A DNA stretch of 64,000 nucleotides from Escherichia coli (GTDB taxonomy: Bacteria > Pseudomonadota > Gammaproteobacteria > Enterobacterales > Enterobacteriaceae): NCBI RefSeq assembly GCF_003018255.1, contig NZ_CP027440.1. The stretch is one strand, 5' to 3'. Positions within the stretch are counted from its first letter, which is position 1. The number at the start of each line of letters is the position of its first letter. The translations under genes and the position numbers were made by a program. The notes under the pieces are model-generated. The model was given only the letters and a program-made list of their open reading frames with translations, was not told the origin of the DNA and did not search any database. This document shows, in pieces, positions 1 to 64,000 of this stretch.

Positions 1-508
1 GTAGGGTCATAAAGAACTGGCGAAACAGAAACGTGGCGGTCGCCGAGGCCATCAGCGGCAGCGTTAAACCTGCGTAGCTGTCGAGCATTTTCAGGTTGGC
101 GATGACTTCCACCGTCGGGAAGATACGCACTTCAACCGGCAGCATCAGGGTGATAAAAATCATCCAGAAGAAGAGGTTACGTAGTGGAAAACGAAACCAG
201 ACAATGGCAAAGGCCGAGAGCATCGAGACGGTAATTTTGCCGAGCGTAATGCTGAACGCCATCACAAAGCTGTTAAGCAACATCCGCCAGAACGGCGCGC
301 TATTCGTGCCTACCCCGTTCACCCAGATGTTGTGGATGTTTTCCAGCAGATGCGTGCCGGGGATTAGCGTCATCGGCGCGGCGTAGACGGCTTGTTTATC
401 CAGTGTCGCCGCGACAAACGCCACGTACAGCGGGAAGAGGATCACCGCGATCCCGAGGATCAGCATGGTATGGCTGAATATTGTCAGCCACGGACGGTTC
501 TCAATCAT
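1..508 (-). CDS. ugpE: sn-glycerol-3-phosphate ABC transporter permease UgpE, N-terminal part (3' end cut by window start)
   Basis: Reverse complement of 461-508 encodes [18 protein letters not shown]; ATG at 506-508 overlaps the ugpA stop (ATGA); position in ugpBAEC operon. Confidence 0.8.
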
Positions 509-1392
509 TGGTAACGCACCTTGCTTTCAACATAGCGGAACTGCACCACCGTCAGCACGATGACGAGGAACATCAACACCACCGACTGCGCGGCAGACGA
601 AGCCAGATCCAGTCCGGTAAAGCCTTCGCGGTAAATCTTATAAATCAGCGTCGTGGTGGCCTGAACCGGCCCGCCGGACGTGGCGGCGTCGATCACCGGG
701 AAGGTATCGAAGAAGGCGTACACCAGGTTCACCACCAGCAGGAAGAAACTCACCGGAGCGATAAGCGGCAGCGCAATCTTAAAGAAGCGGCGAATCGGGC
801 CTGCACCGTCGATGGCTGCGGCTTCGATCAACGAACGGGGAATGGATTGCAGCGCGGCATAGAAGAACAGAAAGTTGTAGCTGATTTGCTTCCACACCGA
901 GGCAAACACCACCAGAAACATCGCCTGACCGCTGTTTTGCGCGTGGTTCCAGTCGTAGCCGAACTCAGCGAGAAAATGGGTGATCAGCCCGCGACCGGGG
1001 TTAAACAGGAAGATCCACAATACGGCGGCAACGGCGGGAGCCACAGCGTAAGGCAGCAGCATTAAGGTTTGATAGAAACGGCTGCCGCGCACGATGTACT
1101 CCACCAGCGCCGCAAAGAACAGCGACACCAGCAAACCGCTGACGGTGACAAAGGTGCTGAATTTTATCGTCGTCCAGAAGGAGTCGAGATAGTAGCTGTC
1201 ATGAAACAGCGTGACGAAGTTATCCAGGCCGACAAACTGGCTGGAGAAACCAAACGGATCGACGCTTTGCAGCGAGTACCACAACGCTTCGCCCGCAGGC
1301 CAGATAAAAAAGATAACGGTGATGATGAGCTGCGGCGCGACCAGCAAATAGGGCAGCCAGCGCGAGCGGAACACCGGACGGGATGATGACAT
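505..1392 (-). CDS. ugpA: sn-glycerol-3-phosphate ABC transporter permease UgpA
   Basis: 295-aa ORF, multi-TM ABC permease, immediately downstream of ugpB. Confidence 0.9.
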
Positions 1393-1399
1393 AGTTAAA

Positions 1400-1565
1400 C
1401 TCTTCGTGTTGTGTTCCCCTCACCCCGGCCCTCTCCCCAGAGGGGCGAGAGAGAAAGGCGGTGCATACTTTCCCACCGAGCGAAGTTGCAAACCGACACG
1501 GCACCAGGATACCACGCCGATCGGTCCCCTCTCCCTTTGGGAGAGGGTTAGGGTGAGGGTAAGAG
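1400..1565. repeat. GC-rich imperfect palindromic intergenic repeat (box C-like)
   Basis: ccctcaccccggccctctcccc ... gggagagggttagggtgaggg inverted arms between ugpA and ugpB; a similar motif lies after zntA. Confidence 0.35.
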
Positions 1566-1567
1566 AA

Positions 1568-2884
1568 TTAAGACTTCGTAGACTGCTCAAAGCGGCGCAG
1601 TAACTGGTTCCCACGCTCAACGGCGGTATCCAGCGCCTGCTGCGGTGTCTTCTTACCGGTCCACACGCTCTCCAGCTCTTCATCCACAATCACGCGGATC
1701 TGCGGCATGTTGCCCAGACGCAGCCCTTTGGTGAACGGTAACGGCGGCTTATTCAGCATCTGACGCGTCGCGGTATCCGCCCCTGGGTTTTTCTCATAAA
1801 AGCCCTGCTCACGGGTCAGGTCATACGCCGCTTTGGTGATTGGCAGATAACCGGTTTTCTGATGCCACTCGGCAGCGTTTTCTGGCTTCGCGAGGAAGTC
1901 GAGGAACTTCGCCACGCCGGTATACGTTTCTTTATCTTTGCCCTGCATCACCCACAGGCTGGCCCCGCCGATAATGGCGTTTTGCGGTGCATCTTTCGCA
2001 TCGGCGTCGTAAGGCATCATGCCTACGCCGTAGTTAAATTTGGCGTACTCACGAATGTTGGCAAGCGAACCGGAAGAGGCGGTGGTCATCGCGCAATCAC
2101 CGTTATAGAACTTCTCAGTGGATTCATCCTTACGCCCGACGTAGCTGAAATCGCCCTTCTTGTTCATCTCTTCGAGCATAGCGATGTGTTTCACCTGCTC
2201 CGGCTTGTTGAACTCCAGCACCGCGTCTGTGCCGTCAAAGCCGTTGTTTTTGCTGGCAAACGGCAGACCGTTCCAGGCGCTAAAGTTTTCCAGTTGGATC
2301 CAGCCCTGCCAGCCGCTGGCGTAGCCGCACTTCATACCGGAGGCTTTCAGTTTCGCGGCATAGTCCGCCAGATCCTGCCAGGTTTTCGGCGGCTGTTCCG
2401 GGTCTAAACCGGCTTTCTTGAAGGCGTCTTTGTTGTAATAGAGAACAGGAGTCGAGCTATTGAACGGCTGGGAGAGTAAGTGGCCGGTTTTGCTGTCGGA
2501 GTAGTAGCCTGAAACCGTCGGCACAAACTGCGACTCATCGAACTGAATCCCCGCCTCTTTAAACACGTCATATACCGGTTTAATGGCTTTCGACGCCATC
2601 ATGGTGGCGGTGCCAACTTCATAAACCTGCAAAATAGCCGGCGCGTTGCCGGTACGAAATGCGGCAATCCCCGCGCTTAAATTCTGTTCGTAGTTGCCTT
2701 TATAGGTCGGTACAATTTTGTAATCCGGGTTTTCGGCGTTAAAACGTTGGGCCAGAGAATCCACCTCTTTACCCAGTTCCCCTTCCATAGAATGCCAGAA
2801 CGGAATGGTCGTCACTGCCTGTGCATTCCCCATTAACGCCAGTCCGAGCGCCAGTGCTGAAGCTGTATAATGTAACGGTTTCAT
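1568..2884 (-). CDS. ugpB: sn-glycerol-3-phosphate periplasmic binding protein UgpB
   Basis: 438-aa ORF with signal peptide ([23 protein letters not shown]), solute-binding protein fold features. Confidence 0.92.
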
Positions 2885-2889
2885 CGTTT

Positions 2890-3010
2890 ATCTCTCTTGT
2901 TGTACCGGATGCGCGAATTCACGCTTTTTATGCTCGCGGGGTAACATGACATGCTCGAATTACAGAAAAATAACTTTTTTGTTACATTTGTAAGATAGTA
3001 AGGTGTCAGA
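2890..3010 (-). promoter_or_regulatory. ugpB promoter region with Pho-box-like TGTCA repeats
   Basis: Reverse complement contains CTGACACC, TGTAACA and CATGTCATGTTACC motifs upstream of the ugpB start; the ugp operon is Pho-regulated. Confidence 0.4.
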
Positions 3011-3092
3011 AAGATGACAAGGCGGTGACGGCGTGGGTGAGGGAAAATGGGAGATGGGGCACGGATAAAAAGCAGAATGGCTAAGAACCTTG

Positions 3093-3470
3093 TCAGGTAC
3101 CGCGTTGACGCAAGCGGGTAACGATATCTTCTAACGATACTTTTCCCGCCGCCACATCAACCGTCAATTCTACAAACTCTGGGTTTGCAGCAAGTATGAT
3201 GCCGTTACGTTTAAGGAATAATAGCGTGATAAACAGTGCGGTGCGCTTATTACCATCATTAAAGATATGACCGCGCGAGATTGCCAATAGATGCATCGCC
3301 GCCAGCAGCCAAAGATCAGAAACGCCTTCATACTCATACTTATTCAGTACCCGGTACAAAAGCGCTTCTGCTCGCCCTGGATCGGACATTCCTGTTACAC
3401 CTGGTGTAACGCTAAGCAATTTATCGTGGAAATAAATTATCTCCTCCGCTGAGATAAACTGAATGGTCAT
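3093..3470 (-). CDS. doc: Doc (death-on-curing) Fic-family toxin
   Basis: 125 aa; GMSDPGRAEA and HIFNDGNKRTAL (Fic/Doc motif) closely resemble phage P1 Doc; overlaps the upstream antitoxin by 4 bp. Confidence 0.85.
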   Translation of the reverse strand: MTIQFISAEEIIYFHDKLLSVTPGVTGMSDPGRAEALLYRVLNKYEYEGVSDLWLLAAMHLLAISRGHIFNDGNKRTALFITLLFLKRNGIILAANPEFVELTVDVAAGKVSLEDIVTRLRQRGT

Positions 3471-3688
3471 TTATCCGCTAACTCCTTAATTTCGCTGCCA
3501 TGAATAGCCATGATGGCGTCAAATTCTGCGTCCAGTTTAGCCTTCTGGTAACGTTCAAACTCTTCTGCGCTGATAATCACAGCTGCCTTATGACCACGCC
3601 TCGTGATCGTTACCGGAGTACCTGTCGCCGCTGTTTCCAGAACTAATGCAAGGTTCTGCCGCGCTTCGCTGTAGTTCATGGTATGCAT
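3467..3688 (-). CDS. phd: Phd/YefM-family antitoxin
   Basis: MNYSEARQNL ... AAVIISAEEFERYQKAKLDAEF resembles P1 Phd; GGAGGA Shine-Dalgarno upstream; start chosen at MHTMNYSE (an alternative start is at 3680). Confidence 0.8.
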   Translation of the reverse strand: MHTMNYSEARQNLALVLETAATGTPVTITRRGHKAAVIISAEEFERYQKAKLDAEFDAIMAIHGSEIKELADK

Positions 3689-3699
3689 GATATCCTCCA

Positions 3700-3740
3700 T
3701 ATTAAGTACAATTAAATTGTACAACTAACAAGTACAAAAA
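3700..3740 (-). promoter_or_regulatory. Palindromic putative operator in the phd-doc promoter
   Basis: Perfect 17-bp palindrome GTACAATTAAATTGTAC (3706-3722) plus an extra GTACAA half-site directly upstream of phd. Confidence 0.45.
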
Positions 3741-3765
3741 AGGAGTCATTCGACTCCTTTTTACT
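3735..3765 (-). terminator. Rho-independent terminator after livF (bidirectional hairpin)
   Basis: AGGAGTC-ATTC-GACTCCT stem-loop flanked by an A-run and a T-run, just downstream of the livF stop. Confidence 0.65.
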
Positions 3766-3775
3766 CAAAATATTA

Positions 3776-4489
3776 TTACCCGCCTAAATACGCACTTCTC
3801 ACCGCTTCGTTCGCCAGCAGCGCATCGCCAGTATCGGAGAGCACCACATGACCGTTTTCCAGCACGTAGCCGCGATCAGCGAGCTTCAGCGCCTGGTTGG
3901 CGTTCTGCTCGACGAGGAAGATGGTCATCCCCTGCTCGCGCAGTTGCTCGATGGTGTCGAAAATTTGCTGGATGATAATCGGTGCCAGTCCGAGCGAGGG
4001 TTCATCAAGCAATAACAAACGTGGGTTACTCATCAAAGCGCGACCAATCGCCAGCATCTGCTGTTCACCGCCGGACATGGTGCCTGCCCGCTGAACACGG
4101 CGTTCATGCAGACGTGGAAACAGTTCATACACCCACTTTATGCGCTCCTGGAACTGGTCGCGTTCAGCAAAAAAGCCGCCCATCGCCAGATTCTCTTCCA
4201 CCGTCATGCGTGAGAAGACGCGACGTCCTTCCGGGACAATCGCCACCGCTTCGCGCATGATTTTCGCCGTCTGCCAGTCGGTAATGTCTTTATCATCAAA
4301 CACAATTCGCCCGCTGGTGGCGCGTGGGTCGCCGCATAACGTGCCGAGCAAGGTGGTTTTCCCCGCCCCGTTCGCGCCAATCAGCGTGACAATTTCGCCC
4401 TGATTGATATGCAGGCTCACCTCATGCAGCGCCTGGATTTTGCCGTAGTGGGCGCTAACTTTGTCAAAGGACAACATGACTTTTTCCAT
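3776..4489 (-). CDS. livF: Branched-chain amino acid ABC transporter ATPase LivF
   Basis: Walker A GANGAGKTT; start at MEKVMLSFDKV gives 237 aa. Confidence 0.92.
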   Translation of the reverse strand: MEKVMLSFDKVSAHYGKIQALHEVSLHINQGEIVTLIGANGAGKTTLLGTLCGDPRATSGRIVFDDKDITDWQTAKIMREAVAIVPEGRRVFSRMTVEENLAMGGFFAERDQFQERIKWVYELFPRLHERRVQRAGTMSGGEQQMLAIGRALMSNPRLLLLDEPSLGLAPIIIQQIFDTIEQLREQGMTIFLVEQNANQALKLADRGYVLENGHVVLSDTGDALLANEAVRSAYLGG

Positions 4490-4490
4490 C

Positions 4491-5258
4491 TTATGCCTCA
4501 CCTAAATAGGCACGGATCACGTCCGGGTTATTACGGATCTGCTCCGGCGTACCGTTTGCCAGCGGCGTCCCCTGATTGACCACGTAAATTCTGTCTGAAA
4601 TCCCCATCACCAGCTTCATATCGTGTTCAATCAACAAGATAGTGGTGTTGTGATGGTTACGCAGTTCGGCAATCAGCTCATCCAGCTCTTTCGTCTCTTT
4701 CGGGTTAAGACCTGCTGCCGGTTCGTCGAGCATTAAAATCTCCGGCTGCGTTACCATGCAGCGGGCGATCTCCAGACGGCGCTGGTCACCGTAGGCCAGG
4801 TTACTCGCCTGACGGTTAGCGTGTTCGAGCAAACCAATGCGCTCAAGCCAGGTTGCGGCACGGTCGAGCGCTTCGCTCTGGGCGCGGCGGAAAGAAGGCG
4901 TTTTCAACAGGCCGGAGAACAGCCCGGTTTTCAGTTGCTGATGCTGCGCCACCAGCAAGTTTTCAATCACCGTCATTTCACGAAACAGACGCACATGCTG
5001 GAAGGTGCGCACCACGCCCATGCGGGCGATTTGCTGGCCGGGCAAACCTTCCAGATGCTGATCGCGCAGTAAAATAGTGCCACCGGTGGGTTTGTAGAAA
5101 CCGGTCAGGCAGTTAAAAACCGTGGTTTTTCCGGCACCGTTAGGGCCGATTAACGAGACGATCTCCTGCGGGTACAGTTCAAGATTGACGTTATTCACCG
5201 CCAGCAGGCCGCCGAAGCGCATCATCAGGCCGTTAACAGATAATAATGGCTGACTCAT
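4491..5258 (-). CDS. livG: Branched-chain amino acid ABC transporter ATPase LivG
   Basis: 255 aa, Walker [10 protein letters not shown], adjacent to livF and livM. Confidence 0.92.
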
Positions 5259-6532
5259 GCCTGCTCTCCTTTCGCTGCGCCGTTTTTCAGCTTGAGTTGC
5301 GGGCGCGTCATGGGCAGCAAGCCCTGCGGACGCCAGATCATCATCAGCACCATCAAACCACCGAGCATTAACATGCTGTATTCGTTGAAATCACGCATCA
5401 ACTCTCGCGACACCACCAGCAAAATTGCCGCCAGAATCACCGCAAATTGCGAACCCATACCACCGAGCACCACTATCGCCAGCACAAACGCCGATTCGGC
5501 AAAAGTGAAGGATTCCGGGCTGACAAAGCCCTGACGCGCAGCAAACAGCGTTCCGGCAAAACCAGCAAACGCGGCGCTGATGGTAAAGGCAGTCAGCTTG
5601 ATACGACGCGGGCTTAAGCCCAGCGAACGGCAGGCGATCTCGTCTTCACGCAACGCTTCCCACGCACGGCCCAGCGGCATCCGCAGCAGGCGGTTAATGA
5701 CAAACAGGCTTAACACCACCAGCAGCAACGCCACCAGGTAGAGGAAGATGACGCGATCGGAGGGATCGTATTTCAGGCCAAAGAAATTACTGAACGTGTC
5801 CCAGCCGCCTTCGCGGGCGGTACGGCTGAACTCGAGTCCGAAGAGCGTCGGTTTCGGAATCTGACTGATACCGTTCGGTCCGCCGGTAATTTCGGTGTTA
5901 TTGAGCAGCAATATGCGCACAATTTCGCCGAACCCGAGGGTAACGATCGCCAGATAGTCACCGCGCAGACGCAGCACCGGAAAACCGAGCAGGAAGCCCG
6001 CCGCCGCCGCCATCAACCCGGCAATCGGCAGACAGGTCCAGAAGCCCAGACTGTAATAGTGATTGAGCAGCGCAAAAGTGTAAGCGCCGATGGCGTAAAA
6101 GCCGCCGTATCCCAGCACCAGCAGACCAGAAAGACCAACAACCACGTTCAGCCCGAGACCGAGAATAATGTAGATCATGGTCAGAGTGGCGATATCCACC
6201 GTCCCACGCGACACCATAAACGGCCACGCCACTGCAAGCACCAGCAGCGCCACGAGGAACAGTTTCTGCTTCACCGTGGAGCCATCAATCGCGGGCAGAA
6301 TAAACTTCGGCCCGGAAACGCTTTTTAGCCCTTTCTGGAAAGCAGGCCGCACAAGCTGGAAGAAAAAGACCACCGCCGTGCCGATAAACACCCACTGCCA
6401 ACGGATCTCTGAAGCCGTGTCGACCACCAGTTTGGTGCCATCCAGCTCCAGTTGCACGCCCATAAAGACGCCCGCCAGCACAAAGAACATAGCGGCAGAG
6501 AGCAGCGCCATTGCAATATGCATCGGTTTCAT
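5255..6532 (-). CDS. livM: Branched-chain amino acid ABC transporter permease LivM
   Basis: 425-aa multi-TM ORF in the liv operon. Confidence 0.9.
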
Positions 6533-7455
6533 ACTTTCTCTACCTCCGGGCGACCCAGAATACCGGTCGGCATCACCAGCAGCACCAGGATCAGCAGGGC
6601 GAATGAGACCACATCTTTATATTCCGTACTCAGATAGGCAGAAGAGAGCGCCTCCGCAATCCCCAGGATCAGCCCGCCAATCATCGCCCCCGGAATGCTG
6701 CCAATCCCACCGAGCACCGCAGCGGTAAAGGCTTTCATCCCGGCCATAAAGCCGATGTAAGGGTTAATTACGCCGTAGAACTGACCGAGCAGCACGCCCG
6801 CCACTGCCGCCATCGCCGCGCCAATCACAAAGGTCAGCGCAATCACCCGGTCGGTGTTGATGCCAAGCAGGCTCGCCATTTTCAGATCTTCCGCGCAGGC
6901 ACGGCAGGCGCGCCCCATACGGGAATAGCGAATGAAAATCGTCAGCGCCAGCATGGCGAGGAAAGTAACAATCCATATCACCGCCTGCATGGTGGTAATA
7001 GAGGCAGAGAAGTTTTCGCTATGGCCCACCACCCACTGACCGTTAAACAGGCTGGGCAGCGCCACGTCGCGCGAACCTTCGGTCAGGCTGACGTAGTTTT
7101 GCAGGAAGATAGACATGCCGATTGCGGAAATAAGCGCAATCAGGCGCTTAGAGTTACGCACCGGACGATAGGCTACCCGTTCGATACTCCAGCCGTAGGC
7201 GCTGGCAATGACGATTGCGCCGACGAATCCCGCCGCCACCAGCAGCCAGCCGGTATCAATGCCCATCATCATCAGTGCGGCGATGATCATAAAGGAGACA
7301 TAGCTACCAATCATATAAACCTCGCCGTGGGCGAAGTTGATCATGCCGATAATGCCGTAAACCATGGTGTAGCCGATGGCTATCAGCGCGTAGGTACTGC
7401 CCAGCGTGACGCCGTTAAACATCTGCTGCAAGAAATACAAAAACTGCTCAGACAT
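6529..7455 (-). CDS. livH: Branched-chain amino acid ABC transporter permease LivH
   Basis: 308-aa multi-TM ORF, 4-bp overlap with livM. Confidence 0.9.
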
Positions 7456-7502
7456 AAGGTAACCTTTCTAAAACCGCCCGCATTTCACGGGCGGTGGGAT
7501 GA

Positions 7503-8612
7503 TCACTTGGCTGCCGTCGATGAACCGTCGGCGTGCCACTGGAAGACACCAAAATCAAATCCCTTAAGATCGCCTTTTTCATCCCAGTTCAGCGGCCCAA
7601 TCACGGTGTTTGCACCGTTAGCTTTTAAATCTTTCACCAGCGCCAGCGGCTCATCGCTGCCGGTACGCTCAAGGGCAGTCGCCAGAGATTGCACCGCCGC
7701 GTAGGTGATCCAGACATAAGGTCCGGACGGATCTTTCTTGTCTGCTTTCAGCGCATCAACGATGCCTTTGTTTGCCGGGTCCTGGTCATAGCGTTTTGGC
7801 ATAGTGACCAACATACCTTCGGCGGCATCACCAGCAATGTTCGACAGCGACGCATTACCCACCCCTTCCGGCCCCATAAACTGAGTTTTCAGGCCAACGG
7901 AACGGGCCTGGCGCAGCATCTGCCCCATTTCCGGGTAGTAACCGCCGTAGTAAACGAAGTCGATGTTTTCTTTTTTCAGGCGGGCGATCAGCGCGGAGAA
8001 ATCTTTCTCACCAGCGGTAATGCCGTCGAAGAAGACGACGTTGGCATTGGCTGCTTTCAATCCGTCCTGCACCGAACGCGCCAGCCCTTCGCCATACTGT
8101 TGTTTGTCGTGAATGATGGCGATGCGCTGGGGCTTCACCGTCTCAAGAATGTATTTTGCCGCCGTTGGCCCCTGGGAAGAGTCCAGACCGGCAGTACGCA
8201 TGATGTATTGATAACCGCGTTGGGTCAGCTCCGGATTGGTCGCTCCCGGCGAAATCATCAGAATACCTTCGTCTTCGTAGATATCTGATGCAGGTTGGGT
8301 AGAGGAGGAACACAGGTGCCCAATAACGTATTTAATGCCGTCGTTAACGATTTTGTTGGCGACCGCAACGGCTTGTTTCGGGTCGCAGGCGTCGTCATAT
8401 TCCACGCCAACCAGCTTATCGCCTTTAATTCCCCCTTTGGCATTAATGTCTTTAATCGCCTGACGCGCGCCGTTAAATTCCATATCGCCCCACTGGGCAA
8501 TCGGGCCGGACATCGCGCCGACAACGGCGACTTTAATATCGTCAGCCATAGCGGTGTGTGAAATTGCCAGTGCAATCATCCCTGCGATGATAGTTTTCGC
8601 ATTCCGTTTCAT
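7503..8612 (-). CDS. livK: Leucine-specific periplasmic binding protein LivK
   Basis: Start at [23 protein letters not shown] (signal peptide), 369 aa; paralogous to the livJ product. Confidence 0.9.
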
Positions 8613-9035
8613 AGTCAAAAATCCCCATTCGTGATGTTGTGTTGCTTTGTTCTTATGTGTTAACAAATCAGACTGTTCTTTTTTTATACTGCACTGTTTT
8701 TGCCTGTCTGATTAAGGGTTTAGCACAGTATTTTGTGATGATAGCGATTAAAATCCCTATTTTTCAGTCGATTAAGAACAGATAATATTCTGAATTTATT
8801 GATAGATAAACAGAAAAAAGCGCCGTTGTCAGCATAAAATAACGGTACAAAGGGCGGAATAATTCACTACCATTCAGGGGATTATGCTGGGTATTTTTCA
8901 TTCTCTAATGTTTTAACTTTGTAATTATTGCTGTTAAAAAATTAATCACCTGCCAAAAGAATTAAAAAAGAGAAAGCCTCCGATTAAATTATTTCGCTAC
9001 ACTGGTTCCACTTTTGTGATTTACACGGGTTCCCC

Positions 9036-9419
9036 ATGAAGCTGACCATCATTCGATTAGAAAACTTTAGCGACCAGGACCGGATTGACCTGCAAAAGAT
9101 CTGGCCGGAGTATTCCCCTTCCTCTTTACAGGTTGACGATAACCACCGTATCTACGCCGCGCGTTTTAACGAGCGCCTTCTCGCGGCCGTGCGGGTAACC
9201 TTAAGCGGCACCGAGGGGGCACTGGATTCCCTGCGTGTGAGGGAAGTCACCCGCCGTCGCGGTGTGGGGCAATATCTGCTGGAAGAGGTTTTGCGTAACA
9301 ATCCTGGCGTTTCATGCTGGTGGATGGCGGATGCAGGCGTGGAAGATCGCGGCGTGATGACAGCGTTTATGCAGGCACTGGGATTTACGGCACAACAGGG
9401 CGGCTGGGAGAAGCGTTAA
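9036..9419 (+). CDS. panM: PanD maturation factor PanM (YhhK), GNAT-like
   Basis: 127-aa ORF divergent from livK, matches YhhK/PanM. Confidence 0.8.
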   Translation: MKLTIIRLENFSDQDRIDLQKIWPEYSPSSLQVDDNHRIYAARFNERLLAAVRVTLSGTEGALDSLRVREVTRRRGVGQYLLEEVLRNNPGVSCWWMADAGVEDRGVMTAFMQALGFTAQQGGWEKR

Positions 9420-9439
9420 TCGTCAAGTTTGATTTCACA

Positions 9440-9560
<121 letters not shown>

Positions 9561-9606
9561 CTCGATATTAGCAATTTGGCGGCAACCCAAAGTTGCCGAT
9601 TAATGA

Positions 9607-10710
9607 TTACTTCGCATCAGTCGCCGTGCCGTTGGCGTGCCAGTCAAATACGCCGAACTCAAAGCCTTTCAGATCACCTTTCTCATCCCAGGTCAGCGGC
9701 CCCATCACCGTATCCACGGAGTTCGCTTTCAGGTATTTGGCTATTTCAGCCGGATCGTCAGACTGATTCAGGCCCACCTGCAAAGATTGCAGCGCGGCGT
9801 AGGTGGTCCAGACGAACGCGCCGCTTGGGTCCTGTTTCTTCGCTTTGATCGCGTCAACAATGGGTTTGTTCGCCGGAACCTGATCGTAGTTCTTCGGCTT
9901 GGTCACCAGCAGTCCTTCCGCTGATTCACCCGCAATGTTAGACAGCGAGACGTTAGCCACGCCTTCCGGCCCCATAAACTGAGTTTTCAGCCCTGCCGCG
10001 CGTGCCTGACGCAGGATTTGCCCCATTTCCGGGTGATAACCGCCGTAGTAAACGAAGTCGATATTCTCTTTCTTCAGACGCGCCACCAGCGTTGAGAAAT
10101 CTTTTTCCCCGGCGGTGATACCATCAAAGAACACCACGTTAGCATTGCCTTTCTTCAGGCCGTCCTGCACCGCTCGCGCCAGACCTTCGCCGTATTGCTG
10201 TTTGTCGTGAACGATAGCAATACGCTGCGGTTTCACTTTCTCAAGAATATATTTCGCCGCCGTCGGCCCCTGGTCGGAGTCCAGGCCGGTGGTGCGCAGG
10301 ATCAGCTGATAGCCACGGGCGGTCAGCTCTGGTGCGGTTGCCGCTGGGGTGATCATTAAAATGCCTTCGTCTTCGTAGATGTCAGACGCTGGCTGCGTTG
10401 ATGAAGAGCAGAGGTGACCAATCACGTATTTAATGCCGTCGTTAACGACTTTGTTCGCCACCGCAACCGCCTGTTTCGGGTCACAGGCATCGTCATATTT
10501 TACGATTTGCAGTTTGTTGCCTTTGATACCACCTTTAGCATTGATATCCGCAACCGCCTGCTCTGCGCCAGTAAACTCCTGGTCACCGTACTGCGCCACC
10601 GGACCGGACATTGCGCCTACGACGGCGACTTTAATATCTTCTGCCAGAGCCATATTGCTGAATGCCAGCGCGATACATCCTGCCAGTAACGCTTTACCCT
10701 TTATGTTCAT
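9607..10710 (-). CDS. livJ: Leu/Ile/Val periplasmic binding protein LivJ
   Basis: Start at [23 protein letters not shown], 367 aa. Confidence 0.9.
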
Positions 10711-10981
10711 CCTGAGAATCCCCATTCTTCTGGTTATTACGTGTGTTGTGATGTTGTTGTTCAGCACTTTATTTCGTTTTATGCATGACTACCCGTGCTT
10801 TAGCAGCATACTCTGCTAAAACATACCCGATTTTTATGATATTGGAATAGCTATTTTGACAGTTTATTAACAATCTGCGTGGGGATTGGCGTTTTGCCGG
10901 AGGGGGAAACTGATTATTGCAGAGGCCCAAAAAACAAAAACCCCGGATTCTCATCCAGGGTTCTCTGCTGAGTAGCGGAAA

Positions 10982-11836
10982 TTACGCTTCAATGGCAGCG
11001 CGAAGTTTTTTCATCGCATTCTTTTCCAGCTGGCGCACACGCTCAGCGGAAACACCGTAACGGTCAGCCAGTTCCTGCAACGTGGACTTGTTGTCTTCAT
11101 CCAGCCAGCGCGCGCGGATGATATCCTGGCTACGCTCGTCCAGACCTTGCATCGCGTCGGTCAGACGGTTTGCCGCTTGCTCTTCCCAATTATCGTCTTC
11201 AATGCCGTCGGCAAAGTTAGATGATTTATCCTGCAGATAGAGCACCGGAGCCATCGGCTGGCTGTCGGAATCGTCATCGGAAGACAGGTCAAAGGTCATG
11301 TCCTGTGCCGCCATACGCGACTCCATCTCACGTACGTCTTTGCTGGTTACGCCCAGTTCACGGGCCACCATTTCAACTTCATCCTGATTAAACCAGCCCA
11401 GACGCTGCTTGGTTTTACGCAGGTTGAAGAACAGTTTGCGCTGCGCTTTGGTGGTCGCAACTTTGACGATACGCCAGTTACGCAGAACGTATTCGTGGAT
11501 CTCTGCTTTGATCCAGTGGACGGCGAAGGAGACCAGGCGCACACCCACTTCCGGGTTAAAACGGCGCACTGCTTTCATCAGGCCGATGTTACCTTCCTGA
11601 ATCAAATCCGCCTGTGGCAGGCCATAGCCCGCATAATTACGAGCAATATGAACAACAAACCGCAGGTGAGACAGGATCAGCGTTTTAGCTGCTTCCAGAT
11701 CGCCATGGTAATGCAGCTTTTCAGCCAGCGCCCGCTCCTCGTCAGCCGACAACATCGGCCACGCGTTAGCTGCCCGGATGTAGGAATCCAGGTTGCCAAC
11801 TGGGGCTAAAGCTAAACTTTGCATTTTGTCAGTCAT
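10982..11836 (-). CDS. rpoH: RNA polymerase sigma-32 factor RpoH
   Basis: 284 aa, [24 protein letters not shown] ..., sigma-70 family regions. Confidence 0.95.
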
Positions 11837-11924
11837 TCAAATCCTCTCAATCGATATCTTCTGGCGCTTCAGTGGTAGCAACAACTGTGCCAGAGCTTAA
11901 GAGCAACGAGGTTATCATTCACTG

Positions 11925-11958
11925 TTTTATCAGACCGTGATTTTATCCACAAGTTCAA
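11925..11958 (-). promoter_or_regulatory. rpoH P3 promoter (sigma-E type)
   Basis: Minus-strand GAACTT (-35, 11950-11955), 16-17 bp spacer, TCTGA (-10, 11928-11932): tgaacttgtggataaaatcacggtctgataaaa. Confidence 0.6.
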
Positions 11959-12080
11959 TGCAAGCTTGTGAATAAATTACGCACAAAATGTGACATAGAG
12001 ATGAAATACCGGGAAGAGACAACGGGGTCTCTTTCCCTGCTACGGAACCCATTGCAGGGAAAGAGTATAACACGCTTTTA

Positions 12081-13139
12081 TTATTCCGGCGTAAAGTGGC
12101 GTAAATGTTGTACCGTGGCAAGCCACGCTGCCACCCAGCCAATCATCGAGCATACCAGCAGCAACAGCAGGCATTCATCGAACGATAAGCCATTGATATC
12201 AAACTTTGTTCCGAAAACCTGTGCCACTTCCGCAACCGCCGATGACAAACGCAGTACCAGAATTTCTGACAAAATTAATGACAGCAATGCGCCAGAAAAT
12301 CCCAGCAATGCGCCTCCGTACAGGAACGGGCGCAGGATGAAACCATCCGTCGCACCAATCAGTTTCTGCACGTTAATGGAGTCACGGCGAGCAAAGATGC
12401 TCAGACGCACACTGTTGCCGATGACGAGGAACACTGCTGCCACCATCAACACGCCGATCATCGCGGAAACGCGCCCGACCAGCCCGGTTAACGCCGCCAG
12501 ACGGGCAAACCAGCTGTCATCCATCCGCACTTCGTCAATGCCGTTGATCTGGGTGATACGATCACGCAGCGTATTCAGTGATTCCGTCCCCTGAAAATCG
12601 AGTTTCGGGATCACCACCGCCACTGCCGGAAGCGGGTTTTCTTCCAGCATATCCAGCGCACCACCAAAACCAGACCAGTTACGGAACTCGCCCAGTGCGT
12701 CTTCACGAGAAAGATAATTCACTTTCTCTACGCCTTGCTCGGCCTGTAACTGTGCCACCACACCCGCAGCGGCGTCATCGTCCAGCGTTTTTTGCAGATA
12801 AACAGTGATTTGCGGTGACGGATAATATTGCGTCGCCGCCTGGTTAACGTTTTTGTACACCATATAACAGACGCTGGGCAGCGTCAGGGAGATGGCGATA
12901 ACCATCACCGTTAAAAACGTGGCGAACGGTTTGCTTTTCAGATCCTGCAATGCGCCGTGGAAGGCATAGCGCACCTGTTCGTTGAAAACGTTGGTTTTGC
13001 GATTTACCGGTTTTGGCGAGGATTTCGCGCGTTTCGGTGCGTTACGACCGCCGTCGCCTGAGCCGCCGACCGATTTACGGAAGCGATCCAGACGCCCGCC
13101 AAACTGCCGAATATGATTGATTGCATCGCGCTTATTCAT
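12081..13139 (-). CDS. ftsX: Cell division permease-like protein FtsX
   Basis: Start at [15 protein letters not shown] gives 352 aa; overlaps ftsE. Confidence 0.9.
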
Positions 13140-13800
13140 GGCCCACGCCTCCATGCAAGTGACCATCGCTCAGGGTGAGCATGCGATAGGAACGCCGCGA
13201 AATCAGGTTGATGTCGTGCGTTGCCATCAATACGGTTACCCCAACGCGGTTAAACTCTTCAAACAGACGTAAAATGCCTTCCGACAACGCGTCGTCCAGG
13301 TTACCAGTCGGTTCGTCCGCCAGCAGTACCGCGGGCTTATTCACCACCGCGCGGGCAATGCCAACACGCTGTTGTTCACCGCCGGAAAGCTGAATAGGAA
13401 AGTTCTTCGCTTTGTCCAGTAGCCCGACTTTATCCAGTGCCGCCGACACCCGGCGACGAATATCGTCACCGCTGGCACCGGCGATAATCAGCGGGATCGC
13501 CACGTTATCGTAGACAGTACGGTCCATCAGTAGATGGTGATCCTGGAAAATCATACCAATCTGGCGGCGCAGAAACGGAACTTCACGGTTTTTCAGACGC
13601 GTGATGTCATGGCCGCTAAACCAGATTTTCCCGGCGCTGGGCCGCTCAATCCCACAGATCAGCTTCAGGAGGGTACTTTTCCCTGCGCCGGAATGACCGG
13701 TCAGAAACGCCATCTCACCCGGCTGCATATGGAACGTAACGCCCTGCAGCGCCTGTCTCCCACCGAGATAAGCCTTGCTGACATGTTCAAAGCGAATCAT
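13132..13800 (-). CDS. ftsE: Cell division ATP-binding protein FtsE
   Basis: 222 aa, Walker [10 protein letters not shown]. Confidence 0.93.
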
Positions 13801-13802
13801 TG

Positions 13803-15299
13803 TTAATCCTCTCGGGCAAAAAGTGCCTCTATAAAGTCGTCCGCCTTAAACGGACGCAAATCCTCAATACGTTCGCCGACACCAATGTAGCGGATAGGGA
13901 TACCAAACTGGTCAGCCACCGAGAAAATTACTCCGCCTTTCGCCGTGCCGTCCAGTTTCGTTAGCGTGATGCCGGTTAAGCCAACGGCTTCATGGAACAG
14001 TTTGGCCTGGCTTACCGCGTTCTGCCCGGTGCTGGCATCAATAGTCAGCATAACTTCATGCGGCGCTTCAACGTCGAGTTTCTTCATCACGCGGACGATT
14101 TTCTTCAACTCTTCCATCAGGTGCGATTTGTTCTGCAGGCGTCCGGCGGTATCGGCAATCAGGACGTCGATATTACGCGCTTTAGCTGCCTGAATGGCGT
14201 CGAAGATAACAGAGGCGGAATCCGCCCCGGTATGCTGGGCAATCACCGGAATATTGTTGCGCTGACCCCAGACCTGAAGCTGTTCAACCGCTGCCGCACG
14301 GAAAGTATCGCCCGCCGCCAGCATCACCGATTTACCCTGCTGCTCAAACTGACGTGCCAGCTTACCAATCGTCGTGGTTTTACCCACACCGTTGACGCCC
14401 ACCATCAGGATCACGAACGGCGTTTTACCTTCAACATTCAGCGGCTCATCGACTTTCGCCAGAATCTCGCCCATCTCTTCTTTCAGCAGGCCATAAAGCG
14501 CCTCGGCATCACGAAGCTGCTTGCGGGATGCGCCTTCCGTCAGATTGGTGATTATTTTACGTGTGGTTTCCACGCCCACATCGGCGATCAACAGCTGTTC
14601 TTCCAGCTCTTCAAACAGATCATCGTCGATTTTTTTACCGCGGAACAGGCTGATAAATCCGGAACCGAGATTTTCTTTAGTTTTTAACAGGCTGCGTTTC
14701 AGGCGCGCGAAGAAACCTTCTTTGGTCGGTTTTTCCTGCTCCTGAGCGATTTCTTCTACCGGCTGCTCTTCTTCTGCCGGAGGAACCACCATCACCGCCT
14801 CTTCTGCTGCTTCGGCAGCCAGCGCCTGTGCTTCCAGCTCTTCGTCGGTGATTTCTTCTTTAGCCGCTTCTTCTTCCGCCGCTTCGACAATCTCTACGGT
14901 TTCCGCTTCGGCCTGCCACTCTTCTGGCGAAACCTCTTCGGCGTTGACGTCTTCCGGCAACGGCAGCTCTTCACGCTCGATAGCCACTGGCTCCGGCGTT
15001 TCTTCTACGACCAGTTCCGGCTGTGCAACAACTTCCGCTTCAGGTTGCGCTTTTTCACTTTCAACAACCTGTTCAGTGACTTCCACAACGTCGGCAGCAA
15101 AAGTTTCCGCTTCGGCCTCAGTATGCGCCTGCGGCTGCTCTTCAACGGCTTGTTCCGAAGCCTTCGCAGGCTCTTGCGCCTGAACGATTTCTTCTACAAC
15201 CGGTTGTTCATTCTGAACTTCTGTCTCTTTTTCCGGGGTCTGCTCTTTTTGACCAAAGCCCAGCCAGGAAAAAAAGCCACGTTTTTTTTCTTTCGCCAT
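13803..15299 (-). CDS. ftsY: Signal recognition particle receptor FtsY
   Basis: 498 aa, acidic N-terminal domain plus NG GTPase domain (GVNGVGKTT, DTAGR). Confidence 0.93.
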   Translation of the reverse strand: MAKEKKRGFFSWLGFGQKEQTPEKETEVQNEQPVVEEIVQAQEPAKASEQAVEEQPQAHTEAEAETFAADVVEVTEQVVESEKAQPEAEVVAQPELVVEETPEPVAIEREELPLPEDVNAEEVSPEEWQAEAETVEIVEAAEEEAAKEEITDEELEAQALAAEAAEEAVMVVPPAEEEQPVEEIAQEQEKPTKEGFFARLKRSLLKTKENLGSGFISLFRGKKIDDDLFEELEEQLLIADVGVETTRKIITNLTEGASRKQLRDAEALYGLLKEEMGEILAKVDEPLNVEGKTPFVILMVGVNGVGKTTTIGKLARQFEQQGKSVMLAAGDTFRAAAVEQLQVWGQRNNIPVIAQHTGADSASVIFDAIQAAKARNIDVLIADTAGRLQNKSHLMEELKKIVRVMKKLDVEAPHEVMLTIDASTGQNAVSQAKLFHEAVGLTGITLTKLDGTAKGGVIFSVADQFGIPIRYIGVGERIEDLRPFKADDFIEALFARED

Positions 15300-15448
15300 T
15301 TGCGACTACACTCCTCGCTGTTGCTTCATGGCACAGCGTTAACGCTATGTACATAGCAGCTAAAAAAATGATGAAATAGTCTATCACTTAACTTAATTCA
15401 CATCACCGCCTGCAAGTATGTGTTATCTGGCGGATTGAGCAATTTATC

Positions 15449-16045
15449 ATGAAAAAACCGAATCATTCCGGCAGCGGCCAAATCCGCATTATTGGCGGGC
15501 AGTGGCGAGGCCGTAAACTCCCGGTTCCTGATAGCCCAGGTCTGCGCCCCACCACCGACCGCGTACGCGAAACGTTGTTTAACTGGCTGGCTCCGGTCAT
15601 TGTTGACGCCCAATGTCTGGATTGCTTCGCCGGGAGCGGCGCGCTGGGGCTGGAAGCGTTGTCGCGCTATGCTGCGGGGGCCACGTTGATTGAGATGGAT
15701 CGCGCGGTTTCTCAGCAGTTAATTAAGAATCTGGCGACACTAAAAGCAGGCAATGCACGCGTGGTGAACAGCAACGCAATGTCATTCCTGGCGCAAAAAG
15801 GCACACCGCATAATATCGTGTTTGTCGATCCACCGTTCCGCCGTGGCTTGTTAGAAGAGACGATAAATTTACTGGAAGATAACGGCTGGCTGGCTGACGA
15901 AGCCCTGATTTATGTCGAAAGCGAAGTCGAAAACGGTCTGCCCACTGTTCCGGCAAACTGGTCATTACATCGGGAAAAAGTGGCGGGTCAGGTGGCTTAT
16001 CGGCTGTATCAACGCGAAGCACAAGGAGAAAGTGATGCTGATTAA
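15449..16045 (+). CDS. rsmD: 16S rRNA m2G966 methyltransferase RsmD
   Basis: 198 aa, DCFAGSGALGLEA SAM-binding motif and DPPF motif. Confidence 0.88.
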   Translation: MKKPNHSGSGQIRIIGGQWRGRKLPVPDSPGLRPTTDRVRETLFNWLAPVIVDAQCLDCFAGSGALGLEALSRYAAGATLIEMDRAVSQQLIKNLATLKAGNARVVNSNAMSFLAQKGTPHNIVFVDPPFRRGLLEETINLLEDNGWLADEALIYVESEVENGLPTVPANWSLHREKVAGQVAYRLYQREAQGESDAD

Positions 16046-16304
16046 TATTGGTCGTTTGTTAATGCTCTGCGTTTGGGGATTTTTAATCCTCAATCTGGTG
16101 CATCCCTTCCCGCGCCCGCTGAATATTTTCGTTAACGTGGCGCTGATTTTTACCGTGCTGATGCATGGTATGCAGCTGGCGCTATTGAAATCCACTTTAC
16201 CTAAAGATGGCCCGCAGATGACCACCGCCGAAAAGGTGCGGATTTTCCTTTTCGGCGTGTTTGAACTGCTGGTCTGGCAGAAGAAATTTAAAGTTAAAAA
16301 ATAA
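16035..16304 (+). CDS. yhhL: Small inner-membrane protein YhhL (DUF1145)
   Basis: ATG at 16035 overlaps the rsmD 3' end; 89-aa hydrophobic product. Confidence 0.7.
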   Translation: MLINIGRLLMLCVWGFLILNLVHPFPRPLNIFVNVALIFTVLMHGMQLALLKSTLPKDGPQMTTAEKVRIFLFGVFELLVWQKKFKVKK

Positions 16305-16306
16305 CC

Positions 16307-16666
16307 TTATTGTTCGCCTACAAAGCTAACAAAGCGCGTTCCTTTATAGCTCAGCGTACCTATATCGCCCACTGTCAGGGCATGGTACTGCTGAGCGTCG
16401 AGGCGAAACGTCTGCTCCATTCCTCCGCTTTGCGGTTTGAAGCTTGCCTCGTAGCGCATACTGGTGCCTGCCGGAGTCACTTCCTGCTGGCGCGAACGGC
16501 GATCGTTAATCGGTTTTTCCCGCTTGTTGCTCACCACCACCAGCTTTTGCTGGAGCGGAGCCATATCATTATCAGCTTTTTCCCGTCGCTGTTGCATAAA
16601 ACGAAACGATGCGGCGACGACAATTAAGCCAATGATAACAATAAAGAAAAGAGGTGGTTTGCTCAT
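16307..16666 (-). CDS. yhhM: YhhM (DUF2500) membrane-anchored protein
   Basis: 119-aa ORF with N-terminal TM segment. Confidence 0.75.
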   Translation of the reverse strand: MSKPPLFFIVIIGLIVVAASFRFMQQRREKADNDMAPLQQKLVVVSNKREKPINDRRSRQQEVTPAGTSMRYEASFKPQSGGMEQTFRLDAQQYHALTVGDIGTLSYKGTRFVSFVGEQ

Positions 16667-16806
16667 CTTTATCCCTCATCGGAAAATGCGGAAATAAGCA
16701 TACCCTGCCAGTTATGGTGTTGTCATCCGTCCACCCTCGCCACTAAACTGGAAGCAAGACCGTAGGCATTCCGCTTACGAAAAAATAACGAATTCAAGGA
16801 ACTAAG

Positions 16807-17433
16807 ATGCTTTGGTCGTTTATCGCTGTCTGTCTTTCCGCATGGCTATCTGTGGATGCATCGTATCGTGGGCCAACCTGGCAACGCTGGGTGTTTAAAC
16901 CGTTAACCCTTCTTCTCCTGCTGTTACTGGCCTGGCAAGCGCCGATGTTCGACGCCATTAGCTATCTGGTGCTGGCAGGGCTGTGCGCCTCACTGCTGGG
17001 CGATGCGCTAACCCTGTTGCCACGTCAACGTCTGATGTACGCCATCGGCGCGTTTTTCCTCTCGCACCTGCTGTACACCATCTATTTTGCCAGTCAGATG
17101 ACGCTCTCTTTCTTCTGGCCTCTGCCACTGGTGTTGCTGGTTCTGGGTGCGCTGTTACTGGCGATTATCTGGACGCGTCTGGAAGAGTATCGTTGGCCTA
17201 TCTGCACGTTTATCGGCATGACGCTGGTGATGGTGTGGCTGGCAGGTGAACTGTGGTTCTTCCGTCCGACAGCTCCGGCGCTCTCTGCGTTTGTCGGCGC
17301 TTCGTTGCTGTTTATCAGTAACTTTGTCTGGCTGGGTAGCCACTATCGCCGCCGCTTCCGGGCAGATAACGCGATTGCTGCGGCCTGCTACTTTGCCGGT
17401 CATTTCCTCATCGTCCGCTCGCTGTATCTCTGA
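16807..17433 (+). CDS. yhhN: YhhN-family lysoplasmalogenase-like membrane protein
   Basis: 208-aa multi-TM ORF. Confidence 0.75.
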
Positions 17434-17439
17434 TAAAAC

Positions 17440-17471
17440 TTGACTCTGGAGTCGACTCCAGAGTGTATCCT
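17440..17471 (+). promoter_or_regulatory. zntA promoter with ZntR (MerR-type) operator
   Basis: TTGACT (-35), 20-bp spacer containing the perfect palindrome ACTCTGGAGTCGACTCCAGAGT, then TATCCT (-10). Confidence 0.8.
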
Positions 17472-17506
17472 TCGGTTAATGAGAAAAAACTTAACCGGAG
17501 GATGCC

Positions 17507-19705
17507 ATGTCGACTCCTGACAATCACGGCAAGAAAGCCCCTCAATTTGCTGCGTTCAAACCGCTAACCACGGTACAGAACGCCAACGACTGTTGCTGCG
17601 ACGGCGCATGTTCCAGCACGCCAACTCTCTCTGAAAACGTCTCCGGCACCCGCTATAGCTGGAAAGTCAGCGGCATGGACTGCGCCGCCTGTGCGCGCAA
17701 GGTAGAAAATGCCGTGCGCCAGCTTGCAGGCGTGAATCAGGTGCAGGTGTTGTTCGCCACCGAAAAACTGGTGGTCGATGCCGACAATGACATCCGTGCC
17801 CAGGTTGAATCTGCGGTGCAAAAAGCAGGCTATTCCCTGCGCGATGAACAGTCCGCCGACGAACCACAAGCATCACGCCTGAAAGAGAATCTGCCGCTGA
17901 TTACGCTAATCGTGATGATGGCAATCAGCTGGGGTCTGGAGCAGTTCAATCATCCGTTCGGGCAACTGGCGTTTATCGCGACCACGCTGGTTGGGCTGTA
18001 CCCGATTGCTCGTCAGGCATTACGGCTGATCAAATCCGGCAGCTACTTCGCCATTGAAACGTTAATGAGCGTAGCCGCTATTGGTGCGCTGTTTATTGGC
18101 GCAACGGCTGAAGCTGCGATGGTGTTGCTGCTGTTTTTGATTGGCGAACGACTGGAGGGCTGGGCCGCCAGTCGCGCGCGTCAAGGGGTCAGCGCGTTAA
18201 TGGCGCTGAAGCCAGAAACCGCCACGCGTCTGCGTAACGGTGAGCGTGAAGAGGTGGCAATAAACAGCCTGCGGCCTGGCGATGTGATTGAAGTTGCGGC
18301 AGGTGGGCGTTTGCCTGCCGACGGTAAACTGCTCTCACCGTTTGCCAGTTTTGATGAAAGCGCCCTGACCGGAGAATCCATTCCTGTGGAGCGCGCGACG
18401 GGCGATAAAGTTCCTGCAGGCGCCACCAGCGTAGACCGTCTGGTAATGCTGGAAGTGCTGTCAGAACCGGGTGCCAGCGCCATTGACCGGATTCTGAAAC
18501 TGATCGAAGAAGCCGAAGAGCGTCGCGCTCCCATTGAGCGGTTTATCGACCGTTTCAGCCGTATTTACACGCCAGCGATTATGGCCGTCGCTCTGCTGGT
18601 AACGCTGGTGCCACCACTGCTGTTTGCCGCCAGCTGGCAAGAGTGGATTTATAAAGGGCTGACGCTGCTGCTGATTGGCTGCCCGTGTGCGTTAGTTATC
18701 TCAACGCCTGCGGCGATTACCTCCGGGCTGGCAGCAGCAGCGCGTCGTGGGGCGTTAATTAAAGGCGGAGCGGCGCTGGAACAACTGGGTCGTGTTACCC
18801 AGGTGGCGTTTGATAAAACCGGTACGCTGACCGTCGGTAAACCGCGCGTTACCGCGATTCATCCGGCAACGGGTATTAGTGAATCCGAACTGCTGACACT
18901 GGCAGCGGCGGTCGAGCAAGGCGCGACGCATCCACTGGCGCAAGCCATCGTGCGAGAAGCACAGGTTGCTGAACTCGCCATTCCCGCCGCCCAATCACAG
19001 CGGGCGCTGGTTGGGTCTGGCATTGAAGCGCAGGTTAACGGTGAGCGCGTGTTGATATGCGCTGCCGGGAAACATCCCGCTGATGCATTTGCTGGTTTAA
19101 TTAACGAACTGGAAAGCGCCGGGCAAACGGTAGTGCTGGTAGTACGTAACGATGACGTGCTTGGTGTCATTGCGTTACAGGATACCCTGCGCGCCGATGC
19201 TGCAACTGCCATCAGTGAACTGAACGCGCTGGGCGTCAAAGGGGTGATCCTCACCGGCGATAATCCACGCGCAGCGGCGGCAATCGCCGGGGAACTGGGG
19301 CTAGAGTTTAAAGCGGGCCTGTTGCCGGAAGATAAAGTCAAAGCGGTGACCGAGCTGAATCAACATGCGCCGCTGGCGATGGTCGGTGACGGTATTAACG
19401 ACGCGCCAGCGATGAAAGCCGCCGCCATCGGGATTGCAATGGGCAGTGGCACAGACGTGGCGCTGGAAACCGCCGATGCAGCATTAACCCATAACCACCT
19501 GCGCGGCCTGGTGCAAATGATTGAACTGGCACGCGCCACTCACGCCAATATCCGCCAGAACATCACTATTGCGCTGGGGCTGAAAGGGATCTTCCTCGTC
19601 ACCACACTGTTAGGAATGACCGGGCTATGGCTGGCGGTGCTGGCAGATACGGGTGCGACGGTGCTGGTGACAGCGAATGCGTTAAGATTGTTGCGCAGGA
19701 GATAA
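17507..19705 (+). CDS. zntA: Zn/Cd/Pb-exporting P1B-type ATPase ZntA
   Basis: 732 aa, N-terminal GMDCAAC metal-binding motif, CPC motif, DKTGT phosphorylation site. Confidence 0.95.
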   Translation: MSTPDNHGKKAPQFAAFKPLTTVQNANDCCCDGACSSTPTLSENVSGTRYSWKVSGMDCAACARKVENAVRQLAGVNQVQVLFATEKLVVDADNDIRAQVESAVQKAGYSLRDEQSADEPQASRLKENLPLITLIVMMAISWGLEQFNHPFGQLAFIATTLVGLYPIARQALRLIKSGSYFAIETLMSVAAIGALFIGATAEAAMVLLLFLIGERLEGWAASRARQGVSALMALKPETATRLRNGEREEVAINSLRPGDVIEVAAGGRLPADGKLLSPFASFDESALTGESIPVERATGDKVPAGATSVDRLVMLEVLSEPGASAIDRILKLIEEAEERRAPIERFIDRFSRIYTPAIMAVALLVTLVPPLLFAASWQEWIYKGLTLLLIGCPCALVISTPAAITSGLAAAARRGALIKGGAALEQLGRVTQVAFDKTGTLTVGKPRVTAIHPATGISESELLTLAAAVEQGATHPLAQAIVREAQVAELAIPAAQSQRALVGSGIEAQVNGERVLICAAGKHPADAFAGLINELESAGQTVVLVVRNDDVLGVIALQDTLRADAATAISELNALGVKGVILTGDNPRAAAAIAGELGLEFKAGLLPEDKVKAVTELNQHAPLAMVGDGINDAPAMKAAAIGIAMGSGTDVALETADAALTHNHLRGLVQMIELARATHANIRQNITIALGLKGIFLVTTLLGMTGLWLAVLADTGATVLVTANALRLLRRR

Positions 19706-19724
19706 GGCAAACCGATCGCAACAT

Positions 19725-19790
19725 TGAGTGCGATCGGTCCCCTCGCCTCTCTGGGGAGAGGGTAAGGGAAAGGCAGTATCGAAGCCCATC
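19725..19790. repeat. GC-rich box C-like repeat
   Basis: gatcggtcccctcgcctctctggggagagggtaagggaaagg, related to the motif at 1400-1565. Confidence 0.35.
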
Positions 19791-19798
19791 TTCCCCCA

Positions 19799-20044
19799 TC
19801 AACCGCCTTTACGAATCAAATAACGATAAGGCAGTCCATCCGTCTCTTTAGCAACCAGTTCGTGTTCCATAAAGGTACAAAACCCAGGAATATCGCGGGT
19901 CGTCGCCGGATCGTCAGCAATAATCAGCAACGTTTCGCCTGGTTGCATATTGCGCACCGTTTTACGCACCATCATCACCGGTTCCGGGCAGCGCAAGCCA
20001 AGCGCGTCGAGTGTATGGTCAGGACTGGAAAAGAGATCGGTCAT
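19799..20044 (-). CDS. tusA: Sulfur carrier protein TusA
   Basis: 81 aa, conserved LRCPEPVMM Cys motif. Confidence 0.9.
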
Positions 20045-20265
20045 TTTCTTCTCATCACATAAAAAAACGGCGCTAGTTTACGCCCTGTGAGTCCGTAAGC
20101 AAACCAGGTTAACGATTGCGTGAAAATTAACCATTGCATTGTCAACGTAAAGCAGTATCATGCGGCGGCTCGAAAAAAGGGTCAGCACGTTATTATGTTA
20201 AGGTAGCAGACGTGTCGTACGTATTGGGTTCCCTCACCCCAATGGTTAATCAAAAAAGGTACAAT

Positions 20266-20931
20266 ATGAACGTTTTCTCGCAAACGCAACGCTATAAGGC
20301 GTTGTTCTGGTTATCGTTATTTCATCTGCTGGTGATCACCTCCAGTAACTATCTGGTTCAGCTTCCGGTCTCCATTTTTGGTTTTCATACCACCTGGGGC
20401 GCGTTTAGCTTTCCGTTTATCTTTCTCGCTACTGACCTGACCGTGCGTATTTTTGGCGCGCCGCTGGCTCGTCGCATCATCTTTGCGGTGATGATCCCGG
20501 CGTTACTGATCTCCTACGTCATCTCGTCGCTGTTCTATATGGGTTCCTGGCAGGGATTCGGCGCGCTCGCCCACTTCAACCTGTTTGTCGCCCGTATCGC
20601 CACCGCCAGTTTCATGGCCTACGCGCTGGGGCAAATCCTCGACGTGCACGTTTTTAACCGCCTGCGTCAGAGTCGTCGCTGGTGGCTGGCACCGACGGCT
20701 TCCACCCTGTTTGGTAACGTCAGCGACACGCTGGCCTTCTTCTTCATTGCCTTCTGGCGTAGCCCGGATGCCTTTATGGCTGAACACTGGATGGAAATCG
20801 CGCTGGTCGATTACTGTTTCAAAGTGTTAATCAGTATCGTTTTCTTCCTGCCAATGTATGGCGTATTACTCAATATGCTGTTGAAAAGACTGGCAGATAA
20901 ATCCGAAATCAACGCTTTGCAGGCGAGTTAA
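20266..20931 (+). CDS. yhhQ: Queuosine precursor transporter YhhQ
   Basis: Start at MNVFSQTQRYKALF gives 221 aa, multi-TM. Confidence 0.8.
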   Translation: MNVFSQTQRYKALFWLSLFHLLVITSSNYLVQLPVSIFGFHTTWGAFSFPFIFLATDLTVRIFGAPLARRIIFAVMIPALLISYVISSLFYMGSWQGFGALAHFNLFVARIATASFMAYALGQILDVHVFNRLRQSRRWWLAPTASTLFGNVSDTLAFFFIAFWRSPDAFMAEHWMEIALVDYCFKVLISIVFFLPMYGVLLNMLLKRLADKSEINALQAS

Positions 20932-21003
20932 AGGTTCGTTATCAGAGTTGTGATAAGATGGATGAATGAGCCGTTATGGCCGTTTATCGAAAGGAAGAAG
21001 TCA

Positions 21004-21561
21004 ATGCGCAATCTGGTTAAATATGTCGGAATTGGCCTGCTGGTTATGGGGCTTGCGGCCTGTGATGATAAAGACACTAACGCTACGGCGCAGGGTTCGG
21101 TCGCAGAAAGTAACGCGACCGGGAATCCCGTCAACCTGCTTGATGGCAAGTTAAGTTTCTCGCTGCCAGCGGATATGACCGACCAGAGCGGTAAGCTGGG
21201 AACGCAGGCCAATAACATGCATGTCTGGTCCGACGCCACCGGGCAGAAAGCAGTCATCGTCATCATGGGCGATGATCCGAAAGAAGATCTGGCGGTGCTG
21301 GCGAAGCGTCTGGAAGATCAGCAACGTAGCCGCGATCCGCAGCTGCAAGTGGTAACCAATAAAGCCATTGAGCTGAAAGGTCACAAAATGCAGCAGTTAG
21401 ACAGCATTATCTCCGCGAAAGGCCAGACGGCGTACTCTTCCGTTATTCTGGGTAACGTGGGTAATCAACTGCTAACCATGCAAATTACGCTGCCCGCTGA
21501 CAATCAGCAAAAAGCACAGACCACCGCAGAAAACATCATTAATACGCTGGTTATTCAGTAA
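21004..21561 (+). CDS. dcrB: Periplasmic lipoprotein DcrB
   Basis: Start at [20 protein letters not shown] (lipobox), 185 aa. Confidence 0.85.
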
Positions 21562-21564
21562 GTT

Positions 21565-22782
21565 TTAAGATGATGAGGCGGCCTCAGGTATTTCCACCGG
21601 GGGCCGTTTTTTTAATCGCCACGTCAGTAATAACGCGATTGCGACCAGTCCCGCCGCCGCCAGATAAATCACCGGAACGCCCGCCCAACTCATCACCAGC
21701 CCAGCCAGTGGTCCCGTCACGCCAAGCGATAAATCCATAAATACGGTGTAAGTTGCCAGCGCCGCCCCCTGATTTTGCTGCGGAACCGCTTTTACCGCCA
21801 CTACGCCCAATGCAGGGAACACCAGCGAAAACCCCGCCCCCGCCAGTAAGACGCCGATTTTCGCCATCCACGGCATAGTCGCCACGCCAACCAGTAGCAG
21901 GCCGATTATCTCAACGCTAAAGCAAATCATCGCCACGTTTAAGCCGCCGATACGGTTAATGCCGTTAGGGAATAACAAACGCGTACCGACAAACGCACAG
22001 CTAAACAGCGTCAGCGCGAAAGCCGCACCGTCCCAACCTTTAGCGTCATAAAACAGCGTGATAAAGGTGGCGATAACGCCAAATCCGGCGGAAGCCAGTG
22101 CCAGCGCCATACCGTACAGCCAGACGCGCCCAAGCACCGCACGAAACGGCAGCGGTTTGCCTTTACTGGCTTTTACCGTCGGACGCGGGATCGCCAACAA
22201 AATGGCCACCAGCGCCACGCCCATAATGATTAACGCTAACGCCTGCAAGCCGCCCCAGTGATAAAACACGACACCTAACGGCGCACCCATCGCCATCGCC
22301 CCGTAAGTGACAATGCCGTTCCACGAAATCACCCGCCCGATATGCAGCGAGCCAACCACGCCAACACCCCACAGGGTCGATCCCGTTCCGGCAAAACTTT
22401 GCCCAATCCCAAGGATGACGCGCCCCAAGCACAGTAATAACAGGCTGATGACGGGCAGACTGGCGGTTAATCCTGCCGTCAGATATCCCAGACCGCTCAA
22501 AAAGCAGCCGCATAAACCGAAGACGACAATCTTTTTGGGTCCCAGCAAATCGGCGTAACGTCCGGCATGAGGGCGGCTCAGCAAGGTGGCGAAATATTGC
22601 AGGCTGATAACCAATCCTGCCCAAAAAGCGCTAAAGCCCATCACATCATGGACATAGCCCGGTAATACAGCGAGCGGCAACCCGATGGTGAGGTAGCTGG
22701 CGAAGTTAAACATGACAATGGAGACAATGCGCAAATTCAGGCGCAATCCGTTTAGCGCGGGTTCGGCTACGGGTTCGGGCAT
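21565..22782 (-). CDS. yhhS: MFS transporter YhhS
   Basis: Start at MPEPVAEPALNGLRLNL gives 405 aa, 12-TM MFS-like. Confidence 0.8.
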   Translation of the reverse strand: MPEPVAEPALNGLRLNLRIVSIVMFNFASYLTIGLPLAVLPGYVHDVMGFSAFWAGLVISLQYFATLLSRPHAGRYADLLGPKKIVVFGLCGCFLSGLGYLTAGLTASLPVISLLLLCLGRVILGIGQSFAGTGSTLWGVGVVGSLHIGRVISWNGIVTYGAMAMGAPLGVVFYHWGGLQALALIIMGVALVAILLAIPRPTVKASKGKPLPFRAVLGRVWLYGMALALASAGFGVIATFITLFYDAKGWDGAAFALTLFSCAFVGTRLLFPNGINRIGGLNVAMICFSVEIIGLLLVGVATMPWMAKIGVLLAGAGFSLVFPALGVVAVKAVPQQNQGAALATYTVFMDLSLGVTGPLAGLVMSWAGVPVIYLAAAGLVAIALLLTWRLKKRPPVEIPEAASSS

Positions 22783-22913
22783 GAGGATCACCACATTTTT
22801 ACAACAGTGTTTCATTTTTACCACGTGCTGACGTGAAAATCAGCAGTAAGAATCAGAATATTGCTGGCGTGACTCCCGCTACACTTAATACAAAAAGTCA
22901 CAAGGAAGCCCCA

Positions 22914-23963
22914 ATGGAAACCCCTCAACCCGATAAAACGGGCATGCACATTCTGCTCAAGCTGGCCTCGCTGGTAGTGATCCTCGCGGGCATTCACGCA
23001 GCGGCAGATATCATTGTGCAGCTGTTACTGGCGCTGTTTTTTGCCATCGTCCTCAACCCGCTCGTCACCTGGTTTATTCGTCGGGGAGTACAACGCCCCG
23101 TTGCCATTACGATTGTGGTGGTGGTGATGCTGATCGCACTAACTGCGCTGGTCGGCGTACTGGCGGCATCGTTTAACGAATTTATCTCTATGCTGCCGAA
23201 GTTTAATAAGGAGCTGACGCGCAAACTTTTTAAATTGCAGGAGATGTTGCCTTTTCTTAATTTGCATATGTCACCGGAGCGAATGCTGCAGCGGATGGAC
23301 TCGGAAAAAGTGGTTACCTTCACCACAGCGCTAATGACCGGGCTTTCCGGGGCAATGGCGAGCGTGCTTTTGCTGGTGATGACCGTAGTTTTTATGCTGT
23401 TTGAAGTGCGCCACGTCCCTTACAAAATGCGTTTCGCGTTGAATAATCCACAAATTCACATCGCCGGACTACACCGCGCACTTAAAGGCGTTTCGCATTA
23501 TCTGGCATTGAAAACACTGCTAAGTTTATGGACAGGCGTTATCGTCTGGCTGGGGCTGGAACTTATGGGCGTACAGTTTGCGCTGATGTGGGCGGTACTG
23601 GCGTTTTTGCTCAACTACGTGCCCAATATCGGTGCGGTAATTTCCGCCGTACCGCCAATGATTCAGGTGCTGCTGTTTAATGGTATTTACGAATGTATTC
23701 TGGTCGGCGCATTGTTTTTAGTGGTCCATATGGTCATCGGCAATATTTTAGAACCACGGATGATGGGCCATCGTCTGGGGATGTCCACCATGGTGGTATT
23801 TCTTTCATTGTTAATTTGGGGATGGCTGCTCGGCCCGGTAGGGATGCTACTTTCGGTGCCATTAACCAGCGTGTGTAAAATCTGGATGGAAACCACCAAA
23901 GGCGGTAGCAAACTGGCGATTTTACTGGGGCCAGGCAGACCGAAAAGTCGGTTACCGGGATGA
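22914..23963 (+). CDS. yhhT: AI-2E/PerM-family membrane transporter YhhT
   Basis: Start at METPQPDKTGMHILLK gives 349 aa. Confidence 0.78.
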   Translation: METPQPDKTGMHILLKLASLVVILAGIHAAADIIVQLLLALFFAIVLNPLVTWFIRRGVQRPVAITIVVVVMLIALTALVGVLAASFNEFISMLPKFNKELTRKLFKLQEMLPFLNLHMSPERMLQRMDSEKVVTFTTALMTGLSGAMASVLLLVMTVVFMLFEVRHVPYKMRFALNNPQIHIAGLHRALKGVSHYLALKTLLSLWTGVIVWLGLELMGVQFALMWAVLAFLLNYVPNIGAVISAVPPMIQVLLFNGIYECILVGALFLVVHMVIGNILEPRMMGHRLGMSTMVVFLSLLIWGWLLGPVGMLLSVPLTSVCKIWMETTKGGSKLAILLGPGRPKSRLPG

Positions 23964-24017
23964 GGCGACAAGTGTTACGATACGCACTTTCATTTTCCAT
24001 TAAACGTTGGCCCTGAT

Positions 24018-24605
24018 ATGTATCGGATAGTTCTGGGGAAAGTTTCGACCTTAAGCGCAGCTCCACTGCCACCGGCTTTACGCGAGCAAGCACCGCAAGG
24101 TCCACGACGCGAACGCTGGCTGGCGGGGCGTGCATTGCTTTCGCACACGCTTTCCCCGCTACCGGAGATCATCTATGGCGAACAAGGCAAACCGGCATTC
24201 GCGCCGGAAACGCCGCTATGGTTCAACTTAAGCCATAGCGGTGACGATATCGCCCTGCTGTTGAGCGATGAAGGCGAAGTTGGCTGCGATATCGAAGTGA
24301 TTCGCCCGCGCGCCAACTGGCGCTGGCTGGCGAACGCCGTATTCAGCCTTGGGGAACATGCCGAGATGGACGCCGTGCATCCTGATCAGCAACTGGAAAT
24401 GTTCTGGCGCATCTGGACGCGCAAAGAAGCCATCGTTAAACAGCGTGGCGGCAGCGCCTGGCAAATCGTCAGCGTAGACAGCACCTATCACTCATCACTG
24501 TCAGTCAGCCATTGTCAGCTAGACAATTTAAGCCTGGCGATCTGCACCCCTACCCCCTTTACGCTCACCGCCGACAGTGTGCAATGGATCGATTCAGTTA
24601 ACTGA
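24018..24605 (+). CDS. acpT: 4'-phosphopantetheinyl transferase AcpT
   Basis: 195-aa ORF, PPTase-like, adjacent to nik. Confidence 0.8.
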   Translation: MYRIVLGKVSTLSAAPLPPALREQAPQGPRRERWLAGRALLSHTLSPLPEIIYGEQGKPAFAPETPLWFNLSHSGDDIALLLSDEGEVGCDIEVIRPRANWRWLANAVFSLGEHAEMDAVHPDQQLEMFWRIWTRKEAIVKQRGGSAWQIVSVDSTYHSSLSVSHCQLDNLSLAICTPTPFTLTADSVQWIDSVN

Positions 24606-24650
24606 TCCGCCCACCCGACTGCCCATCTATTGATCCAGAACAGGTAATCA

Positions 24651-24678
24651 GTATGACGAATACTTAAAATCGTCATAC
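24651..24678 (+). promoter_or_regulatory. NikR operator in the nikA promoter
   Basis: GTATGA-N16-TCATAC dyad (gtatgacgaatacttaaaatcgtcatac) upstream of nikA. Confidence 0.8.
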
Positions 24679-24715
24679 TTATTTCCGCCATCTATTTTAA
24701 TCCATTGGGGTTACC

Positions 24716-26290
24716 ATGCTCTCCACACTCCGCCGCACTCTATTTGCGCTGCTGGCTTGTGCGTCTTTTATCGTCCATGCCGCTGCACCAGATGAAATCA
24801 CCACCGCCTGGCCGGTGAATGTCGGGCCACTAAACCCGCACCTTTACACGCCTAACCAGATGTTCGCCCAGAGCATGGTTTATGAACCATTGGTGAAATA
24901 TCAGGCAGACGGTTCGGTGATCCCGTGGCTGGCAAAAAGCTGGACTCATTCAGAAGATGGTAAAACCTGGACCTTCACCCTGCGTGATGACGTGAAATTC
25001 TCCAACGGCGAACCGTTTGATGCAGAGGCGGCGGCAGAAAACTTCCGCGCAGTGCTCGATAACCGTCAACGTCACGCCTGGCTGGAGCTGGCAAACCAGA
25101 TTGTTGATGTCAAAGCACTCAGTAAAAACGAGCTGCAAATCACCCTGAAAAGCGCCTACTATCCTTTCCTGCAAGAACTGGCCCTGCCCCGTCCTTTCCG
25201 TTTTATCGCACCCTCGCAGTTTAAAAACCACGAAACCATGAACGGAATTAAAGCGCCGATTGGCACCGGGCCGTGGGTTTTACAGGAATCGAAACTGAAT
25301 CAGTACGATGTCTTCGTCCGTAACGAAAACTACTGGGGCGAAAAGCCAGCGATTAAAAAGATCACCTTTAACGTGATCCCGGACCCGACTACCCGTGCGG
25401 TGGCGTTTGAAACTGGCGATATCGACCTGCTGTACGGAAACGAAGGGTTATTACCGCTCGATACCTTCGCCCGCTTTAGCCAGAACCCGGCTTACCACAC
25501 TCAACTGTCACAGCCGATCGAAACCGTGATGCTGGCGCTCAATACCGCCAAAGCCCCCACCAACGAGCTGGCAGTACGTGAAGCTCTTAATTACGCGGTG
25601 AACAAAAAATCGCTGATTGATAACGCGTTGTATGGTACCCAGCAGGTCGCCGACACCCTGTTTGCCCCTTCTGTGCCCTACGCCAACCTCGGCCTGAAAC
25701 CGCGCCAGTACGATCCGCAGAAAGCGAAAGCGTTGCTGGAAAAAGCCGGTTGGACGCTGCCTGCAGGCAAAGACATCCGCGAGAAAAATGGTCAGCCGCT
25801 GCGCATTGAACTGTCGTTCATCGGCACCGATGCGTTAAGCAAATCGATGGCGGAAATCATTCAGGCTGATATGCGCCAGATTGGCGCAGATGTCTCGCTG
25901 ATTGGCGAAGAAGAGAGCAGTATCTATGCTCGTCAGCGCGACGGTCGTTTTGGCATGATTTTCCACCGCACCTGGGGCGCGCCATACGATCCACACGCCT
26001 TCCTGAGTTCAATGCGCGTACCGTCGCACGCTGACTTCCAGGCACAGCAAGGTTTAGCCGACAAGCCGCTGATTGATAAAGAGATCGGCGAAGTGCTGGC
26101 GACCCATGACGAAACGCAACGTCAGGCGCTGTATCGCGACATTCTGACCCGTCTGCATGACGAGGCGGTTTATCTGCCTATCAGTTACATCTCAATGATG
26201 GTGGTATCAAAACCGGAGCTGGGTAACATCCCCTACGCGCCGATCGCCACCGAAATTCCGTTCGAACAGATTAAACCGGTGAAACCTTAA
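24716..26290 (+). CDS. nikA: Nickel-binding periplasmic protein NikA
   Basis: 524 aa, signal peptide, family 5 solute-binding protein. Confidence 0.93.
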
Positions 26291-27230
26291 TGTTGCGTTA
26301 CGTATTACGCCGCTTTCTGCTGCTGATCCCGATGGTGCTCGCCGCCTCGGTGATCATTTTTCTGATGCTGCGCCTCGGTACCGGCGACCCGGCGCTCGAT
26401 TATCTGCGTTTATCTAACCTGCCGCCGACGCCGGAGATGCTGGCCTCTACCCGCACCATGCTGGGGCTGGATCAGCCGCTGTACGTCCAGTACGGTACCT
26501 GGTTGTGGAAGGCGCTGCATCTTGACTTTGGTATCTCATTCGCCAGCCAACGCCCGGTGCTGGACGATATGCTGAACTTCCTGCCCGCCACGCTGGAACT
26601 TGCAGGTGCCGCGCTGGTGTTAATTCTGCTCACTTCCGTACCGCTCGGTATCTGGGCGGCGCGCCATCGCGATCGTCTGCCGGATTTCGCCGTACGTTTC
26701 ATCGCGTTTCTCGGCGTGTCGATGCCCAACTTCTGGCTGGCGTTTTTGCTGGTGATGGCGTTTTCGGTATATCTGCAATGGCTACCCGCGATGGGCTACG
26801 GCGGCTGGCAGCACATCATTTTGCCTGCGGTTTCCATTGCCTTTATGTCGCTGGCGATTAACGCGCGGCTGCTGCGCGCCAGTATGCTGGACGTCGCCGG
26901 TCAGCGTCACGTCACCTGGGCTCGGCTACGCGGCCTGAACGACAAACAGACCGAACGCCGCCATATTCTGCGCAATGCCTCGCTGCCGATGATCACCGCC
27001 GTGGGGATGCACATTGGCGAACTGATTGGCGGGACGATGATTATCGAAAACATCTTTGCCTGGCCGGGCGTCGGGCGCTATGCGGTGTCGGCGATTTTTA
27101 ACCGTGACTATCCGGTGATCCAGTGCGTTACGCTGATGATGGTGGTGGTTTTTGTGGTCTGTAATTTGATTGTTGATTTACTCAACGCCGCGCTGGACCC
27201 GCGCATTCGTCGTCATGAAGGAGCGCACGC

Positions 27231-27234
<4 letters not shown>
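26290..27234 (+). CDS. nikB: Nickel ABC transporter permease NikB
   Basis: 314 aa, multi-TM permease. Confidence 0.92.
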
Positions 27235-30038
<2,804 letters not shown>

Positions 30039-30240
30039 GCCTATTATTGGGTCCTTTGGTGAACGATCAACAAAGGGCCACTAGCACACCTGATTCCTCT
30101 CTAAATACCCTATCCGAACCTTCTCTTTTGTAACGTTCTAAATATATTCCTAAAAATCTTCAATTCATTGTGACCACAAGTTTTTCTTCGCTTTTTCGTA
30201 TGAAGATACTGTCATTAAAATAATAGAAAAGGATTTTACG

Positions 30241-33200
30241 ATGAGCGGAAAACCGGCGGCGCGTCAGGGCGACATGACGCAGTATGGCGGTAGCATTGTC
30301 CAGGGTTCTGCCGGGGTACGTATTGGTGCCCCCACCGGTGTGGCCTGTTCGGTGTGCCCCGGCGGGGTGACGTCCGGTCATCCGGTCAATCCGCTGCTCG
30401 GTGCGAAGGTCCTTCCCGGCGAAACCGACCTTGCCCTGCCCGGCCCGCTGCCGTTCATTCTCTCCCGCACCTACAGCAGTTACCGGACAAAAACGCCCGC
30501 GCCGGTGGGGAGCCTCGGCCCCGGCTGGAAAATGCCTGCGGATATCCGCTTACAGCTGCGCGATAACACACTGATACTCAGTGATAACGGCGGCAGAAGC
30601 CTGTATTTTGAGCACCTGTTTCCCGGTGAGGACGGTTACAGCCGCAGCGAGTCACTCTGGCTGGTGCGCGGCGGCGTGGCGAAACTGGATGAAGGTCACC
30701 GGCTGGCCGCACTCTGGCAGGCGCTGCCGGAAGAGCTTCGCCTGAGTCCGCATCGTTATCTGGCGACGAACAGTCCGCAGGGGCCGTGGTGGGTATTCGG
30801 CTGGTGTGAGCGGGTGCCGGAGGCGGATGAGGTGCTGCCTGCGCCGCTGCCGCCGTACCGGATACTGACCGGGCTGGTGGACCGCTTCGGGCGCACACAG
30901 ACGTTTCACCGTGAGGCTGGCGGCGAATTCAGCGGCGAAATCACCGGCGTGACCGACGGCGCAGGCCGTCACTTCCGGCTGGTACTGACCACGCAGGCGC
31001 TGCGGGCAGAAGAGGCCCGGCAGAAGGCCACTTCCGGCGGGACGGAACCGTCCGCTTTTCCTGATACCCAGCCGGACTACACGGAATATGGCCGGGACAA
31101 CGGTATCCGTCTGTCTGCCGTGTGGCTGACGCACGACCCGGAATACCCGGAGAATTTACCTGCCGCGCCGCTGGTACGCTATGGCTGGACGCCGCGCGGC
31201 GAACTGGCGGCGGTGTATGACCGCAGCAATACACAGGTGCGCAGCTTTACTTACGATGATAAATACCGGGGCCGGATGGTGGCGCACCGTCACACGGGCC
31301 GGCCGGAAATCCGTTACCGTTACGACAGTGACGGGCGGGTGACAGAACAGCTAAACCCGGCAGGCTTAAGCTACACGTATCAGTATGAGAAAGACCACAT
31401 CACCATCACCGACAGCCTGGACCGCCGTGAAGTGCTGCACACGCAGGGCGAAGGCGGGCTGAAGCGGGTGGTGAAAAAGGAACACGCGGACGGCAGCGTC
31501 ACGCAGAGTCAGTTTGACGCGGTGGGCAGGCTTAAGGCACAGACGGATGCCGCAGGCCGGACGACTGAGTACAGCCCGGATGTGGTGACCGGACTCATCA
31601 CGCGCATCACCACGCCGGATGGCAGGGCATCGGCGTTTTACTATAACCACCACAGCCAGTTAACGTCAGCCACCGGGACTGACGGGCTGGAGTTGCGCAG
31701 GGAATATGATGAATCCAGCCGTCTGATTCAGGAAACTGCCCCTGACGGCGATATCACCCGCTACCGTTATGATAATCCACACAGTGACTTACCCTGCGCA
31801 ACGGACGATGCCACCGGCAGCCGGAAAACCATGACATGGAGCCGTTACGGTCAGTTGCTGACCGTCACTGACTGTTCCGGTTATGTAACCCGTTATGACC
31901 ATGACCGTTTTGGTCAGATGACGGCGGCGCACCGCGAGGAAGGGCTGAGTCAGTATCGCGCATACGACAGCCGTGGACAGTTAATTGCGGTGAAAGACAT
32001 GCAGGGCCATGAAACGCGGTATGAATACAACGCCGCCGGTGACCTGACCGCCGTCATTGCCCCGGACGGCAGCAGAAACGGGACACAGTACGATACGTGG
32101 GGAAAGGCCATCCGTACCACGCAGGGTGGTCTGACGCGCAGTATGGAATACGATGCTGCCGGACGGGTCATCCGCCTGACCAGTGAAAACGGCAGCCACA
32201 CCACCTTCCGTTACGATGTACTCGACCGGCTGATACAGGAAACCGGTTTTGACGGCCGCACACAGCGTTATCATCACGACCTGACCGGTAAACTTATCCG
32301 CAGCGAGGATGAGGGGCTGGTCACCCACTGGCACTATGACGAAGCAGACCGCATCACGCACCGCACCGTGAAGGGTGAAACCGCAGAACAGTGGCGGTAC
32401 GACGAACGCGGCTGGCTGACAGGCATCAGCCATCTCAGCGAAGGGCACCGGGTGACGGTGCATTACAGGTATGATGAGAAAGGCCGCCTGACCGGTGAGC
32501 GCCAGACGGTGCATCACCCGCAGACGGAAGCACTGCTCTGGCAGCATGAGACCAGACATGCGTACAACGCGCAGGGGCTGGCGAACCGCTGTATACCGGA
32601 CAGCCTGCCCGCCGTGGAATGGCTGACTTACGGCAGCGGCTGGCTGGCAGGCATGAAACTCGGCGACACACCGCTGGTGGATTTCACCCGTGACCGCCTG
32701 CACCGGGAAACGCTGCGCAGCTTCGGCCGTTATGAACTCACCACCGCTTATACCTCTGCCGGGCAGTTACAGAGCCAGCACCTGAACAGCCTGCAGTATG
32801 ACCGCGATTACACCTGGAACGACAACGGCGAACTCATCCGCATCAGCAGCCCGCGACAGACCCGGAGTTACAGCTACAGCGACTCCGGCAGGCTGACCGG
32901 CGTCCACACCACCACCTCAAATCTGGATATCCGCATCCCGTATGCCACGGACCCGGCAGGTAACCGCCTGCCCGACCCGGAGCTGCACCCGGACAGCACC
33001 CTCAGCATGTGGCCGGATAACCGTATCGCCCGTGACGCGCACTATCTTTACCGGTATGACCGTCACGGCAGGCTGACAGAGAAAACCGACCTCATCCCGG
33101 AAGGGGTTATCCGCACGGATGATGAGCGGACTCACCGGTACCATTACGACAGCCGGCACCGGCTGGTGCACTACACGCGGACACAATATGCAGAGCCGCT

Positions 33201-34158
33201 GGTCGAAAGTCGCTATCTTTACGACCCGCTGGGCCGCAGGGTGGCAAAACGGGTATGGCGGCGTGAACGGGACCTGACGGGCTGGATGTCGCTGTCACGG
33301 AAACCGGAAGTGACCTGGTACGGCTGGGACGGCGACCGGCTGACCACGATACAGAACGACAGAACCCGCATCCAGACGGTTTATCAGCCGGGGAGCTTCA
33401 CGCCACTCATCAGGGTCGAAACCGCCACCGGAGAGCTGGCGAAAACGCAGCGCCGCAGCCTGGCGGATGCCCTTCAGCAGTCCGGCGGCGAAGACGGTGG
33501 CAGTGTGGTGTTCCCGCCGGTGCTGGTGCAGATGCTCGACCGGCTGGAAAGTGAAATCCTGGCTGACCGGGTGAGTGAGGAAAGCCGCCGCTGGCTGGCA
33601 TCGTGCGGCCTGACGGTGGAGCAGATACAAAACCAGATGGACCCGGTGTACACGCCGGCGCGAAAAATCCACCTGTACCACTGCGACCATCGCGGCCTGC
33701 CGCTGGCGCTTGTCAGCACGGAAGGGGCAACAGAATGGTGCGCAGAATACGATGAATGGGGCAACCTGCTGAATGAAGAGAACCCGCACCAGCTGCAGCA
33801 GCTCATCCGCCTGCCGGGTCAGCAGTATGATGAGGAGTCCGGCCTCTATTACAACCGCCACCGCTATTATGACCCGCTGCAGGGGCGGTATATCACTCAG
33901 GATCCGATTGGGCTTAAGGGGGGATGGAATTTTTATCAGTATCCGTTGAATCCGATCACTAATATAGATCCTTTAGGATTAGAAACACTAAAATGCATTA
34001 AGCCACTGCATTCAATGGGCGGAACTGGTGAAAGAAGCGGTCCAGATATATGGGGGAATCCGTTCTATCATCAATATCTTTGTGTCCCAGATGGTAAAGG
34101 GGACTATACTTGTGGTGGCCAAGACCAACGGGGAGAATCAAAAGGAGATGGTCTATAG
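30241..34158 (+). CDS. rhsB: Rhs family protein (RhsB-locus): N-terminal region, YD-repeat core ending at PxxxxDPxGL, C-terminal toxin domain truncated by an in-frame TAG
   Basis: 1305 codons; many YD repeats (RYRYD, RYDH, YEYN, TFRYD ...); core-end motif [11 protein letters not shown] near 33945-33977; GC-rich core and AT-rich C-terminus; located between nikR and yhhJ. Confidence 0.88.
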
Positions 34159-34434
34159 GGGCCAGGTAAAGCAAGTAATGATACAAAAGAAGCTGCTGGC
34201 CGTTGTGACCTCGTTGAAACCGATAATAGTTGTGTGGAGAACTGTTTAAAAGGGAAGTTTAAAGAGGTAAGGCCGCGTTATTCTGTATTGCCTGATATAT
34301 TCACACCTATAAATTTAGGGCTATTTAAAAACTGCCAAGACTGGTCTAATGATTCTTTAGAAACATGTAAGATGAAGTGCTCCGGAAATAACATTGGACG
34401 TTTTATTAGATTTGTATTTACCGGAGTGATGTAA
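34159..34434 (+). other. Same-frame continuation of the Rhs C-terminal domain after the TAG (Cys-rich, uncharacterised)
   Basis: No stop in the rhs frame from 34159 to TAA at 34432-34434; encodes GPGKASNDTKEAAGRCDLVETDNSCVENCLKGKF ...; no Shine-Dalgarno before the internal GTG. Confidence 0.55.
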
Positions 34435-34760
34435 TGAAATGTATTATTTTTTTATTCAGAGCTATATGGCTGGCTTTATCGCTTTTAATACTATTCTTTT
34501 CCATGCATAGACTTTCACTATTAGACTCCACTCGTGATGTGAGCGAGTTAATTAGTCTCATGTCTTATGGAATGATGGTAATATGTTTTCCAACAGGCAT
34601 AGTATTCTTTATTGCTCTAATATTTATAGGGACTGTTTCAGACATTATTGGCGTAAGGATTGATAGTAAGTATATTATGGCGATAATAATATGGCTTTAT
34701 TTTCTGTCAGGAGGGTATATTCAATGGTTTGTATTAAGTAAGCGCATTATAAACAAATAA
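34434..34760 (+). CDS. Putative Rhs immunity protein (small 3-TM membrane protein)
   Basis: 108 aa; ATG overlaps the upstream TAA (TAATG); GGAG Shine-Dalgarno 7 nt upstream; three hydrophobic helices; AT-rich. Confidence 0.6.
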   Translation: MKCIIFLFRAIWLALSLLILFFSMHRLSLLDSTRDVSELISLMSYGMMVICFPTGIVFFIALIFIGTVSDIIGVRIDSKYIMAIIIWLYFLSGGYIQWFVLSKRIINK

Positions 34761-34794
34761 ATTAAGTTAATTGCTCTTGTTATTATATGTAACC

Positions 34795-35275
34795 TGGGCA
34801 TTGATATCCCGTATGCCACAGACCCGGCAGGCAACCGCCTGCCCGACCCGGAGCTGCACCCGGACAGCACCCTCAGCATGTGGCCGGATAACCGTATCGC
34901 CCGTGACGCGCACTATCTTTACCGGTATGACCGTCACGGCAGGCTGACAGAGAAAACCGACCTCATCCCGGAAGGGGTTATCCGCACGGATGATGAGCGG
35001 ACTCACCGGTACCATTACGACAGCCGGCACCGGCTGGTGCACTACACGCGGACACAATATGCAGAGCCGCTGGTCGAAAGCCGCTATCTTTACGACCCGC
35101 TGGGCCGCAGGGTGGCAAAACGGGTGTGGCGGCGTGAACGGGACCTGACGGGCTGGATGTCGCTGTCACGGAAACCGGAAGTGACCTGGTACGGCTGGGA
35201 CGGCGACCGGCTGACCACGATACAGAACGACAGAACCCGCATCCAGACGGTTTATCAGCCGGGGAGCTTCACGCC
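34795..35275 (+). pseudogene. Displaced rhs core fragment (near-identical copy of 32930-33407)
   Basis: ORF 34878-35312 encodes [26 protein letters not shown] ... QPGSFTP, matching the internal rhsB segment; the copy ends abruptly at the H-repeat junction. Confidence 0.8.
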
Positions 35276-36570
35276 CAGGGAAAGATCATCAGAAGTACAC
35301 TTTTTGTACTAAGTAATTCGCATTTTATGTTTAAAAATCGAGATATTCCTCATTACCTGAAGCTGTTTTTTATTGCGTATACATGATCAAATACTCCTTA
35401 CATAATTAAGGAGAACAAAATGGAACTTAAAAAATTGATGGAACATATTTCTATTATCCCCGATTACAGACAAGCCTGGAAAGTGGAACATAAATTGTCG
35501 GATATTCTACTGTTGACTATTTGTGCCGTTATTTCTGGTGCAGAAGGCTGGGAAGATATAGAGGATTTTGGGGAAACACATCTCGATTTTTTAAAACAAT
35601 ATGGTGATTTTGAAAATGGTATTCCTGTTCACGATACCATCGCCAGAGTTGTATCCTGTATCAGTCCTTCAAAATTTCACGAGTGCTTTATTAACTGGAT
35701 GCGAGATTGCCATACTTCAGATGATAAAGACGTCATCGCAATTGATGGAAAAACACTCCGGCATTCTTATGGCAAGAGTCGCCGCAGGGGAGCGATTCAT
35801 GTCATTAGTGCGTTCTCAACAATGCACAGTCTGGTCATCGGACAGATCAGGACGGATGAGAAATCCAATGAGATTACAGCTATCCCTGAACTTCTTAACA
35901 TGCTGGATATTAAAGGAAAAATAATCACAACTGATGCAATGGGTTGCCAGAAAGATATTGCAGAGAAGATACAAAAACAGGGCGGTGATTATTTATTCGC
36001 TGTAAAAGGAAATCAGGGGCGGCTAAATAAAGCCTTTGAGGAAAAATTCCCACTGAAAGAATTAAATAATCCAGAGCATGACAGTTACGCAATTAGTGAA
36101 AAGAGTCACGGCAGAGAAGAAATCCGTCTTCACATTGTTTGCGATGTCCCTGATGAACTTATTGATTTCACGTTTGAATGGAAAGGTCTGAAGAAATTAT
36201 GCGTGGCAGTCTCCTTTCGGTCAATAATAGCAGAACAAAAGAAAGAGCCAGAAATGACGGTCAGATATTATATCAGTTCTGCTGATTTAACCGCAGAGAA
36301 GTTCGCCATAGCAATCCGAAACCACTGGCACGTGGAGAATAAGCTGCACTGGCGTCTGGACGTGGTAATGAATGAAGACGACTGCAAAATAAGAAGAGGA
36401 AATGCAGCAGAATTATTTTCAGGGATACGGCACATTGCTATTAATATTTTGACGAATGATAAGGTATTCAAGGCAGGGTTAAGACGTAAGATGCGAAAAG
36501 CAGCCATGGACAGAAACTATCTCGCGTCAGTCCTTGCGGGGAGCGGGCTTTCGTAATCTTGCCCTGATCA
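35268..36570 (+). mobile_element. H-repeat (H-rpt) element, ISAs1 family
   Basis: Contains the 378-aa transposase ORF; both flanks are repeated in the second copy downstream. Confidence 0.75.
35420..36556 (+). CDS. yhhI: H-repeat-associated ISAs1-family transposase (YhhI-like)
   Basis: 378 aa, [32 protein letters not shown] ..., DDE transposase-like. Confidence 0.85.
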
Positions 36571-36611
36571 GACCACCGTTGATCACCATATCCATGAGTT
36601 TATGAATAAAG

Positions 36612-37192
36612 GGCAGGGAAAGATCACGCAACGCTGCTTTTTTGTACTAAATAATTCGCACTAAATATTCAATAATTGAGATATTCCTTATTACCTAAAG
36701 CTGTTTTCCATTGCTTATACATGATCAAATACTCCTTACATAATTAAGGAGAACAAAATGGAACTTAAAAAATTGATGGAACATATTTCTATTATCCCCG
36801 ATTACAGACAAGCCTGGAAAGTGGAGCATAAATTGTCAGATATTCTACTGTTGACTATTTGTGCCGTTATTTCTGGTGCAGAAGGTTGGGAAGATATAGA
36901 GGATTTTGGGGAAACTCATCTCGATTTTTTGAAGCAATATGGTGATTTTGAAAATGGTATTCCTGTTCACGATACCATTGCCAGAGTTGTATCCTGTATC
37001 AGTCCTGAAAAATTTCACGAGTGCTTTATTAACTGGATGCGTGACTGCCATTCTTCAGATGATAAAGACGTCATTGTAATTGATGGAAAAACGCTCCGGC
37101 ACTCTTATGACAAGAGTCGCCGCAGGGGAGCGATTCATGTCATTTCTCGCGTCAGTCCTTGCGGGGAGCGGGCTTTCGTAATCTTGCCCTGA
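36612..37192 (+). mobile_element. Second, internally deleted H-repeat copy
   Basis: Same 5' flank and first ~130 codons as the first copy (36758-37141), then joined directly to the element's 3' terminus ([11 protein letters not shown] coding end). Confidence 0.75.
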
Positions 37193-37209
37193 ATACCGGA
37201 CTGAGTATA

Positions 37210-37244
<35 letters not shown>

Positions 37245-37345
37245 TGGTCAGTTCATAAACGCCTTATCCGGCCTAAAAAAAACTAAAATTCAATAAATTG
37301 CACCAATGCGTAGACCCTATAAGCTTACGCATCGGGCAACTGTAA

Positions 37346-38473
37346 TTACGCCATTGTCCCAATTGTCTTCCTGAATCTCAACAGTGCGATGGTGAAAAAC
37401 GCGCCGCCAATTGCCATCAGTGTCAGGAACTGCGGCCAGACGATTTCGAATCCGGCACCACGGTAGAGAATGGCCTGCGCGAGGCTAACAAAGTGTGTCG
37501 TCGGCATGGTCAGCATAATGTCCTGCACCATCTGCGGCATACTTTCGCGCGGCGTGGAACCACCGGAAAGCATTTGCAGCGGCAGCAGCACCAGAATCAC
37601 CAGCAGCCCCAGTTGCGGCATTGAACGCGCTATCGTCCCCATAAAAATACCGATTGACGTGGTGGCAAACAGACTGAGCGCCACGCCCAGCATAAACAGC
37701 GGGATCGAGCCTTCTATCGGTACGCCCAGCACGCCTTTTACCATCAGCACCAGCGATAATCCCGACACCACCAGCACCACCAGCCCCATCGACCAGACCT
37801 TTGCCATCATGATCTCAAACGGCGTTATCGGCATCACCAGTAAGTGTTCCACCGTGCCGTGTTCACGCTCGCGGATCAGCGCCGATCCGGTCAATACAAT
37901 CGCCAGCATGGTAATGTTGTTGATGATCGCCATCACCCCGCCAAACCACGCGGGATCAAGGTTCGGGTTAAAGCGCATCCGTGTTTCCAGCGATACCAAC
38001 GGTTCGCTGTTATCACGGTAGCGCGCGACAAAGCTGTTCACTTCACCGTTGATAATATTCTGGATATACCCATTGCCGGTAAATGCCTGGCTCATGCGCG
38101 TGGCATCGACGTTCACCTGAATATCCGGCTGGCGTCCGGCGAGGACATCACGCTGAAAATTAGGCGGAATATTTATCGCGAAGGTATAACGTCCGGCGTC
38201 CAGCCCGGCATCCATCTCATCGGCGGTGATCATCTCCGGTGGCAAAAACCACGGGCGATAGAAGCTGTTAACGATCCGGTTCGATAACTGCGATTGATCC
38301 ATATCGGCAATGGCGATCGGCGCGAGGTTCAACGATCCTGGCGTAACGGTCGCTGACGAATACACCGACACCGTAAACGAGAAGACAATCAGCGTCAGCA
38401 TCGCTTTATCACCGAGCAGACTGCGCAACTCTTTGATACCCAGATTAAAAATATTACGTAAATGGCGCATCAT
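37346..38473 (-). CDS. yhhJ: ABC-2 type transporter permease YhhJ
   Basis: Start at MMRHLRNIF; ATG overlaps the rbbA stop (ATGA); multi-TM, 375 aa. Confidence 0.85.
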
Positions 38474-41205
38474 CCCTCCTGTTTTTTCAGCAGCAGGATG
38501 CTTAAGCCCATCACCAGCGGTATGGCTATCAGCAACGGGATAAAAAGTTGCCACAAATCAGTCAGATCCAGCGCTTTCGAGAACGTTCCGCGGGCGATAG
38601 TCAGAAAATGACTGGTCGGGTAAACCTCGCCGATCCAACGTCCTGGACCTTCCAGCGAAGCTACCGGATCGATCATCCCGGAAAACTGTGTCGCCGGGAT
38701 CAACGTGATAATTGCCGTACCAAAAATGGCGGCAATCTGGCTTTTCATAAAGGTGGAGATCAGCAGCCCCATTCCGGTGGCGATGATGATATACAGCAGC
38801 GCCGCCAGGGTGAGAGTCAGGAAACTGCCTTTATGCGGTACGCCAAATACAAATACCGACAGGGCGCAGAGCAGGAAAAAGTTCAGCATCCCCAGCGCGA
38901 TGTATGGCAGCTGTTTGCCAAGCAAAAATTCGCTACGGGTGGTGGGGGTCACGTAAAGGTTGATAATCGACCCTAGCTCTTTTTCCCGCACCACGCTAAG
39001 GGCGCTTAGCATTGACGGGATCATCATCAGCAGAAGCGGGATCACCGCCGGAACAATCGCCGGCAGGCTTTTTACGTCCGGGTTATAGCGATAGCGCGTC
39101 TCAATATTCATCAGCCCGCTTTGGCTGGCGGGTGTGGACTGTCGGCTCGCCACATCCTGTAGCCAGCTCTGGTGCATGGCCTGCACGTAGCCTTTTACCG
39201 TTTCGGCGCGGCTCGGCATCGCACCGTCGATCCAGACACCGAGTTCCACGGGCGTACCACGCGCGATATCGCGCCCGAAATTAGGAGGGATCTCAATTGC
39301 CACCGTGATATCGCCCGCACGCATCCGACGATCAAGCTCGTCATAACTGGTGAGCGGCGGCTGTTCGATAAAGTAACGGGAACCGGAGAGATTGAGCGTC
39401 CACGCCTGGCTACTGACGGTTTGATCGCGGTCAAGCACCGCAAAGCGCAGGTTTTCCACATCCATACTGATGCCGTAACCCATTATCAGCATCAGGATCA
39501 CCGTTCCCATCAGCGCCAGCGTCGAACGTACCGGATCGCGTCGCAGTTCCAGCGCTTCGCGGCGGCTGTAGCTAAACAGACGGCGCAGGCTAAATCCCTG
39601 ACGCGCCGCGTGGGTGGTGTCGTGTATCACGGGCGGCGCTTCGGCTTCGTTGCTCTGCCCTGCCGCTTCCTGCAAACAGGCGATAAATGCCTCTTCCAGA
39701 CTTGCGGCTCCGCGTTTCTCAACCAGTTCCTGCGGTGTCCCGCTGGCGAGCACTTTTCCGGCGTGCATCAGTGAGATACGGTCGCAACGTTCCGCTTCGT
39801 TCATAAAGTGGGTGGAGATGAAGATAGTCACTTTGTCCTGGCGCGAGAGATCGACCATCAACTGCCAGAACATATCCCTCGCCACCGGATCGACGCCAGA
39901 AGTAGGCTCATCGAGGATTAACATCTCCGGGCGATGAATCACCGCCACCGCCAGCGAAAGCCGCTGGCGAATGCCGAGCGGCAATGACTCCGGCAGAACA
40001 TCTTCAACGTCGTTGAGCTTAAAACGCTCGCTCATTTCAGCCACTCGCGCGGGAATTTCCGCTTCCGGGATGTGAAACAAACGGGCATGTAACTCAAGGT
40101 TTTGCCGCACGGTGAGTTCGTTATAGAGCGAAAACGCCTGCGACATATAGCCTACCCGACGGCGGGTATCGATATCTTTTGGATCAACCGGTTGCCCAAA
40201 CAGCCACGCCTCACCTTCGCTGGCGGGCAGCAGTCCGGTGAGCATTTTCATGGTGGTGGATTTACCGCAGCCGTTCGAACCGAGGAATCCAAAAATCTCC
40301 CCGCGTGGAATGCGGAAATTGACGTGATCAACGGCAACGAAGGAACCAAAACGCATGGTCAGATCGCGCGCTTCGATGGCAATCTCTGCGTTTTCAGGGT
40401 GATACGGTGGGATCACTACCGCCTGATGCGCCTGGCGTTGCGCTTGCGGTAACAGATTTATAAATGCTTCTTCCAGCGTGGCGCTTTGCGTTTGCTGCCG
40501 CAGCTCTTCGGCGCTGCCGGTTGCCAGCACTTCTCCGGCATTCATCGCTACCAGCCAGTCGAAGCGTTCGGCCTCTTCCATGTAGGCGGTGGCGACCAGC
40601 ACGCTCATATTGCTCTGCCGCTGGCGAATGCTGTCGATCAAATCCCAGAACTGGGCGCGGGAGAGCGGGTCAACCCCCGTTGTTGGCTCATCAAGAATCA
40701 ACAGTTCCGGGTCGTGGATTAACGCACAGCACAGCCCAAGTTTTTGCTTCATCCCGCCGGAGAGTTTCCCTGCCGGACGATCACGAAACGGTGCTAACCC
40801 GGTGCTGGTCAGCAGCTCATTGATTCGCACTTCCCGCTCCGCTTTGTCGTGACCGAACAGGCGAGCGAAAAAATCGACGTTTTCATACACCGACAAGGTG
40901 TGGTAGAGGTTTTTGCCCAGCCCCTGCGGCATCCAGGCGATGCGCGGGCAAACGTCGCGGCGATGCTTCGGGTCGCGCATATCGCCGCCCAGCACCATCA
41001 CGCTGCCCTGCTCAATGACGCGGGCACCGGAAATCAACGACAACAAGCTCGATTTACCGACACCATCCGGTCCAATCAGCCCGACCATGCAACGGGCCGG
41101 AATATCGAGTGTGATATTGTTCAGCGCAACGGTTTTTCCATAATGCTGGCTCACGCCCGCCAGTTGCGCGACAGGCGGGACGGGAACCAGTTCCAGATGC
41201 GTCAT
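38470..41205 (-). CDS. rbbA: Ribosome-associated ATPase RbbA (fused tandem ABC ATPase plus permease domain)
   Basis: 911 aa; two Walker A motifs ([18 protein letters not shown]) and a C-terminal membrane domain. Confidence 0.9.
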
Positions 41206-42269
41206 TGCGGCAACCTCACCACCAGGTCGTCAGGCCACGGAAGTTCTTCATTCACCCGCACCCACGCTACGCCCGGCAATCCGGTTTTGACATATTCCAG
41301 ATGCTGCTGGAGTAATTCCGGTGGGATACGCGCTTTGACACGGAACATCAATTTCAGCCGCTCATCGCTGGTTTCGACGGTTTTTGGCGTGAACTGGGCG
41401 ACGCTGGCGACAAAACTGATGGTCGCGGGAATACGCAGATCTGGTGCAGCATCAAGAATCAAACGTGCTTCACCGCCCAGTTTCAGCGTGCCCGCCTGTT
41501 CGGTTGGCAGAAAGAAGGTCATATAGACGTCGCTGAGATCGACCATATTCAGCACCCGACCGCCTGCCGCCAGCACTTCGCCTGGCTCGGCAACCCGATA
41601 CTGCACGCGTCCGTCACGCGGGGCTTTCAGTTCGCTGTCATCGATATCTGCGGCAATGCGCCGTTCAGTGGCTTGTGCCGCTTCGACGCGAGTTTGCGCC
41701 TGAATGATATTGGTGCGTGCCGCCTCTATAGCGGCTTTAGAAGCAGAAACCTGAGCTTTTGCCGATTCCAGCGCAGCTCGGGCGCTCTCAGCGGCGGCGC
41801 GGTCGTCATCCAACTGTTGCGCAGAAATTGCCCCCCGTTGTGCCAGTGAGCGGGAACGCGTATGACGTTTTGCTACGGAGTCCAGTTCTGCCTGGCGTTG
41901 ATTAACCAGCGACTGTGCGGCACGAGTTTCGCTTTGGCGTTGCTCCAGCAAAGCCTGCGCGGCGGCAACGGCACTTTGTGCTTCTTTGATTTGCGCGATG
42001 GCTTCCAGTCGCTGTTCCTGCAACACGCGAGTATCCATCTTCGCCAGCACTTCACCTTCTCGAACAAACTGGCCTTCTTTCACCAGAATGGTGTCGATAC
42101 GCCCGGCAATTTTGCTGGCGATATCCACTTCCGTCGCTTCAATGCGCCCATTGCTGACAGCAAAGCCTTCCGGCACACCCGCCGGGCGCAACAGCCACCA
42201 CGCCACGACGGCAGCCACCGCCAGTGCCCCGACAACCCACCACGCCAGATGGCGCTTACTCTTATCCAT
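41202..42269 (-). CDS. yhiI: HlyD-family membrane fusion protein YhiI
   Basis: 355 aa, N-terminal TM segment, coiled-coil region, 4-bp overlap with rbbA. Confidence 0.85.
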
Positions 42270-43002
42270 AATCGATCCGCCATAATCCCTGTAAGCAATC
42301 GACGCGTGTTACAACTGCCACCGAACGATGTTCAGCGGATTCTTCCATCCGGGATAAGAAGGAAATGGCAAATACGACCAGCGCACAGAGCATTGAGCGC
42401 CAATGGGGAAGGCTTAGTGAAAACGGGTAGTAATGTTGTCATCATCAGCATTCCTGGCCGTAAATGAAACACGCATACTCATAAGTGAAATCAATTAAAT
42501 ACTAACAGTTATATTCATGTTGTCTATTTGATTGCCATCAACTTGTGATACATCGCGATGTTCTTCCGTTCGCTGGTGTTTTTTCCAAAAATATTCTGTA
42601 CAGGTTCACAGATTCTGTTGCACAGGTTTCCGTAACAGGGAAACCTGATGACTATCACATAGCGTTATTATCGCCTGATGTGCGAATAAATACCGAATAT
42701 AAAATAATTTATTCTGAAAAGATGATAGATGATAAAGGCTCGTGGGTTTAATAAAATATTCCCTAAAAGACTCATTTAAAACAACAAAATAAGATAAAGA
42801 TATTAATTCAGAGTTTATCTTAGGATAAATATTTATTTAATAGCATTAACTCACAGCTAAAAGTTGATCCCCATAACGCTAAATCCGATTATAGTGAAGT
42901 TACTTTTTTTAATTGATGGCATCTTATAGACATATTTAACTAACTGAAAAGACGAATCATATGTTTTTCGAAGTGTAGCAGAAAATATATATGGGGTTTA
43001 AA

Positions 43003-44055
43003 ATGAATATATATATCGGATGGTTGTTTAAATTAATTCCTTTACTGATGGGTATAATATGCATCGCATTAGGTGAGTTTGTATTAACCGGTTCTGGGCA
43101 AAGTGAATATTTCGTTGCAGGGCATGTTCTGATTTCTCTTTCTGCGATATGTCTGGCATTGTTCACTACCGCATTTATTATTATATCTCAGTTAACTCAC
43201 GGCATGAATAAATTCTACAACAGGTTATTTCCCGTTATTGGTTATGCCGGTTCTGCTACAACTATGATTTGGGGATGGTCACTGTTGGCAAGCAATAATG
43301 TGATGGCAGATGAATTTGTCGCCGGTCATGTTATTTTCGGCGTTGGCATGATTGCCGCTTGTGTATCAACCGTAGCGGCATCTTCCGGACATTTTCTGTT
43401 GATCCCCAAAAACGCCTCGGGCAGTAAGAGTGACGGTACGCCATTGCAGGCCTATTCTTCAACAATCGGTAATTGCTTAATTGCCGTTCCCGTTCTGCTT
43501 ACTCTCTTTGGTTTCATTTGGTCAGTCATACTGTTACGTAGTGCAGATATCACACCACATTATGTTGCAGGTCACGTACTAATGGGGTTAACGGCAATTT
43601 GCGCTTGTCTTATTGGCCTTGTCGCCACTATTGTCCATCAAACGCGGAATACGTTCTCAGTGAAAGAACATTGGCTGTGGTGCTATTGGGTTATTTTGCT
43701 TGGCTCACTTACCATTATTTTTGGTATCTACGTATTAATCAGTTCAGATGCAAGCGCCCGCCTGGCCCCCGGCATTATTCTCATTTGCCTGGGGATGATC
43801 TGCTACAGTATTTTCTCCAAAGTGTGGTTGTTAGCGCTGGTATGGCGACGCACCTGTTCGTTAGCCAACAGAATACCCATGATTCCGGTATTTACCTGTC
43901 TGTTTTGTCTGTTCCTTGCTGCGTTCCTGGCTGAAATTGCGCAAACCGATATGGCTTACTTTATTCCTTCGCGAGTTCTGGTTGGCTTAGGTGCAGTTTG
44001 TTTTACACTGTTTTCCATCGTTTCTATATTAGAAGCGGGTTCAGCGAAAAAATAA
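43003..44055 (+). CDS. yhiM: Inner membrane protein YhiM
   Basis: Start at MNIYIGWLFKLIPLLMG, about 350 aa, multi-TM (an alternative start is at 42991). Confidence 0.75.
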   Translation: MNIYIGWLFKLIPLLMGIICIALGEFVLTGSGQSEYFVAGHVLISLSAICLALFTTAFIIISQLTHGMNKFYNRLFPVIGYAGSATTMIWGWSLLASNNVMADEFVAGHVIFGVGMIAACVSTVAASSGHFLLIPKNASGSKSDGTPLQAYSSTIGNCLIAVPVLLTLFGFIWSVILLRSADITPHYVAGHVLMGLTAICACLIGLVATIVHQTRNTFSVKEHWLWCYWVILLGSLTIIFGIYVLISSDASARLAPGIILICLGMICYSIFSKVWLLALVWRRTCSLANRIPMIPVFTCLFCLFLAAFLAEIAQTDMAYFIPSRVLVGLGAVCFTLFSIVSILEAGSAKK

Positions 44056-44065
44056 TAAAAAAGGC

Positions 44066-44097
44066 TTCAGATAAGGCGTTGGACGCCTTATCTGGTT
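44066..44097. terminator. Palindromic hairpin between convergent yhiM and yhiN (REP-like, bidirectional terminator)
   Basis: cagataaggcgttggacgccttatctgg perfect inverted repeat. Confidence 0.5.
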
Positions 44098-44141
44098 TTA
44101 TTCAGGTTAATCCCTCTGGTATCGAGAGCACATTTTGCTTC

Positions 44142-45335
44142 TTATTCTGCCACCAAATCCTGCGCACAAGCCCATGCACTCGACCACGCCCACTGGAAGT
44201 TATAGCCCCCCAGCCAGCCGGTGACGTCCATCACTTCGCCGATGAAGTACAGCCCAGGCACTTTGCGCGCTTCCATCGTCCGTGAAGAGAGTTCGTTGGT
44301 GTCCACGCCGCCGAGCGTCACTTCGGCAGTGCGATAGCCTTCAGTGCCGTTGGGTTGTACGCGCCAGTCGGTCAATGTGCTAATCAGTGCCTGTTGGTCA
44401 CGCACGTTGAGCTGTTTTAGCGAAACATCCGGGATTTGCCCGAGTTGTTGTAAACGTTCAACCAACCGCTTCGGTAGATGAACCGCCAGTGTGTTTTTCA
44501 GGCTCTGATTCGGATGTGCATTACGCTGCTCATTCAGGAAGGTTTCGAGGTCCACATCCGGTAGCAGATTGATACTGACAAATTCACCCGGTTGCCAGTA
44601 GCTGGAAATTTGCAACACCGCCGGTCCAGATAAGCCGCGGTGGGTGAAGAGTAAGTTCTCACGGAAAACGATGCCGTTTTCAGCGGTAATCACGGAAGGC
44701 ACCGCCACGCCCGCCAGCACCTGTAACTCTTCGAGCAACGGTTTATGCAGAGTGAATGGCACCAGGCCCGCGCGGGTCGGCAGCACGTTGAGGCCAAATT
44801 GTTCGGCAATCTTATAACCAAACGGCGACGCGCCCAGCCCTGGCATTGACAGTCCACCGGTCGCGATGACCAGCTTTTCGCAACCGGCAGTCATGCCGTT
44901 CAGTTCAAGCGTGAAGCCTGTTTCATCCTTCGCCACACTCAGCACTTCGCTACGCAATCTGAAGGTCACATTGCCCTTCTCGCACTCATCCACCAGCATG
45001 TCGACAATCTGCTGCGCGGAGTCATCGCAGAAGAGTTGCCCTAACGTTTTCTCGTGCCAGGTGATGCCGTGTTTATTGACCAGATCAATGAAATCCCACT
45101 GGGTAAAACGCGCGAGTGCAGACTTACAAAAATGCGGATTCTGGCTCAGATAAGCGCCCGGTTCGACATAAAGGTTGGTAAAGTTGCAGCGCCCACCGCC
45201 AGACATGAGGATTTTGCGCCCTGGTTTTTTACCATTATCGATCAGCAGAACCCGGCGTCCTGCCTGACCTGCCAGCGCAGAACAGAACATACCCGCCGCA
45301 CCAGCGCCTATAATAATGGCATCAAACCTTTCCAC
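44142..45335 (-). CDS. yhiN: FAD-dependent flavoprotein YhiN
   Basis: 397 aa; N-terminal GAGAAG dinucleotide-binding motif. Confidence 0.85.
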   Translation of the reverse strand: MERFDAIIIGAGAAGMFCSALAGQAGRRVLLIDNGKKPGRKILMSGGGRCNFTNLYVEPGAYLSQNPHFCKSALARFTQWDFIDLVNKHGITWHEKTLGQLFCDDSAQQIVDMLVDECEKGNVTFRLRSEVLSVAKDETGFTLELNGMTAGCEKLVIATGGLSMPGLGASPFGYKIAEQFGLNVLPTRAGLVPFTLHKPLLEELQVLAGVAVPSVITAENGIVFRENLLFTHRGLSGPAVLQISSYWQPGEFVSINLLPDVDLETFLNEQRNAHPNQSLKNTLAVHLPKRLVERLQQLGQIPDVSLKQLNVRDQQALISTLTDWRVQPNGTEGYRTAEVTLGGVDTNELSSRTMEARKVPGLYFIGEVMDVTGWLGGYNFQWAWSSAWACAQDLVAE

Positions 45336-45566
45336 GTTGCGCTCCTCTAAGAAAAAACGGGCGTGAATTGTAAAGATTCCTCAGTGGTCGCACCAGCATC
45401 AATATTACTAAAAGGAAGTATTTACCTGAATTATATAAGATAATTATTTTTTGAGTGAAATCCATACAGGAGGCAAATCAAAAAAAGTCTATATTTCACT
45501 TTGCCCGCGCCGCGAAAGTCACTGATAATGCGCCGCGTTCATGTCCTCAAAATGGCGTAACGTCCT

Positions 45567-47066
45567 ATGCTACATTTGTTTGCTGGCCTGGATTTGCATA
45601 CCGGGCTGTTATTATTGCTTGCACTGGCTTTTGTGCTGTTCTACGAAGCCATCAATGGTTTCCATGACACAGCCAACGCCGTGGCAACCGTTATCTATAC
45701 CCGCGCGATGCGTTCTCAGCTCGCCGTGGTTATGGCGGCGGTGTTCAACTTTTTGGGTGTTTTGCTGGGTGGTCTGAGTGTTGCCTATGCCATTGTGCAT
45801 ATGCTGCCGACGGATCTGCTGCTTAATATGGGATCGTCTCATGGCCTTGCCATGGTGTTCTCTATGTTGCTGGCGGCGATTATCTGGAACCTGGGTACCT
45901 GGTACTTTGGTTTACCTGCATCCAGCTCTCATACGCTGATTGGCGCGATCATCGGGATTGGTTTAACCAATGCGTTGATGACCGGGACGTCAGTGGTGGA
46001 TGCACTCAATATCCCGAAAGTATTAAGTATTTTCGGTTCTCTGATCGTTTCCCCTATTGTCGGCCTGGTGTTTGCTGGCGGTCTGATTTTCTTGCTGCGT
46101 CGCTACTGGAGCGGCACCAAGAAACGCGCCCGTATCCACCTGACCCCAGCGGAGCGTGAAAAGAAAGACGGCAAGAAAAAGCCGCCGTTCTGGACGCGTA
46201 TTGCGCTGATCCTTTCCGCTATCGGCGTGGCGTTTTCGCATGGCGCGAACGATGGTCAGAAAGGCATTGGTCTGGTTATGTTGGTATTGATTGGTGTCGC
46301 ACCAGCAGGCTTCGTGGTGAACATGAATGCCACTGGCTACGAAATCACCCGTACCCGTGATGCCATCAACAACGTCGAAGCTTACTTTGAGCAGCATCCT
46401 GCGCTGCTGAAACAAGCGACCGGTGCTGATCAGTTAGTACCGGCTCCGGAAGCTGGCGCAACGCAACCTGCGGAGTTCCATTGCCATCCGTCGAATACCA
46501 TTAACGCGCTCAACCGCCTGAAAGGCATGTTGACTACCGATGTGGAAAGCTACGATAAGCTGTCGCTTGATCAACGTAGCCAGATGCGCCGCATTATGCT
46601 GTGCGTTTCTGACACTATCGACAAAGTGGTGAAGATGCCTGGCGTGAGTGCTGACGATCAGCGCCTGTTGAAGAAACTGAAGTCTGACATGCTTAGCACC
46701 ATCGAGTATGCACCGGTGTGGATCATCATGGCGGTCGCGCTGGCGTTAGGTATCGGTACGATGATTGGCTGGCGTCGTGTGGCAACGACTATCGGTGAGA
46801 AAATCGGTAAGAAAGGCATGACCTACGCTCAGGGAATGTCTGCCCAGATGACGGCGGCAGTGTCTATCGGCCTGGCAAGTTATACCGGGATGCCGGTTTC
46901 CACTACTCACGTACTCTCCTCTTCTGTCGCGGGGACGATGGTGGTAGATGGCGGCGGCTTACAGCGTAAAACCGTAACCAGTATTCTGATGGCCTGGGTG
47001 TTTACCCTTCCGGCTGCGGTACTGCTTTCCGGCGGGCTGTACTGGCTCTCCTTGCAGTTCCTGTAA
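45567..47066 (+). CDS. pitA: Low-affinity inorganic phosphate transporter PitA
   Basis: 499 aa, multi-[10 protein letters not shown] motif. Confidence 0.93.
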
Positions 47067-47081
47067 TTGTACGCACCAAAA

Positions 47082-47114
47082 CGAGCGGGTCAGTTTACTG
47101 GCCCGCTTTTTTTA
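47082..47114 (+). terminator. Rho-independent terminator after pitA
   Basis: agcgggtcagtttactggcccgct hairpin followed by a T7 run. Confidence 0.75.
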
Positions 47115-47136
47115 TGCGTCATTATTGCTGAAGTGC

Positions 47137-47472
47137 TTAATGCCAAATCATCAATGCAATCAGGCTGACCACCACCAGACCACACAATGCGCTGGTCAGA
47201 ATAAACTGCCGACGCACCCGCTCACAGCGGCGAATAAACTCATCATCGTGATGATCGCGATAACGTTGGGCATAGATATACCAAACGAGACGCACCTGTT
47301 TGTTGGGTTGGCCATGTGAGGTAAAAAAGCCCCCTCCATCAACATATTGATAGAGCAATGGATCGCAGTTACGCAGTACCACTAACAACGCGCGTAGTGA
47401 TGAGAAATAGCGCGCCATGTTAACAATGCAAACGACACATAAAGCCCAAAATAATGCGACGGTGCTTATCAT
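47137..47472 (-). CDS. uspB: Universal stress protein B
   Basis: 111 aa, two TM helices. Confidence 0.9.
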
Positions 47473-47862
47473 ACCTCCTCCCCGGCGACCTGCCCGCGGA
47501 GTTCCACCCCGGGGCTACCGCTCCCGATACGCTGCCAATCAGTTAACACCAGGTCCTGGAGAAACCGCTTTTGTGGTGACCAACATCCGAGCGGCTCTAT
47601 AGATAGTGTAGGAGATCAGGTTGTTTTTTTTCCAGAAGGTTAACCACTATCAATATATTCATGTCGAAAATTTGTTTATCTAACGAGTAAGCAAGGCGGA
47701 TTGACGGATCATCCGGGTCGCTATAAGGTAAGGATGGTCTTAACACTGAATCTTTACGGCTGGGTTAGCCCCGCGCACGTAGTTCGCAGGACGCGGGTGA
47801 CGTAACGGCACAAGAAACGCTAGCTGGCCAGTCATCGACAACTTTATGGAAGGAGTAACACT

Positions 47863-48297
47863 ATGGCTTATAAACACATTCTCATCGCGGTCGACCTCTC
47901 CCCGGAAAGCAAAGTTCTGGTAGAGAAAGCAGTCTCTATGGCTCGCCCCTATAATGCGAAAGTTTCTCTGATCCACGTAGATGTAAACTACTCTGACCTA
48001 TACACCGGGCTTATTGATGTGAATCTGGGTGATATGCAGAAACGCATCTCTGAAGAGACACATCATGCGCTGACCGAGCTTTCCACTAATGCAGGCTACC
48101 CAATCACTGAAACCCTGAGCGGCAGCGGCGACCTGGGCCAGGTTCTGGTCGATGCAATCAAGAAATACGATATGGATTTGGTGGTTTGTGGTCACCACCA
48201 GGACTTCTGGAGCAAACTGATGTCTTCCGCACGTCAGCTGATCAACACCGTTCACGTTGATATGCTGATTGTTCCGCTGCGCGACGAAGAAGAATAA
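47863..48297 (+). CDS. uspA: Universal stress protein A
   Basis: 144 aa, [39 protein letters not shown]. Confidence 0.95.
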
Positions 48298-48321
48298 TCT
48301 TCCCTCTACGACGTGTTCCTG

Positions 48322-48352
48322 AACGCCCGCATATGCGGGCGTTTTGCTTTTT
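48322..48352 (+). terminator. Rho-independent terminator after uspA
   Basis: cgcccgcatatgcgggcg hairpin followed by ttttgcttttt. Confidence 0.8.
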
Positions 48353-48612
48353 GGCGCGCCTTGTTACCTTGCAGCGTAAACACCTTATCTGGCCTACGGT
48401 CTGCGTACGCAATCAAAATCCCCTGCCAATACAACATTTAACACCATCATATTTTCCATCATTAGTGTGATCAGCTGGTTATTTTCTGTTGTAATAGTGT
48501 ATCAATCTATTCACCGCATCAATATTAAGAATCTCTGACAGATGTAAACTTTTTCGCGCGTTATCCCTTACGCGTTCATACTTTTCAGGATGGTATTGGA
48601 AGGTTAATAAAT

Positions 48613-50082
48613 ATGAATACAACAACACCCATGGGGATGCTGCAGCAACCTCGCCCATTTTTCATGATCTTTTTTGTCGAGTTATGGGAGCGATTCGGCT
48701 ACTACGGCGTGCAGGGCGTACTGGCGGTTTTCTTCGTTAAGCAGCTTGGATTCTCGCAAGAACAGGCTTTTGTCACTTTTGGTGCTTTTGCTGCGCTGGT
48801 CTATGGCCTCATTTCCATTGGCGGCTATGTCGGCGACCACCTGCTGGGGACCAAACGCACCATTGTTCTCGGAGCACTTGTGCTGGCGATTGGCTACTTC
48901 ATGACCGGCCTGTCGCTACTTAAGCCTGACCTGATTTTCATCGCCCTGGGGACTATCGCTGTCGGTAACGGCCTGTTTAAAGCTAACCCAGCCAGCTTGC
49001 TTTCGAAGTGCTATCCGCCGAAAGATCCGCGGCTTGATGGCGCATTTACCCTGTTCTATATGTCGATCAACATCGGCTCGTTGATAGCGTTATCGCTGGC
49101 CCCTGTGATCGCTGATAGATTCGGCTATTCAGTCACCTACAACCTGTGCGGTGCGGGATTAATTATCGCGCTATTGGTTTACATCGCCTGTCGCGGAATG
49201 GTGAAAGACATTGGTTCTGAACCCGACTTCCGGCCGATGAGCTTCAGCAAACTGTTGTACGTGTTACTTGGCAGCGTGGTGATGATCTTCGTCTGTGCAT
49301 GGCTGATGCACAACGTAGAAGTCGCCAATCTGGTGCTGATTGTTCTCTCCATCGTCGTCACCATCATTTTCTTTCGTCAGGCATTCAAGCTGGATAAAAC
49401 CGGGCGCAATAAAATGTTTGTCGCCTTTGTCCTGATGCTCGAAGCGGTGGTGTTTTACATTCTCTACGCCCAGATGCCAACGTCGCTGAACTTCTTTGCT
49501 ATCAACAACGTGCATCATGAAATTCTCGGTTTTTCCATCAACCCAGTCAGCTTCCAGGCGCTTAACCCGTTCTGGGTGGTACTCGCCAGCCCAATACTGG
49601 CAGGCATTTACACGCATCTGGGTAACAAAGGCAAAGACCTCTCGATGCCGATGAAATTTACTCTCGGCATGTTTATGTGCTCGCTGGGCTTTCTTACAGC
49701 CGCCGCTGCGGGAATGTGGTTTGCGGATGCACAAGGACTGACATCGCCGTGGTTTATCGTGCTGGTTTACTTGTTCCAGAGCCTGGGTGAATTGTTTATT
49801 AGCGCCCTGGGTCTGGCGATGATTGCTGCCCTGGTGCCGCAGCATTTGATGGGCTTTATTCTCGGGATGTGGTTCCTGACGCAGGCTGCCGCGTTCTTGC
49901 TGGGCGGCTATGTGGCAACATTTACCGCAGTACCAGACAACATTACCGATCCGCTTGAGACGTTGCCCGTCTATACCAACGTGTTTGGTAAGATTGGCCT
50001 GGTTACGCTGGGCGTTGCGGTGGTGATGCTGCTGATGGTGCCGTGGCTGAAACGCATGATTGCGACGCCCGAAAGCCATTAA
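48613..50082 (+). CDS. dtpB: Proton-dependent di/tripeptide transporter DtpB (POT family)
   Basis: 489 aa, multi-TM, ERFGYYG POT motif. Confidence 0.9.
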
Positions 50083-50092
50083 TTATTCTTGC

Positions 50093-50121
50093 AGAAAGCA
50101 GGGTAGCGATAACGCTACCCT
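50093..50121. terminator. Hairpin between convergent dtpB and rsmJ (bidirectional terminator)
   Basis: aagcagggtagcgataacgctaccctgcttt inverted repeat. Confidence 0.6.
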
Positions 50122-50130
50122 GCTTTACTT

Positions 50131-50883
50131 TTACACCGGCGTTCCGGCATAAATATCAAAGCGATGCCCTTTGGTCACTACCGCGTTTGGCGTGGCGACA
50201 TTCGCCAGCGGCGGCGCGTAGTCCGGGCGCTTTACCACCACGCGTTTGGTCGCCAGCAAGCGTGCAGGCTCCAGCAATCCATCGGCATCAAGATCCGGCC
50301 CCACCAGCGACTGAAAGACACGCATCTCTTTTTTCACCAACGCGCTTTTCTGCTTATGCGGGAACATCGGATCGAGATAGACAACCTGCGGGCGCGGAGT
50401 AATATCGGTCAGCGCCGTCAGGCTGGAAGCGTGAATTAACTGCAACCGCTCCTGCAACCAGCCGCCGATTTCCGCATCCGCATAACCACGCGCCAGGCCG
50501 TCGTCGAGCAATGCAGCAACCACCGGATTACGCTCCAGCATCCGCACGCGGCAGCCGACCGAAGCCAGCACAAAGGCATCGCGCCCCAGCCCTGCGGTGG
50601 CGTCCACCACATCCGGCAAATAATCGCCTTTAATGCCCACCGCTTTCGCCACCGCCTCTCCGCGACCACCGCCGAATTTGCGTCGGTGCGCCATCGCCCC
50701 GCCAACAAAATCAACAAAGATGCCGCCCAGCTTCGGCTCATCACGCTTGCGCAGTTCCAGGTGCTCCGGTGTTAACACCAGCGCCATCAGGTTGTCTTCA
50801 TCGTGCTCCAGCCCCCAGCGGGCCGCCAGAACAGATAAGGCGCCGTCTCCGGCGCCTGTTTCATCAATTAAGCAGATTTTCAC
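50131..50883 (-). CDS. rsmJ: 16S rRNA m2G1516 methyltransferase RsmJ
   Basis: GTG start giving (M)[13 protein letters not shown], 250 aa. Confidence 0.85.
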
Positions 50884-50890
50884 TGAATGT

Positions 50891-52933
50891 TCAGCCCTTA
50901 ATGCCGTAATGCTCCAGCATCGCATCCAGCTGTGGTTCACGACCACGGAAGCGTTTGAACAGCTCCATCGGCTCTTCTGAACCGCCACGGATCAGAATGT
51001 TGTCGAGGAACGACTGCCCAGTTTCACGGTTGAAAATGCCCTCTTCCTCAAAACGCGAGAAGGCATCTGCCGCCAGCACGTCGGCCCACAGGTAGCTGTA
51101 GTAACCTGCGGCATAACCACCGGCGAAAATATGGCTGAAAGCGTGCGGGAAACGGCCCCAGGATGGAGACGGTACTACGGCAACCAGTTTCTTGATTTCT
51201 GCCAGAGTTTCGAGGATTTTCGCTCCCTGATCCGGGCGGAACTCGGCATGGAGGCGGAAATCAAACAGGCCGAACTCCAGTTGGCGCAGAATAAACAGCG
51301 CCGCCTGGTAGTTCTTAGCCGCCAGCATTTTATCCAGCAGCTCCTTCGGCAGCGGTTCGCCGGTTTCATAGTGACCGGAGATAAACGCCAGCGCCTCCGG
51401 CTCCCAGCACCAGTTTTCCATAAACTGACTCGGCAGTTCGACCGCATCCCACGGCACCCCGCTGATACCAGATACACCAGCAGTTTCAATGCGGGTCAGC
51501 ATATGGTGCAGGCCGTGACCGAATTCATGGAACAGGGTGATCACTTCGTCATGGGTAAACAGTGCCGGTTTACCATTTACCGGGCGGTTGAAGTTACAGG
51601 TCAGATACGCGACCGGTTTTTGCAGCGAACCGTCGGCTTTACGCATCTGGCCTACGCAGTCATCCATCCACGCCCCGCCGCGCTTGTTTTCACGGGCATA
51701 CAGGTCGAGGTAGAAGCTGCCGCGCAGTTCGTTGTTCTCGTCATACAGTTCGAAGAAACGTACATCCGGATGCCAGACATCAACATCTTTACGCTCTTTA
51801 GCGGTGATGCCGTAAATACGTTTCACCACTTCAAACAAGCCGTTAACCGCTTTGTTTTCCGGGAAGTACGGACGCAGCTGTTCGTCACTGATGCTGTAGA
51901 GATGCTGTTTTTGTTTTTCGCTGTAGTAAGCGATATCCCACGGCTGCAACTCATCGACGCCAAATTCGGCTTTAGCGAAGGCACGCAGTTGCGCCAGCTC
52001 TTTTTCACCTTGCGGACGCGCGCGTTTTGCCAGATCGGTTAAGAAATCAAGCACCTGCTGCGGATTTTCTGCCATTTTAGTGGCAAGGGATTTAAAGGCG
52101 TAGTTTTCAAAACCCAGCAGTTGCGCCAGTTCGTGACGCAGCGCGAGGATCTCTTCCATCACCTTGCTGTTGTCCCACTTACCGGCGTTCGGGCCTTGAT
52201 CGGAAGCGCGGGTGCTGTAAGCACGATACATCTCTTCACGCAAGGCCTGGTTGTCGCAGTAAGTCATTACCGGCAAGTAGCTTGGGATATCCAGCGTCAG
52301 CAAATAACCTTCCAGCTCTTTCGCTTCAGCCTGGGCTTTTGCCGCAGCCAGTGCGCTTTCTGGCATTCCTGCCAGTTCCGCTTCGTCGGTAACGAGTTTG
52401 GTCCAGCCCATTGTCGCATCGAGGACGTTGTTGCTGTACTGGTTGCCCAGCTCGGAAAGACGGGTGGCAATCTCACCGTAGCGTTGTTGTTTCTCTTTTG
52501 GCAGACCGATGCCAGAGAGTTCGAAGTCGCGCAGTGCGTTATCAACCGCTTTTTTCTGCGCCGTGTTCAGCGTGGCGTAATGATCGCCATCGCGCAGGTC
52601 GCGATACGCTTTATACAGCCCTTCATGTTGCCCTACCCAGGTGCTGTATTCTGACAGCAGCGGCAGGGTTTGTTCGTACGCTTCACGCAGTTCCGGGCTA
52701 TTTTTCACCGAGTTCAGGTGGCTGACCGGGGAGAAGATACGCCCCAGCACATCGTCTACTTCTGCCAACGGCTGGCAGAGATTTTCCCAGGTGTACGGTG
52801 CCCCTTGCGCTACTACGCGCTCCACGTTTTCGCGGCAGTCATTCAGCGCCTTAGTCACGGCTGGAACGACATGTTCCGGGAGAATTTTAGAAAACGGAGG
52901 CAATTCAAAGGGAGTCAGTAACGGATTCGTCAT
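50891..52933 (-). CDS. prlC: Oligopeptidase A (M3 family zinc metallopeptidase)
   Basis: Start at [17 protein letters not shown], 680 aa, HEFGH zinc-binding motif. Confidence 0.93.
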
Positions 52934-53135
52934 TAGCGCAGTCCTGGTTAAAGAGGTTAAGGAAGCGCTCAACAGGCGCTTTACATAATGTGTGTAGCAT
53001 GGGGTTAAGTGTAGTGAATTTCAATGAGAAACGTTACGCTTTCGCGGCGGCGGCCTCTTTTCGGTATACTGTCCTGATAGGCTTTTGTGCGCCCCGAATA
53101 CGGGCCGATTTTTACTTACCGGAACACCTTTACCC

Positions 53136-53978
53136 ATGCTCAGTTATCGCCACAGCTTTCACGCTGGCAACCACGCCGACGTCCTTAAACATACCGTTCA
53201 GAGCCTGATCATCGAGTCGCTGAAAGAGAAAGATAAACCGTTTCTCTATCTCGACACCCACGCAGGGGCCGGGCGTTATCAGTTAAGCAGCGAACATGCC
53301 GAGCGTACCGGCGAATATCTCGAAGGTATCGCCCGTATCTGGCAGCAGGACGATTTGCCTGCGGAGCTGGAGGCGTACATCAATGTGGTAAAACACTTCA
53401 ACCGTAGCGGGCAGTTGCGTTATTACCCCGGTTCGCCGTTGATTGCTCGCCAGCTACTGCGTGAACAGGACAGCCTGCAACTGACCGAGCTGCACCCGAG
53501 CGATTACCCGTTGCTGCGTTCTGAATTTCAGAAAGACAGCCGTGCGCGCGTCGAAAAAGCCGACGGTTTCCAGCAGCTTAAGGCCAAGCTGCCGCCGGTT
53601 TCCCGCCGTGGTTTAATCCTTATCGACCCGCCGTATGAAATGAAAACCGACTATCAGGCGGTGGTCAGCGGGATAGCAGAAGGTTACAAACGTTTCGCCA
53701 CTGGCACTTACGCATTGTGGTATCCAGTGGTGCTGCGCCAGCAAATTAAGCGCATGATCCACGACCTGGAAGCGACCGGCATTCGCAAAATTCTGCAAAT
53801 TGAACTGGCGGTGCTGCCAGACAGCGATCGCCGTGGCATGACCGCTTCCGGCATGATTGTGATTAATCCGCCGTGGAAGCTGGAACAGCAGATGAATAAC
53901 GTGCTGCCGTGGCTGCACAGCAAACTGGTTCCAGCTGGCACTGGGCACGCCACCGTAAGCTGGATCGTGCCGGAGTAA
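53136..53978 (+). CDS. rlmJ: 23S rRNA m6A2030 methyltransferase RlmJ
   Basis: Start at MLSYRHSFHAGNHADVLKH, 280 aa, DPPY motif. Confidence 0.88.
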   Translation: MLSYRHSFHAGNHADVLKHTVQSLIIESLKEKDKPFLYLDTHAGAGRYQLSSEHAERTGEYLEGIARIWQQDDLPAELEAYINVVKHFNRSGQLRYYPGSPLIARQLLREQDSLQLTELHPSDYPLLRSEFQKDSRARVEKADGFQQLKAKLPPVSRRGLILIDPPYEMKTDYQAVVSGIAEGYKRFATGTYALWYPVVLRQQIKRMIHDLEATGIRKILQIELAVLPDSDRRGMTASGMIVINPPWKLEQQMNNVLPWLHSKLVPAGTGHATVSWIVPE

Positions 53979-54049
53979 TTGCAGCCATCGCTGGCACCTA
54001 TTACGTCTCGCGCTACAATCGCGGTAATCAACGATAAGGACAATATGTC

Positions 54050-55402
54050 ATGACTAAACACTATGATTACATCGCCATCGGCGGCGGCAGCGGCGGTATC
54101 GCCTCCATCAACCGCGCGGCTATGTACGGTCAGAAATGCGCGCTGATTGAAGCCAAAGAACTGGGCGGCACCTGCGTGAACGTCGGCTGCGTGCCGAAAA
54201 AAGTGATGTGGCACGCGGCGCAAATCCGTGAAGCGATCCACATGTACGGTCCGGATTATGGTTTCGATACCACTATCAATAAATTCAACTGGGAAACGTT
54301 GATCGCCAGCCGTACCGCCTATATCGACCGTATTCATACTTCCTATGAAAACGTGCTCGGTAAAAATAACGTTGATGTAATCAAAGGCTTTGCCCGCTTC
54401 GTTGATGCCAAAACGCTGGAGGTAAACGGCGAAACCATCACGGCCGATCATATTCTGATCGCCACCGGCGGTCGTCCGAGCCACCCGGATATTCCAGGCG
54501 TGGAATACGGTATTGATTCTGATGGCTTCTTCGCCCTTCCTGCTTTGCCAGAGCGCGTGGCGGTTGTTGGCGCAGGTTACATCGCCGTGGAACTGGCGGG
54601 CGTGATTAACGGCCTCGGCGCGAAAACGCATCTGTTTGTGCGTAAACATGCGCCGCTGCGCAGCTTCGACCCGATGATCTCTGAAACGCTGGTCGAAGTG
54701 ATGAACGCCGAAGGCCCGCAGTTGCATACCAACGCCATCCCGAAAGCAGTAGTGAAAAATGCTGATGGTAGCCTGACGCTGGAGCTGGAAGATGGGCGCA
54801 GTGAAACGGTGGATTGCCTGATTTGGGCGATTGGTCGCGAGCCTGCCAATGACAACATCAACCTGGAAGCCGCTGGCGTTAAAACTAACGAAAAAGGCTA
54901 TATCGTCGTCGATAAATATCAAAATACCAACGTTGAAGGTATTTACGCGGTGGGCGATAACACGGGTGCAGTGGAACTGACACCGGTGGCAGTTGCAGCG
55001 GGTCGCCGTCTCTCTGAACGCCTGTTTAATAACAAGCCGGATGAGCATCTGGATTACAGCAACATTCCGACCGTGGTCTTCAGCCATCCGCCGATTGGGA
55101 CTGTTGGTTTAACGGAACCGCAGGCGCGCGAGCAGTACGGCGACGATCAGGTGAAAGTGTATAAATCCTCTTTCACCGCGATGTATACCGCCGTCACCAC
55201 TCACCGCCAGCCGTGCCGCATGAAACTGGTATGCGTTGGACCGGAAGAGAAGATTGTCGGAATTCACGGCATTGGTTTTGGTATGGATGAAATGTTGCAG
55301 GGCTTCGCGGTGGCGCTGAAGATGGGCGCAACCAAAAAAGACTTCGACAACACGGTTGCCATTCACCCGACAGCGGCAGAAGAGTTCGTGACAATGCGTT
55401 AA
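54050..55402 (+). CDS. gor: Glutathione reductase
   Basis: 450 aa, GGGSGG FAD-binding motif and CVNVGC redox-active disulfide. Confidence 0.95.
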
Positions 55403-55408
55403 ATGTTA

Positions 55409-55440
55409 AAGGGCTAAGAGTAGTGTGCTCTTAGCCCTTA
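55409..55440. terminator. Hairpin between convergent gor and dinQ
   Basis: aagggctaagag-tagtgtg-ctcttagccctt perfect stem-loop. Confidence 0.55.
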
Positions 55441-55455
55441 GCTACGTTTCCGCTA

Positions 55456-55539
55456 TCAGTTCAGAAGCTGAAGCAGAAAGCGGATCAGTTCCAGCAGCGC
55501 AATTAACGCCCCAAGAACGATGATTGCTTTATCAATCAC
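55456..55539 (-). CDS. dinQ: DinQ small membrane toxic peptide (type I toxin, SOS-regulated)
   Basis: Minus-strand GTG-initiated 27-codon ORF encoding VIDKAIIVLGALIALLELIRFLLQLLN; LexA box upstream; agr repeats nearby. Confidence 0.7.
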   Translation of the reverse strand: MIDKAIIVLGALIALLELIRFLLQLLN

Positions 55540-55732
55540 CCGTTTTCTCCATGCGATGGAGTGAGAATGCATCCGCTTACTCATCCACTGCCTGTCACGG
55601 CGCATGCCCCATTGTTAGATGTGGGCATTCTCACTCCGGCCAGAGCATCAGTTAACGGCACCACCCGTACTTCTGACCAGGACTTTGAAAGCGTTTATGC
55701 GCATTGCCAGAGTGAAAATGTCTCAGAGCTAA

Positions 55733-55748
55733 CTGGATAATCATACAG
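55733..55748 (-). promoter_or_regulatory. LexA box in the dinQ promoter
   Basis: Minus-strand CTGTATGATTATCCAG (CTGT-N8-CCAG, one mismatch to the CTGT-N8-ACAG consensus). Confidence 0.6.
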
Positions 55749-55809
55749 TACTTGCGGGTTATAAAACCAGCATGTCCTTGCAATAGTTTCAGTATGGTAT
55801 TAGCATTGA

Positions 55810-55895
55810 TGCGTTAGATGATGGCTATCTCACTCCAGTCAGAGCCACCAACTCAGGGCTGGAAAGTAAAAAACCGACGCAAAGTCGGTTTTTTA
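55810..55895 (+). ncRNA. agrA: agrA small RNA (dinQ antisense-type regulator), approximate bounds
   Basis: Repeat copy complementary to the dinQ 5' UTR segment (gtgggcattctcactccggccagagc) ending in the terminator ccgacgcaaagtcgg plus T-run. Confidence 0.5.
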
Positions 55896-56042
55896 CATCC
55901 GGATTCGGACAAGGCCTGGTACGGCAGCGACCCGATGAAAGTATATAAATCCTCTTTCACCAACATGTATAGCAAACTGTCCCTCCGCCAGCTGAAGAAA
56001 TCGCTAACGCTTGCAATGTTAGCCACTGGCTAATAGTATTGA

Positions 56043-56128
56043 ACCGTTAGATGTGGGCATTCTCACTCCAGCCAGAGCCACCAACTCAGGGCTGGAAAGT
56101 AAAAAACCGACGCAAAGTCGGTTTTTTT
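56043..56128 (+). ncRNA. agrB: agrB small RNA (DinQ translation antitoxin RNA), approximate bounds
   Basis: Second repeat copy ttagatgtgggcattctcactccagccagagccaccaactcagggctggaaag plus identical terminator hairpin and T7 run. Confidence 0.5.
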
Positions 56129-56280
56129 ACGTCCTGATTCAGACCTCCTTTCAAATGAATACCCAACTCAAAATTCACACCTATTACCTTCCTCTGCACT
56201 TACACATTCGTTAAACCATATGTGTTTTTGACTTATCCGCTTCGAAGAGAGACACTACCTGCAACAATCAGGAGCGCAAT

Positions 56281-56634
56281 ATGTCATTTCTGTTACCCAT
56301 TCAACTGTTCAAAATTCTTGCTGATGAGACCCGTCTGGGCATCGTTTTACTGCTTAGCGAACTGGGAGAGTTATGCGTCTGCGATCTCTGCACTGCCCTC
56401 GATCAGTCGCAGCCCAAGATATCCCGCCATCTGTCATTGCTGCGTGAAAGTGGGCTATTGCTGGATCGCAAGCAAGGTAAGTGGGTTCATTACCGCTTAT
56501 CACCGCATATTCCAGCATGGGCGGCGAAAATTATTGATGAGGCCTGGCGATGTGAACAGGAAAAGGTTCAGGTGATTGTCCGCAACCTGGCTCGACAAAA
56601 TTGTTCCGCAGACAGTAAGAACATTTGCAGTTAA
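56281..56634 (+). CDS. arsR: Arsenical resistance operon repressor ArsR
   Basis: 117 aa, ELCVCDL As(III)-binding motif in the HTH region. Confidence 0.93.
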   Translation: MSFLLPIQLFKILADETRLGIVLLLSELGELCVCDLCTALDQSQPKISRHLSLLRESGLLLDRKQGKWVHYRLSPHIPAWAAKIIDEAWRCEQEKVQVIVRNLARQNCSADSKNICS

Positions 56635-56688
56635 AAAATTTAGCTAAACACATATGTATTTTCGCATGTGTTTTATCCGGGAGGCATT

Positions 56689-57978
56689 ATGTTACTGGCA
56701 GGCGCTATCTTTGTCCTGACCATTGTATTGGTTATCTGGCAGCCGAAAGGTTTAGGCATCGGCTGGAGTGCAACGCTCGGCGCAGTACTGGCGTTAGTTA
56801 CGGGCGTGGTCCATCCGGGTGATATTCCGGTGGTGTGGAATATCGTCTGGAACGCGACGGCGGCGTTTATTGCCGTCATTATCATCAGCCTGCTGCTGGA
56901 TGAGTCCGGCTTTTTTGAATGGGCGGCGCTGCACGTCTCACGCTGGGGCAATGGACGCGGTCGCTTGCTGTTCACCTGGATTGTCCTGCTCGGTGCTGCC
57001 GTTGCAGCTCTGTTTGCCAATGATGGCGCGGCGCTTATTTTGACACCGATTGTCATCGCCATGTTGCTGGCTTTAGGGTTCAGTAAAGGCACTACGCTGG
57101 CGTTCGTGATGGCGGCCGGATTCATTGCCGATACCGCCAGCCTGCCGCTTATTGTCTCCAACCTGGTGAATATCGTTTCCGCAGATTTCTTTGGCCTCGG
57201 CTTTCGCGAATACGCATCGGTGATGGTGCCGGTGGATATCGCCGCAATTGTTGCCACGCTGGTGATTTTGCATCTCTATTTCCGCAAAGATATTCCGCAG
57301 AACTACGATATGGCGCTGCTGAAATCTCCCGCAGAAGCGATTAAAGATCCTGCCACCTTCAAAACTGGCTGGGTTGTTTTACTGTTTCTGCTGGTGGGAT
57401 TTTTCGTCCTGGAACCGCTCGGCATTCCGGTCAGCGCCATTGCGGCAGTGGGCGCGTTGATATTATTTGTCGTCGCTAAACGCGGTCATGCGATTAATAC
57501 GAGTAAGGTGCTACGCGGTGCGCCCTGGCAGATTGTCATCTTCTCGCTCGGCATGTATCTGGTGGTTTATGGCCTGCGCAATGCCGGACTAACGGAATAT
57601 CTTTCTGGCGTACTCAACGTGCTGGCGGATAATGGCCTGTGGGCCGCGACGCTCGGCACCGGATTCCTCACCGCCTTCCTCTCTTCTATTATGAACAATA
57701 TGCCGACGGTACTGGTTGGCGCGTTGTCCATTGATGGCAGCACGGCATCTGGCGTTATCAAAGAAGCGATGGTTTATGCCAACGTAATTGGCTGCGATTT
57801 GGGGCCGAAAATTACCCCGATTGGTAGCCTGGCGACGCTGCTCTGGCTGCACGTACTTTCGCAGAAGAATATGACTATCAGCTGGGGATATTACTTCCGT
57901 ACAGGGATTATCATGACCCTGCCTGTGCTGTTTGTGACGCTGACTGCGCTGGCGCTACGTCTCTCTTTCACTTTGTAA
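56689..57978 (+). CDS. arsB: Arsenite efflux pump ArsB
   Basis: Start at [22 protein letters not shown], 429 aa, multi-TM. Confidence 0.92.
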
Positions 57979-57990
57979 TGAGATATTGAT

Positions 57991-58416
57991 ATGAGCAACA
58001 TTACCATTTATCACAACCCGGCCTGCGGCACGTCGCGTAACACGCTGGAGATGATCCGCAACAGCGGCACAGAACCGACCATTGTCTATTATCTGGAAAC
58101 CCCACCGACGCGTGATGAACTGGTCAAACTCATTGCCGATATGGGGATTTCCGTACGCGCGCTGCTGCGTAAAAACGTCGAGCCGTATGAGGAACTGGGC
58201 CTTGCAGAAGATAAATTTACTGACGATCGGTTAATCGACTTTATGCTTCAGCACCCGATTCTGATTAATCGCCCGATTGTGGTGACGCCGTTGGGAACTC
58301 GCCTGTGCCGCCCTTCAGAAGTCGTGCTGGAAATTCTGCCAGATGCGCAACAAGGCGCGTTCACCAAGGAAGATGGCGAGAAAGTGGTTGATGAAGCGGG
58401 TAAACGCTTGAAATAA
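57991..58416 (+). CDS. arsC: Arsenate reductase ArsC (glutaredoxin-coupled)
   Basis: 141 aa, MSNITIYHNPACGTSRN catalytic Cys motif. Confidence 0.93.
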   Translation: MSNITIYHNPACGTSRNTLEMIRNSGTEPTIVYYLETPPTRDELVKLIADMGISVRALLRKNVEPYEELGLAEDKFTDDRLIDFMLQHPILINRPIVVTPLGTRLCRPSEVVLEILPDAQQGAFTKEDGEKVVDEAGKRLK

Positions 58417-58454
58417 AGCGGCGATATCCACTGCCCATAGTTGGTAAAGTGCGC

Positions 58455-58505
58455 TTTGTTTATGTCGGATGCGACGCTAACGCGTCTTATCCGACCTACA
58501 AAACC
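58455..58505. repeat. REP element
   Basis: tgtcggatgcgacgctaacgcgtcttatccgacctaca. Confidence 0.7.
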
Positions 58506-58538
58506 GTGCATGGCATGAAATCTGTAGCGCGTAGCGCA

Positions 58539-58835
58539 TCAGGCAATTTTGCTATTTACGCAGCACTCCTCGCGTAAGAATTCAATTATCGCTTCCAGCA
58601 TTGCGTATTGCGAAACACACATCAGCGTTCGACTCTCACGGTTTTGTTTGACCAGCCCTACCGATACCAGTGCTGAAATATGGTGACTGAGTGTAGAGCC
58701 GGGTATCCCAAGCTGCTTTTGCAACTCACCGACCGGCAACCCTTGTTCCCCGGCTTTGACAAGATGTTTAAATATGAACAAACGGGTCGGGTGACCTAGC
58801 TCTTTCAGCGCTTTAGCGACTTCTTCCAACTGCAT
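58539..58835 (-). CDS. ArsR/SmtB-family transcriptional regulator with a C-terminal Cys cluster
   Basis: 98 aa from MQLEEVAKALKELGHPTRLFIFKHL (winged HTH); lacks the CVC motif but has C-terminal MCVS ... REECC cysteines; strong Shine-Dalgarno; divergent from the permease. Confidence 0.7.
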   Translation of the reverse strand: MQLEEVAKALKELGHPTRLFIFKHLVKAGEQGLPVGELQKQLGIPGSTLSHHISALVSVGLVKQNRESRTLMCVSQYAMLEAIIEFLREECCVNSKIA

Positions 58836-58941
58836 ATGATCCCCCTCTGTCTGGTTGATATTTCGATAATACCAGAAATATCTTGATCTGAATTTCATTT
58901 CGATTATTCTGGAAATATAGATTTATTCAATGAGGTTATGT

Positions 58942-59943
58942 ATGAGTAGTTGGCTTGCGATGCTGCAAGATGCCACAGAGATGTTTGTGTTTCTCGCCGT
59001 CGAGCTTTCTTTGCTGTTTATAGTGATTAGTGCCGGTGTGAGCCTGATAAGACAAAAGGTGCCAGACCATAAAATCCAGCAGATGATGGGGGCAAGAAAA
59101 GGGAAAGGCTATCTCCTGGCTGCTCTGTTGGGAGCCGTCACCCCGTTCTGTAGTTGCTCGACAATCCCTATGTTACGTGGATTGTTATCAGCGAAAGCCG
59201 GGTTTGGTCCGACCCTCACTTTTTTATTTGTTTCCCCATTACTTAATCCCATTATCGTCGGGTTAATGTGGGTGACCTTTGGCTGGAAAGTTACCTTGTT
59301 GTATGCGATTATCGCCGCCGGCGTCTCCGTACTTGCCAGTATTATCCTCGATTCTCTGGGATTTGAACGTCATATCATTGCCAGTAAAAGCTCATCAGCA
59401 AATTGTTGTGCTCCAGCCAAAACTTCGCCGGGGACGACATATACGCCAATAAAAGTGAGTTGCTGTAGTCCAGCGGCTAAAGCCATTGAGAAACCTGTAG
59501 TAAACTGTTGCAGTACCAAAGCTGTGGTAAGTATTAATCCCATAAAACTAGCCACCAAAGATGCGTTGCAACAGTTTAAAGATGTACTGCCATATCTTTT
59601 GTTAGGGGTATTAATAGGCTCTTTTATTTATGGCTTTATTCCCTCAGAGTGGATTGCCGCTCATGCAGGGGCAGATAATCCCTTCGCCATCCCATTGAGC
59701 GCCGTTGTCGGTATTCCGCTATATATCCGGGCAGAGGCGGTTATCCCTCTGGCATCTGTTCTGATGACAAAAGGAATGGGTCTGGGAGCATTAATGGCAT
59801 TAATCATCGGCAGTGCCGGCGCAAGCCTGACGGAAGTGATATTACTTAAATCAATGTTCAGAATACCGATGATAGTTGCATTCCTGACGGTTATATTAGG
59901 TATGGCTATCTTGATGGGCTATTTGACTCAAATGCTATTTTAA
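58942..59943 (+). CDS. ArsP-like permease (COG0701/DUF318) with TPFCSCS motif and Cys-rich loop
   Basis: About 333 aa, multi-TM; VTPFCSCSTIPMLRG motif typical of ArsP-type organoarsenical permeases; central loop CCAPAKTSP ... VSCCSPAAK ... VNCCSTK. Confidence 0.6.
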   Translation: MSSWLAMLQDATEMFVFLAVELSLLFIVISAGVSLIRQKVPDHKIQQMMGARKGKGYLLAALLGAVTPFCSCSTIPMLRGLLSAKAGFGPTLTFLFVSPLLNPIIVGLMWVTFGWKVTLLYAIIAAGVSVLASIILDSLGFERHIIASKSSSANCCAPAKTSPGTTYTPIKVSCCSPAAKAIEKPVVNCCSTKAVVSINPIKLATKDALQQFKDVLPYLLLGVLIGSFIYGFIPSEWIAAHAGADNPFAIPLSAVVGIPLYIRAEAVIPLASVLMTKGMGLGALMALIIGSAGASLTEVILLKSMFRIPMIVAFLTVILGMAILMGYLTQMLF

Positions 59944-60523
59944 ATAGATGCCAGCAGTAAACTATAAGGAGCATTGTGAGTGCCTTATCCTTCTGAGTAG
60001 AAAATCATAGATAGGATAATCCTTAAAAATCACAAATAACTTAACTAATGCTTTGAGAATGATGACGGATCCGTCAGTAAGTTATCAATCGACAATCACC
60101 ACGCAATCATGCTTCTCTGACATTTTATCGGAGAAGCAATGTCTCTTTGTTTCAGTGCTATCCCCCCTTTTAAAGGGCAGATTTCAGTCGCCAATACAAC
60201 ACATTTTTAAATACACTTTAACCTGGTTCATTATTACACATCTAAAACATCACAAAAATATCACTTCACACACTATCGGTGAACATCATAACTTTTTAAA
60301 ATGAGCGCTTTTTGATAGTTGTTAACGTTTTCCTTTACGATACTATCACTGCCCTTTTTTTATACACAAATATTACCGGGTGGAAATGAAAGGGAAGTTA
60401 AAGGTAATTATATCAGGAAGATATGACGCATTGTGTTTATTTCCGCGTAGAAGAAAATCCATTCCTGCTCTAATTCTCCGATTTACAAAAATTTAGCGAA
60501 ATAGATGAACAATAAGGAATGTT

Positions 60524-61747
60524 ATGTCAATTGACTTTACCCCATGTATGATAAATACATATCACGGCGATATTTATAACCGCACAACAGATACCGACAA
60601 TGTTAAAACACCAGACACACCGAAGTGGCCTTGCGATAATTGGGAAGAACAACAACCCATTAATTCCACATTCTCTGGAGAAGGATATACCTCTGATCAA
60701 TATGATTTAGCGCAATACCAACTTCAACAAATTAATGCGTGCCACACGAACACTACATATACAAATGCAGACTACTCAAAAGTTGTGGCTCAACTTGTAA
60801 GTCTTATTACTAACATTGAAACGATAAGTTCGACACAACTTACGCAACAGACACAATCAATACTTAATCAGATTAATAACATTAGATACGAAAAAAACAA
60901 AAGTGCTGAATATCGAATCATTGTTGTCGCTAATCCTAAACCCGACAAGGCAATCATAACTAAAATTAGCGTAGAAGAGGGAATACCAGTAAGATTCAGT
61001 GTCCAAACCATGTTTTCAGATACTAATTTTATTACTGAACAACGAGCTGACTTACCGACTAATATAAAAGATATTCAAAGCCTGTATCAAAAAATGACGA
61101 AGTTATATATTGAACACAGTGAAAATAAAAACAGGATGAAAGTCTTTGCTGGAACCAACTTTATTGATTTCAATGTGACAGGACAGGACCTTTCCGGGTT
61201 CGTTCTAACCTTGTCAAGGTTTTATTTCGAAGATCTACTTAATATAAATTTCACTGACGCAAATTTAGGTGACACTATTTTTTCACATAAAGAACACCCT
61301 ACCCCAAAATTATATAAAGACGAACAATATCTTGACAAACAAATCGAAGGTTTATTTTCAACATTATTAACCATTAATGACAACTTTTTACGAGCAAAAG
61401 CGGAAATTGCTTCGACAATAATTAAATTCTTAGAGGCCAGGATAACCAATATTTCATACAATGACATATTAAAATATCAGCAAGAATTCAAAAAACAATG
61501 TTATAAGCAAGTTAAAGCCTTTACGACACTCTCCCGATACAATAAAATTCAAACATGGGCAGAAATGTCTGAATATCAATTCGAAGTATTTCAATACGAG
61601 ACGCTTAACCCAAAAAAAATGTCATACGCACCTTATTTAAAGAGATCGCTACCTGATGAAAAAACTATAAATTATGGGGTGGAAATAGAAACACCAACTG
61701 GCAAAAGAATTCGCTTATTAAATCATTACCAGAATATAATCCCATAA
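60524..61747 (+). CDS. yhiS: YhiS-like protein, apparently intact (uncharacterised, AT-rich, pentapeptide-repeat-like segment)
   Basis: 407-aa uninterrupted ORF between ars and slp; low GC; periodic segment [35 protein letters not shown]. Confidence 0.6.
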
Positions 61748-61992
61748 TATTGAACATTAGCACTTTATAATCATTGAATAAAAATAGATTTTATGTACCT
61801 TTAAAAAAAGGCTATTTTATGGGGCGATGGATACTCATGTCACGCCCCAAAATTAACAGAATTAAACTAAACAGAAGGGATATAAACATCAGACAGGTTT
61901 ACGTTACTATCAGGCATATCGCCTCAGAATCAGATGAAAACTATAAAGAAATATCTATTATGGTTTTAATATTTGTTGATAAGGATAGTAAC

Positions 61993-62559
61993 ATGAACAT
62001 GACAAAAGGTGCACTCATCCTCAGCCTTTCATTTTTGCTTGCCGCATGTAGTTCAATTCCGCAAAATATCAAAGGCAATAACCAACCTGATATTCAAAAA
62101 AGTTTTGTTGCTGTTCATAACCAGCCGGGGTTATATGTTGGTCAACAAGCGCGCTTTGGCGGGAAGGTTATCAACGTTATCAATGGCAAAACGGATACGT
62201 TGTTAGAAATCGCTGTATTACCGTTGGATAGCTATGCGAAGCCTGATATTGAAGCCAACTATCAGGGCCGACTGCTCGCCAGACAAAGCGGCTTCCTTGA
62301 TCCAGTGAACTATCGTAATCACTTTGTTACCATCCTCGGTACCATTCAGGGTGAACAACCTGGCTTTATCAATAAAGTCCCGTATAACTTCCTGGAAGTG
62401 AATATGCAGGGCATCCAGGTGTGGCATTTGAGAGAAGTGGTTAATACCACCTATAACCTGTGGGATTACGGCTATGGTGCATTCTGGCCGGAACCGGGCT
62501 GGGGCGCGCCTTACTACACCAATGCGGTGAGTCAAGTAACACCTGAGCTGGTCAAATAA
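61993..62559 (+). CDS. slp: Starvation-inducible outer membrane lipoprotein Slp
   Basis: Start at MNMTKGALILSLSFLLAAC (lipobox), 188 aa. Confidence 0.9.
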   Translation: MNMTKGALILSLSFLLAACSSIPQNIKGNNQPDIQKSFVAVHNQPGLYVGQQARFGGKVINVINGKTDTLLEIAVLPLDSYAKPDIEANYQGRLLARQSGFLDPVNYRNHFVTILGTIQGEQPGFINKVPYNFLEVNMQGIQVWHLREVVNTTYNLWDYGYGAFWPEPGWGAPYYTNAVSQVTPELVK

Positions 62560-62711
62560 CACCACCGAGAGATGCAGATGCTTTCTCAGCATCTGCATCA
62601 TGCATTACATCAAATTAATACACAGCCAGCTAACTATTATTATAAGCCCTGTCCTGTTAATTACCTTTGGCAAACTGATTATAAAGTTAATGTCCGCACC
62701 AGGAGTCGGTT

Positions 62712-63242
62712 ATGTTTCTTATAATTACCAGGGATACGATGTTCTTCACTGCGATGAAAAACATTCTGAGTAAAGGTAATGTCGTTCATATACAGAACGA
62801 AGAAGAGATCGACGTAATGTTGCATCAGCATGCCTTCGTCATTATTGATACATTAATGAATAATGTATTTCATTCTAATTTGCTCACTCAGATTGAACGA
62901 TTAAAACCTGTCCATGTGATTATTTTCTCTCCCTTTAATATTAAACGCTGCCTGGGGAAAGTACCGGTGACCTTTGTTCCGCGAACTATCACCATCATCG
63001 ACTTTGTCGCACTCATCAATGGCAGTTACTGCTCTGTGCCTGAAGCGGATGTGTCCCTTTCGCGCAAGCAGCATCAGGTTCTGAGCTGCATTGCGAATCA
63101 AATGACAACGGAAGATATTCTGGAGAAACTGAAAATATCGCTAAAAACGTTCTACTGCCATAAACACAATATCATGATGATCCTCAATCTTAAGCGGATC
63201 AATGAGTTGGTACGCCATCAGCATATTGATTATCTGGTGTGA
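62712..63242 (+). CDS. dctR: LuxR-family regulator DctR (YhiF)
   Basis: 176 aa with C-terminal LuxR-type HTH; position after slp. Confidence 0.8.
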   Translation: MFLIITRDTMFFTAMKNILSKGNVVHIQNEEEIDVMLHQHAFVIIDTLMNNVFHSNLLTQIERLKPVHVIIFSPFNIKRCLGKVPVTFVPRTITIIDFVALINGSYCSVPEADVSLSRKQHQVLSCIANQMTTEDILEKLKISLKTFYCHKHNIMMILNLKRINELVRHQHIDYLV

Positions 63243-63302
63243 ACGATTGATCAATATAAAGAGGCCCAGCAATAAATAGCCAGACCTCCCGTTAATTATA
63301 CG

Positions 63303-64000
63303 TTATGCAGTAACGACTTCCGGTATCAGCGAAGCAATTTGCTTACGCCATTGCGCTTGCTCCTGTTCGCCTTCTGTACGTTGACCATAAAGTTGCGCTA
63401 TCTGCGTACCATCATGGGCAAACAATTCCAGACTGGTTACGTAGCCATCGCTGGTCGGTTTACGGGTAACCCAGGCTTCAGCAATGCTCTCTTCTAATAG
63501 ATGAAGAGTAAACGTCGGGTTGAAAATATTCAGCCAACCTTTCATTGGCACCACTTTTTCTACCACACCAGTGAAAATCTGTACGCAGCCACGGTTGCCA
63601 ACAAACACCATGATTTCATTGCCATCCTGCTGTGCAGATTCAAGAATTTGCGCCAACGCACTGTTGGATACTTTGCAGGCCAAATCATCTGCCACCAGAT
63701 TGAACGCCTGTTGGCGCGTCAGGTTGTGGCGCTTGAGCAACGTAAAAAACTGATGAACGTCGGTCATCGCCCGCCACTCTTGCTCGACCACACTGGCATC
63801 GGCTCGCGTTTGAACAACTGGCGCATCAACGGCTTTTAACTCAAGCGGCATATTCTCATCGGCGATAAACCGTGCCAGAAGCTCACTCCATGCCGCCATA
63901 TCGGTATTGTCGGTGGCATAAACTTTTAGTAATGCATCGCCCTGATGATCAAAGAACTGAATACTCTGGCGTTCGCCACGAGTCGTATTTTCTTTAATGT
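63303..64000 (-). CDS. chuS: Haem-degrading/utilisation protein ChuS (HemS family), C-terminal part; 5' end beyond window
   Basis: Frame is open to the window edge; product FFDHQGDALLKVYATDNTDMAAWSELLARF ... resembles ChuS/HemS/ShuS; position after dctR as in chu-positive E. coli. Confidence 0.6.
   Translation of the reverse strand, partial: IKENTTRGERQSIQFFDHQGDALLKVYATDNTDMAAWSELLARFIADENMPLELKAVDAPVVQTRADASVVEQEWRAMTDVHQFFTLLKRHNLTRQQAFNLVADDLACKVSNSALAQILESAQQDGNEIMVFVGNRGCVQIFTGVVEKVVPMKGWLNIFNPTFTLHLLEESIAEAWVTRKPTSDGYVTSLELFAHDGTQIAQLYGQRTEGEQEQAQWRKQIASLIPEVVTA

Follow-up and report, generated by a model that had tools for sequence, protein, structure and literature searches.

A BoxC pair in the place of a REP pair between ugpB and ugpA of Escherichia coli

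BoxC, which was reportedly described by Bergler et al. in 1992 and is said to have been included in a survey by Bachellier et al. in 1999, is an interspersed intergenic repeat of roughly 35–56 bp in Escherichia coli and related Enterobacteriaceae. Each unit is composed of three blocks, namely a pyrimidine block CCCTCNCCC followed after a loop by its purine complement GGGAGAGGG and, after three further nucleotides (loop 2), by a second purine block GGGTGAGGG; loop 2 defines the subtypes, TTA being type A and CCG type B. The motif first described in the 1990s as BoxC was rediscovered as the PIT element by Hoyne et al. 2000 and is also called TMECO, for which the consensus 5'-CCCTCNCCC N3-6 GGGNGAGGG N3 GGGNGAGGG-3' has been given (Holder et al. 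2015, PMC4666352), and BoxC has been listed as a known E. coli family of 56 bp with 32 copies (Cozzuto et al. 2008, PMC2267715). According to a published rule, inverted BoxC pairs always combine a type A with a type B unit, and all five pairs of K-12 comply with it. As summarized in PMC4666352, BoxC/PIT showed no promoter or terminator activity and left RNA polymerase and reverse transcriptase unaffected (Hoyne & Maher 2002). In vitro, an isolated BoxC strand folds into a stable triplex and DNA polymerase is blocked, but the triplex was detected neither in duplex DNA nor by in vivo DMS footprinting; at TMECO loci, variability exceeds that of control intergenic sites (PMC4666352).

Three other systems resemble BoxC to different degrees. 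REP elements (BIME, PU) likewise occur as inverted pairs with a strong RNA fold, but they have no sequence similarity to BoxC, lack a third purine block and, unlike BoxC, have a mobilising enzyme family (TnpA-REP/RAYT) and hundreds of copies. In the literature summarised in PMC12306157, which cites Liang et al. 2015, REPs are described as stabilising the mRNA upstream of them and, at a distance of no more than 15 nt from a stop codon, as stalling ribosomes. H-DNA and quasi-palindromic instability motifs share with BoxC a homopurine/homopyrimidine hairpin with a third purine block obeying G.G:C and A/T.A:T triads, as well as the local deletions and the palindrome 'correction' seen at orthologous BoxC loci; however, H-DNA needs a mirror repeat in supercoiled duplex, whereas BoxC is a single-strand fold-back (class II intrastrand) whose triplex was undetected in vivo. 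Pneumococcal BOX, with its boxA/boxB/boxC modules, has only the name and the nature of a small intergenic repeat in common with BoxC; it is an unrelated Streptococcus family, and the label 'boxC' is coincidental.

Family assignment of the repeated motif

The window analyzed here is a 64-kb stretch of E. coli DNA (contig NZ_CP027440.1). A preliminary description had noted the same GC-rich inverted motif in two of its intergenic regions, 1400–1565 and 19725–19790; these positions proved correct, and gene coordinates place both regions in true intergenic gaps. The 9-mer CCCTCTCCC occurs four times in the window when both strands are counted (at 1429, 1527, 1539(−) and 19754(−)), and only in these two gaps, compared to 0.21 occurrences of CCCTCTCCC/GGGAGAGGG expected by shuffling; none of 100 shuffles reached four. 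The longer sequence GGGAGAGGGNNNGGGTGAGGG was found at 1417–1437 (−) and 1539–1559 (+) with no mismatches, against an expectation of 0.02.

An nhmmer profile was built from the 23 MG1655 sequences in Table 1 of PMC4666352 and the 64-kb window was scanned with it. Exactly three significant sites were obtained, which we call copy B (E = 6.4e-10), copy A (E = 4.6e-9) and copy C (E = 5.8e-5), all of them intergenic, while a fourth row with E = 4.7 arose from the palindrome of copy B itself, read on the reverse strand. Copy B matches the strict TMECO pattern exactly and copy A is one substitution off, whereas copy C has three mismatches after an 8-bp deletion and fails the pattern alone. Judged by sequence, the window motif is BoxC, alias PIT element or TMECO, and the guess of a 'box C-like' family in the preliminary description turned out to be correct, since both the published consensus and the 23-copy profile were matched and the unit between zntA and tusA is the ortholog of K-12 copy #16. 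Because BoxC was described in 1992 and studied in 2000, 2002 and 2015, this is a re-identification of a known family only. The agreement covers the three-block consensus, the TTA/CCG subtypes, the flanks, the intergenic location, the number of about 20 copies per genome, the inverted A+B pairs and the copy #16 orthology. Nothing categorical sets the window copies apart; copy A carries one extra substitution, copy C lacks most of the third block, and the pair at ugp is absent from MG1655 and hence outside the 23-copy K-12 catalogue.

With a 53-nt probe from copy B, BoxC was detected in 5425 of 5426 complete E. coli genomes at a median of 20 places per genome (range 1–37), so the motif is far from unique to the two sites. 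In the same search, genomes 100% identical to the window at ugp fell into two groups, with either 5–6 or 19–20 BoxC places. It is hardly credible that the motif represents a chance GC-rich palindrome, a REP/BIME variant, an intrinsic terminator or a promoter and not a separate family. Both sites are indeed intergenic and palindromic, as REPs and terminators are, but the four 9-mers and two 21-mers stand against the small expectations given above, the real REP allele of K-12 cannot be aligned with the BoxC allele, and neither site shows a terminator or promoter consensus. The family profile match together with the genome-wide copy number refutes this reading. Scans of 1300–1700 and 19600–19900 gave no match for sigma-70 promoters (−35/−10 hexamers) and none for intrinsic terminators (GC-rich stem plus T-run), in agreement with the published negative activity assays.

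At gathering threshold, no Rfam family was found in the ugpA–ugpB or the zntA–tusA gap. The window's only Rfam hits lie elsewhere and are to the known feature AgrB (RF02891, antisense RNA of the arsR-gor region), which is matched in full length at 55814–55897 and 56047–56130 (+), with 101 and 108 bits, respectively. The PGAP annotation contains nothing at the BoxC sites, and because these sites are left blank the identification is useful chiefly for annotation.

Anatomy of the BoxC units in the two gaps

The genes flanking the first site are annotated as ugpA (505–1392, −) and ugpB (1568–2884, −), and several complete E. coli genomes match the surrounding 1 kb at 100% identity. The gap adjoins the ugpA start on one side and the ugpB stop on the other, and this intercistronic region of 175 nt (1393–1567, −), co-transcribed within ugpBAECQ, carries the BoxC pair. 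Copy B, a subtype A unit (loop 2 TTA) at 1515–1560 (+), matches the consensus perfectly; its core CCCTCTCCC-TTT-GGGAGAGGG-TTA-GGGTGAGGG occupies 1527–1559 (+) behind the 5' flank CGCCGATCGGTC (1515–1526, +). It is antisense in the ugp mRNA, and its end lies 8 nt from the ugpB stop codon. Copy A, a subtype B unit (loop 2 CCG) at 1416–1464 (−), has the core CTCTCGCCC-CTCTG-GGGAGAGGG-CCG-GGGTGAGGG running from 1451 to 1417 (−) behind the 5' flank GCACCGCCTTTCT (1464 to 1452, −), and its single substitution relative to the strict consensus is a C to T change at position 2 of the first block. It is sense in the ugp mRNA, and its end lies about 23 nt before the ugpA start codon.

In order to compare the subtype flanks, all 23 K-12 copies were aligned together with their flanking sequences. 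Subtype-A copies of K-12 have a common 5' flank of the type ..GCaCnGnaCGGTC and subtype-B copies one of the type ..TTTTCT/C; in this alignment the A-type flank (CGATCGGTC) is found on copies B and C and the B-type flank (CCGCCTTTCT) on copy A, so that the flanks of both ugp units match those of their own subtype in K-12. Copies A and B are inverted head-to-head and 77 nt apart, and their outer blocks form an imperfect long-range inverted repeat of 29 nt. As a combination of subtype A (+) with subtype B (−), the pair obeys the A+B rule, and its orientation is like that of the K-12 pair #17/#18. Between the units lies a locus-specific spacer (1465–1514). The spacer probe (1452–1519) was found once each, and only at ugp, in the same 317 E. 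coli genomes that carry the BoxC pair there, and comparison with the corresponding spacers from other genera gave no significant similarity. A multi-copy composite element consisting of the pair and its spacer was rejected on the ground of this single occurrence per genome at ugp only.

The second site lies in the gap (19706–19798) between the two convergent 3' ends of zntA (17507–19705, +) and tusA (19799–20044, −). Copy C is a truncated subtype-A unit at 19728–19774 (+), matched by the profile over blocks 1–2 only, with the 5' flank GTGCGATCGGTC (19728–19739, +) and the core CCCTCGCCT-CTCTG-GGGAGAGGG-TAA-GGGAAAGGC (19740–19774, +). It is the positional ortholog of MG1655 TMECO #16 (3,608,684–3,608,719), from which it differs by an 8-bp deletion removing most of the third block and by two substitutions inside the unit. 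The truncated allele, called at 95% identity or more to the window with a probe that included coding flanks, is present in about 420 genomes and an allele of intact length in about 4937; a 93-nt megablast probe of the gap undercounts at 236 genomes, probably owing to the 28-nt word size and the low-complexity filter. A repeat search also found a perfect 10-bp inverted repeat, ACCGATCGCA/TGCGATCGGT, at 19711–19738, which is conserved in K-12; each arm contains a GATC site, the right arm is the 5' flank of copy C, and no T-run meeting the terminator scan follows the repeat.

The inverted motif of the preliminary description therefore needs refinement. Complementary blocks are present, but they belong to a three-block unit and not to a simple palindrome, and the motif, although present in both regions, forms two head-to-head units in the first and one truncated unit in the second; the third block, the subtypes and the pair architecture had been missed. 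The same description had credited such elements with stabilising operon-internal transcripts. The ugp site is operon-internal, but the zntA–tusA copy, lying between convergent 3' ends, is not, and the remark on transcript stabilisation therefore applies at most to ugp. Other operon-internal BoxC sites are found between pstA and pstB in K-12 and, as a pair, between flgG and flgH in a plasmid-labelled record. Of the 18 BoxC loci of K-12, two are situated in divergent promoter regions, and no role at 3' ends is possible there.

BoxC and REP alleles of the ugpB–ugpA gap

Between the same stop and start codons, K-12 carries an allele of 97 nt with a classic REP pair and no BoxC, which cannot be aligned with the 175-nt BoxC allele of the window, i.e. 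the two are non-homologous. The REP consensus palindrome (GCCGGATGCG...CGCATCCGGC type) is absent from 1393–1567 of the window and present in the K-12 allele, so it was apt to set the motif apart from the classic REP. Among the 5426 complete E. coli genomes the gap holds a BoxC pair in 317 and a REP pair in 5105, the two alleles together accounting for 5422. Both cassettes start 6–13 nt after the ugpB stop codon and extend to just before the ugpA Shine-Dalgarno sequence; the BoxC pair at ugp occupies precisely the position of the REP pair of most strains, and this is the mildly new point of our analysis. The supplementary tables of PMC4666352 name neither ugpB nor ugpA, although the ugp gap may still be one of the 63 TMECO loci of that study.

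The alternation extends to other genera. Among ugpB loci from 80 species of Enterobacterales, 13 have a BoxC pair with an antisense type A unit near the ugpB stop and a sense type B unit near ugpA, and at least 21 have REP pairs. The BoxC-pair loci belong to Pseudocitrobacter, Superficieibacter, Phytobacter, Enterobacter, Pluralibacter, Kluyvera, Leclercia, Buttiauxella and another Enterobacteriaceae isolate, and at least five genera (Escherichia, Enterobacter, Pseudocitrobacter, Buttiauxella and Leclercia) contain both classes. Apart from the spacer, homology among BoxC-class alleles extends over their whole length and includes the sequence that precedes the ugpA start codon. Across genera the motif blocks are near-perfect whereas the neighbouring spacer is fully diverged, and this excess of block over spacer conservation requires either selection or gene conversion.

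The gap also has variant forms. In two Enterobacter loci (L029 and L039) the BoxC pair has collapsed to one perfect or near-perfect long hairpin of 83–87 nt, and Pluralibacter gergoviae (L054) retains no more than a short CT/GA hairpin with a T-run behind it; these three forms match the 'palindrome effect' of Holder et al. (PMC4666352). In four further loci (L021, L035, L036 and L058) the spacer contains tandem duplications of partial units (GGGGACnGTCCGG...TTTCTCC), which lengthen the gap to 188–308 nt. Leclercia adecarboxylata (L044) carries a REP pair that is ordinary except for a single BoxC lying in the loop between its arms, a hybrid allele whose sequence suggests a BoxC insertion event. 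A third E. coli allele, in the representative SCPM-O-B-8794 (L018), is a REP pair nearer to Citrobacter alleles (L028 and L041) than to that of K-12, and Pseudocitrobacter faecalis (L062) has an allele close to the K-12 one; the resemblance in both cases suggests that the ugp gap has been exchanged between genera.

A recent import of the BoxC allele together with its coding flanks from a sampled genus was considered and rejected. The flanking 150 nt are 95–98% identical to K-12, while their identity to other genera is 89% or less, except for E. albertii. Divergence from K-12 is raised by the ugp junction, with eight mismatches in the first 64 nt of ugpB compared to about 2.5% overall. On the other side of ugpB, about 670 bp (3069–3738) stand in place of 177 bp of K-12 between ugpB and livF. 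This segment encodes a 125-aa Fic/DOC-family protein (3093–3470, −; Pfam PF02661, E = 5e-10) and, immediately upstream of it, an 85-aa ORF (3467–3724, −) with the look of a Phd/YefM-type antitoxin by sequence, and thus appears to be a putative phd-doc toxin-antitoxin insertion near the BoxC site.

Dispersed copies raise the question of mobility. BoxC could be a neutral or selfish, MITE-like non-autonomous repeat without local effect that was spread by an unidentified enzyme or by recombination into 3' and intercistronic gaps that merely tolerate insertion. The subtype-specific flanks of the dispersed copies, the presence of the family in many genera, the copy number of 1 to 37 places per genome and the decaying copy between zntA and tusA are consistent with such a repeat, and the BoxC nested in the REP-pair loop of L. 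adecarboxylata favours some mobility. To our knowledge, no transposase accompanies BoxC. Moreover, neither terminal inverted repeats nor target-site duplications were seen at the junctions examined (ugp and the K-12 flanks), although at ugp no target-site duplication is visible because the whole gap has been replaced. In a published BLAST survey BoxC was not associated with transposons, phages or plasmids; in our search 337 'plasmid' records matched BoxC, but the two that were inspected look chromosomal, one carrying a flagellar gene cluster and the other being a non-mobilisable linear contig, and we do not take BoxC to be plasmid-borne. Since, in addition, the loci mostly occupy fixed positions common to strains and the blocks are far better conserved across genera than the neutral spacer, we regard this explanation as improbable.

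Folding, instability and a possible RNA role

By the sequence rule for purine-motif triplexes, the allowed triads number 9/9 in copy B, 7/9 in copy A and 6/9 in copy C, compared to 8/9 in the intact K-12 ortholog of copy C; Watson–Crick pairs number 9/9 in copy B and 7/9 in copy A. The Vienna folds show the Watson–Crick hairpin only, and copy B folds with z of about −3 on either strand relative to shuffled sequences. Folded as the mRNA strand, the whole ugp gap (1393–1567) gives −79.8 kcal/mol (z = −3.6), with a 10-bp helix between the two outer blocks closing the local hairpins, while the REP allele of K-12 gives −49.4 kcal/mol (z = −7.1). Per nucleotide, the folding energy of both cassettes at ugp is about −0.45 to −0.6 kcal/mol. 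A purine-motif triplex cannot form in RNA (PMC4666352), so any effect at the level of the transcript must come from the hairpins.

We also asked whether the two arms change together. In 14 paired alleles extracted by motif pattern, a small sample comprising seven distinct arm pairs, three base pairs between the arms were changed on both sides and one cell was broken, a result reached in 3 of 500 shuffles; in one locus (L030) the arm change keeps the inter-copy helix at the expense of the local hairpin. The co-change weakly favours a role in RNA, but it could equally be produced by gene conversion or by DNA repair templated on the hairpin, so this result does not separate models acting on RNA from those acting on DNA.

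At the DNA level, an intrastrand purine-motif triplex of the G-rich strand, or a hairpin or cruciform extruded by the inverted pair, arising during replication or transcription, would stall polymerases and thereby lead to slippage, deletion and replacement, making the element a source of instability and not an RNA element (Holder et al. 2015, PMC4666352). The full set of allowed triads in copy B agrees with this idea, as do the triplex and the DNA polymerase block observed in vitro and the variability of TMECO loci (PMC4666352). Polymorphism is seen at both sites of the window: at ugp the entire gap is replaced relative to K-12, and the zntA–tusA copy has its 8-bp deletion inside the G-blocks. 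In other genera, palindromes have collapsed (L029, L039) and partial units are duplicated in tandem (L021, L035, L058); the raised divergence by the ugp junction points the same way. On the other hand, neither in vivo DMS footprinting nor the duplex form gave a triplex signal, and the pair architecture at ugp has been kept across at least nine genera, a constancy not easily reconciled with strong instability. Instability would moreover be a consequence of the element, leaving the near-perfect blocks beside fully diverged spacers unexplained. We consider this explanation rather unlikely.

Transcript stabilisation is documented for REP and not for BoxC, and for the ugp pair it is plausible only by analogy. 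The analogy is drawn because two unrelated families alternate in one slot, both near the stop codon and both strongly structured, and because the effects of REP are known. BoxC would then have no sequence-specific 'reader' and would act through its stable GC-rich hairpins once transcribed. In the ugp mRNA the pair would fold into a multi-helix structure beginning 8 nt after the ugpB stop codon, in the same slot and at the same distance as the REP pair of about 94% of E. coli and of many other genera. Such a structure may serve as a barrier to 3'→5' exonucleases, stabilising the upstream ugpB segment, and/or may interfere with the terminating ribosome, and either effect would uncouple the output of the binding protein from that of the permease. 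The family would persist and decay as a tolerated, probably selfish, repeat, decay being exemplified by the truncated copy between zntA and tusA.

Taken as a whole, this combination of BoxC identity, action through RNA hairpins at ugp and a tolerated, decaying repeat seems to us somewhat better than an even bet. Its central part, a REP-like structured-RNA role as the main effect of the BoxC pair at ugp, is by itself a serious possibility at rather less than even odds. Counting against it are the negative activity assays of Hoyne & Maher 2002 and the two K-12 loci in divergent promoter regions. The alternation of REP and BoxC could also reflect a shared insertion preference, or descent together with recombination, and not selection for structure.

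The ugpB–ugpA gap is a natural swap of BoxC and REP alleles within E. coli and several other genera. As BoxC has been without a demonstrated function for 30 years, the locus offers a clean isogenic test of a REP-like role in the transcript, and changing the third block from GGGTGAGGG to GCGTGAGCG while keeping the hairpins would separate the triplex or instability reading from the RNA reading. A bolder and rather doubtful proposal is that BoxC and REP pairs are interchangeable post-transcriptional cassettes, such that a strongly structured element within 15 nt of the ugpB stop codon is under selection to set the ratio of binding protein to permease, two unrelated repeat families filling this role in a long-lived polymorphism shared across species of Enterobacteriaceae. 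If true, this would be the first function for BoxC.

Follow-up and report, generated by a model that had tools for sequence, protein, structure and literature searches.

How does a toxin-antitoxin pair come to stand between livF and ugpB on an Escherichia coli chromosome, and has it arrived there recently or been lost elsewhere? The question is raised by a stretch of 64,000 nucleotides of E. coli DNA (contig NZ_CP027440.1 of assembly GCF_003018255.1), which we analysed at its full length and call the window. A sequence-only reading had described the pair as a Phd-Doc cassette inserted into a short intergenic region that has no intervening genes in K-12. A literature search on the livF-ugpB phd-doc locus of E. 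coli found no relevant work, and the account given below combines profile searches, alignments to solved structures and a comparison of E. coli genomes and related genera.

A phd-doc operon between livF and ugpB

The genes around the site all lie on the minus strand, in the order livF (3776-4489), phd, doc and ugpB (1568-2884). The features of the locus, in the direction of transcription, are:

3737-3762, minus strand: intrinsic terminator of livF, with an 11-bp stem, a 4-nt loop and a T-run
3694-3698, minus strand: Shine-Dalgarno sequence GGAGG, 5 nt upstream of the phd ATG, read from the sequence
3467-3688, minus strand: phd, antitoxin of 73 aa (PGAP name WP_000557315.1)
3467-3470, minus strand: ATGA (tcat on the plus strand), 4 bp common to both genes, in which phd stops and doc starts
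3093-3470, minus strand: doc, toxin of 125 aa (PGAP name WP_000155159.1)
2885-3068, minus strand: upstream (promoter) region of ugpB, 96-100% identical across 5424 genomes and common to strains without the pair

By these coordinates, the module does lie between the livF terminator and the ugpB upstream region, as had been proposed, and its two genes do overlap by 4 bp at 3467-3470. The antitoxin gene comes first and the toxin gene second on the same strand, which is the arrangement of a type II toxin-antitoxin operon, and the ATGA overlap suggests that their translation is coupled. We placed the start of phd at the ATG at 3688, following the PGAP annotation of genome JNE23-011, which differs from the first 19.7 kb of the window at only 3 positions; a mechanical list of open reading frames gives instead a TTG at 3724. 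Rfam returned no family in or near the phd-doc locus.

Regarding the toxin, Doc scored 83.1 bits on the TIGR01550 (DOC_P1) profile, above its family cut-off of 38.65, over positions 2-120 of the 122-position profile, and it also matched the Pfam Fic family (PF02661, E 7.7e-10). Residues 4-122 aligned without gaps to residues 2-120 of P1 Doc (PDB 3k33_A), with an E value of 7e-32 and 48% identity. The translation contains the intact Fic motif that had been read from the letters (RGHIFNDGNKRTAL, H-I-F-N-D-G-N-K-R at residues 68-76), and the sole change with respect to P1 is A71 to G, at a place where the family motif permits either residue. The Doc-type motif reported by Castro-Roa et al. in 2013 is said to be HxFx(D/N)(A/G)NKR, with a Lys where AMPylating Fic proteins have a Gly. 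Hence Doc is predicted to be a Fic-fold kinase that phosphorylates EF-Tu. The sequence-only reading had also raised the prospect of a Doc made inactive by active-site changes, and no such change is present.

The antitoxin likewise passed its family threshold, with 53.9 bits on TIGR01552 (cut-off 20.8), and matched Pfam PF02604 (PhdYeFM) with an E value of 1.9e-16, while its residues 1-72 aligned to P1 Phd (PDB 3hry_A, E 1.5e-12). Its likeness to P1 Phd, noted at first sight of the sequence, is thus borne out, and the family profiles and P1 structure alignments of both proteins support the reading of the module as a Phd-Doc toxin-antitoxin operon, of type II and related to that of P1. The protein probably consists of an N-terminal domain for DNA binding and dimerisation and a C-terminal segment, residues 52-73, that would neutralise Doc. 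In Salmonella Phd, the hot spots for Doc binding are F56, I59, M60, H63, L67 and L70, with F56 and L70 acting as 'gatekeepers' (PMC9207808). Reading the alignment of orthologues against that work, we found F56, I59, M60, H63 and L70, as well as the G64 kink, to be identical to PhdSTm, and L67 to be replaced by I.

Presence and absence of the pair within E. coli

When complete E. coli genomes were compared at this site, a segment slightly larger than the two genes turned out to be variable:

3069-3736: segment polymorphic in E. coli, carried by 106 of 5426 complete genomes; the others have ~150 bp with two REP elements (BIME)

In the 106 carriers (about 2%), the pair is always single-copy, chromosomal and located at the livF-ugpB site, with 97.0-99.9% identity to the window, and both reading frames are intact in every carrier listed. 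Many of these strains are poultry isolates, and human, pig, soil and monkey isolates are found as well. No plasmid copy of the pair was present among the 5426 E. coli genomes. The spacer between ugpB and livF in K-12 MG1655 is 398 bp long and free of genes, as the sequence-only reading had stated, and CFT073 also has no gene at the site. The comparison with K-12 and other E. coli that had been suggested therein gave a divided answer: the pair is indeed absent from K-12, but it is not specific to this strain.

The left boundary of the segment falls after CACGGATAA (3068). At the right boundary, only the terminator and 15 nt next to livF can still be aligned with non-carriers. Read from the ugpB side, the non-carriers show 184 bp in common, then the ~150 bp with the two REPs, and then a livF terminator that has diverged: its stem, GGAGTC/GACTCC, is common to K-12-type strains, while the sequence around it has changed. 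A search for remnants of phd-doc in the K-12 spacer gave weak similarity over ~30 nt at the left boundary, in addition to the terminator stem. Neither end of the pair shows a convincing target-site duplication or terminal inverted repeat, and the annotation from ugpE to livK lists no transposase or integrase. A 17-nt inverted match of 82% between 3114-3130, inside doc, and 3767-3783, across the livF stop codon, was treated as a chance event.

Next to the segment, the nucleotide sequences of livF and livG (3776-5258) are ~5% apart from those of other E. coli, even of carriers, although the LivF protein is 100% identical. Among core genes of E. coli so deep a synonymous polymorphism is unusual, and it hints at old haplotypes or at recombination. 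The diversity of the segment itself among carriers is up to 3%, and such a lower value for the pair than for its livF/livG flanks also fits a later spread by recombination.

Orthologous loci across the Enterobacteriaceae

To place these observations in a wider frame, relatives of Doc were collected by a scan of one genome per bacterial species, which gave 74 loci, and their flanks were checked by tblastn. A set of 19 loci with a Doc at least 73% identical, which includes a Salmonella Infantis contig, comes from about 12 enterobacterial genera (Salmonella, Kluyvera, Leclercia, Lelliottia, Citrobacter, Phytobacter, Buttiauxella, Franconibacter, Siccibacter, Enterobacter and other Enterobacteriaceae). 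All 19 have livG-livF immediately upstream of phd-doc, and 18 have ugpB immediately downstream, the remaining one (L018) ending before ugpB. The livG-livF-phd-doc context is found in none of the other 40 enterobacterial loci, in which Doc identity is 59% or less. The closest proteins to the window pair from another genus show 86% (Doc) and 88% (Phd) amino-acid identity.

A closer look at 17 orthologues showed a Phd of 73 aa and a Doc of 122-124 aa in each, with the ATGA overlap kept and the HIFNDGNKR motif invariant together with its surroundings. Synonymous sites are saturated in this set (pS 0.68-0.90, n=17) and non-synonymous differences are few (pN 0.07-0.17), so both genes have long been under purifying selection. 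One could argue that the pair is an inactive relic, with a Doc that has lost its toxicity or with Phd alone still functional, for instance in anti-addiction against P1-type plasmids, since chromosomal toxin-antitoxin copies are known to decay, as in the case of ccdO157 (PMC7167474). We give very little credit to this idea in view of the intact frames of the carriers, the invariance of the catalytic motif across genera, a pN far below pS in both genes and the activity of the Salmonella orthologue (PMC9207808).

We then compared neighbour-joining trees of Phd+Doc and of livG+livF. The two agree in their main supported groups, which join Salmonella to Kluyvera and UBA7338 to ESNIH1. In each of them the genus farthest from E. 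coli is Buttiauxella, and E. coli forms a long branch of its own, at roughly similar distances from the other genera. The Phd+Doc tree broadly agrees with the tree of the flanking livGF genes.

As a separate observation, the loci of Salmonella (L004, L013) and of Kluyvera georgiana/genomosp. 3 (L010, L011) are near-identical over ~2650-3370 in Phd, Doc, operator and livF terminator. They also group in the livGF tree, and their likeness may reflect an exchange of the whole locus between genera.

Insertion, re-acquisition or loss

Toxin-antitoxin modules are generally regarded as mobile (PMC7167474), and with K-12 and CFT073 having no gene at the site, one account would be that this strain has recently gained a mobile cassette between livF and ugpB, where nothing stood before. 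Against the comparisons above, this account is highly improbable: the pair occupies the same position in the same orientation in about 12 genera, its tree agrees with that of its flanks, no target-site duplication or direct repeats flank it, no mobility gene is annotated from ugpE to livK, and it is never found on a plasmid. Besides, the site without the pair is not 'empty', as it has two REPs in the operon's place. The word 'inserted', used for the cassette by the sequence-only reading, does not hold, and the locus does not look like a recent mobile cassette or genomic islet.

A different history has to be weighed with more care. No representative of another Escherichia species with the locus was returned by the scan of one genome per species, so ancestral retention needs several independent losses. 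The pair could instead have been lost early in Escherichia and re-acquired at the same site from another enterobacterial genus by way of the livF/ugpB flanks, and then spread by recombination. Such a course would account for the 98% of E. coli genomes without the pair, for a pair less diverse among carriers (up to 3%) than livF/livG (about 5%), and for an adjoining livF terminator region that has diverged from the K-12 type, and the nearly identical copies shared by Salmonella and Kluyvera also speak for it. We nevertheless consider it unlikely, because no close donor is at hand (the best matches being those of 86% and 88% given above), the synonymous sites are saturated with respect to every genus, the E. 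coli pair stands on its own long branch about as far from other genera as the liv genes do, and the 184 bp on the ugpB side as well as LivF are typical E. coli sequence.

In our opinion, it is therefore probable from the sequence comparisons that the locus is a functional chromosomal Phd-Doc type II operon, the orthologue of STM3559/STM3558, ancestral at livF-ugpB and lost by most E. coli. The operon would have stood between livF and ugpB since before the enterobacterial genera diverged, as the comparative data suggest; most E. coli, K-12 included, would have lost it and now have REPs at the site, and about 2% would have kept it. The two-REP state of K-12 is thus more likely to represent a loss than the window a gain, and this is also the simplest way to read the distribution.

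Three GTAC-centred sites upstream of phd

A perfect 17-bp palindrome with an extra half-site had been pointed out upstream of phd, and both are present. The palindrome, GTACAATTAAATTGTAC, lies at 3706-3722 with 8-nt arms and a central A, and AAGTACAA is found again at 3730-3737. The suggestion that the palindrome is a candidate operator holds in part: an autoregulatory operator just upstream of phd is plausible, but the 17-mer is not the conserved unit, its Salmonella counterpart being GTACAATAAACATGTAC. The elements that recur among the orthologous loci are shorter:

3730-3737, minus strand: putative operator site 1, the most distant from phd, TTGTACTT (GTAC core 3732-3735), immediately following the T-run of the livF terminator
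3717-3724, minus strand: putative operator site 2, in the middle, TTGTACAA (GTAC core 3719-3722), itself a perfect palindrome of 8 bp
3704-3711, minus strand: putative operator site 3, closest to phd, reading TTGTACTT on the coding strand (GTAC core 3706-3709), 13 bp from site 2

Written on the coding strand, the upstream regions of the window, Salmonella and P1 are:

Window: TTTTTT-GTAC-TTGTTAGTT-GTAC-AATTTAATT-GTAC-TTAATATGGAGGATATCATG
Salmonella: TTTTTTT-GTAC-ATGTTTGTT-GTAC-AATAAACAT-GTAC-AACTGGGGAGG
P1: TATAATTGT-GTAC-ACATAACGA-GTAC-ACGAGG

Three GTAC cores with 13/13-bp spacing occur in 16 of the 19 orthologous loci. The other three, from Phytobacter, Franconibacter and Enterobacter R1, lack the core of site 1 and retain the two cores nearest phd; the core of site 3 is present in all 19. 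At site 2, TGTACAAT is invariant in the window and in 18 of the 19 loci. To estimate how often this arrangement would appear by chance, we counted GTAC in the 64-kb window (n=145). The pair GTAC-N9-GTAC starts at just two positions, 3706 and 3719, and the triple at 3706 alone, the estimated chance expectations being ~0.3 pairs and ~0.001 triples. The candidate regulatory unit that is conserved is the set of three GTAC-centred sites at 13-bp spacing, and the 17-bp palindrome would be a by-product of two neighbouring sites.

The promoter is less evident. A sigma-70 promoter scan upstream of phd returned none reaching 9 of 12 matches, and inspection of the orthologous loci by eye showed no -35 element conserved across genera; its position would fall in the T-run of the livF terminator. 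Site 2 overlaps a -10-like TACAAT at 3716-3721, which agrees with 5/6 of the -10 consensus. This hexamer is part of the central sequence TTGTACAAT, which does not vary in 18 of the 19 loci; it is a likely -10 element and the sole conserved candidate noticed by eye. As we read the region, phd would have a weak promoter that begins in the livF terminator T-run and has no -35 element, and the three putative Phd-dimer sites would extend over its spacer, its -10 and its start region.

Proposed mode of action and relation to ugp

By homology with the studied pairs, the following mode of action can be proposed. Dimers of Phd would bind, through their N-terminal domain, the three GTAC sites over TACAAT and the start region of their own promoter, and the Phd:Doc ratio would decide whether Doc acts as a co-repressor or relieves repression, the conditional cooperativity described for P1. 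In P1, this form of control rests on two adjacent sites bridged by Doc (PMC4803016, PMC13034048). At the protein level, residues 52-73 of Phd would bind Doc and block the kinase; once the labile Phd is degraded, the Doc toxin would be freed and phosphorylate EF-Tu at Thr382/383, and translation would stop.

The ugp promoter itself is unaltered, since 2885-3068 is the same in carriers and non-carriers. From the doc stop codon (3093) to ugpB we found neither a terminator-like site nor an unusually stable fold (z-score -1.1), so read-through into ugpB is possible. The phd-doc operon is expected to be tightly self-repressed.

A more speculative step is to see in phd-doc a domesticated, site-fixed pair kept for the benefit of the host, with the stoichiometry of the three-site operator, the coupling to ugp without a terminator, or both, as the possible basis. 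We regard this as rather improbable. If it were the case, a three-site operator (P1 has two) could set a different Phd:Doc stoichiometry for conditional cooperativity, de-repression of phd-doc could, with no terminator ahead of ugpB, be linked to the expression of ugp, and the pair might also protect against P1-type addiction.

Other features of the window

The spacer between ugpA and ugpB (1393-1567) measures 175 bp in the window and 97 bp in K-12 and most strains. It contains an extra GC-rich element of ~160 nt with inverted repeats (CCCTCACCCCGGCCCTCTCCCCAGAGGGGCGAGAG ... CCCCTCTCCCTTTGGGAGAGGGTTAGGGTGAGGG), present at 80% coverage or more in 317 of the 5426 E. coli genomes, which presumably resembles a box C-type intergenic repeat. 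In the zntA-tusA spacer (19729-19800), the window departs from JNE23-011, to which it is near-identical up to there (3 differences in the first 19.7 kb), owing to an indel beside the repeat GATCGGTCCCCTCGCCTCTCTGGGGAGAGGGTAAGGG, which is related to the repeat of the ugpA-ugpB spacer.

The interval between nikR and yhhJ, at ~30.2-37.2 kb, is occupied by an Rhs element that comprises rhsC, ybfB and an RHS fragment, after which come a transposase of ISEc1 (ISAs1 family) and a second, truncated copy; these coordinates were taken from JNE23-011 and may be shifted by the indel at ~19.7 kb. Two copies of AgrB were identified by Rfam near gorA/arsR, at 55814-55897 and 56047-56130 (101 and 108 bits). 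AgrB serves as antisense RNA in the dinQ type I toxin system, and its presence is an ordinary K-12-type feature. Finally, the presence of chuS at the window's far end shows that the strain has the chu locus for haem uptake.

Implications

The pair as such is already known: RefSeq names both proteins, and the Salmonella orthologue has been characterised biochemically, which leaves little practical gain. The present analysis adds a direction for the event, probably a loss in K-12 and not a gain here, together with the operon's constant place across genera and a putative operator of three sites. A toxin-antitoxin pair, of a kind usually deemed mobile, would have kept one chromosomal address across many enterobacterial genera, and its polymorphism in E. 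coli, where ~2% of genomes have the pair and the rest have REPs, provides a natural system in which to ask why chromosomal toxin-antitoxin pairs stay or go. The conserved, putative three-site operator would in turn be a testable variant of the P1 model of conditional cooperativity.

Comparison with known systems

The closest studied relative of the window pair is the chromosomal pair of Salmonella, not that of P1. The Salmonella Infantis contig reads livM-livG-livF-phd-doc-ugpB-ugpA-ugpE, with its toxin-antitoxin genes cross-referenced to STM3559 and STM3558; a literature search for STM3558 gave only a retracted paper, which we used only to link the locus tag to phd-doc. The Salmonella pair shares with the window the livF-ugpB position and orientation, the ATGA overlap, protein lengths within 3 residues, the three GTAC cores at 13 bp, an identical catalytic motif and nearly identical Phd hot spots. 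The identities are 81% for Doc and 78% for Phd, and the differences include the Doc C-terminus, which is RQRGT in the window and RA in Salmonella, 3 residues shorter, and hot spot 67 of Phd, which is L in Salmonella and I in the window. Given that the synonymous sites are saturated between them, the Salmonella and E. coli pairs are not the product of a recent transfer. Both biochemistry and persistence work have been published on Salmonella Phd-Doc (PMC9207808, PMC7167474). De Castro et al. reported that Doc of S. Typhimurium causes growth arrest with phosphorylation of EF-Tu at T383, that the EF-Tu changes T383A or T383V relieve its toxicity, that Phd and Doc bind with picomolar affinity, and that either full-length Phd or a Phd 52-73 peptide inhibits Doc (PMC9207808).

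The P1 module has the same fold families and gene order, a Phd of 73 aa as in the window, and a Doc motif of the form HIFND(A/G)NKR, at identities to the window of 48% for Doc and 45% for Phd. Both have GTAC-centred sites 13 bp apart between promoter and phd, which form the operator in P1 and a putative one here. The P1 operator consists of two sites downstream of an annotated -10 with the consensus TATAAT, whereas the window has three putative sites, the middle one with the -10-like TACAAT. The P1 genes overlap by 1 bp, the end of phd being the start base of doc, as against 4 bp here, and the P1 module resides on a plasmid prophage while the window pair is chromosomal and fixed at one site.

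YefM-YoeB is a further case. Its antitoxin belongs to the same Phd/YefM fold family, although the window Phd scored only 33.8 bits on the YefM equivalog profile (cut-off 121), and its operator is built of TGTACA-core palindromes whose centres lie ~12 bp from each other, one of which overlaps the -10 element (PMC4803016). The number of sites differs (two at 12 bp versus three putative ones at 13 bp in the window), and the toxins are unrelated, YoeB being an RNase and Doc a kinase.

As for the alternation of states at the site, a precedent exists in ccdO157 at folA-apaH, where a toxin-antitoxin pair and REP sequences alternate at an intergenic site in E. coli (PMC7167474). The alternation is common to both systems, while family and locus differ. 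Unlike that of ccdO157, the occupied state of the phd-doc site is common to many other genera, which points to loss rather than gain.

Follow-up and report, generated by a model that had tools for sequence, protein, structure and literature searches.

An orphan Rhs core protein at the rhsB site of Escherichia coli with an N-terminus resembling a single PAAR repeat

Described Rhs effectors related to the E. coli protein

The closest relative of solved structure is Tse5, also called RhsP1 (PA2684 of Pseudomonas aeruginosa; PDB 8cp6 and 9i9y), whose killing activity requires both VgrG1c and the H1-T6SS (PMC4067218). Its N-terminal fragment of 47 residues has been named a 'cryptic PAAR-like' domain and this PAAR-like domain, Tse5-NT, was described as necessary for secretion; in the cryo-EM structure residues 1–29 were not resolved and residues 30–47 are anchored by the plug (PMC10684867). 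The Rhs protein examined in the present study is encoded in the window, i.e. the whole 64-kb stretch of E. coli DNA that was analysed, and shares with Tse5 an N-terminal fragment of ~47 residues, the P48-V-N-P sequence, a DUF6531 plug, an Rhs cage and a C-terminal toxin. The flexibility of the first residues is a further likeness, seen as a low AF2 pLDDT here and by cryo-EM in Tse5 (PMC10684867). Comparison of the Tse5 shell with the Rhs protein by sequence gave an E value of 4.5e-126, and the best fold matches of the AF2 model were all T6SS Rhs effectors, with the Tse5 shell in first place (8cp6_B, E 2.6e-89, TM 0.76/0.84). Despite this closeness the two proteins differ. Neither the literal motif nor the CxxC has survived in Tse5 (MSGLPVSHVGE...), and both are kept in the E. 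coli protein, as PAARxGD and CSVC; the Tse5 gene adjoins vgrG1c, whereas the rhs gene of the window is an orphan; and the toxins are not the same, that of the window being truncated. In addition, dependence on a T6SS was demonstrated for Tse5, whereas for the window Rhs we only infer it.

Within E. coli, the Rhs proteins that are linked to T6SS2 or are neighbourless, as well as RhsA–E of K-12, belong to the same family (NCBIfam RHS_core) as the window Rhs. In the summary of Ma et al. 2017 given by PMC6730261, the neighbourless proteins (Rhs-Nb) are related to T6SS2-Rhs and killing by Rhs-CT3 requires clpV2; Z5014 (Rhs-CT5), which is an orphan of this clade in EHEC, is reported in PMC6730261 to mediate antagonism. 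The literature on E. coli 'PAAR-Rhs' proteins speaks of a 'PAAR domain' or 'PAAR motif' (PMC6730261, PMC7216683), RhsA–D being listed as 'PAAR domain' proteins in an in silico study of EHEC (PMC7216683), whereas in the protein described here this part amounts to one repeat of three. The window copy stands apart from the E. coli set in that an RhsC-type C-terminus is found at the rhsB site and is followed by a premature stop.

A further set of Rhs effectors possesses a full PAAR domain or a prePAAR-TMD-PAAR arrangement, as in RhsA of P. protegens (7q97), Tre23 of Photorhabdus (7pq5) and the metagenomic protein P0212, and has the cage, the plug, the PVNP motif of the cleavage region and the T6SS association in common with the window Rhs. 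Residues 1–47 of the window protein are colinear with the last PAAR repeat of these effectors and the linker behind it. However, these proteins carry ~60 to 300 extra N-terminal residues (two repeats, or a prePAAR and TM helices), which are absent from the E. coli protein, and some of them require Eag chaperones; none of this is found in the window. Two other candidates were considered and rejected, namely RhsB of Acidovorax citrulli as experimental support for the clade, since it depends on Eag and VgrG3, is cleaved at D280 and is not of the short form, and the DUF4150/PIPY 'PAAR-like' proteins as a match, which are another family.

Gene layout and chromosomal setting

The Rhs ORF occupies 30241..34158 on the + strand and encodes 1305 aa, with its ATG at 30241 and an early end at the TAG at 34156–34158. 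Its product is an RHS element core protein whose C-terminus is of the RhsC type, and the gene lies at the nikR/yhhJ (rhsB) site of the E. coli chromosome. Residues 1–1247 matched positions 1–1261 of the equivalog profile NCBIfam NF041261 RHS_core with 2609.3 bits (cut-off 2000), and Rhs_assc_core (TIGR03696) spans residues 1170–1247. The AF2 model of the ORF has a mean pLDDT of 85, with values below 50 for residues 1–41. The whole window is colinear with positions 3613743–3677748 of E. coli JNE112863, the nearest genome, with 99.80% identity.

On its 5' side the gene is separated from nikR by an AT-rich non-coding leader (30039..30240), with a GC content of 0.36 as compared with 0.63 in the start of the gene. 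The sequence AAAAGGA sits 7 nt 5' of the Rhs ATG, and a promoter scan of the leader found no sigma-70-like promoter on the + strand. As the gene 5' of rhs is nikR, this rhs is not directly downstream of a vgrG. An in-frame stop is present at 30151–30153, 29 codons 5' of the ATG, and between the two there is neither a start codon nor a PAAR-like peptide; because of this stop and the lack of a start codon in the leader, the ORF cannot be extended to accommodate two more PAAR repeats.

At the other end, a PxxxxDPxGL motif (33952..33981, + strand), located by motif search, marks the end of the conserved core, next to which lies the polymorphic toxin. This C-terminal toxin region is of the K-12 RhsC type (33982..34434, + strand) and, by comparison with the intact gene of JNE112863, is interrupted by the stop at 34156–34158: the JNE112863 counterpart encodes 1397 aa, and the window has TAG in place of TGG at codon 1306, 92 codons early. 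It is followed by a ybfB-like ORF of 108 aa (34434..34760, + strand), which is annotated ybfB in the syntenic genome and is presumed to be the cognate immunity gene. Neither this ORF nor the intact Rhs C-terminus matched a Pfam family. Of the Rhs toxin–immunity module, the PxxxxDPxGL motif and the ybfB-like ORF are present and the toxin is not intact; with its toxin cut short by a nonsense codon, this Rhs copy may have lost the ability to deliver a working toxin. Further to the right are an orphan rhs core fragment (34791..35276, + strand), in which 34806–35275 is a 99.1% copy of 32935–33404, the ISEc1 transposase yhhI (ISAs1-family, H-rpt; 35420..36556, + strand), which usually forms the right end of Rhs elements, and a remnant copy of the ISEc1 transposase at 36758–37192.

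Relationship of the N-terminus to the PAAR domain

Positions 30241–30420 of the window encode Rhs residues 1–60, which fall into three segments. The first, residues 1–29 (30241..30327, + strand), corresponds in profile, PDB and relative alignments to a single PAAR repeat, the third and last of a PAAR domain, and a motif search placed a literal P-A-A-R at residues 5–8 (30253–30264). A conserved linker follows at residues 30–47 (30328..30381, + strand), which holds both cysteines in a CxxC (30346–30357) and in which A35, C36, S37 and C39 are almost invariant among 32 family members; by alignment this segment is common to one-repeat and three-repeat relatives. By alignment, the linker corresponds to the part of Tse5-NT that is held within the shell. 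The third segment opens DUF6531, the N-terminal plug of the Rhs cage (30382..30609, + strand; Pfam PF20148, residues 46–123, 66.9 bits), a region homologous to Tse5 residues 48–170 and modelled with a pLDDT of ~80–90. Both DUF6531 and RHS_core exceed their own cut-offs. Opposite P48 of the query stands the first residue of Tse5 chain B (PVNPMLGSKL), a chain that starts from the K47/P48 cleavage site, and the family shows no variation at P48, V49 or P51. By analogy with Tse5, cleavage of the Rhs protein probably takes place between H47 and P48, at a predicted N-terminal autocleavage site encoded at 30379..30384 (+ strand).

Matches to curated PAAR models were confined to the first segment and to the end of each profile. 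Pfam PAAR_motif (PF05488) aligned residues 2–20 with profile positions 51–69 of 70 (17.0–18.3 bits, cut-off 27), and NCBIfam NF033420 (T6SS_PAAR_dom) aligned residues 2–29 with positions 68–94 of 94 (16.3 bits, cut-off 124), with single-sequence E values of 0.003–0.007 and 0.008 respectively. None of the curated PAAR models reached its threshold for the N-terminal peptide, and the whole Rhs protein as query gave no PAAR hit in Pfam or NCBIfam. The single sequence compared with PAAR proteins of the PDB gave E values of 0.002–0.02, aligned at their last repeat. With a family profile made from 32 family N-termini, the last PAAR repeat was matched in SalCis10 (9rce_c, E 5.2e-12), VCA0105 (4jiv_D, E 5e-9) and c1882 (4jiw_D, E 7.2e-7), and profile positions 1–45 matched Tse5-NT (8cp6_A, E 9.1e-7). 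The resemblance to PAAR, as measured by these comparisons, exceeds chance, and there is solid statistical support for homology to the last PAAR repeat. A homologue search with residues 1–130 returned only near-identical enterobacterial fragments.

A preliminary description of this DNA had called the first ~60 residues PAAR-like, with stress on a Gly/Cys-containing stretch. This holds for residues 2–29 and does not extend to the linker (30–47) or the plug (48–60). The Gly/Cys stretch is not the PAAR-like part; the peptide quoted, residues 10–42, starts just after the literal P-A-A-R. In the profile search that was proposed as a check, the curated models stayed below threshold and the family profile matched PAAR structures with E values from 5.2e-12 to 7.2e-7.

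A canonical PAAR protein, such as VCA0105 (4jiv), c1882 (4jiw) or SalCis10 (9rce), consists of three repeats in one chain of 93–99 aa that forms a cone, whereas the window Rhs has one. Its pattern, G-K-PAAR-x-GD-x(4)-GG-x-I-x-x-GS-x-x-V-x-IG, is matched by the third repeat of these proteins nearly residue-for-residue; ahead of GG, SalCis10 has a His in this repeat where the E. coli protein has Tyr15, at a position that varies in the family. One PAAR repeat alone cannot form the canonical cone. When aligned by MAFFT with full-PAAR relatives (P0208, P0212 and others), residues 1–47 fall on repeat 3 and the linker, and these relatives have ~60 extra residues and score 126–142 bits with Pfam PAAR; the gene for P0212 is directly behind vgrG inside a T6SS cluster. 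These alignments indicate that the Rhs N-terminus derives from PAAR and represents one third of a PAAR domain, not the full domain.

Coupling to a T6SS and alternative readings

Starting at the same point in 75 of 80 related loci, the one-repeat N-terminus is kept across two orders of bacteria. A vgrG gene is directly upstream in 36 of the 71 informative loci of other species (Enterobacterales and Comamonadaceae); in each of these 36 the two genes are at most 177 nt apart and have no other gene between them. About half of the other-species loci are orphans too. Of 5426 complete E. coli genomes, 2699 carried a vgrG–rhs junction with the same N-terminal module. An apparent covariation of Rhs residue 4 (K or F/M) with the tip motif of VgrG (INWNCG or INLNCG) was seen in two genera only.

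The nearest genome, JNE112863, has a full T6SS cluster at aspV with hcp-vgrG-rhs, in which there is no other PAAR-type ORF; its vasL gene is frameshifted. The Rhs encoded behind the vgrG of this cluster shares its first 90 residues with the orphan Rhs of the window (97% identical), whereas identity in the shell is 66–81%. Between these paralogues omega was 0.04 with a dS of 0.61 over codons 1–90, as compared with an omega of 0.29 over codons 91–250. These data show that the N-terminal module is under strong purifying selection. No T6SS or other secretion gene is annotated in the JNE112863 region syntenic with the 64-kb window, in agreement with the preliminary description, which had noted the absence of T6SS genes and had placed delivery in the hands of loci elsewhere; the aspV cluster and its vgrG, both outside the window, are what its suggested survey of the genome brought to light in JNE112863. 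The T6SS coupling that it had suggested is likewise supported by the PAAR homology, by the vgrG linkage in other species and in E. coli, and by the precedent of Tse5 (PMC4067218, PMC10684867). Judged from sequence, this coupling of the window Rhs appears real, but it is already known.

In our view the protein is probably one of the orphan ('neighbourless') proteins of the classical E. coli Rhs core family, with an N-terminus made up of one PAAR repeat, a linker and a plug, and docks via a VgrG encoded elsewhere. The flexible N-terminal peptide would serve to dock the Rhs cage, once loaded, at the tip of the VgrG trimer, the likely VgrG in the nearest genome being the vgrG product of the aspV T6SS cluster, and the fragment cut at H47/P48 would stay attached to the cage. 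Since the aspV-cluster Rhs and the orphan have the same first 90 residues, the orphan may compete with the cluster-encoded Rhs, or replace it, as cargo of the same spike. Several observations weigh against this reading: no curated PAAR model is at threshold (18 bits against 27, and 16 against 124), one repeat is not enough for the canonical cone, the copy is not beside vgrG, the 64 kb hold no T6SS gene, vasL of the nearest genome is frameshifted, K-12 has kept the module despite the loss of its aspV cluster, orphans make up about half of the other-species loci, and the toxin is truncated here.

A second reading, unlikely in our judgement, takes the module to be a relic: the host would not export this orphan Rhs at all, and only shared ancestry or conversion between paralogous rhs genes would have preserved the N-terminus. 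The nonsense codon that cuts the toxin, the frameshifted vasL of JNE112863 and the lack of a sigma-70-like promoter on the + strand of the leader are all consistent with it, as is K-12, which retains five module copies though its aspV T6SS cluster is deleted, so that the module persists there without the machine. However, a dS of 0.6 together with an omega of 0.04 on codons 1–90 points to long-term selection on the protein and not to recent conversion, and the one-repeat start is conserved across two orders. The clade member Z5014 (Rhs-CT5) of EHEC, likewise an orphan, is moreover reported to act in antagonism (PMC6730261).

We think it quite improbable that a PAAR-like cone of true three-fold symmetry is built on the VgrG trimer from single repeats given by three Rhs molecules, each spike then bearing three toxin cages. 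The PAAR cone is indeed pseudo-three-fold, three concatenated copies of residues 1–29 were recognized as a full PAAR (61 bits, Pfam PAAR profile 1–69 of 70), no further PAAR-type ORF occurs in the T6SS cluster of E. coli, and the peptide is disordered in the AF2 monomer. Natural relatives also exist with a PAAR made of three near-identical repeats of this kind: those of Mixta L059 are 65–73% identical to each other, as compared with 43–50% in ordinary PAARs, and those of P0174, a weaker case, are 48–59% identical among themselves. Against such a cone, Tse5 residues 1–29 were not resolved by cryo-EM (PMC10684867) and, by our own reasoning, three cages of ~150 kDa would be hard to fit through the baseplate and membrane complex. 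A single-chain AF2 chimera of Rhs 1–56 with three 122-aa VgrG C-termini (GS linkers, 21 paired rows), representing docking at the VgrG tip, had a mean pLDDT of 27.8 and a pTM of 0.15 and is not counted here for or against any reading.

That the N-terminus is a complete but divergent PAAR domain, capping VgrG canonically as a monomeric cone, is highly improbable, and we rejected this as contradicted by the sequence, even though the literal PAAR motif, the weak matches to PAAR profiles and the naming of RhsA–D as 'PAAR domain' proteins in the EHEC study (PMC7216683) are in its favour. Three repeats in one chain forming a cone would take up about 70–95 aa, whereas the only part that aligns is residues 2–29, which in every profile or structure fall on the last third, with scores under the curated cut-offs, before the linker and then the DUF6531 plug come next. 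Nor is there room upstream, with a stop 29 codons away in an AT-rich leader and no start between, and 75 of the 80 related loci begin at the same point, while the relatives with a genuine PAAR are ~60 residues longer.

Lastly, a prePAAR-type effector, in which an N-terminal AARxxDxxxH completes a split PAAR located downstream, with TM helices and an Eag (DUF1795) chaperone, has next to no chance of being correct and was rejected as contradicted by the domain order: a 10-residue N-terminal stretch of the window peptide does resemble the prePAAR motif, AARxxDxxxH, but no PAAR domain lies downstream, where the next domain is DUF6531, the model of residues 1–150 contains no helix or hydrophobic segment, Pfam prePAAR_I gave no hit for the window peptide at E values up to 10, the upstream gene is nikR and not an Eag chaperone, and in all 36 vgrG-linked loci rhs follows vgrG without a gene in between.

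The Rhs at this E. coli site, its PAAR-related N-terminus and its role as T6SS cargo are already known, and the Tse5 structure shows a protein built in the same way; the value of the present observations as a discovery is small. It is improbable that the one-repeat N-terminus represents, instead of a degenerate PAAR, a distinct and widespread design of the spike tip, either as a three-Rhs cone on the VgrG trimer or as one blade holding a 150-kDa cage. If the cone were true, up to three Rhs toxins, possibly different ones, would be delivered per firing; if the single blade were true, it would be enough to hold a cage of 150 kDa on a VgrG that carries no other cap, in T6SS clusters lacking a PAAR gene. 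A change between the one-repeat form and a re-triplicated three-repeat form (Mixta L059, and less clearly P0174) would then be a switch in stoichiometry. What is gained is a sharper description, in which the 'PAAR-like domain' of a large Rhs clade consists of precisely one PAAR repeat and a CxxC linker. As this module is common to vgrG-linked and orphan copies in one genome, scattered orphan rhs genes could feed one spike.

The rhs locus and its reading frame

The whole 64 kb is colinear with Escherichia coli JNE112863 (NZ_AP045072.1, 3613743-3677748) at 99.80% identity and without a large indel, the gene order running from ugpEAB, a doc/phd pair, livFGMHK, panM, livJ, rpoH and ftsXEY through to nikABCDE-nikR and rhs, followed by a ybfB-like ORF, an rhs fragment, ISEc1, yhhJ and rbbA and then on to slp, dctR and chuS. 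No secretion genes are found among the annotated genes of the window, in agreement with the preliminary description, which had reported no type VI secretion system (T6SS) genes here.

The rhs ORF (30241-34158, plus strand) encodes 1305 amino acids and cannot be extended in the 5' direction, because the reading frame is closed by a stop 29 codons before the start, with no start codon between, and the leader has a GC content of 36%, compared with 63% for the gene. At the 3' end, TAG at 34156-34158 stands where JNE112863 has TGG (Trp1306), and Rhs ends 92 codons early, inside an RhsC-type toxin. Either the toxin is in decay or the stop is a sequencing error; because the toxin is truncated, the rhs copy itself may be decaying. 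The ybfB-like immunity ORF (34434-34760, plus strand) is intact. It is followed by an orphan copy (34806-35275) of the internal rhs core segment 32935-33404 (470 bp, 99.1% identical), and then by a copy of ISEc1 (H-rpt) and a remnant sharing 93% identity (35276-35806 versus 36614-37144), which together with rhs form the classic composite Rhs-element layout.

Elsewhere in the window, a toxin of the doc family (125 aa) lies with a phd/yefM antitoxin between ugpB and livF (3093-3688, minus strand; annotation of the colinear genome). Approximately 6 kb before the window start, JNE112863 carries a 392-aa Hcp (tssD/yhhZ; 3606859-3608528, corresponding to 11860-13529 of locus L002) with a C-terminal extension showing a weak HNH match and with yrhA downstream of it, an orphan Hcp-toxin module close to the rhs locus.

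Homology of the Rhs N-terminus to a single PAAR repeat

The whole Rhs protein matched RHS_repeat, DUF6531 (residues 46-123) and RHS in Pfam and scored 2609 bits (cut-off 2000) with the NCBIfam equivalog 'RHS element core protein'; neither database gave a PAAR match. When the N-terminal 47-100 residues were searched alone, sub-threshold PAAR matches appeared, to Pfam PAAR_motif (17-18 bits, cut-off 27; Rhs residues 2-20 on profile positions 51-69 of 70) and NCBIfam T6SS_PAAR_dom (16 bits, cut-off 124; residues 2-29 on positions 68-94 of 94). The peptide that had been described as PAAR-like corresponds to residues 10-42, and is directly preceded by a literal Pro-Ala-Ala-Arg at residues 5-8 (30253-30264, plus strand). 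As a single sequence, residues 2-29 aligned with the final repeat in each of SalCis10, VCA0105 (4jiv) and c1882 (4jiw), at E values of 0.002-0.4. A family profile from an alignment of 32 N-termini, searched against PDB chains, matched through its positions 3-29 SalCis10 (9rce_c, E 5.2e-12, chain residues 72-98 of 99), VCA0105 (4jiv_D, E 5e-9) and c1882 (4jiw_D, E 7e-7; both residues 68-93 of 93), through positions 1-45 the Tse5 N-terminal fragment (8cp6_A, E 9e-7, residues 27-71 of 73), through 2-33 Tre23 (7pq5_L, E 1.3e-4, residues 163-194) and through 2-32 Tas1 (6ox6_A, E 4.8e-4, residues 113-143). In the PAAR-containing matches of this profile the last PAAR repeat is the top-scoring stretch, so the homology is real but limited to one repeat, approximately one third of a PAAR domain. 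Three joined copies of residues 1-29 scored 61 bits over Pfam PAAR positions 1-69, which indicates that the deficit is one of copy number rather than repeat quality. The proposed PAAR resemblance is therefore genuine homology, although it covers a third of the domain rather than the whole and stays below the curated cut-offs.

An exhaustive search with Rhs residues 1-200 returned 594 representative proteins, in most of which, down to 44% identity, the match begins at their own residue 1. A few relatives (P0208, P0212, P0225, P0246, P0252 and P0174) have approximately 60 extra N-terminal residues and pass Pfam PAAR comfortably, at 66-142 bits; the P0212 gene lies directly behind vgrG within a T6SS cluster. 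On MAFFT alignment, the MSG-KPAAR start of the window protein falls on the '...ING-KPAAR...' that opens the third repeat of these longer relatives, with colinearity extending through the conserved G-x-ACSxCPGG linker into the ten residues beyond. In a cross-species scan of one genome per species, yielding 80 loci distributed over Enterobacterales (among them Citrobacter, Rahnella, Buttiauxella, Trabulsiella and Serratia) and Comamonadaceae, 75 loci begin M-x-G-x-PAAR with no additional PAAR repeat encoded in frame upstream, where a stop in the same frame is usually at most a few dozen codons away; three of the 80 are truncated or frameshifted. The one-repeat start is the rule among these relatives. 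The Mixta tenebrionis locus L059 (approximately 2210-2520) encodes an N-terminal PAAR of three near-identical short-form repeats (65-73% pairwise, compared with 43-50% in ordinary PAARs), P0174 looks similar but with repeat identities of just 48-59%, and locus L085 has two repeats. Judged from these repeat structures, re-triplication and interconversion between the one- and three-repeat forms are suggested.

Association with VgrG and constraint on the module

Delivery had been expected to depend on loci outside the window, and the nearest genome, JNE112863, does have a full aspV T6SS cluster, comprising hcp, vasL (frameshifted; locus L004, 24175-25585), tssM, tssA, vasI, tssH, tssL, tssK, tssJ, tagH, tssG, tssF, tssE, tssC, tssB, hcp and vgrG, with an 'RHS element core protein' gene 66 nt after vgrG. 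The first 47 residues of this Rhs differ from those of the window protein at three positions (S18P, V43M and H47N). Apart from its N-terminus, no ORF of the cluster has a PAAR motif, and the hypothetical proteins encoded there gave no PAAR, DUF4150 or DUF4280 matches.

Of 5426 complete E. coli genomes, 2699 have the vgrG-rhs junction, 2278 have tssBC of the aspV cluster and 3902 have the N-terminal module (median seven copies). Across species, 36 of the 71 informative loci (of 80) have vgrG immediately upstream in the same orientation, with true gaps of at most 177 nt and no intervening gene, a lower bound because the search used two VgrG seeds only; the remaining 35 are orphans among housekeeping genes, like P0157, P0159 and P0226. 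K-12 retains five module copies although at aspV it has lost everything lying between remnants of vasL and ISAs1. Between aspV and yafV, K-12 ER3413 is left with yafT, ykfM (where JNE112863 has the 159-aa hcp), a partial hypothetical ORF (where JNE112863 has vasL) and the ISAs1 remnant, a scar left by deletion of a T6SS-rhs region.

The VgrG tip INWNCG pairs with Rhs 'G-K-PAAR', and INLNCG (Rahnella and Buttiauxella) with 'G-F/M-PAAR' (loci L016-L093), which may represent co-variation, seen in two genera only. In Comamonadaceae (L065, L070, L073, L076, L080, L081 and L083), the VgrG upstream of short-form Rhs has a Gly/Ala-rich C-terminal tail, running up to approximately 190 residues past the seed-VgrG match and ending 0-124 nt before the rhs start.

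Between the window Rhs and its vgrG-linked paralogue in JNE112863, codons 1-90 are 97% identical at the amino acid level with dS 0.61, dN 0.026 and ω 0.04, whereas codons 91-250 give dS 0.68, dN 0.196 and ω 0.29 and the whole shell is 66-81% identical. Such low ω at high dS, compared with the shell, argues for long-term selection on the N-terminal protein sequence rather than recent gene conversion. In ten enterobacterial genomes with both orphan and vgrG-linked copies, the repeat is on average 93% identical and the shell 81% (cross-genus, 78% and 60%), a within-genome likeness that is suggestive but confounded by ancestry.

Tse5 and a proposed mode of delivery

The best sequence and fold match of the window Rhs is Tse5/RhsP1 of Pseudomonas aeruginosa (E 4.5e-126; Foldseek E 2.6e-89, TM 0.76/0.84). 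Tse5 is cleaved at K47|P48 into a 5-kDa N-terminal fragment, shell and toxin, and by cryo-EM its residues 1-29 are unresolved and the DUF6531 plug holds residues 30-47 in place within the shell (PMC10684867, in which the PAAR-like domain of Tse5-NT is described as required for secretion); killing by Tse5 requires VgrG1c and the H1-T6SS (PMC4067218). P48 is at the same position in both proteins. An AF2 model of Rhs residues 1-1200 had a mean pLDDT of 85.4, with residues 1-41 below 50 and without secondary structure.

Homology to one PAAR repeat and a Tse5-type architecture occur together with strong constraint, frequent vgrG adjacency and, in JNE112863, a T6SS cluster that carries the module. 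We propose that the flexible 29-residue repeat would dock the Rhs cage on the tip of a VgrG whose gene lies elsewhere (a model of this docking, at pLDDT 27.8, gave no usable pose), that the CxxC linker would be held by the DUF6531 plug with the chain cut at a predicted H47|P48 site, and that orphan Rhs copies may use the same spike as the Rhs encoded in the cluster.

RhsA-D of EHEC are classed in an in silico study as orphan 'PAAR domain' proteins whose VgrG is not known (PMC7216683). Ma et al. (2017), as summarized in PMC6730261, described more than 400 E. coli 'PAAR-Rhs' proteins, with neighbourless Rhs as relatives of the T6SS2-cluster Rhs, and found Rhs-CT3 killing abolished in a clpV2 mutant; the same summary gives Rhs-CT5 (Z5014, RhsA in Table 1 of PMC7216683) as active in antagonism. 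The data support coupling to T6SS while correcting the supposed PAAR domain to a third of one; the window Rhs is an ordinary representative of a family that is already well described.

Follow-up and report, generated by a model that had tools for sequence, protein, structure and literature searches.

[quoted passage not shown] This arrangement raises the question of what the shorter stretch is, how it came to lie there, and whether it retains any activity. Here, we describe an analysis of a 64-kb window, by which we mean the whole stretch of DNA that was analyzed, together with a comparison to complete E. coli genomes. We present evidence that the segment is, with a probability of roughly 0.88, a non-functional remnant of a dissociated rhs 3' end that was left behind by C-terminal displacement. 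It is the remnant of an orphan rhs-CT module and not itself a module.

The locus reads, in order, nikA-E and nikR, rhs, ybfB, a 45-bp junction, the core fragment, a first H-repeat, an IS630 remnant and a second H-repeat, past which yhhJ and rbbA close it on the opposite strand. The rhs gene (30241-34434), ybfB (34434-34760) and the fragment (34806-35275) all lie on the plus strand. The individual features are the following:

30241-34434, plus strand: full-length rhs gene, composed of the RHS core and an RhsC-type tip and interrupted by an amber codon (open reading frame list and translation)
32935-33404, plus strand: upstream repeat copy, within the main rhs core, 466/470 identical to 34806-35275
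33901-33915, plus strand: DPIGL motif, residues 1221-1225, boundary between core and variable tip (translation)
33916-34431, plus strand: RhsC-type toxin tip (mismatches per 200 bp)
34156-34158, plus strand: amber codon W1306*, which shortens the tip by 91 residues (TAG here versus TGG in relatives)
34434-34760, plus strand: ybfB, 108 aa, presumed immunity gene of the RhsC-type tip (open reading frame; annotation in relatives and in K-12)
34761-34805, no strand assigned: AT-rich junction between ybfB and the core fragment, 45 bp, GC 0.29, kept wherever the cassette occurs
34806-35275, plus strand: core fragment, 156 in-frame codons (RHS_core profile positions 913-1068 of 1261; annotation in relatives)
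35276-36566, plus strand: H-repeat 1, a 1,291-bp ISEc1 of the ISAs1 family (profile match, terminal repeats and comparison)
36567-36613, minus strand: remnant of an IS630-family transposase gene, 47 bp (longer in other strains)
36614-37191, plus strand: H-repeat 2, 578 bp, carrying a 713-bp internal deletion (right junction as in K-12 H-rptB)

An initial annotation of this DNA had described a displaced, near-identical copy of an internal segment of the rhs core, and the alignments bear this out. By repeat search, MAFFT and blastn, positions 34806-35275 match 32935-33404 at 466 of 470 bases, in direct orientation and free of gaps, an identity that the alignment indicates is far beyond chance. 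The two copies start 1,871 bp apart, and the same three methods detected no third copy in the 64-kb window. The right end of the repeat, at 35275, had been placed exactly; the starts given for the two copies, 34795 and 32930, were a few bases too generous, the roughly 15 bases to the left of the downstream copy (34791-34805) being only weakly similar to their upstream counterpart (10/15).

The reading frame of the fragment is open for 156 codons, ending in QPGSFTP, and a profile search matches it to positions 913-1068 of the 1261 positions of the NCBIfam RHS_core model NF041261 (E 1e-104). Because the homology is limited to this interval, the fragment contains neither the Rhs-associated core domain with its DPxGL motif nor a toxin domain, as the initial annotation had proposed; an immunity gene is likewise missing. 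The claim that the copy stops at the left junction of an H-repeat is also correct: homology ends at 35275, and the next base, 35276, is the first base of H-repeat 1, the left end of the 1,291-bp ISEc1. Of the features of an orphan rhs-CT, the segment has the position downstream of a main rhs gene and the partial core homology, and lacks the DPxGL/tip region and the immunity ORF. RefSeq/PGAP annotates the segment in relatives as a pseudogene, 'RHS element protein, incomplete, missing N- and C-terminus'. The fragment encodes nothing useful, and its sole activity is to provide 470 bp of 99% direct homology with the main core.

The main rhs gene occupies the interval from nikR to yhhJ, where K-12 carries rhsB. 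Its RHS core is complete, as shown by the intact orthologue in strain JNE112863, which scores 2,619 bits on NF041261 and is annotated there as rhsC; in the window the tip ends 91 residues early at the amber codon. The GC content falls from 0.62 in the core to 0.405 in the tip across the DPIGL motif. Compared with K-12, the tip differs from rhsC by 0-3 mismatches per 200 bp and from rhsB by more than 100. Judged by these comparisons, the main gene is of the RhsC type at the rhsB position, not a K-12-type rhsB. Naming it rhsB, as had been done, thus holds for its place on the chromosome and fails for its tip and immunity gene, which are of the RhsC/ybfB type. A Pfam search with the JNE112863 orthologue, chosen as query since the window tip carries the amber stop, returned no family for the toxin tip, and a profile search returned no NCBIfam match for ybfB. 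The TAG at 34156-34158 is specific to the window, JNE112863 and DETEC-S792 both having TGG, and it may be either a real inactivating mutation or a sequencing error.

Several observations concern the surroundings of the locus. In nikE (28825-29632) an A-run at 29133-29139 has one more A than in JNE112863, splitting the open reading frame into 28825-29166 and 29147-29632; the extra base may reflect a genuine frameshift or an error in sequencing the homopolymer. The annotation of JNE112863 places a doc/phd-type toxin-antitoxin pair between ugpB and livF, at about 3090-3690 of the window (L007 3836-4431); in K-12, ugpB and livF are presumably adjacent and without such a pair. The yhhJ-rbbA flank (37193-42000) is at most 97.4% identical to all complete E. 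coli genomes except three, and chuS/chuA lie at the right end of the window (~63300-64000). The flank divergence and the presence of chuS/chuA indicate that the window comes from a sparsely sampled, divergent lineage.

The origin of the fragment is revealed by the junction that precedes it. Among 5,426 complete E. coli genomes, 2,733 carry the tip/ybfB/junction unit, each as a single copy, and in the majority of these carriers its conservation is 99% or more. The junction from ybfB into the fragment is identical at 89-90 of 90 bases at three Rhs loci: kdp in K-12, rpmE in four strains, and nik in DETEC-S792. At the kdp-ybfA locus of K-12, the junction and the core start that come after rhsC-ybfB are those of the window, with 574 of 585 bases identical in an alignment of the window to K-12 that runs from within ybfB to the break of the fragment. 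There, the sequence goes on as ybfO for 1,434 bp, taking in a DPxGL end and a tip, and ybfC comes next. At the rpmE-yiiX locus of the four sampled strains, the junction (89/90) leads into a full 966-bp core piece, DPxGL, another tip and dsORF-f3. A different displaced tip is found downstream of the junction at each locus (L003 6777-7618; L010-L013 ~6700-8050; window 34434-35275). Since at kdp and rpmE the shared junction is followed by 966 bp of core and another tip, the copy in the window represents the start of a dissociated rhs 3' end; it is the first 470 bp of the displaced end. The initial annotation had suspected the decayed remnant of an orphan module, and this reading is upheld by the full modules to which the junction leads at kdp in K-12 and at rpmE in the four strains, the window version being cut at 470 bp.

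The junction itself is part of the upstream cassette rather than of ybfO, given that at rpmE it stands before a different tip. Furthermore, at the kdp locus of JNE112863 (L006 4195-8960) the main rhs gene is fused to a ybfO-type tip and a ybfC-like gene, a region 97% identical to K-12 ybfO-ybfC. The fusion of this tip to a main gene shows that the orphan ends are alternative ends of main genes, and the kdp state of JNE112863 is the one expected before insertion of the RhsC-type cassette or after its excision. Thus, a single kind of cassette keeps its junction fixed at all three loci, and the resident end changes from one locus to the next, the pattern that is predicted by C-terminal displacement. 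Displacement of C-terminal ends through homologous recombination in the conserved core is the model of Jackson et al. 2009 (PMC2935791).

The truncation of the fragment coincides with H-repeat 1. This element is 96.6% identical to K-12 H-rptB and encodes an intact transposase (yhhI, 35420-36556, 378 aa; NF033564, E 1e-123). Its terminal inverted repeats are imperfect (CAGGGaAAGAT/CAGGGcAAGAT), CAGGGAAAGAT at one end and CAGGGCAAGAT at the other, with 10 of the first 11 bases matching. No target-site duplication was found around it, the left flank reading GGGGAGCTTCACGCC and the right flank ATCAGACCACCGTTG. Its absence suggests that DNA next to the element was deleted, or that two copies of the element recombined. 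The 47-bp spacer that separates the two H-repeats proved to be an IS630 transposase remnant; it is absent from the K-12 RhsB and RhsC elements. Strain 746 and at least 177 genomes carry a longer version of this remnant, which in strain 746 occupies the same locus, after further orphan rhs/immunity modules and directly before the deleted H-repeat 2 and yhhJ. The right junction of H-repeat 2 with the yhhJ flank is that of K-12 H-rptB, K-12 carrying at this place a single full-length H-repeat with the same right junction. The presence of the remnant/H-repeat 2 pair before yhhJ in strain 746, and of the remnant/H-repeat 2 junction in at least 177 other genomes, identifies this pair as an old scar at the locus.

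The remaining core was found on neither side of either H-repeat in the window, and no immunity ORF follows the fragment, the interval from the fragment to yhhJ being filled by ISEc1, the IS630 remnant and the deleted H-repeat. Since H-repeat 1 has no target duplication and its right flank is an IS630 remnant that elsewhere lies further downstream, an IS-associated deletion probably removed the rest of the module. The simplest reading of the truncation is a deletion associated with ISEc1, or else recombination between two ISEc1 copies. No complete E. coli genome keeps the pre-truncation state at the nik locus, nor was an untruncated fragment at nik found in any strain among the close relatives.

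These observations can be assembled into a sequence of three steps. A cassette in which the final ~966 bp of core precede the RhsC-type tip, with ybfB and the 45-bp junction behind it, would have recombined into the resident rhs gene at nikR-yhhJ through the conserved core. The insertion would have duplicated a piece of core and pushed the end of the resident gene downstream as a silent fragment, whose start would be set by the cassette at a position equivalent to 32935. Later, the arrival of an ISEc1 copy and a deletion would have removed everything between base 470 of the fragment and the old IS630 remnant, including what was left of the core, its DPxGL end and the former toxin/immunity pair. 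We infer the order of these events, along with the identity of the displaced tip and the recombination outcomes considered below, from the observed repeat and its boundaries, the junction at three loci, the IS ends, the missing target duplication and the population frequency.

How the cassette reached the nik locus is a separate matter. Jackson et al. (PMC2935791) postulated an excised circular intermediate, and by such a route the RhsC-type tip/ybfB cassette could have moved from kdp to nik within one genome, a course of events that we regard as improbable. It would fit the kdp locus of JNE112863, where a main rhs gene with a ybfO-type tip and ybfC is the state that excision leaves, and the nik locus, where cassette, junction and core repeat form the state that re-integration would produce. 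The presence of a single cassette per genome, at three loci with one identical junction, is also compatible with within-genome movement. The kdp state can equally be ancestral, however, and a transfer from another strain accounts for the data just as well. If the movement did take place, a single genome would have preserved the displacement cycle in both its halves.

The locus may also bear marks of exchange between lineages. The window and DETEC-S792 (L009) differ at 3 positions across 2.8 kb (32923-35733), a tract that spans the 3' part of the core, the tip, ybfB, the fragment and the first 458 bp of H-repeat 1, and they diverge by 2.5-4% in the upstream core, the flanking genes and the rest of H-repeat 1. 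Such low divergence within divergent flanks indicates a recombination tract, the block having been exchanged or retained as a unit bounded by the rhs core and the H-repeat. We considered a fixed left edge of the cassette at 32923, within 12 bp of the repeat edge, and rejected it: the patch at 32913-32922 is specific to the window lineage, being common to the lineage's own kdp core and also separating the window from strain 746, which lacks the cassette. The near-identical tract would also fit another account of the fragment, one that we consider doubtful, in which it was truncated elsewhere and imported into nik as one block of core 3' end, tip, ybfB, fragment and H-repeat. The block would have come in by a double crossover whose left arm was the rhs core and whose right arm was an H-repeat, and the fragment would not be the former end of this locus's own rhs gene. 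The near-identical tract ends ~458 bp into H-repeat 1, and H-repeats lie downstream of the Rhs arrays at both the kdp and the nik loci. The RhsC-type tip is linked to nikR in only 3 of the 5,426 complete genomes (JNE112863, JNE23-011 and DETEC-S792), however, and the junction of fragment and H-repeat occurs in the same three and only at nik, leaving no other locus in these genomes as a donor. The near-identical tract would be explained equally well if the structure had formed in place and had then passed between lineages.

The 99.1% identity of the two copies could also suggest that 470 bp of the main core were duplicated locally and recently, in an event unrelated to tip displacement or to any orphan module. 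We judge this very improbable, given that the left junction with ybfB is the same in K-12 and in the rpmE-locus strains, where it leads into full orphan modules, and that the alleles of the fragment at 35081 and 35126 match K-12 ybfO rather than its own main core. Nor is there much to be said for an expressed small gene with a function of its own, which we rate as less probable again. An open frame of 144 codons (34878-35312) does begin at the ATG of MWPDNRIA, but no Shine-Dalgarno-like sequence lies upstream of this ATG, the nearest promoter-like site is at least 190 bp upstream and inside ybfB (34660-34687), the end of the frame 37 bases into the IS is an accident of the junction, and the PGAP annotation treats the segment as a pseudogene. 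Finally, repeats at rhs loci are a known cause of misassembly, and an artefact of assembly would account for a duplicated segment; this explanation can practically be set aside, as the same structure is present in three independent complete genomes, with the same 4 copy-distinguishing differences in JNE112863 and 3 of the 4 in DETEC-S792.

Within genomes, rhs sequences may have been homogenized. From 32591 to 33347 the main core of the window is identical to the kdp-locus core of JNE112863 (L006), lineage-specific alleles included, an identity that suggests homogenization among rhs loci within a genome. Core and fragment share seven alleles against K-12, and the core and fragment of K-12 likewise share alleles with each other. 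With four more genomes added, core and fragment differ by 3-6 bases per 470 bp within genomes, no less than in comparisons with the rpmE-locus strains (0-7). An earlier proposal of strong gene conversion, or concerted evolution, between the copies was downgraded, because within-genome distances are lower only in the contrast with K-12. The comparisons are at most weakly suggestive of, and consistent with, gene conversion between the two copies.

What the fragment can still do follows from its homology with the main core. Between the repeats lie 1,401 bp, in which the final ~500 bp of the core, with DPIGL at 33901-33915, are followed by the toxin tip and ybfB, so that the current toxin/immunity pair does lie between direct repeats, 470 bp long and 99.1% identical where ~480 bp had been estimated. 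In Salmonella, main and orphan rhs sequences sharing 522 bp at 95% identity recombine experimentally, both in culture and in mice (PMC3967940). As this suffices in Salmonella, 470 bp at 99% should be a competent substrate, and we estimate that 470 bp at 99.1% would be ample for RecA recombination. Three outcomes of the RecA type can be envisaged: a deletion of 1,871 bp, amplification of the cassette by unequal sister exchange, and homogenization of the two copies by gene conversion. The predicted product of the deletion is a 1,066-aa Rhs protein that would end inside the H-repeat, without the closing domain, the toxin or ybfB, and would be dead.

The initial annotation had held that recombination could delete or swap the pair. 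Deletion stands; swapping does not, since the truncated downstream copy has no tip. Recombination between the repeats could thus delete or amplify the pair or homogenize the two copies, and a toxin swap would need incoming DNA. Comparison with other strains at the rhsB locus, which had been suggested as a check, yielded no deletion variant: in a search of 5,426 complete genomes, all 3 comparable ones, the only carriers of this junction, keep the full structure without deletion or amplification. Following the argument of PMC3967940, selection should act against losing ybfB as long as the toxin is intact. If the amber codon of the window is real, the constraint on keeping ybfB may be relaxed.

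In the strain itself, instability can be predicted at the repeat, in the form of a 1.9-kb deletion or an amplification, and the repeat is also a trap for short-read assembly. In annotation, the segment should read rhs pseudogene fragment, not gene, and the main gene RhsC-type, not rhsB; beyond correct annotation, its significance is slight. The locus does offer a clean small example of how rhs loci are constructed, with one fixed-junction cassette at three loci and a different resident end displaced at each. Additionally, the window illustrates the erosion of a silent archive of old tips by an insertion sequence. This kind of feature is already known and is ordinary at rhs loci. Descriptions of it reportedly go back to the work of the Hill laboratory on Rhs elements. 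Later treatments are found in PMC2935791, PMC3150448 and PMC3967940, and with the systems described there, and those of K-12, the fragment can be compared directly.

The region downstream of the K-12 RhsB element (yhhH, yrhC, H-rptB/yhhI) shares with the window its chromosomal position and the right junction of H-repeat and yhhJ. It differs in having an rhsB-type tip with yhhH, and no core fragment before its single full-length H-repeat; the same fragment had been expected upstream of K-12 H-rptB, but it is absent there and yrhC is an unrelated sequence. The orphan cdiA-CT/cdiI modules (Poole et al. 2011, PMC3150448) resemble the fragment as displaced toxin/immunity modules that keep upstream coding homology, and are unlike it in belonging to another toxin family and delivery system and in being usually complete. 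The rhs-CT orphan of Salmonella Typhimurium LT2 (STM0292; Koskiniemi et al. 2014, PMC3967940) shares with its main rhs gene, as the window fragment does with its own, a direct repeat of ~0.5 kb on either side of the main tip and immunity gene. In Salmonella the orphan toxin and immunity gene are intact, and recombination yields a new functional toxin, whereas in the window it would yield a truncated Rhs protein without a toxin. In the dissociated rhs C-terminal tips (PMC2935791), a core fragment of the same clade, nearly identical in sequence to the core of the main gene, lies downstream of an intact rhs and its small ORF; here too the window differs, having kept the core part only and lost the tip. 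The closest named relative of the fragment is the 5' end of K-12 ybfO (rhsO, b0703), which has the same ybfB junction and core start and is 97.9% identical to the fragment over its first 470 bp. At kdp-ybfA in K-12, ybfO runs on for 1,434 bp through DPxGL and a tip to ybfC, whereas at nikR-yhhJ in the window the same beginning is stopped by an H-repeat at 470 bp, its tip deleted.

Follow-up and report, generated by a model that had tools for sequence, protein, structure and literature searches.

The closest described relatives of the locus considered here are the H-rpt elements of the Rhs loci of Escherichia coli K-12. H-rpts of 1291 bp, each with an ORF of 1134 bp, were reportedly recognised in RhsB and RhsE by Zhao et al. 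in 1993, with three defective copies said to lie in tandem in RhsC; the latter are H-rptC1-C2-C3 (ybfQ, ybfL and ybfD). The element at RhsB, H-rptB (yhhI), is listed as ISEc1, a member of the ISAs1 family. Members of that family are, in ISfinder terms, ∼1.2-1.5 kb in length, with a single ORF and short imperfect inverted repeats starting with CAGGG, and the family tolerates missing target-site duplications. According to the E. coli W genome paper (PMC3032704), which cites Zhao et al. 1993 on the point, H-rpt-bearing tips appear in the ISfinder list although transposition of an H-rpt has never been observed. Displacement of the C-terminal tip at rhs loci, and the orphan tips associated with it, have been described by Jackson et al. 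2009 (PMC2935791).

The window analysed here, a stretch of 64,000 nucleotides of E. coli DNA, contains at positions 30241-38470 an E. coli Rhs element situated between nikR and yhhJ-rbbA, which is the RhsB position. Genes within the region are arranged in the order nikR, rhs, ybfB, an orphan core fragment, two H-rpts and yhhJ, such that the H-rpts follow the rhs core, the tip and the immunity genes and border the conserved chromosome; the same distal placement of H-rpts is seen in K-12 RhsB, K-12 RhsC and the nfrB-side array of strain DETEC-S792. A 2.3-kb probe comprising 35100-37400 is 100% identical to the corresponding sequence of strain JNE112863, for which PGAP gives the order rhsC, ybfB, a partial 'RHS element protein' (the orphan fragment), yhhI, an incomplete ISAs1 transposase and yhhJ, the yhhI product being designated 'ISAs1-like element ISEc1 family transposase'. 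The arrangement is already annotated in RefSeq by NCBI PGAP, and is of a known kind. Features at the distal end of the locus are as follows.

34806..35275, plus strand: orphan Rhs core fragment, ybfO-like, with its 3' end cut by copy 1
35276-36566, plus strand: copy 1, full-length H-rpt/ISEc1 element (ISAs1 family), 1291 bp, from the inverted-repeat scan
35276-35288 and 36554-36566: left and right inverted repeats (IRL and IRR) of copy 1, 13 bp each
35420-36556, plus strand: intact transposase gene, 378 aa, from the ORF list
36567-36613, plus strand: spacer of 47 bp, remnant of an IS630-family transposase pseudogene, from PGAP annotation in other genomes
36614-37191, plus strand: copy 2 (the mini element), internal-deletion derivative of an H-rpt, 578 bp, from the inverted-repeat scan and alignment
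36614-36626 and 37179-37191: left and right inverted repeats of copy 2
36758-37192, plus strand: residual ORF of copy 2, 144 aa, comprising 129 transposase codons and an out-of-frame tail
37192..37345, no strand assigned: conserved right flank (AATACCGGACTGAGTAT...), running up to where yhhJ ends
37346-38470, minus strand: yhhJ, with coordinates from PGAP

The orphan fragment is 97-98% identical to both the main rhs core (32920-33404) and K-12 ybfO, and homology to both stops at 35275, immediately 5' of the left inverted repeat of copy 1. The fragment has lost its own tip, everything after the codon ending ...PGSFTP having been replaced by copy 1, and the original prediction that the element marks the point at which the rhs fragment was cut is accurate to the base (35275/35276).

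A number of additional observations were made on the sequences to either side of the H-rpts. Positions 33860-35275, comprising the tip, ybfB and the beginning of the orphan fragment, are 98-100% identical to K-12 RhsC (rhsC-ybfB-ybfO), so that an RhsC-type tip cassette is located at the RhsB site, between nikR and yhhJ. The rhs ORF of the window (30241-34158) contains a TAG at 34157 where JNE112863 has TGG, which represents a nonsense change and leaves the RhsC-type toxin tip truncated; the ORF stops at 34158, as opposed to 34434 for the intact 1397-aa gene annotated by PGAP in JNE112863, and the TAG/TGG substitution is the sole difference in the 601 nt compared between the two. The downstream ybfB gene (34434-34760) is intact. 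On the distal side, the spacer between the mini element and yhhJ (37191-37280) matches sequences that are annotated under IS1397 copies in other genomes, and carries REP-like motifs (GCCTTATCCGGCCTA), probably as a REP/BIME cluster.

Scanning for inverted repeats revealed that both H-rpts are bounded by CAGGG-type terminal repeats of 13 bp, with 11/13 positions matching. In copy 1 the left repeat is CAGGGAAAGATCA and the reverse complement of the right repeat is CAGGGCAAGATTA, the right repeat ending in ...TAATCTTGCCCTG. The 378-aa transposase encoded between them is intact, as predicted originally, scoring 412.5 bits against the NCBIfam profile NF033564 'ISAs1 family transposase' (cut-off 70) and containing the Pfam domains DDE_Tnp_1_assoc (PF13808) and DDE_Tnp_1 (PF01609). 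Candidate DDE residues are D109 (IDGK), D172 (TTDA) and E306 (HVEN), which presumably form the catalytic triad. The protein is identical to K-12 YhhI at 370/378 residues, with 8 differences, and the element as a whole shows 96.7% nucleotide identity with H-rptB over 1291 nt. With a length of 1291 bp, one ORF of 378 aa and 13-bp inverted repeats, copy 1 has the attributes of an ISAs1 element, and both copies are H-rpt/ISAs1-family elements.

Both copies also contain a 7-bp inverted repeat, CTCCTTA-CATAAT-TAAGGAG (35394-35413 and 36732-36751), in which the Shine-Dalgarno sequence of the transposase gene is paired with sequence 5' of it and a -10-like hexamer forms the loop. By analogy with some other IS elements, the resultant hairpin may occlude the ribosome-binding site on read-through transcripts.

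The search for target-site duplications suggested at the outset failed to reveal any at either copy, be it between the flanks of copy 1 (...CTTCACGCC / ATCAGACC...) or those of copy 2 (...AATAAAGGG / AATACCGG...), nor when the left flank of copy 1 was compared with the right flank of copy 2, as for a composite element. K-12 H-rptB is likewise without a target-site duplication. Their absence is not disqualifying for membership of the ISAs1 family, and fits later rearrangement of the flanks.

Alignment of the two copies confirmed that the second arose from an H-rpt by internal deletion, with both ends kept. Its inverted repeats do not differ from those of copy 1, nt 1-531 of copy 1 align to 36614-37144 with ∼93% identity (BLAST E=0), and nt 1245-1291 align to 37145-37191 with 100% identity, a repeat that is far beyond chance. 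The segment missing from copy 2 corresponds to positions 35807-36519 of copy 1, or 713 nt, and the junction, at 37144/37145, shows zero shared bases when checked for microhomology. Since 713 is not divisible by 3, the 3' end of copy 2 is read out of frame, as a tail of 15 residues in the residual ORF. The original prediction had the reading frame jump directly to the 11-residue coding terminus of the element; the DNA for this terminus is present in copy 2 but is read in another frame. The two ORFs have 129 codons in common, and the serine of AIHVIS, initially regarded as shared, matches only by chance, being encoded by AGT in copy 1 and by TCT in copy 2.

Of the candidate catalytic residues, the residual ORF retains the first aspartate alone, together with the N-terminal DDE_Tnp_1_assoc domain. 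It scores 135.1 bits against NF033564 (cut-off 70), with the match ending after profile position 102/314, and in JNE112863 is annotated by PGAP as an ISAs1 family transposase, 'incomplete; missing C-terminus'. The 144-aa ORF is a pseudogene. Truncated transposases regulate or inhibit transposition in some other IS families, and a product comprising DDE_Tnp_1_assoc alone could feasibly have been kept as a regulator or inhibitor of ISEc1 transposition; the ORF is open, with the AAGGAG ribosome-binding site of copy 1, in 5/5 copies examined, and the element is stable at 578 bp in 275 genomes. Such a function seems very unlikely, however. Most of the changes that distinguish the ORF between strains are non-synonymous (H87Y, H127Y, E2K and R-to-Q, compared with ∼2 synonymous changes), which is the pattern of a pseudogene, and the tail of the ORF came about by accident, through the shift of frame. 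In the region, 7 promoter-like matches were counted, against 5.5 ± 2.1 expected, and indeed the promoter and terminator scan of the region revealed nothing above chance.

The origin of the mini element was addressed by comparing the copies with each other, with K-12 H-rptB, and with other genomes. The original prediction described tandem elements, implying duplication, with a deletion in the second copy, which could then be mobilised in trans by the transposase of the first. The two H-rpts are indeed in direct orientation, but do not abut, the 47-bp IS630 relic (36567-36613) lying between them. Their shared 5' part is strongly different in the first ∼40 nt past the left inverted repeat. Overall, 40/578 positions differ, 22 of them within the first 100 nt, and the resulting identity of 93.1% is lower than that between copy 2 and K-12 H-rptB (95.3%).

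Genome searches were conducted with complete RefSeq E. coli genomes only (n=5,426). A 60-nt probe centred on the deletion junction, used with an E-value tightened to retain spanning matches only, located the junction in 275/5,426 genomes, with a single occurrence in each (275 places in all) and no matches on plasmids. Looser searches gave inflated counts (406 genomes with a 98-nt probe, and 296 with the 60-nt probe at E<=1e-5), because two half-matches are joined in ybfD-type H-rpts, which have a different, smaller deletion. A probe combining the junction with the yhhJ-side flank also identified 275 genomes (274 with a longer flank). In strains N3, ETEC4067, 7/2 and DETEC-S792 the mini element is 578 bp long without indels, at 97.2-100% identity. 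Conversely, the left junction of copy 1 (rhs fragment/IRL) is present in only 3/5,426 genomes and the right junction (IRR/47 bp) in the same three, namely JNE112863, JNE23-011 and DETEC-S792, leaving ∼272 genomes that have the mini element without copy 1. Finally, the right junction, CCCTG|AATAC(C/A)GGACTGAGTAT, is common to K-12, where it bounds a full-length element, and to N3, ETEC4067 and the window, where it bounds the mini element.

These data bear directly on derivation of copy 2 from its neighbour and mobilisation in trans, which together we regard as extremely improbable. Both inverted repeats of the mini element are intact and identical to those of copy 1, an intact transposase gene is located 47 bp away, and the last 47-48 nt of the two copies are 100% identical, all of which speaks in favour of the original model. 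However, the copies differ at many positions, concentrated at the 5' end, the spacer that separates them is of foreign origin, and the mini element is widespread in genomes devoid of copy 1. Similarly, a mobilised element should not be found once per genome, always with the yhhJ flank, and target duplications are absent. Tandem duplication followed by mobilisation in trans is largely refuted by the junction counts, the divergence and the spacer. The mini element does resemble a MITE in retaining both inverted repeats with its transposase inactivated, but copies at several sites were not found, each of the 275 genomes having it in one place. In principle it could, having kept both inverted repeats, be used by the transposase of copy 1, although there is no sign of past movement.

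The junction counts, the shared right junction and the greater identity to H-rptB indicate instead that the mini element is older than copy 1 and not its offspring. To judge from these comparisons, copy 2 is an old in-place deletion allele of a resident H-rpt, and copy 1 is a late arrival. The yhhJ-proximal element would then be the ancestral resident of the site, as suggested by the full-length H-rpt that occupies the identical right junction in K-12. In one ancestor a single event, devoid of microhomology, would have deleted 713 internal bases of this resident, with loss of the greater part of its catalytic domain and a shift of frame; the identical junctions in all carriers point to a single origin. 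The 578-bp relic would since have been passed on in place, either by descent or by recombination at the locus, to ∼5% of E. coli, with the full-length copy 1 coming later, in a rare lineage.

The 47-bp spacer is informative as to the prior state of the site. The sequence was found in 460 E. coli genomes and, among the matches listed, lies within a 129-bp relic annotated by PGAP as 'IS630 family transposase', with the exception of the three tandem-carrying genomes, in which no feature is annotated at the spacer. In strain N3 the full IS630 relic is found directly 5' of the same mini element, beside yhhJ, whereas in strain 7/2 an IS1 occupies the same relic, in place of an H-rpt, which indicates that the relic and the mini element together constitute the older haplotype. 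Separately, the same relic precedes a full-length H-rpt at another Rhs locus in ETEC4067 (L006, 5001-5060), but there it continues for 12 bp more before the junction (…AATAAAGGGAAGTTAAAGCCC|CAGGG) than it does next to yhhJ; the offset could reflect a deletion of 12 bp or, alternatively, an independent second insertion into this relic.

Copy 1 is joined to unrelated DNA at the exact terminal bases of both of its inverted repeats, with an rhs core fragment to the left and the middle of the IS630 relic to the right. Precise junctions at the inverted-repeat ends, unrelated flanks and the lack of target duplications are collectively suggestive of an IS-associated deletion, of which copy 1 would be the remainder. 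The deletion could have occurred by recombination between two directly oriented H-rpts, or by intramolecular transposition by one H-rpt. Either route would have removed the tip of the orphan, its immunity gene and the left part of the IS630 relic; in K-12 RhsC the stretch corresponding to the lost part comprises the rest of ybfO, and ybfC. Any transposase-dependent step is an assumption, H-rpt transposition never having been observed (PMC3032704), and we infer the mechanism of the deletion from the junctions and flanks. The steps by which copy 1 reached its place, and their sequence, are likewise putative. Within the 5,426 complete E. coli genomes no intermediate was identified: an empty site, in which the rhs flank is fused directly to the 47 bp, was not found (0/5,426), nor was any genome in which the left part of the relic is joined to a left end of the copy 1 type; the latter search returned only two-piece matches of the ETEC4067 type, with a relic that is 12 bp longer and a different H-rpt.

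A donor identical to copy 1 was sought elsewhere, but the best non-syntenic match, at 98.4%, adjoins nfrB in DETEC-S792 and is not a recent sibling of copy 1. This match is a further full-length H-rpt (L009, 7001-8291), located at the distal edge of a different Rhs array and directly adjoining the conserved nfrB gene (annotated 'nrfB' in the record); RhsB, RhsC and the nfrB array of DETEC-S792 display the same pattern of an H-rpt at the outer Rhs boundary. Comparison with the syntenic copy in DETEC-S792 (L008, 6182-7472) revealed 0 mismatches in the first 400 nt of copy 1, followed by 30/891. The mosaic suggests gene conversion by other H-rpt copies, and recombination certainly acts on these elements.

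An alternative to local deletion is that copy 1 was imported together with the RhsC-type tip, ybfB and the truncated orphan, by recombination between Rhs loci or strains, without any transposase-dependent step in this lineage. The Rhs core would have served as the left arm and an H-rpt or the relic as the right, with H-rpts acting mainly as portable homology. Consistent with such an import, an RhsC-type cassette is present at the RhsB site, each of the strains examined has a different interior between its Rhs core and its terminal H-rpt but a constant H-rpt/yhhJ junction, and the mosaic structure of copy 1 between lineages shows homologous exchange. In addition, other Rhs arrays also end in H-rpts, by ybgA in K-12 and by nfrB in DETEC-S792, and a tip-displacement model with a circular intermediate exists for rhs (PMC2935791). 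The right join, however, links the terminal base of the right inverted repeat to the middle of the IS630 relic, a position without homology, and precision at an inverted-repeat end is the mark of a junction made by transposase at some time; moreover, no donor with the left junction of copy 1 was found in the 5,426 genomes. Import as a block is, on balance, somewhat unlikely. A related and rather doubtful proposal is that the H-rpt is generally a fixed distal homology arm, and the Rhs core the other arm, for swaps of tip and immunity cassettes across loci and strains. Were this reading true, such exchanges would have left as their scars the tandem, the mosaic structure of copy 1 and the presence of an RhsC-type cassette at the RhsB site. 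The history of a resident mini element, ancestral to the site, to which copy 1 was added later as the product of an IS-associated deletion, is the explanation that we favour as a whole, and consider highly probable.

The structure, then, is real and of a long-known kind, whereas local derivation of the second copy and its mobilisation in trans are unsupported. The region represents an ordinary case of an Rhs toxin locus whose edge has undergone IS decay and rearrangement, and is of little consequence other than for sound annotation. Its modest value is that the 578-bp deletion allele at yhhJ provides a dated marker, a character of probable single origin that is present in ∼5% of complete E. 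coli genomes, and the full copy and mini element in tandem mark a rare lineage of 3 genomes. More broadly, the boundary between the H-rpt and yhhJ is fixed, and everything between that boundary and the Rhs core has been replaced repeatedly.

Comparison with H-rpt copies at other rhs loci, as recommended originally, bore out that K-12 RhsB and RhsC harbour elements of the same kind. K-12 H-rptB has the length of 1291 bp and the inverted repeats of copy 1, occupies the same chromosomal site, and has a right junction to yhhJ identical to that of the mini element. It differs in being a single full-length element, whereas the window has the 578-bp form at that position and a full-length copy upstream, and in its left flank. 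In K-12 RhsC, where tandem truncated and deleted H-rpt copies were seen directly, the likeness lies in direct tandem H-rpts at the distal Rhs end, with truncations and internal deletions; K-12 ybfD, for example, is without an equivalent of 36187-36499 of the window. However, the RhsC copies abut without a spacer, none is intact and their deletions are others, whereas in the window one copy is intact and a 47-bp relic intervenes. Compared with MITEs and other non-autonomous IS derivatives, the mini element is similarly short, with both inverted repeats and no working transposase, but it is single in each genome, at one fixed locus and without target duplications, and does not behave like a mobilised family. 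With respect to the orphan tips of rhs loci (PMC2935791), the window has the expected partial core fragment downstream of the main rhs gene and immunity gene, although here the orphan has copy 1 in place of its own tip; and, as in tip displacement (PMC2935791), the site carries the tip of another locus type, that of RhsC.

Follow-up and report, generated by a model that had tools for sequence, protein, structure and literature searches.

Between yhiI and yhiM, Escherichia coli K-12 carries several kilobases of DNA that are missing from the strain studied here, and the question raised by this locus is whether the short interval is what remains of a longer one, or whether it is the older arrangement. 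In the window (the whole stretch of DNA that was analysed, 64,000 nucleotides of E. coli contig NZ_CP027440.1) the genes run, left to right, yhhJ, rbbA, yhiI, the spacer, yhiM, yhiN and pitA. A preliminary description of this DNA put the yhiI-yhiM gap at about 720 bp, which agrees with the 733 bp that we measured, and stated that K-12 has several hypothetical genes or pseudogenes here, naming yhiJ, yhiK and yhiL. This was borne out in the K-12-type chromosome NZ_CP062239 (our locus L002), in which 4,238 bp lie between yhiI and yhiM (L002 7171-11408), containing yhiY, yhiJ (1,623 bp, 540 aa) and a frameshifted pseudogene of the YhiJ/YhiL family (yhiK/L). We propose, at a probability of about 0.82, that positions 42270-43002 of the window are an ancestral, genus-wide divergent intergenic control region, which separates a yhiY-yhiI-rbbA-yhhJ operon from yhiM. 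The anatomy, conservation, breakpoints, outgroup states and allele divergences given below (coordinates in Table 1) were obtained directly in the present analysis; transcription starts, Rho dependence and regulator binding come from the K-12 and CFT073 literature and are carried over by homology.

Table 1. Features at and around the yhiI-yhiM spacer (window coordinates; L002 is NZ_CP062239).
Feature	Position	Strand	Basis or remark
rbbA	38470-41205	minus	NCBIfam RbbA equivalog, 1,597 bits
yhiI	41202-42269	minus	HlyD-type adaptor
yhiI-yhiM spacer	42270-43002		733 bp
Intercistronic leader, yhiY stop to yhiI start, 62 nt	42270-42331	minus	Read from sequence; 97% identical to K-12
yhiY, 37-aa small ORF MMTTLLPVFTKPSPLALNALCAGRICHFLLIPDGRIR	42332-42445	minus	RefSeq annotation in a 99.9%-identical genome
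Highly conserved block: yhiY N-terminal codons, 5'UTR and promoter	42417-42538		116/122 columns invariant
Predicted 5'UTR of the yhiY-yhiI transcript (~47 nt)	42446-42492	minus	Inferred by homology; predicted start ~42492
Predicted sigma-70-type promoter	42499-42526	minus	Consensus scan
Divergent tract, short vs K-12 haplotype	42488-44146		Corresponds to L002 7389-12789 (5.4 kb); non-homologous or ~80% identical
AT-rich yhiM upstream regulatory region	42590-43002	plus	Collinear with the K-12 yhiL-yhiM intergenic region
yhiM	43003-44055	plus	DUF2776 inner-membrane protein; Pfam PF10951, 519 bits; RefSeq start 43003
Short yhiM-yhiN intergenic, 86 bp	44056-44141		Hairpin CAGATAAGGCG...CGCCTTATCTG
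yhiN	44142-45335	minus	
pitA	45567-47066	plus	

The spacer as a whole has a G+C content of 0.357 (36%), against 0.52 for the window, but the AT-richness ascribed to it in the preliminary description applies only to its larger, right-hand part (~42500-43000, 0.27-0.31); the left ~230 bp (42270-42499) have ~50-57% G+C in two 300-bp windows that include the yhiI 5' end. The left 40%, of ordinary G+C, holds the 37-codon upstream ORF (uORF) yhiY and a 62-nt leader, with a predicted sigma-70 promoter (42526-42499) and a predicted 5'UTR of ~47 nt. These would serve a leftward unit, yhiY-yhiI-rbbA-yhhJ, in which a small upstream ORF precedes the genes for an HlyD-type adaptor and an ABC exporter; the AT-rich right 60% would be the regulated promoter region for rightward yhiM.

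The statement that the spacer has no convincing ORF did not survive, as yhiY lies within it, is annotated in RefSeq and matches Pfam PF23514 over its full 37 residues (96.2 bits against a cutoff of 27, E = 9e-28); its frame is kept in three of four outgroups, being intact in E. albertii, E. whittamii and strain E69 and frameshifted in Escherichia sp. E1V33. The 68-codon ORF that had been pointed out at 42545-42751 (plus strand) is present, with a GTG start, but the homologous frame contains stops in all four outgroups; it gave zero Pfam or NCBIfam matches and is absent from the RefSeq annotation; it is spurious and not a gene. An Rfam scan of 41800-44400 at a permissive E-value returned no match, a terminator scan of the region found none, and searches of the spacer for repeats, tandem repeats and tRNAs gave neither a mobile-element scar nor an att site.

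Compared with K-12, the window is 97-98% identical up to 42487, then has either no homology or an identity of ~78-80%, and is 98.5% identical again from 44147, with sharp breakpoints at 42487/42488 and 44146/44147. The two intervals are alike in their flanking genes, in yhiY, in their first 218 bp (97% identical), in the promoter element TAGACA-N16-TA[C/G]TAT and in a collinear yhiM promoter region (78%). K-12 is 3.5 kb longer here, the surplus consisting of yhiJ, yhiK/L and 107 bp that lengthen the 5'UTR. Its yhiM is an 80%-identical allele with a GTG start and without the upstream ATG, its yhiM-yhiN spacer is an unrelated sequence of 314 bp, and its yhiN ends in a different C-terminus. We found no direct repeats flanking K-12 yhiJ-yhiL. 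Whereas yhiI and rbbA show normal relationships between window and K-12 (96-97%), yhiM is only 80.2% identical in nucleotides (91% in amino acids), and its dS is 1.36 against 0.16 for neighbouring yhiI. With a dN/dS of 0.03-0.05, both yhiM alleles are under purifying selection.

The YhiJ/YhiL proteins themselves (DUF4049; L002 7536-11026) contain GDxxGDR...GNHE motifs and match the calcineurin-like Metallophos family below its threshold (E = 0.0065). Their named relatives, all from Escherichia or Shigella, include ~34%-identical E. coli paralogues and a 57%-identical E. albertii homologue. PADLOC returned no defence-system match for YhiJ or YhiM, and the matches of YhiJ to plasmids were mislabelled chromosomes only.

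Within E. coli the locus exists in two stable states, apart from infrequent IS1 events. Among 5,426 complete genomes, 5,413 gave a match, and 5,410 of these are either short (1,122-1,127 genomes, ~21%) or long, with the K-12 yhiJ-yhiL segment (4,288 genomes, ~79%, in 4,161 of which at least 80% of the segment is covered). The short forms are at least 99% identical in 1,121 of 1,140 matching genomes, and their carriers include UTI89, Nissle 1917, ATCC 25922 and JJ1887, which we take to be phylogroup B2, and APEC O78:H4, presumably phylogroup G. The rare secondary events include an IS1 insertion (H79) and an IS1A-associated deletion (E423), and do not amount to repeated turnover of the site. The idea of a variable insertion/deletion hotspot is thus right in that the site is polymorphic (1,122 short and 4,288 long), but two states account for nearly every genome, and the marks of a mobile-element or integrase-type insertion hotspot are missing: there is no tRNA at the site and there are no direct repeats around K-12 yhiJ-yhiL. 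Across the genus, one further cargo occurs here, a PTS cluster in Escherichia sp. MOD1-EC7003. The short-form sequence has already been annotated publicly, being present at 99% identity or more in over a thousand genomes, and any comparison of K-12 with UPEC shows whether yhiJ/yhiL are there; to this extent the finding is an ordinary one.

What gives the polymorphism its direction is the state of the locus outside E. coli. A contig scan with two exact peptide patterns returned six loci, E. fergusonii not among them. In this thin outgroup sample the short interval is found in E. albertii, E. whittamii, E1V33 and E69 alike (four of four, 670-733 bp). The same short interval is thus found in relatives outside E. 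coli and not in K-12. The four outgroup spacers align with the window end to end, at a mean column identity of 86%; their promoter/5'UTR block is near-invariant and their yhiM alleles are of the window type. In E69 and E. whittamii the spacer is missing ~39 bp from its middle and ~19 bp further right. The window-type yhiM-yhiN region is also common to E. whittamii and MOD1-EC7003. Short-type yhiM alleles are 88-92% identical to one another in nucleotides, and K-12 yhiM is ~80% identical to every one of them, with a dS of 1.4-2.0 to every other species. This makes K-12 yhiM the phylogenetic outlier, and points to the window yhiM being the ancestral Escherichia allele. A tblastn search of the spacer for remnants of YhiJ/YhiL, the homology that a loss might have left behind, gave only noise (best E = 0.13), and, with the outgroup states and the K-12 yhiM outlier, it speaks against the deletion that the preliminary description had implied for this strain.

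A true deletion at this locus can be seen in E423 (NZ_CM173464; L009 6139-7096), in which yhiI and yhiM also lie close together without yhiJ/yhiL. Here IS1A is found at the junction in place of yhiJ-yhiL, yhiY is truncated or re-annotated, and YhiM is identical to that of K-12 (WP_001028905.1), which the window YhiM is not; in E423 it was the long haplotype that recently suffered a secondary deletion, which sets it apart from the window. The rbbA gene of E423 has an internal stop. Taken together, the outgroup states, the missing remnant, the breakpoints, the allele divergence and the unlikeness to E423 argue that the short form is ancestral and the long haplotype derived.

The K-12-type long haplotype could then have arisen when a block of ~5.4 kb replaced 1.66 kb of ancestral sequence by homologous recombination, with crossovers just upstream of yhiY and inside the yhiN 3' end. 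Such a block would have lengthened the leader by 107 bp, introduced yhiJ and yhiL, and exchanged the yhiM promoter for a diverged one and yhiM itself for an allele saturated in dS; the yhiM-yhiN spacer and the 3' end of yhiN would have been exchanged with them. Most simply, the long haplotype looks like an import from a deeply diverged, unsampled relative. A protein search for the donor found nothing for YhiM between ~79% and 61% identity (at most 61% outside Escherichia), and the named homologues of YhiJ (DUF4049) were all from Escherichia or Shigella; because no donor was found, import and an ancient polymorphism within the genus are not separable. At this locus the reference state, that of K-12, is the derived one, and DNA that is "missing relative to K-12" is not to be taken for DNA that was deleted.

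That the haplotypes do recombine is shown by MOD1-EC7003 (L006 1-9053), with which at least three arrangements exist at genus level. Its yhiM is a recombinant, K-12-type in nt 1-750 and window-type in nt 751-1050. Upstream of it, a cluster encoding a GntR regulator, PTS EIIA and EIIC, an FGGY kinase and a class-II aldolase, together with a 51-residue YhiJ C-terminal remnant, stands in place of rbbA-yhiI. Some Escherichia lineages are rearranged to the right of yhiM as well: the 8 kb that follow yhiM in E1V33 (L004 8964-16960) and E69 (L005 9054-17050) yielded neither yhiN nor pitA, and this stretch of E1V33 has few long ORFs.

Other histories have to be set against the ancestry of the short form. 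On numbers within the species alone, one might suppose that the lineage of the window once had yhiJ-yhiK/L like K-12 and then lost them, since these genes are present in K-12 and in 79% of the complete E. coli genomes, and losses of yhiJ-yhiL do occur, as in E423 with its IS1A junction. We consider such a deletion scar very improbable: all four non-coli lineages are short, neither a protein nor a DNA remnant is present, the absence fits the two genes almost exactly with flanks collinear with both sides of the K-12 interval, no IS or repeat scar is seen, and a loss would further require that the neighbouring yhiM allele had been exchanged. It is also hard to make the long form ancestral for E. 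coli by having the short haplotype imported into a B2-like lineage from another Escherichia species. The window yhiM does resemble the alleles of those species (88-92% nt), but its dS to them (0.32-0.52) matches that of vertically inherited yhiI (0.21-0.39), which points to no special donor, and the K-12 allele, at a dS of 1.4-2.0 to every species, would stay unexplained; the chance of this being correct seems to us very small.

Selection could instead have kept both haplotypes since before the species split, as an ancient, balanced trans-species polymorphism in which niche-dependent selection acts on yhiM, yhiJ and yhiL, with no recent import. That the alleles diverge very deeply (dS 1.36) while each is under strong purifying selection would suit this, as would the near-restriction of YhiM and DUF4049 proteins to Escherichia, which leaves no outside donor evident, and the K-12-type first 750 nt of yhiM in MOD1-EC7003, a genome that is not K-12. 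The two alleles also have different published phenotypes, copper in UPEC (PMC11005409) and acid/GABA in K-12 (PMC6604978). Yet the four sampled non-coli lineages carry the short type only, and MOD1-EC7003 is close to E. coli in its flanks (pitA dS 0.085), a recombinant mosaic rather than an independent old lineage. Each haplotype is, moreover, tightly clustered within E. coli (the short one at least 99% identical in 1,121 of 1,140), and the named carriers of the short form, presumably B2 or related, suggest a split along the phylogeny and not free segregation. We therefore regard long-term balancing as improbable. A further suggestion, unlikely but worth stating, is that the two yhiI-yhiN haplotypes form an old, selectively maintained dimorphism, with the short one kept in lineages rich in extraintestinal pathogens and the long one introgressed, so that a block swap, and not point variation, would explain strain-dependent YhiM phenotypes (copper/Cpx in UPEC, acid/GABA in K-12). 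If this were true, the long form would bring the two DUF4049 genes yhiJ/yhiL with their metallophosphatase-like motifs, a deeply diverged yhiM with its promoter and a yhiY leader ~104 nt longer, and the swap might retune uORF/Rho control of the rbbA exporter operon.

Under the reading that we prefer, of the spacer as an ancestral divergent control region, its right-hand part would regulate yhiM. Positions 42590-43002 are 78% identical to the K-12 yhiL-yhiM intergenic region over aligned columns, with an alignment score of 212 against 136 +/- 9 for shuffles. In K-12 the yhiM transcription start and its -10 and -35 elements have been mapped by primer extension, and the gene is repressed by H-NS and activated by GadE, GadX and RpoS (PMC6604978). 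The homologous elements in the window are a -35 CTGAAA at 42944-42949 and a -10 TTCGAA at 42967-42972, the latter a poor match to consensus, with an inferred start at an A at ~42980. In the UPEC strain CFT073, the -400..0 region of the yhiM promoter is bound by CpxR in EMSA, and CueR represses yhiM (PMC11005409). Over this upstream region the window is matched at 99.3-99.4% identity by UTI89 and Nissle 1917.

One element within it is the 20-mer TTAGGATAAATATTTATTTA at 42820-42839, which occurs once in the window and is conserved genus-wide and in K-12. The GadE-binding GAD box is a 20-bp TTAGGATTTTGTTATTTAAA-like element upstream of GadE-activated genes. Set against this consensus, TTAGGATAAATATTTATTTA has both half-motifs with 2 nt more between them, and it lies ~150 nt upstream of the inferred yhiM start. 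No high-affinity H-NS site resembling TCGATAAATT with up to one mismatch was found in the spacer; its AT-rich right part has a G+C of 0.27-0.31 against 0.52, and the repression of yhiM by H-NS is known from K-12 only (PMC6604978).

The start codon of yhiM itself bears on the published differences between strains. Two in-frame ATGs are present, at 42991 and 43003, and gene callers are split between them (354 aa and 350 aa). For a start at 43003, GGGG at 42993-42996 would be the Shine-Dalgarno sequence; the ATG at 42991, which would move the start 12 bp upstream, is conserved in the other short-form species and missing in K-12, which has GAGGAGTTTAAAGTG there. An "MXXXM motif" has been described in UPEC YhiM and not in K-12 (PMC11005409), and this fits MGFKM read from ATG 42991, a four-residue extension encoded within the spacer. 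Published YhiM phenotypes differ too, concerning copper in UPEC (PMC11005409) and acid and GABA in K-12 (PMC6604978). The functional difference between UPEC and K-12 YhiM, which has been ascribed to "minor variation in a core gene" (PMC11005409), sits on a pair of alleles saturated in dS and with different promoters.

Elsewhere in the window, the segment 35271-37192 contains a transposase ORF of the ISAs1-like/ISEc1 type (yhhI, H-repeat), which is intact (35420-36556), and after it a second, truncated H-repeat copy (36608-37144) with a 144-aa ORF (36758-37192), whereas in K-12 there is one copy only. Positions 36520-36567 and 37145-37192 are identical and form a direct repeat of 48 bp, and a 1,305-aa ORF (30241-34158) lies upstream of the transposase.

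On the left side of the spacer, strong conservation runs from the N-terminal codons of yhiY into the DNA upstream. In an alignment of the window with E1V33, E69, E. whittamii and E. albertii, the invariance of block 42417-42538 has a binomial P of ~1e-12 against the 69% seen at yhiI/rbbA third codon positions in the same genomes. In the non-coding portion, 42446-42538, 87 of the 93 columns show no variation (93.5%, binomial P ~1e-8), and 42419-42478 is 100% invariant in the five Escherichia lineages. Such constraint marks the block upstream of yhiY as, in all probability, functional regulatory DNA. It includes the predicted promoter, TAGACA (42526-42521) and TAGTAT (42504-42499) with a 16-nt spacer and a TG extension, matching the consensus at 9 of 12 positions. 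The count of promoter-like sites in the region does not exceed that in shuffles, and support for this one comes from its conservation and from a K-12 5' end at the homologous place. K-12 retains TAGACA-N16-TACTAT directly upstream of the cloned 5' end, the forward yhiI cloning primer of Adams et al. beginning at L002 7497, 7 nt past that element; together with the homologous hexamers of the window, this predicts a start at ~42492 and a 5'UTR of ~47 nt. Left of yhiJ the two haplotypes share a single island of homology, 42491-42527 (37 bp, 84%), which spans the promoter, and K-12 has 107 extra nt in the yhiY leader/5'UTR.

The small gene yhiY is directly upstream of yhiI on the same strand, 62 nt ahead of the yhiI start at 42269, and is likely to be the upstream ORF of the yhiI-rbbA-yhhJ operon. 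It was identified by ribosome profiling with stalled initiation complexes, which placed its start at the second of three AUGs (bioRxiv 10.1101/511675); in the window this is the AUG at 42445. The ORF and an AGGA Shine-Dalgarno sequence (42455-42452) are present and conserved here, the evidence for translation being from K-12. K-12 Term-seq 3' ends have been reported at -43 and -65 of yhiI, and the one at -43 is marked as Rho-dependent and carries a uORF flag (bioRxiv 10.1101/2020.07.18.207399, supplementary file 3); by homology these ends correspond to ~42312 and ~42334 of the window. Adams et al. also found a yhiI fusion to be up more than 2-fold in a rho R66S mutant, and list yhiY-yhiI as a candidate among uORF-associated 3' ends (bioRxiv 10.1101/2020.07.18.207399). 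Rho-dependent premature termination within the 62-nt leader, a K-12 result, may thus be carried over to the window by homology.

RNA structure found no support as the cause of the leader conservation, as the minimum free energy gave z = -0.6 and there were 0 compensatory changes among 66 predicted pairs. In the minus-strand RNA, the 5'UTR segment AUGCGUGUU (42466-42474) is complementary to AACACGCGU (42298-42306), between the yhiY stop and the yhiI start. Pairing of the two would bracket the yhiY uORF; all positions are invariant, with no covariation, and the fold is no better than that of shuffles.

A known parallel for this arrangement is the mdtU-mdtJI type of uORF/Rho leader (bioRxiv 10.1101/2020.07.18.207399). 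In yhiY-yhiI the likeness rests on K-12, and the 5'UTR of the short haplotype is ~104 nt shorter than that of K-12, which sets the two apart. As one of the better-conserved non-coding blocks of the region, the DNA upstream of yhiY would be a reasonable target for uORF/Rho control of the RbbA exporter operon. As in mdtU-mdtJI, a validated small ORF lies directly upstream of a transporter operon, and the K-12 3' ends fall just downstream of the yhiY uORF.
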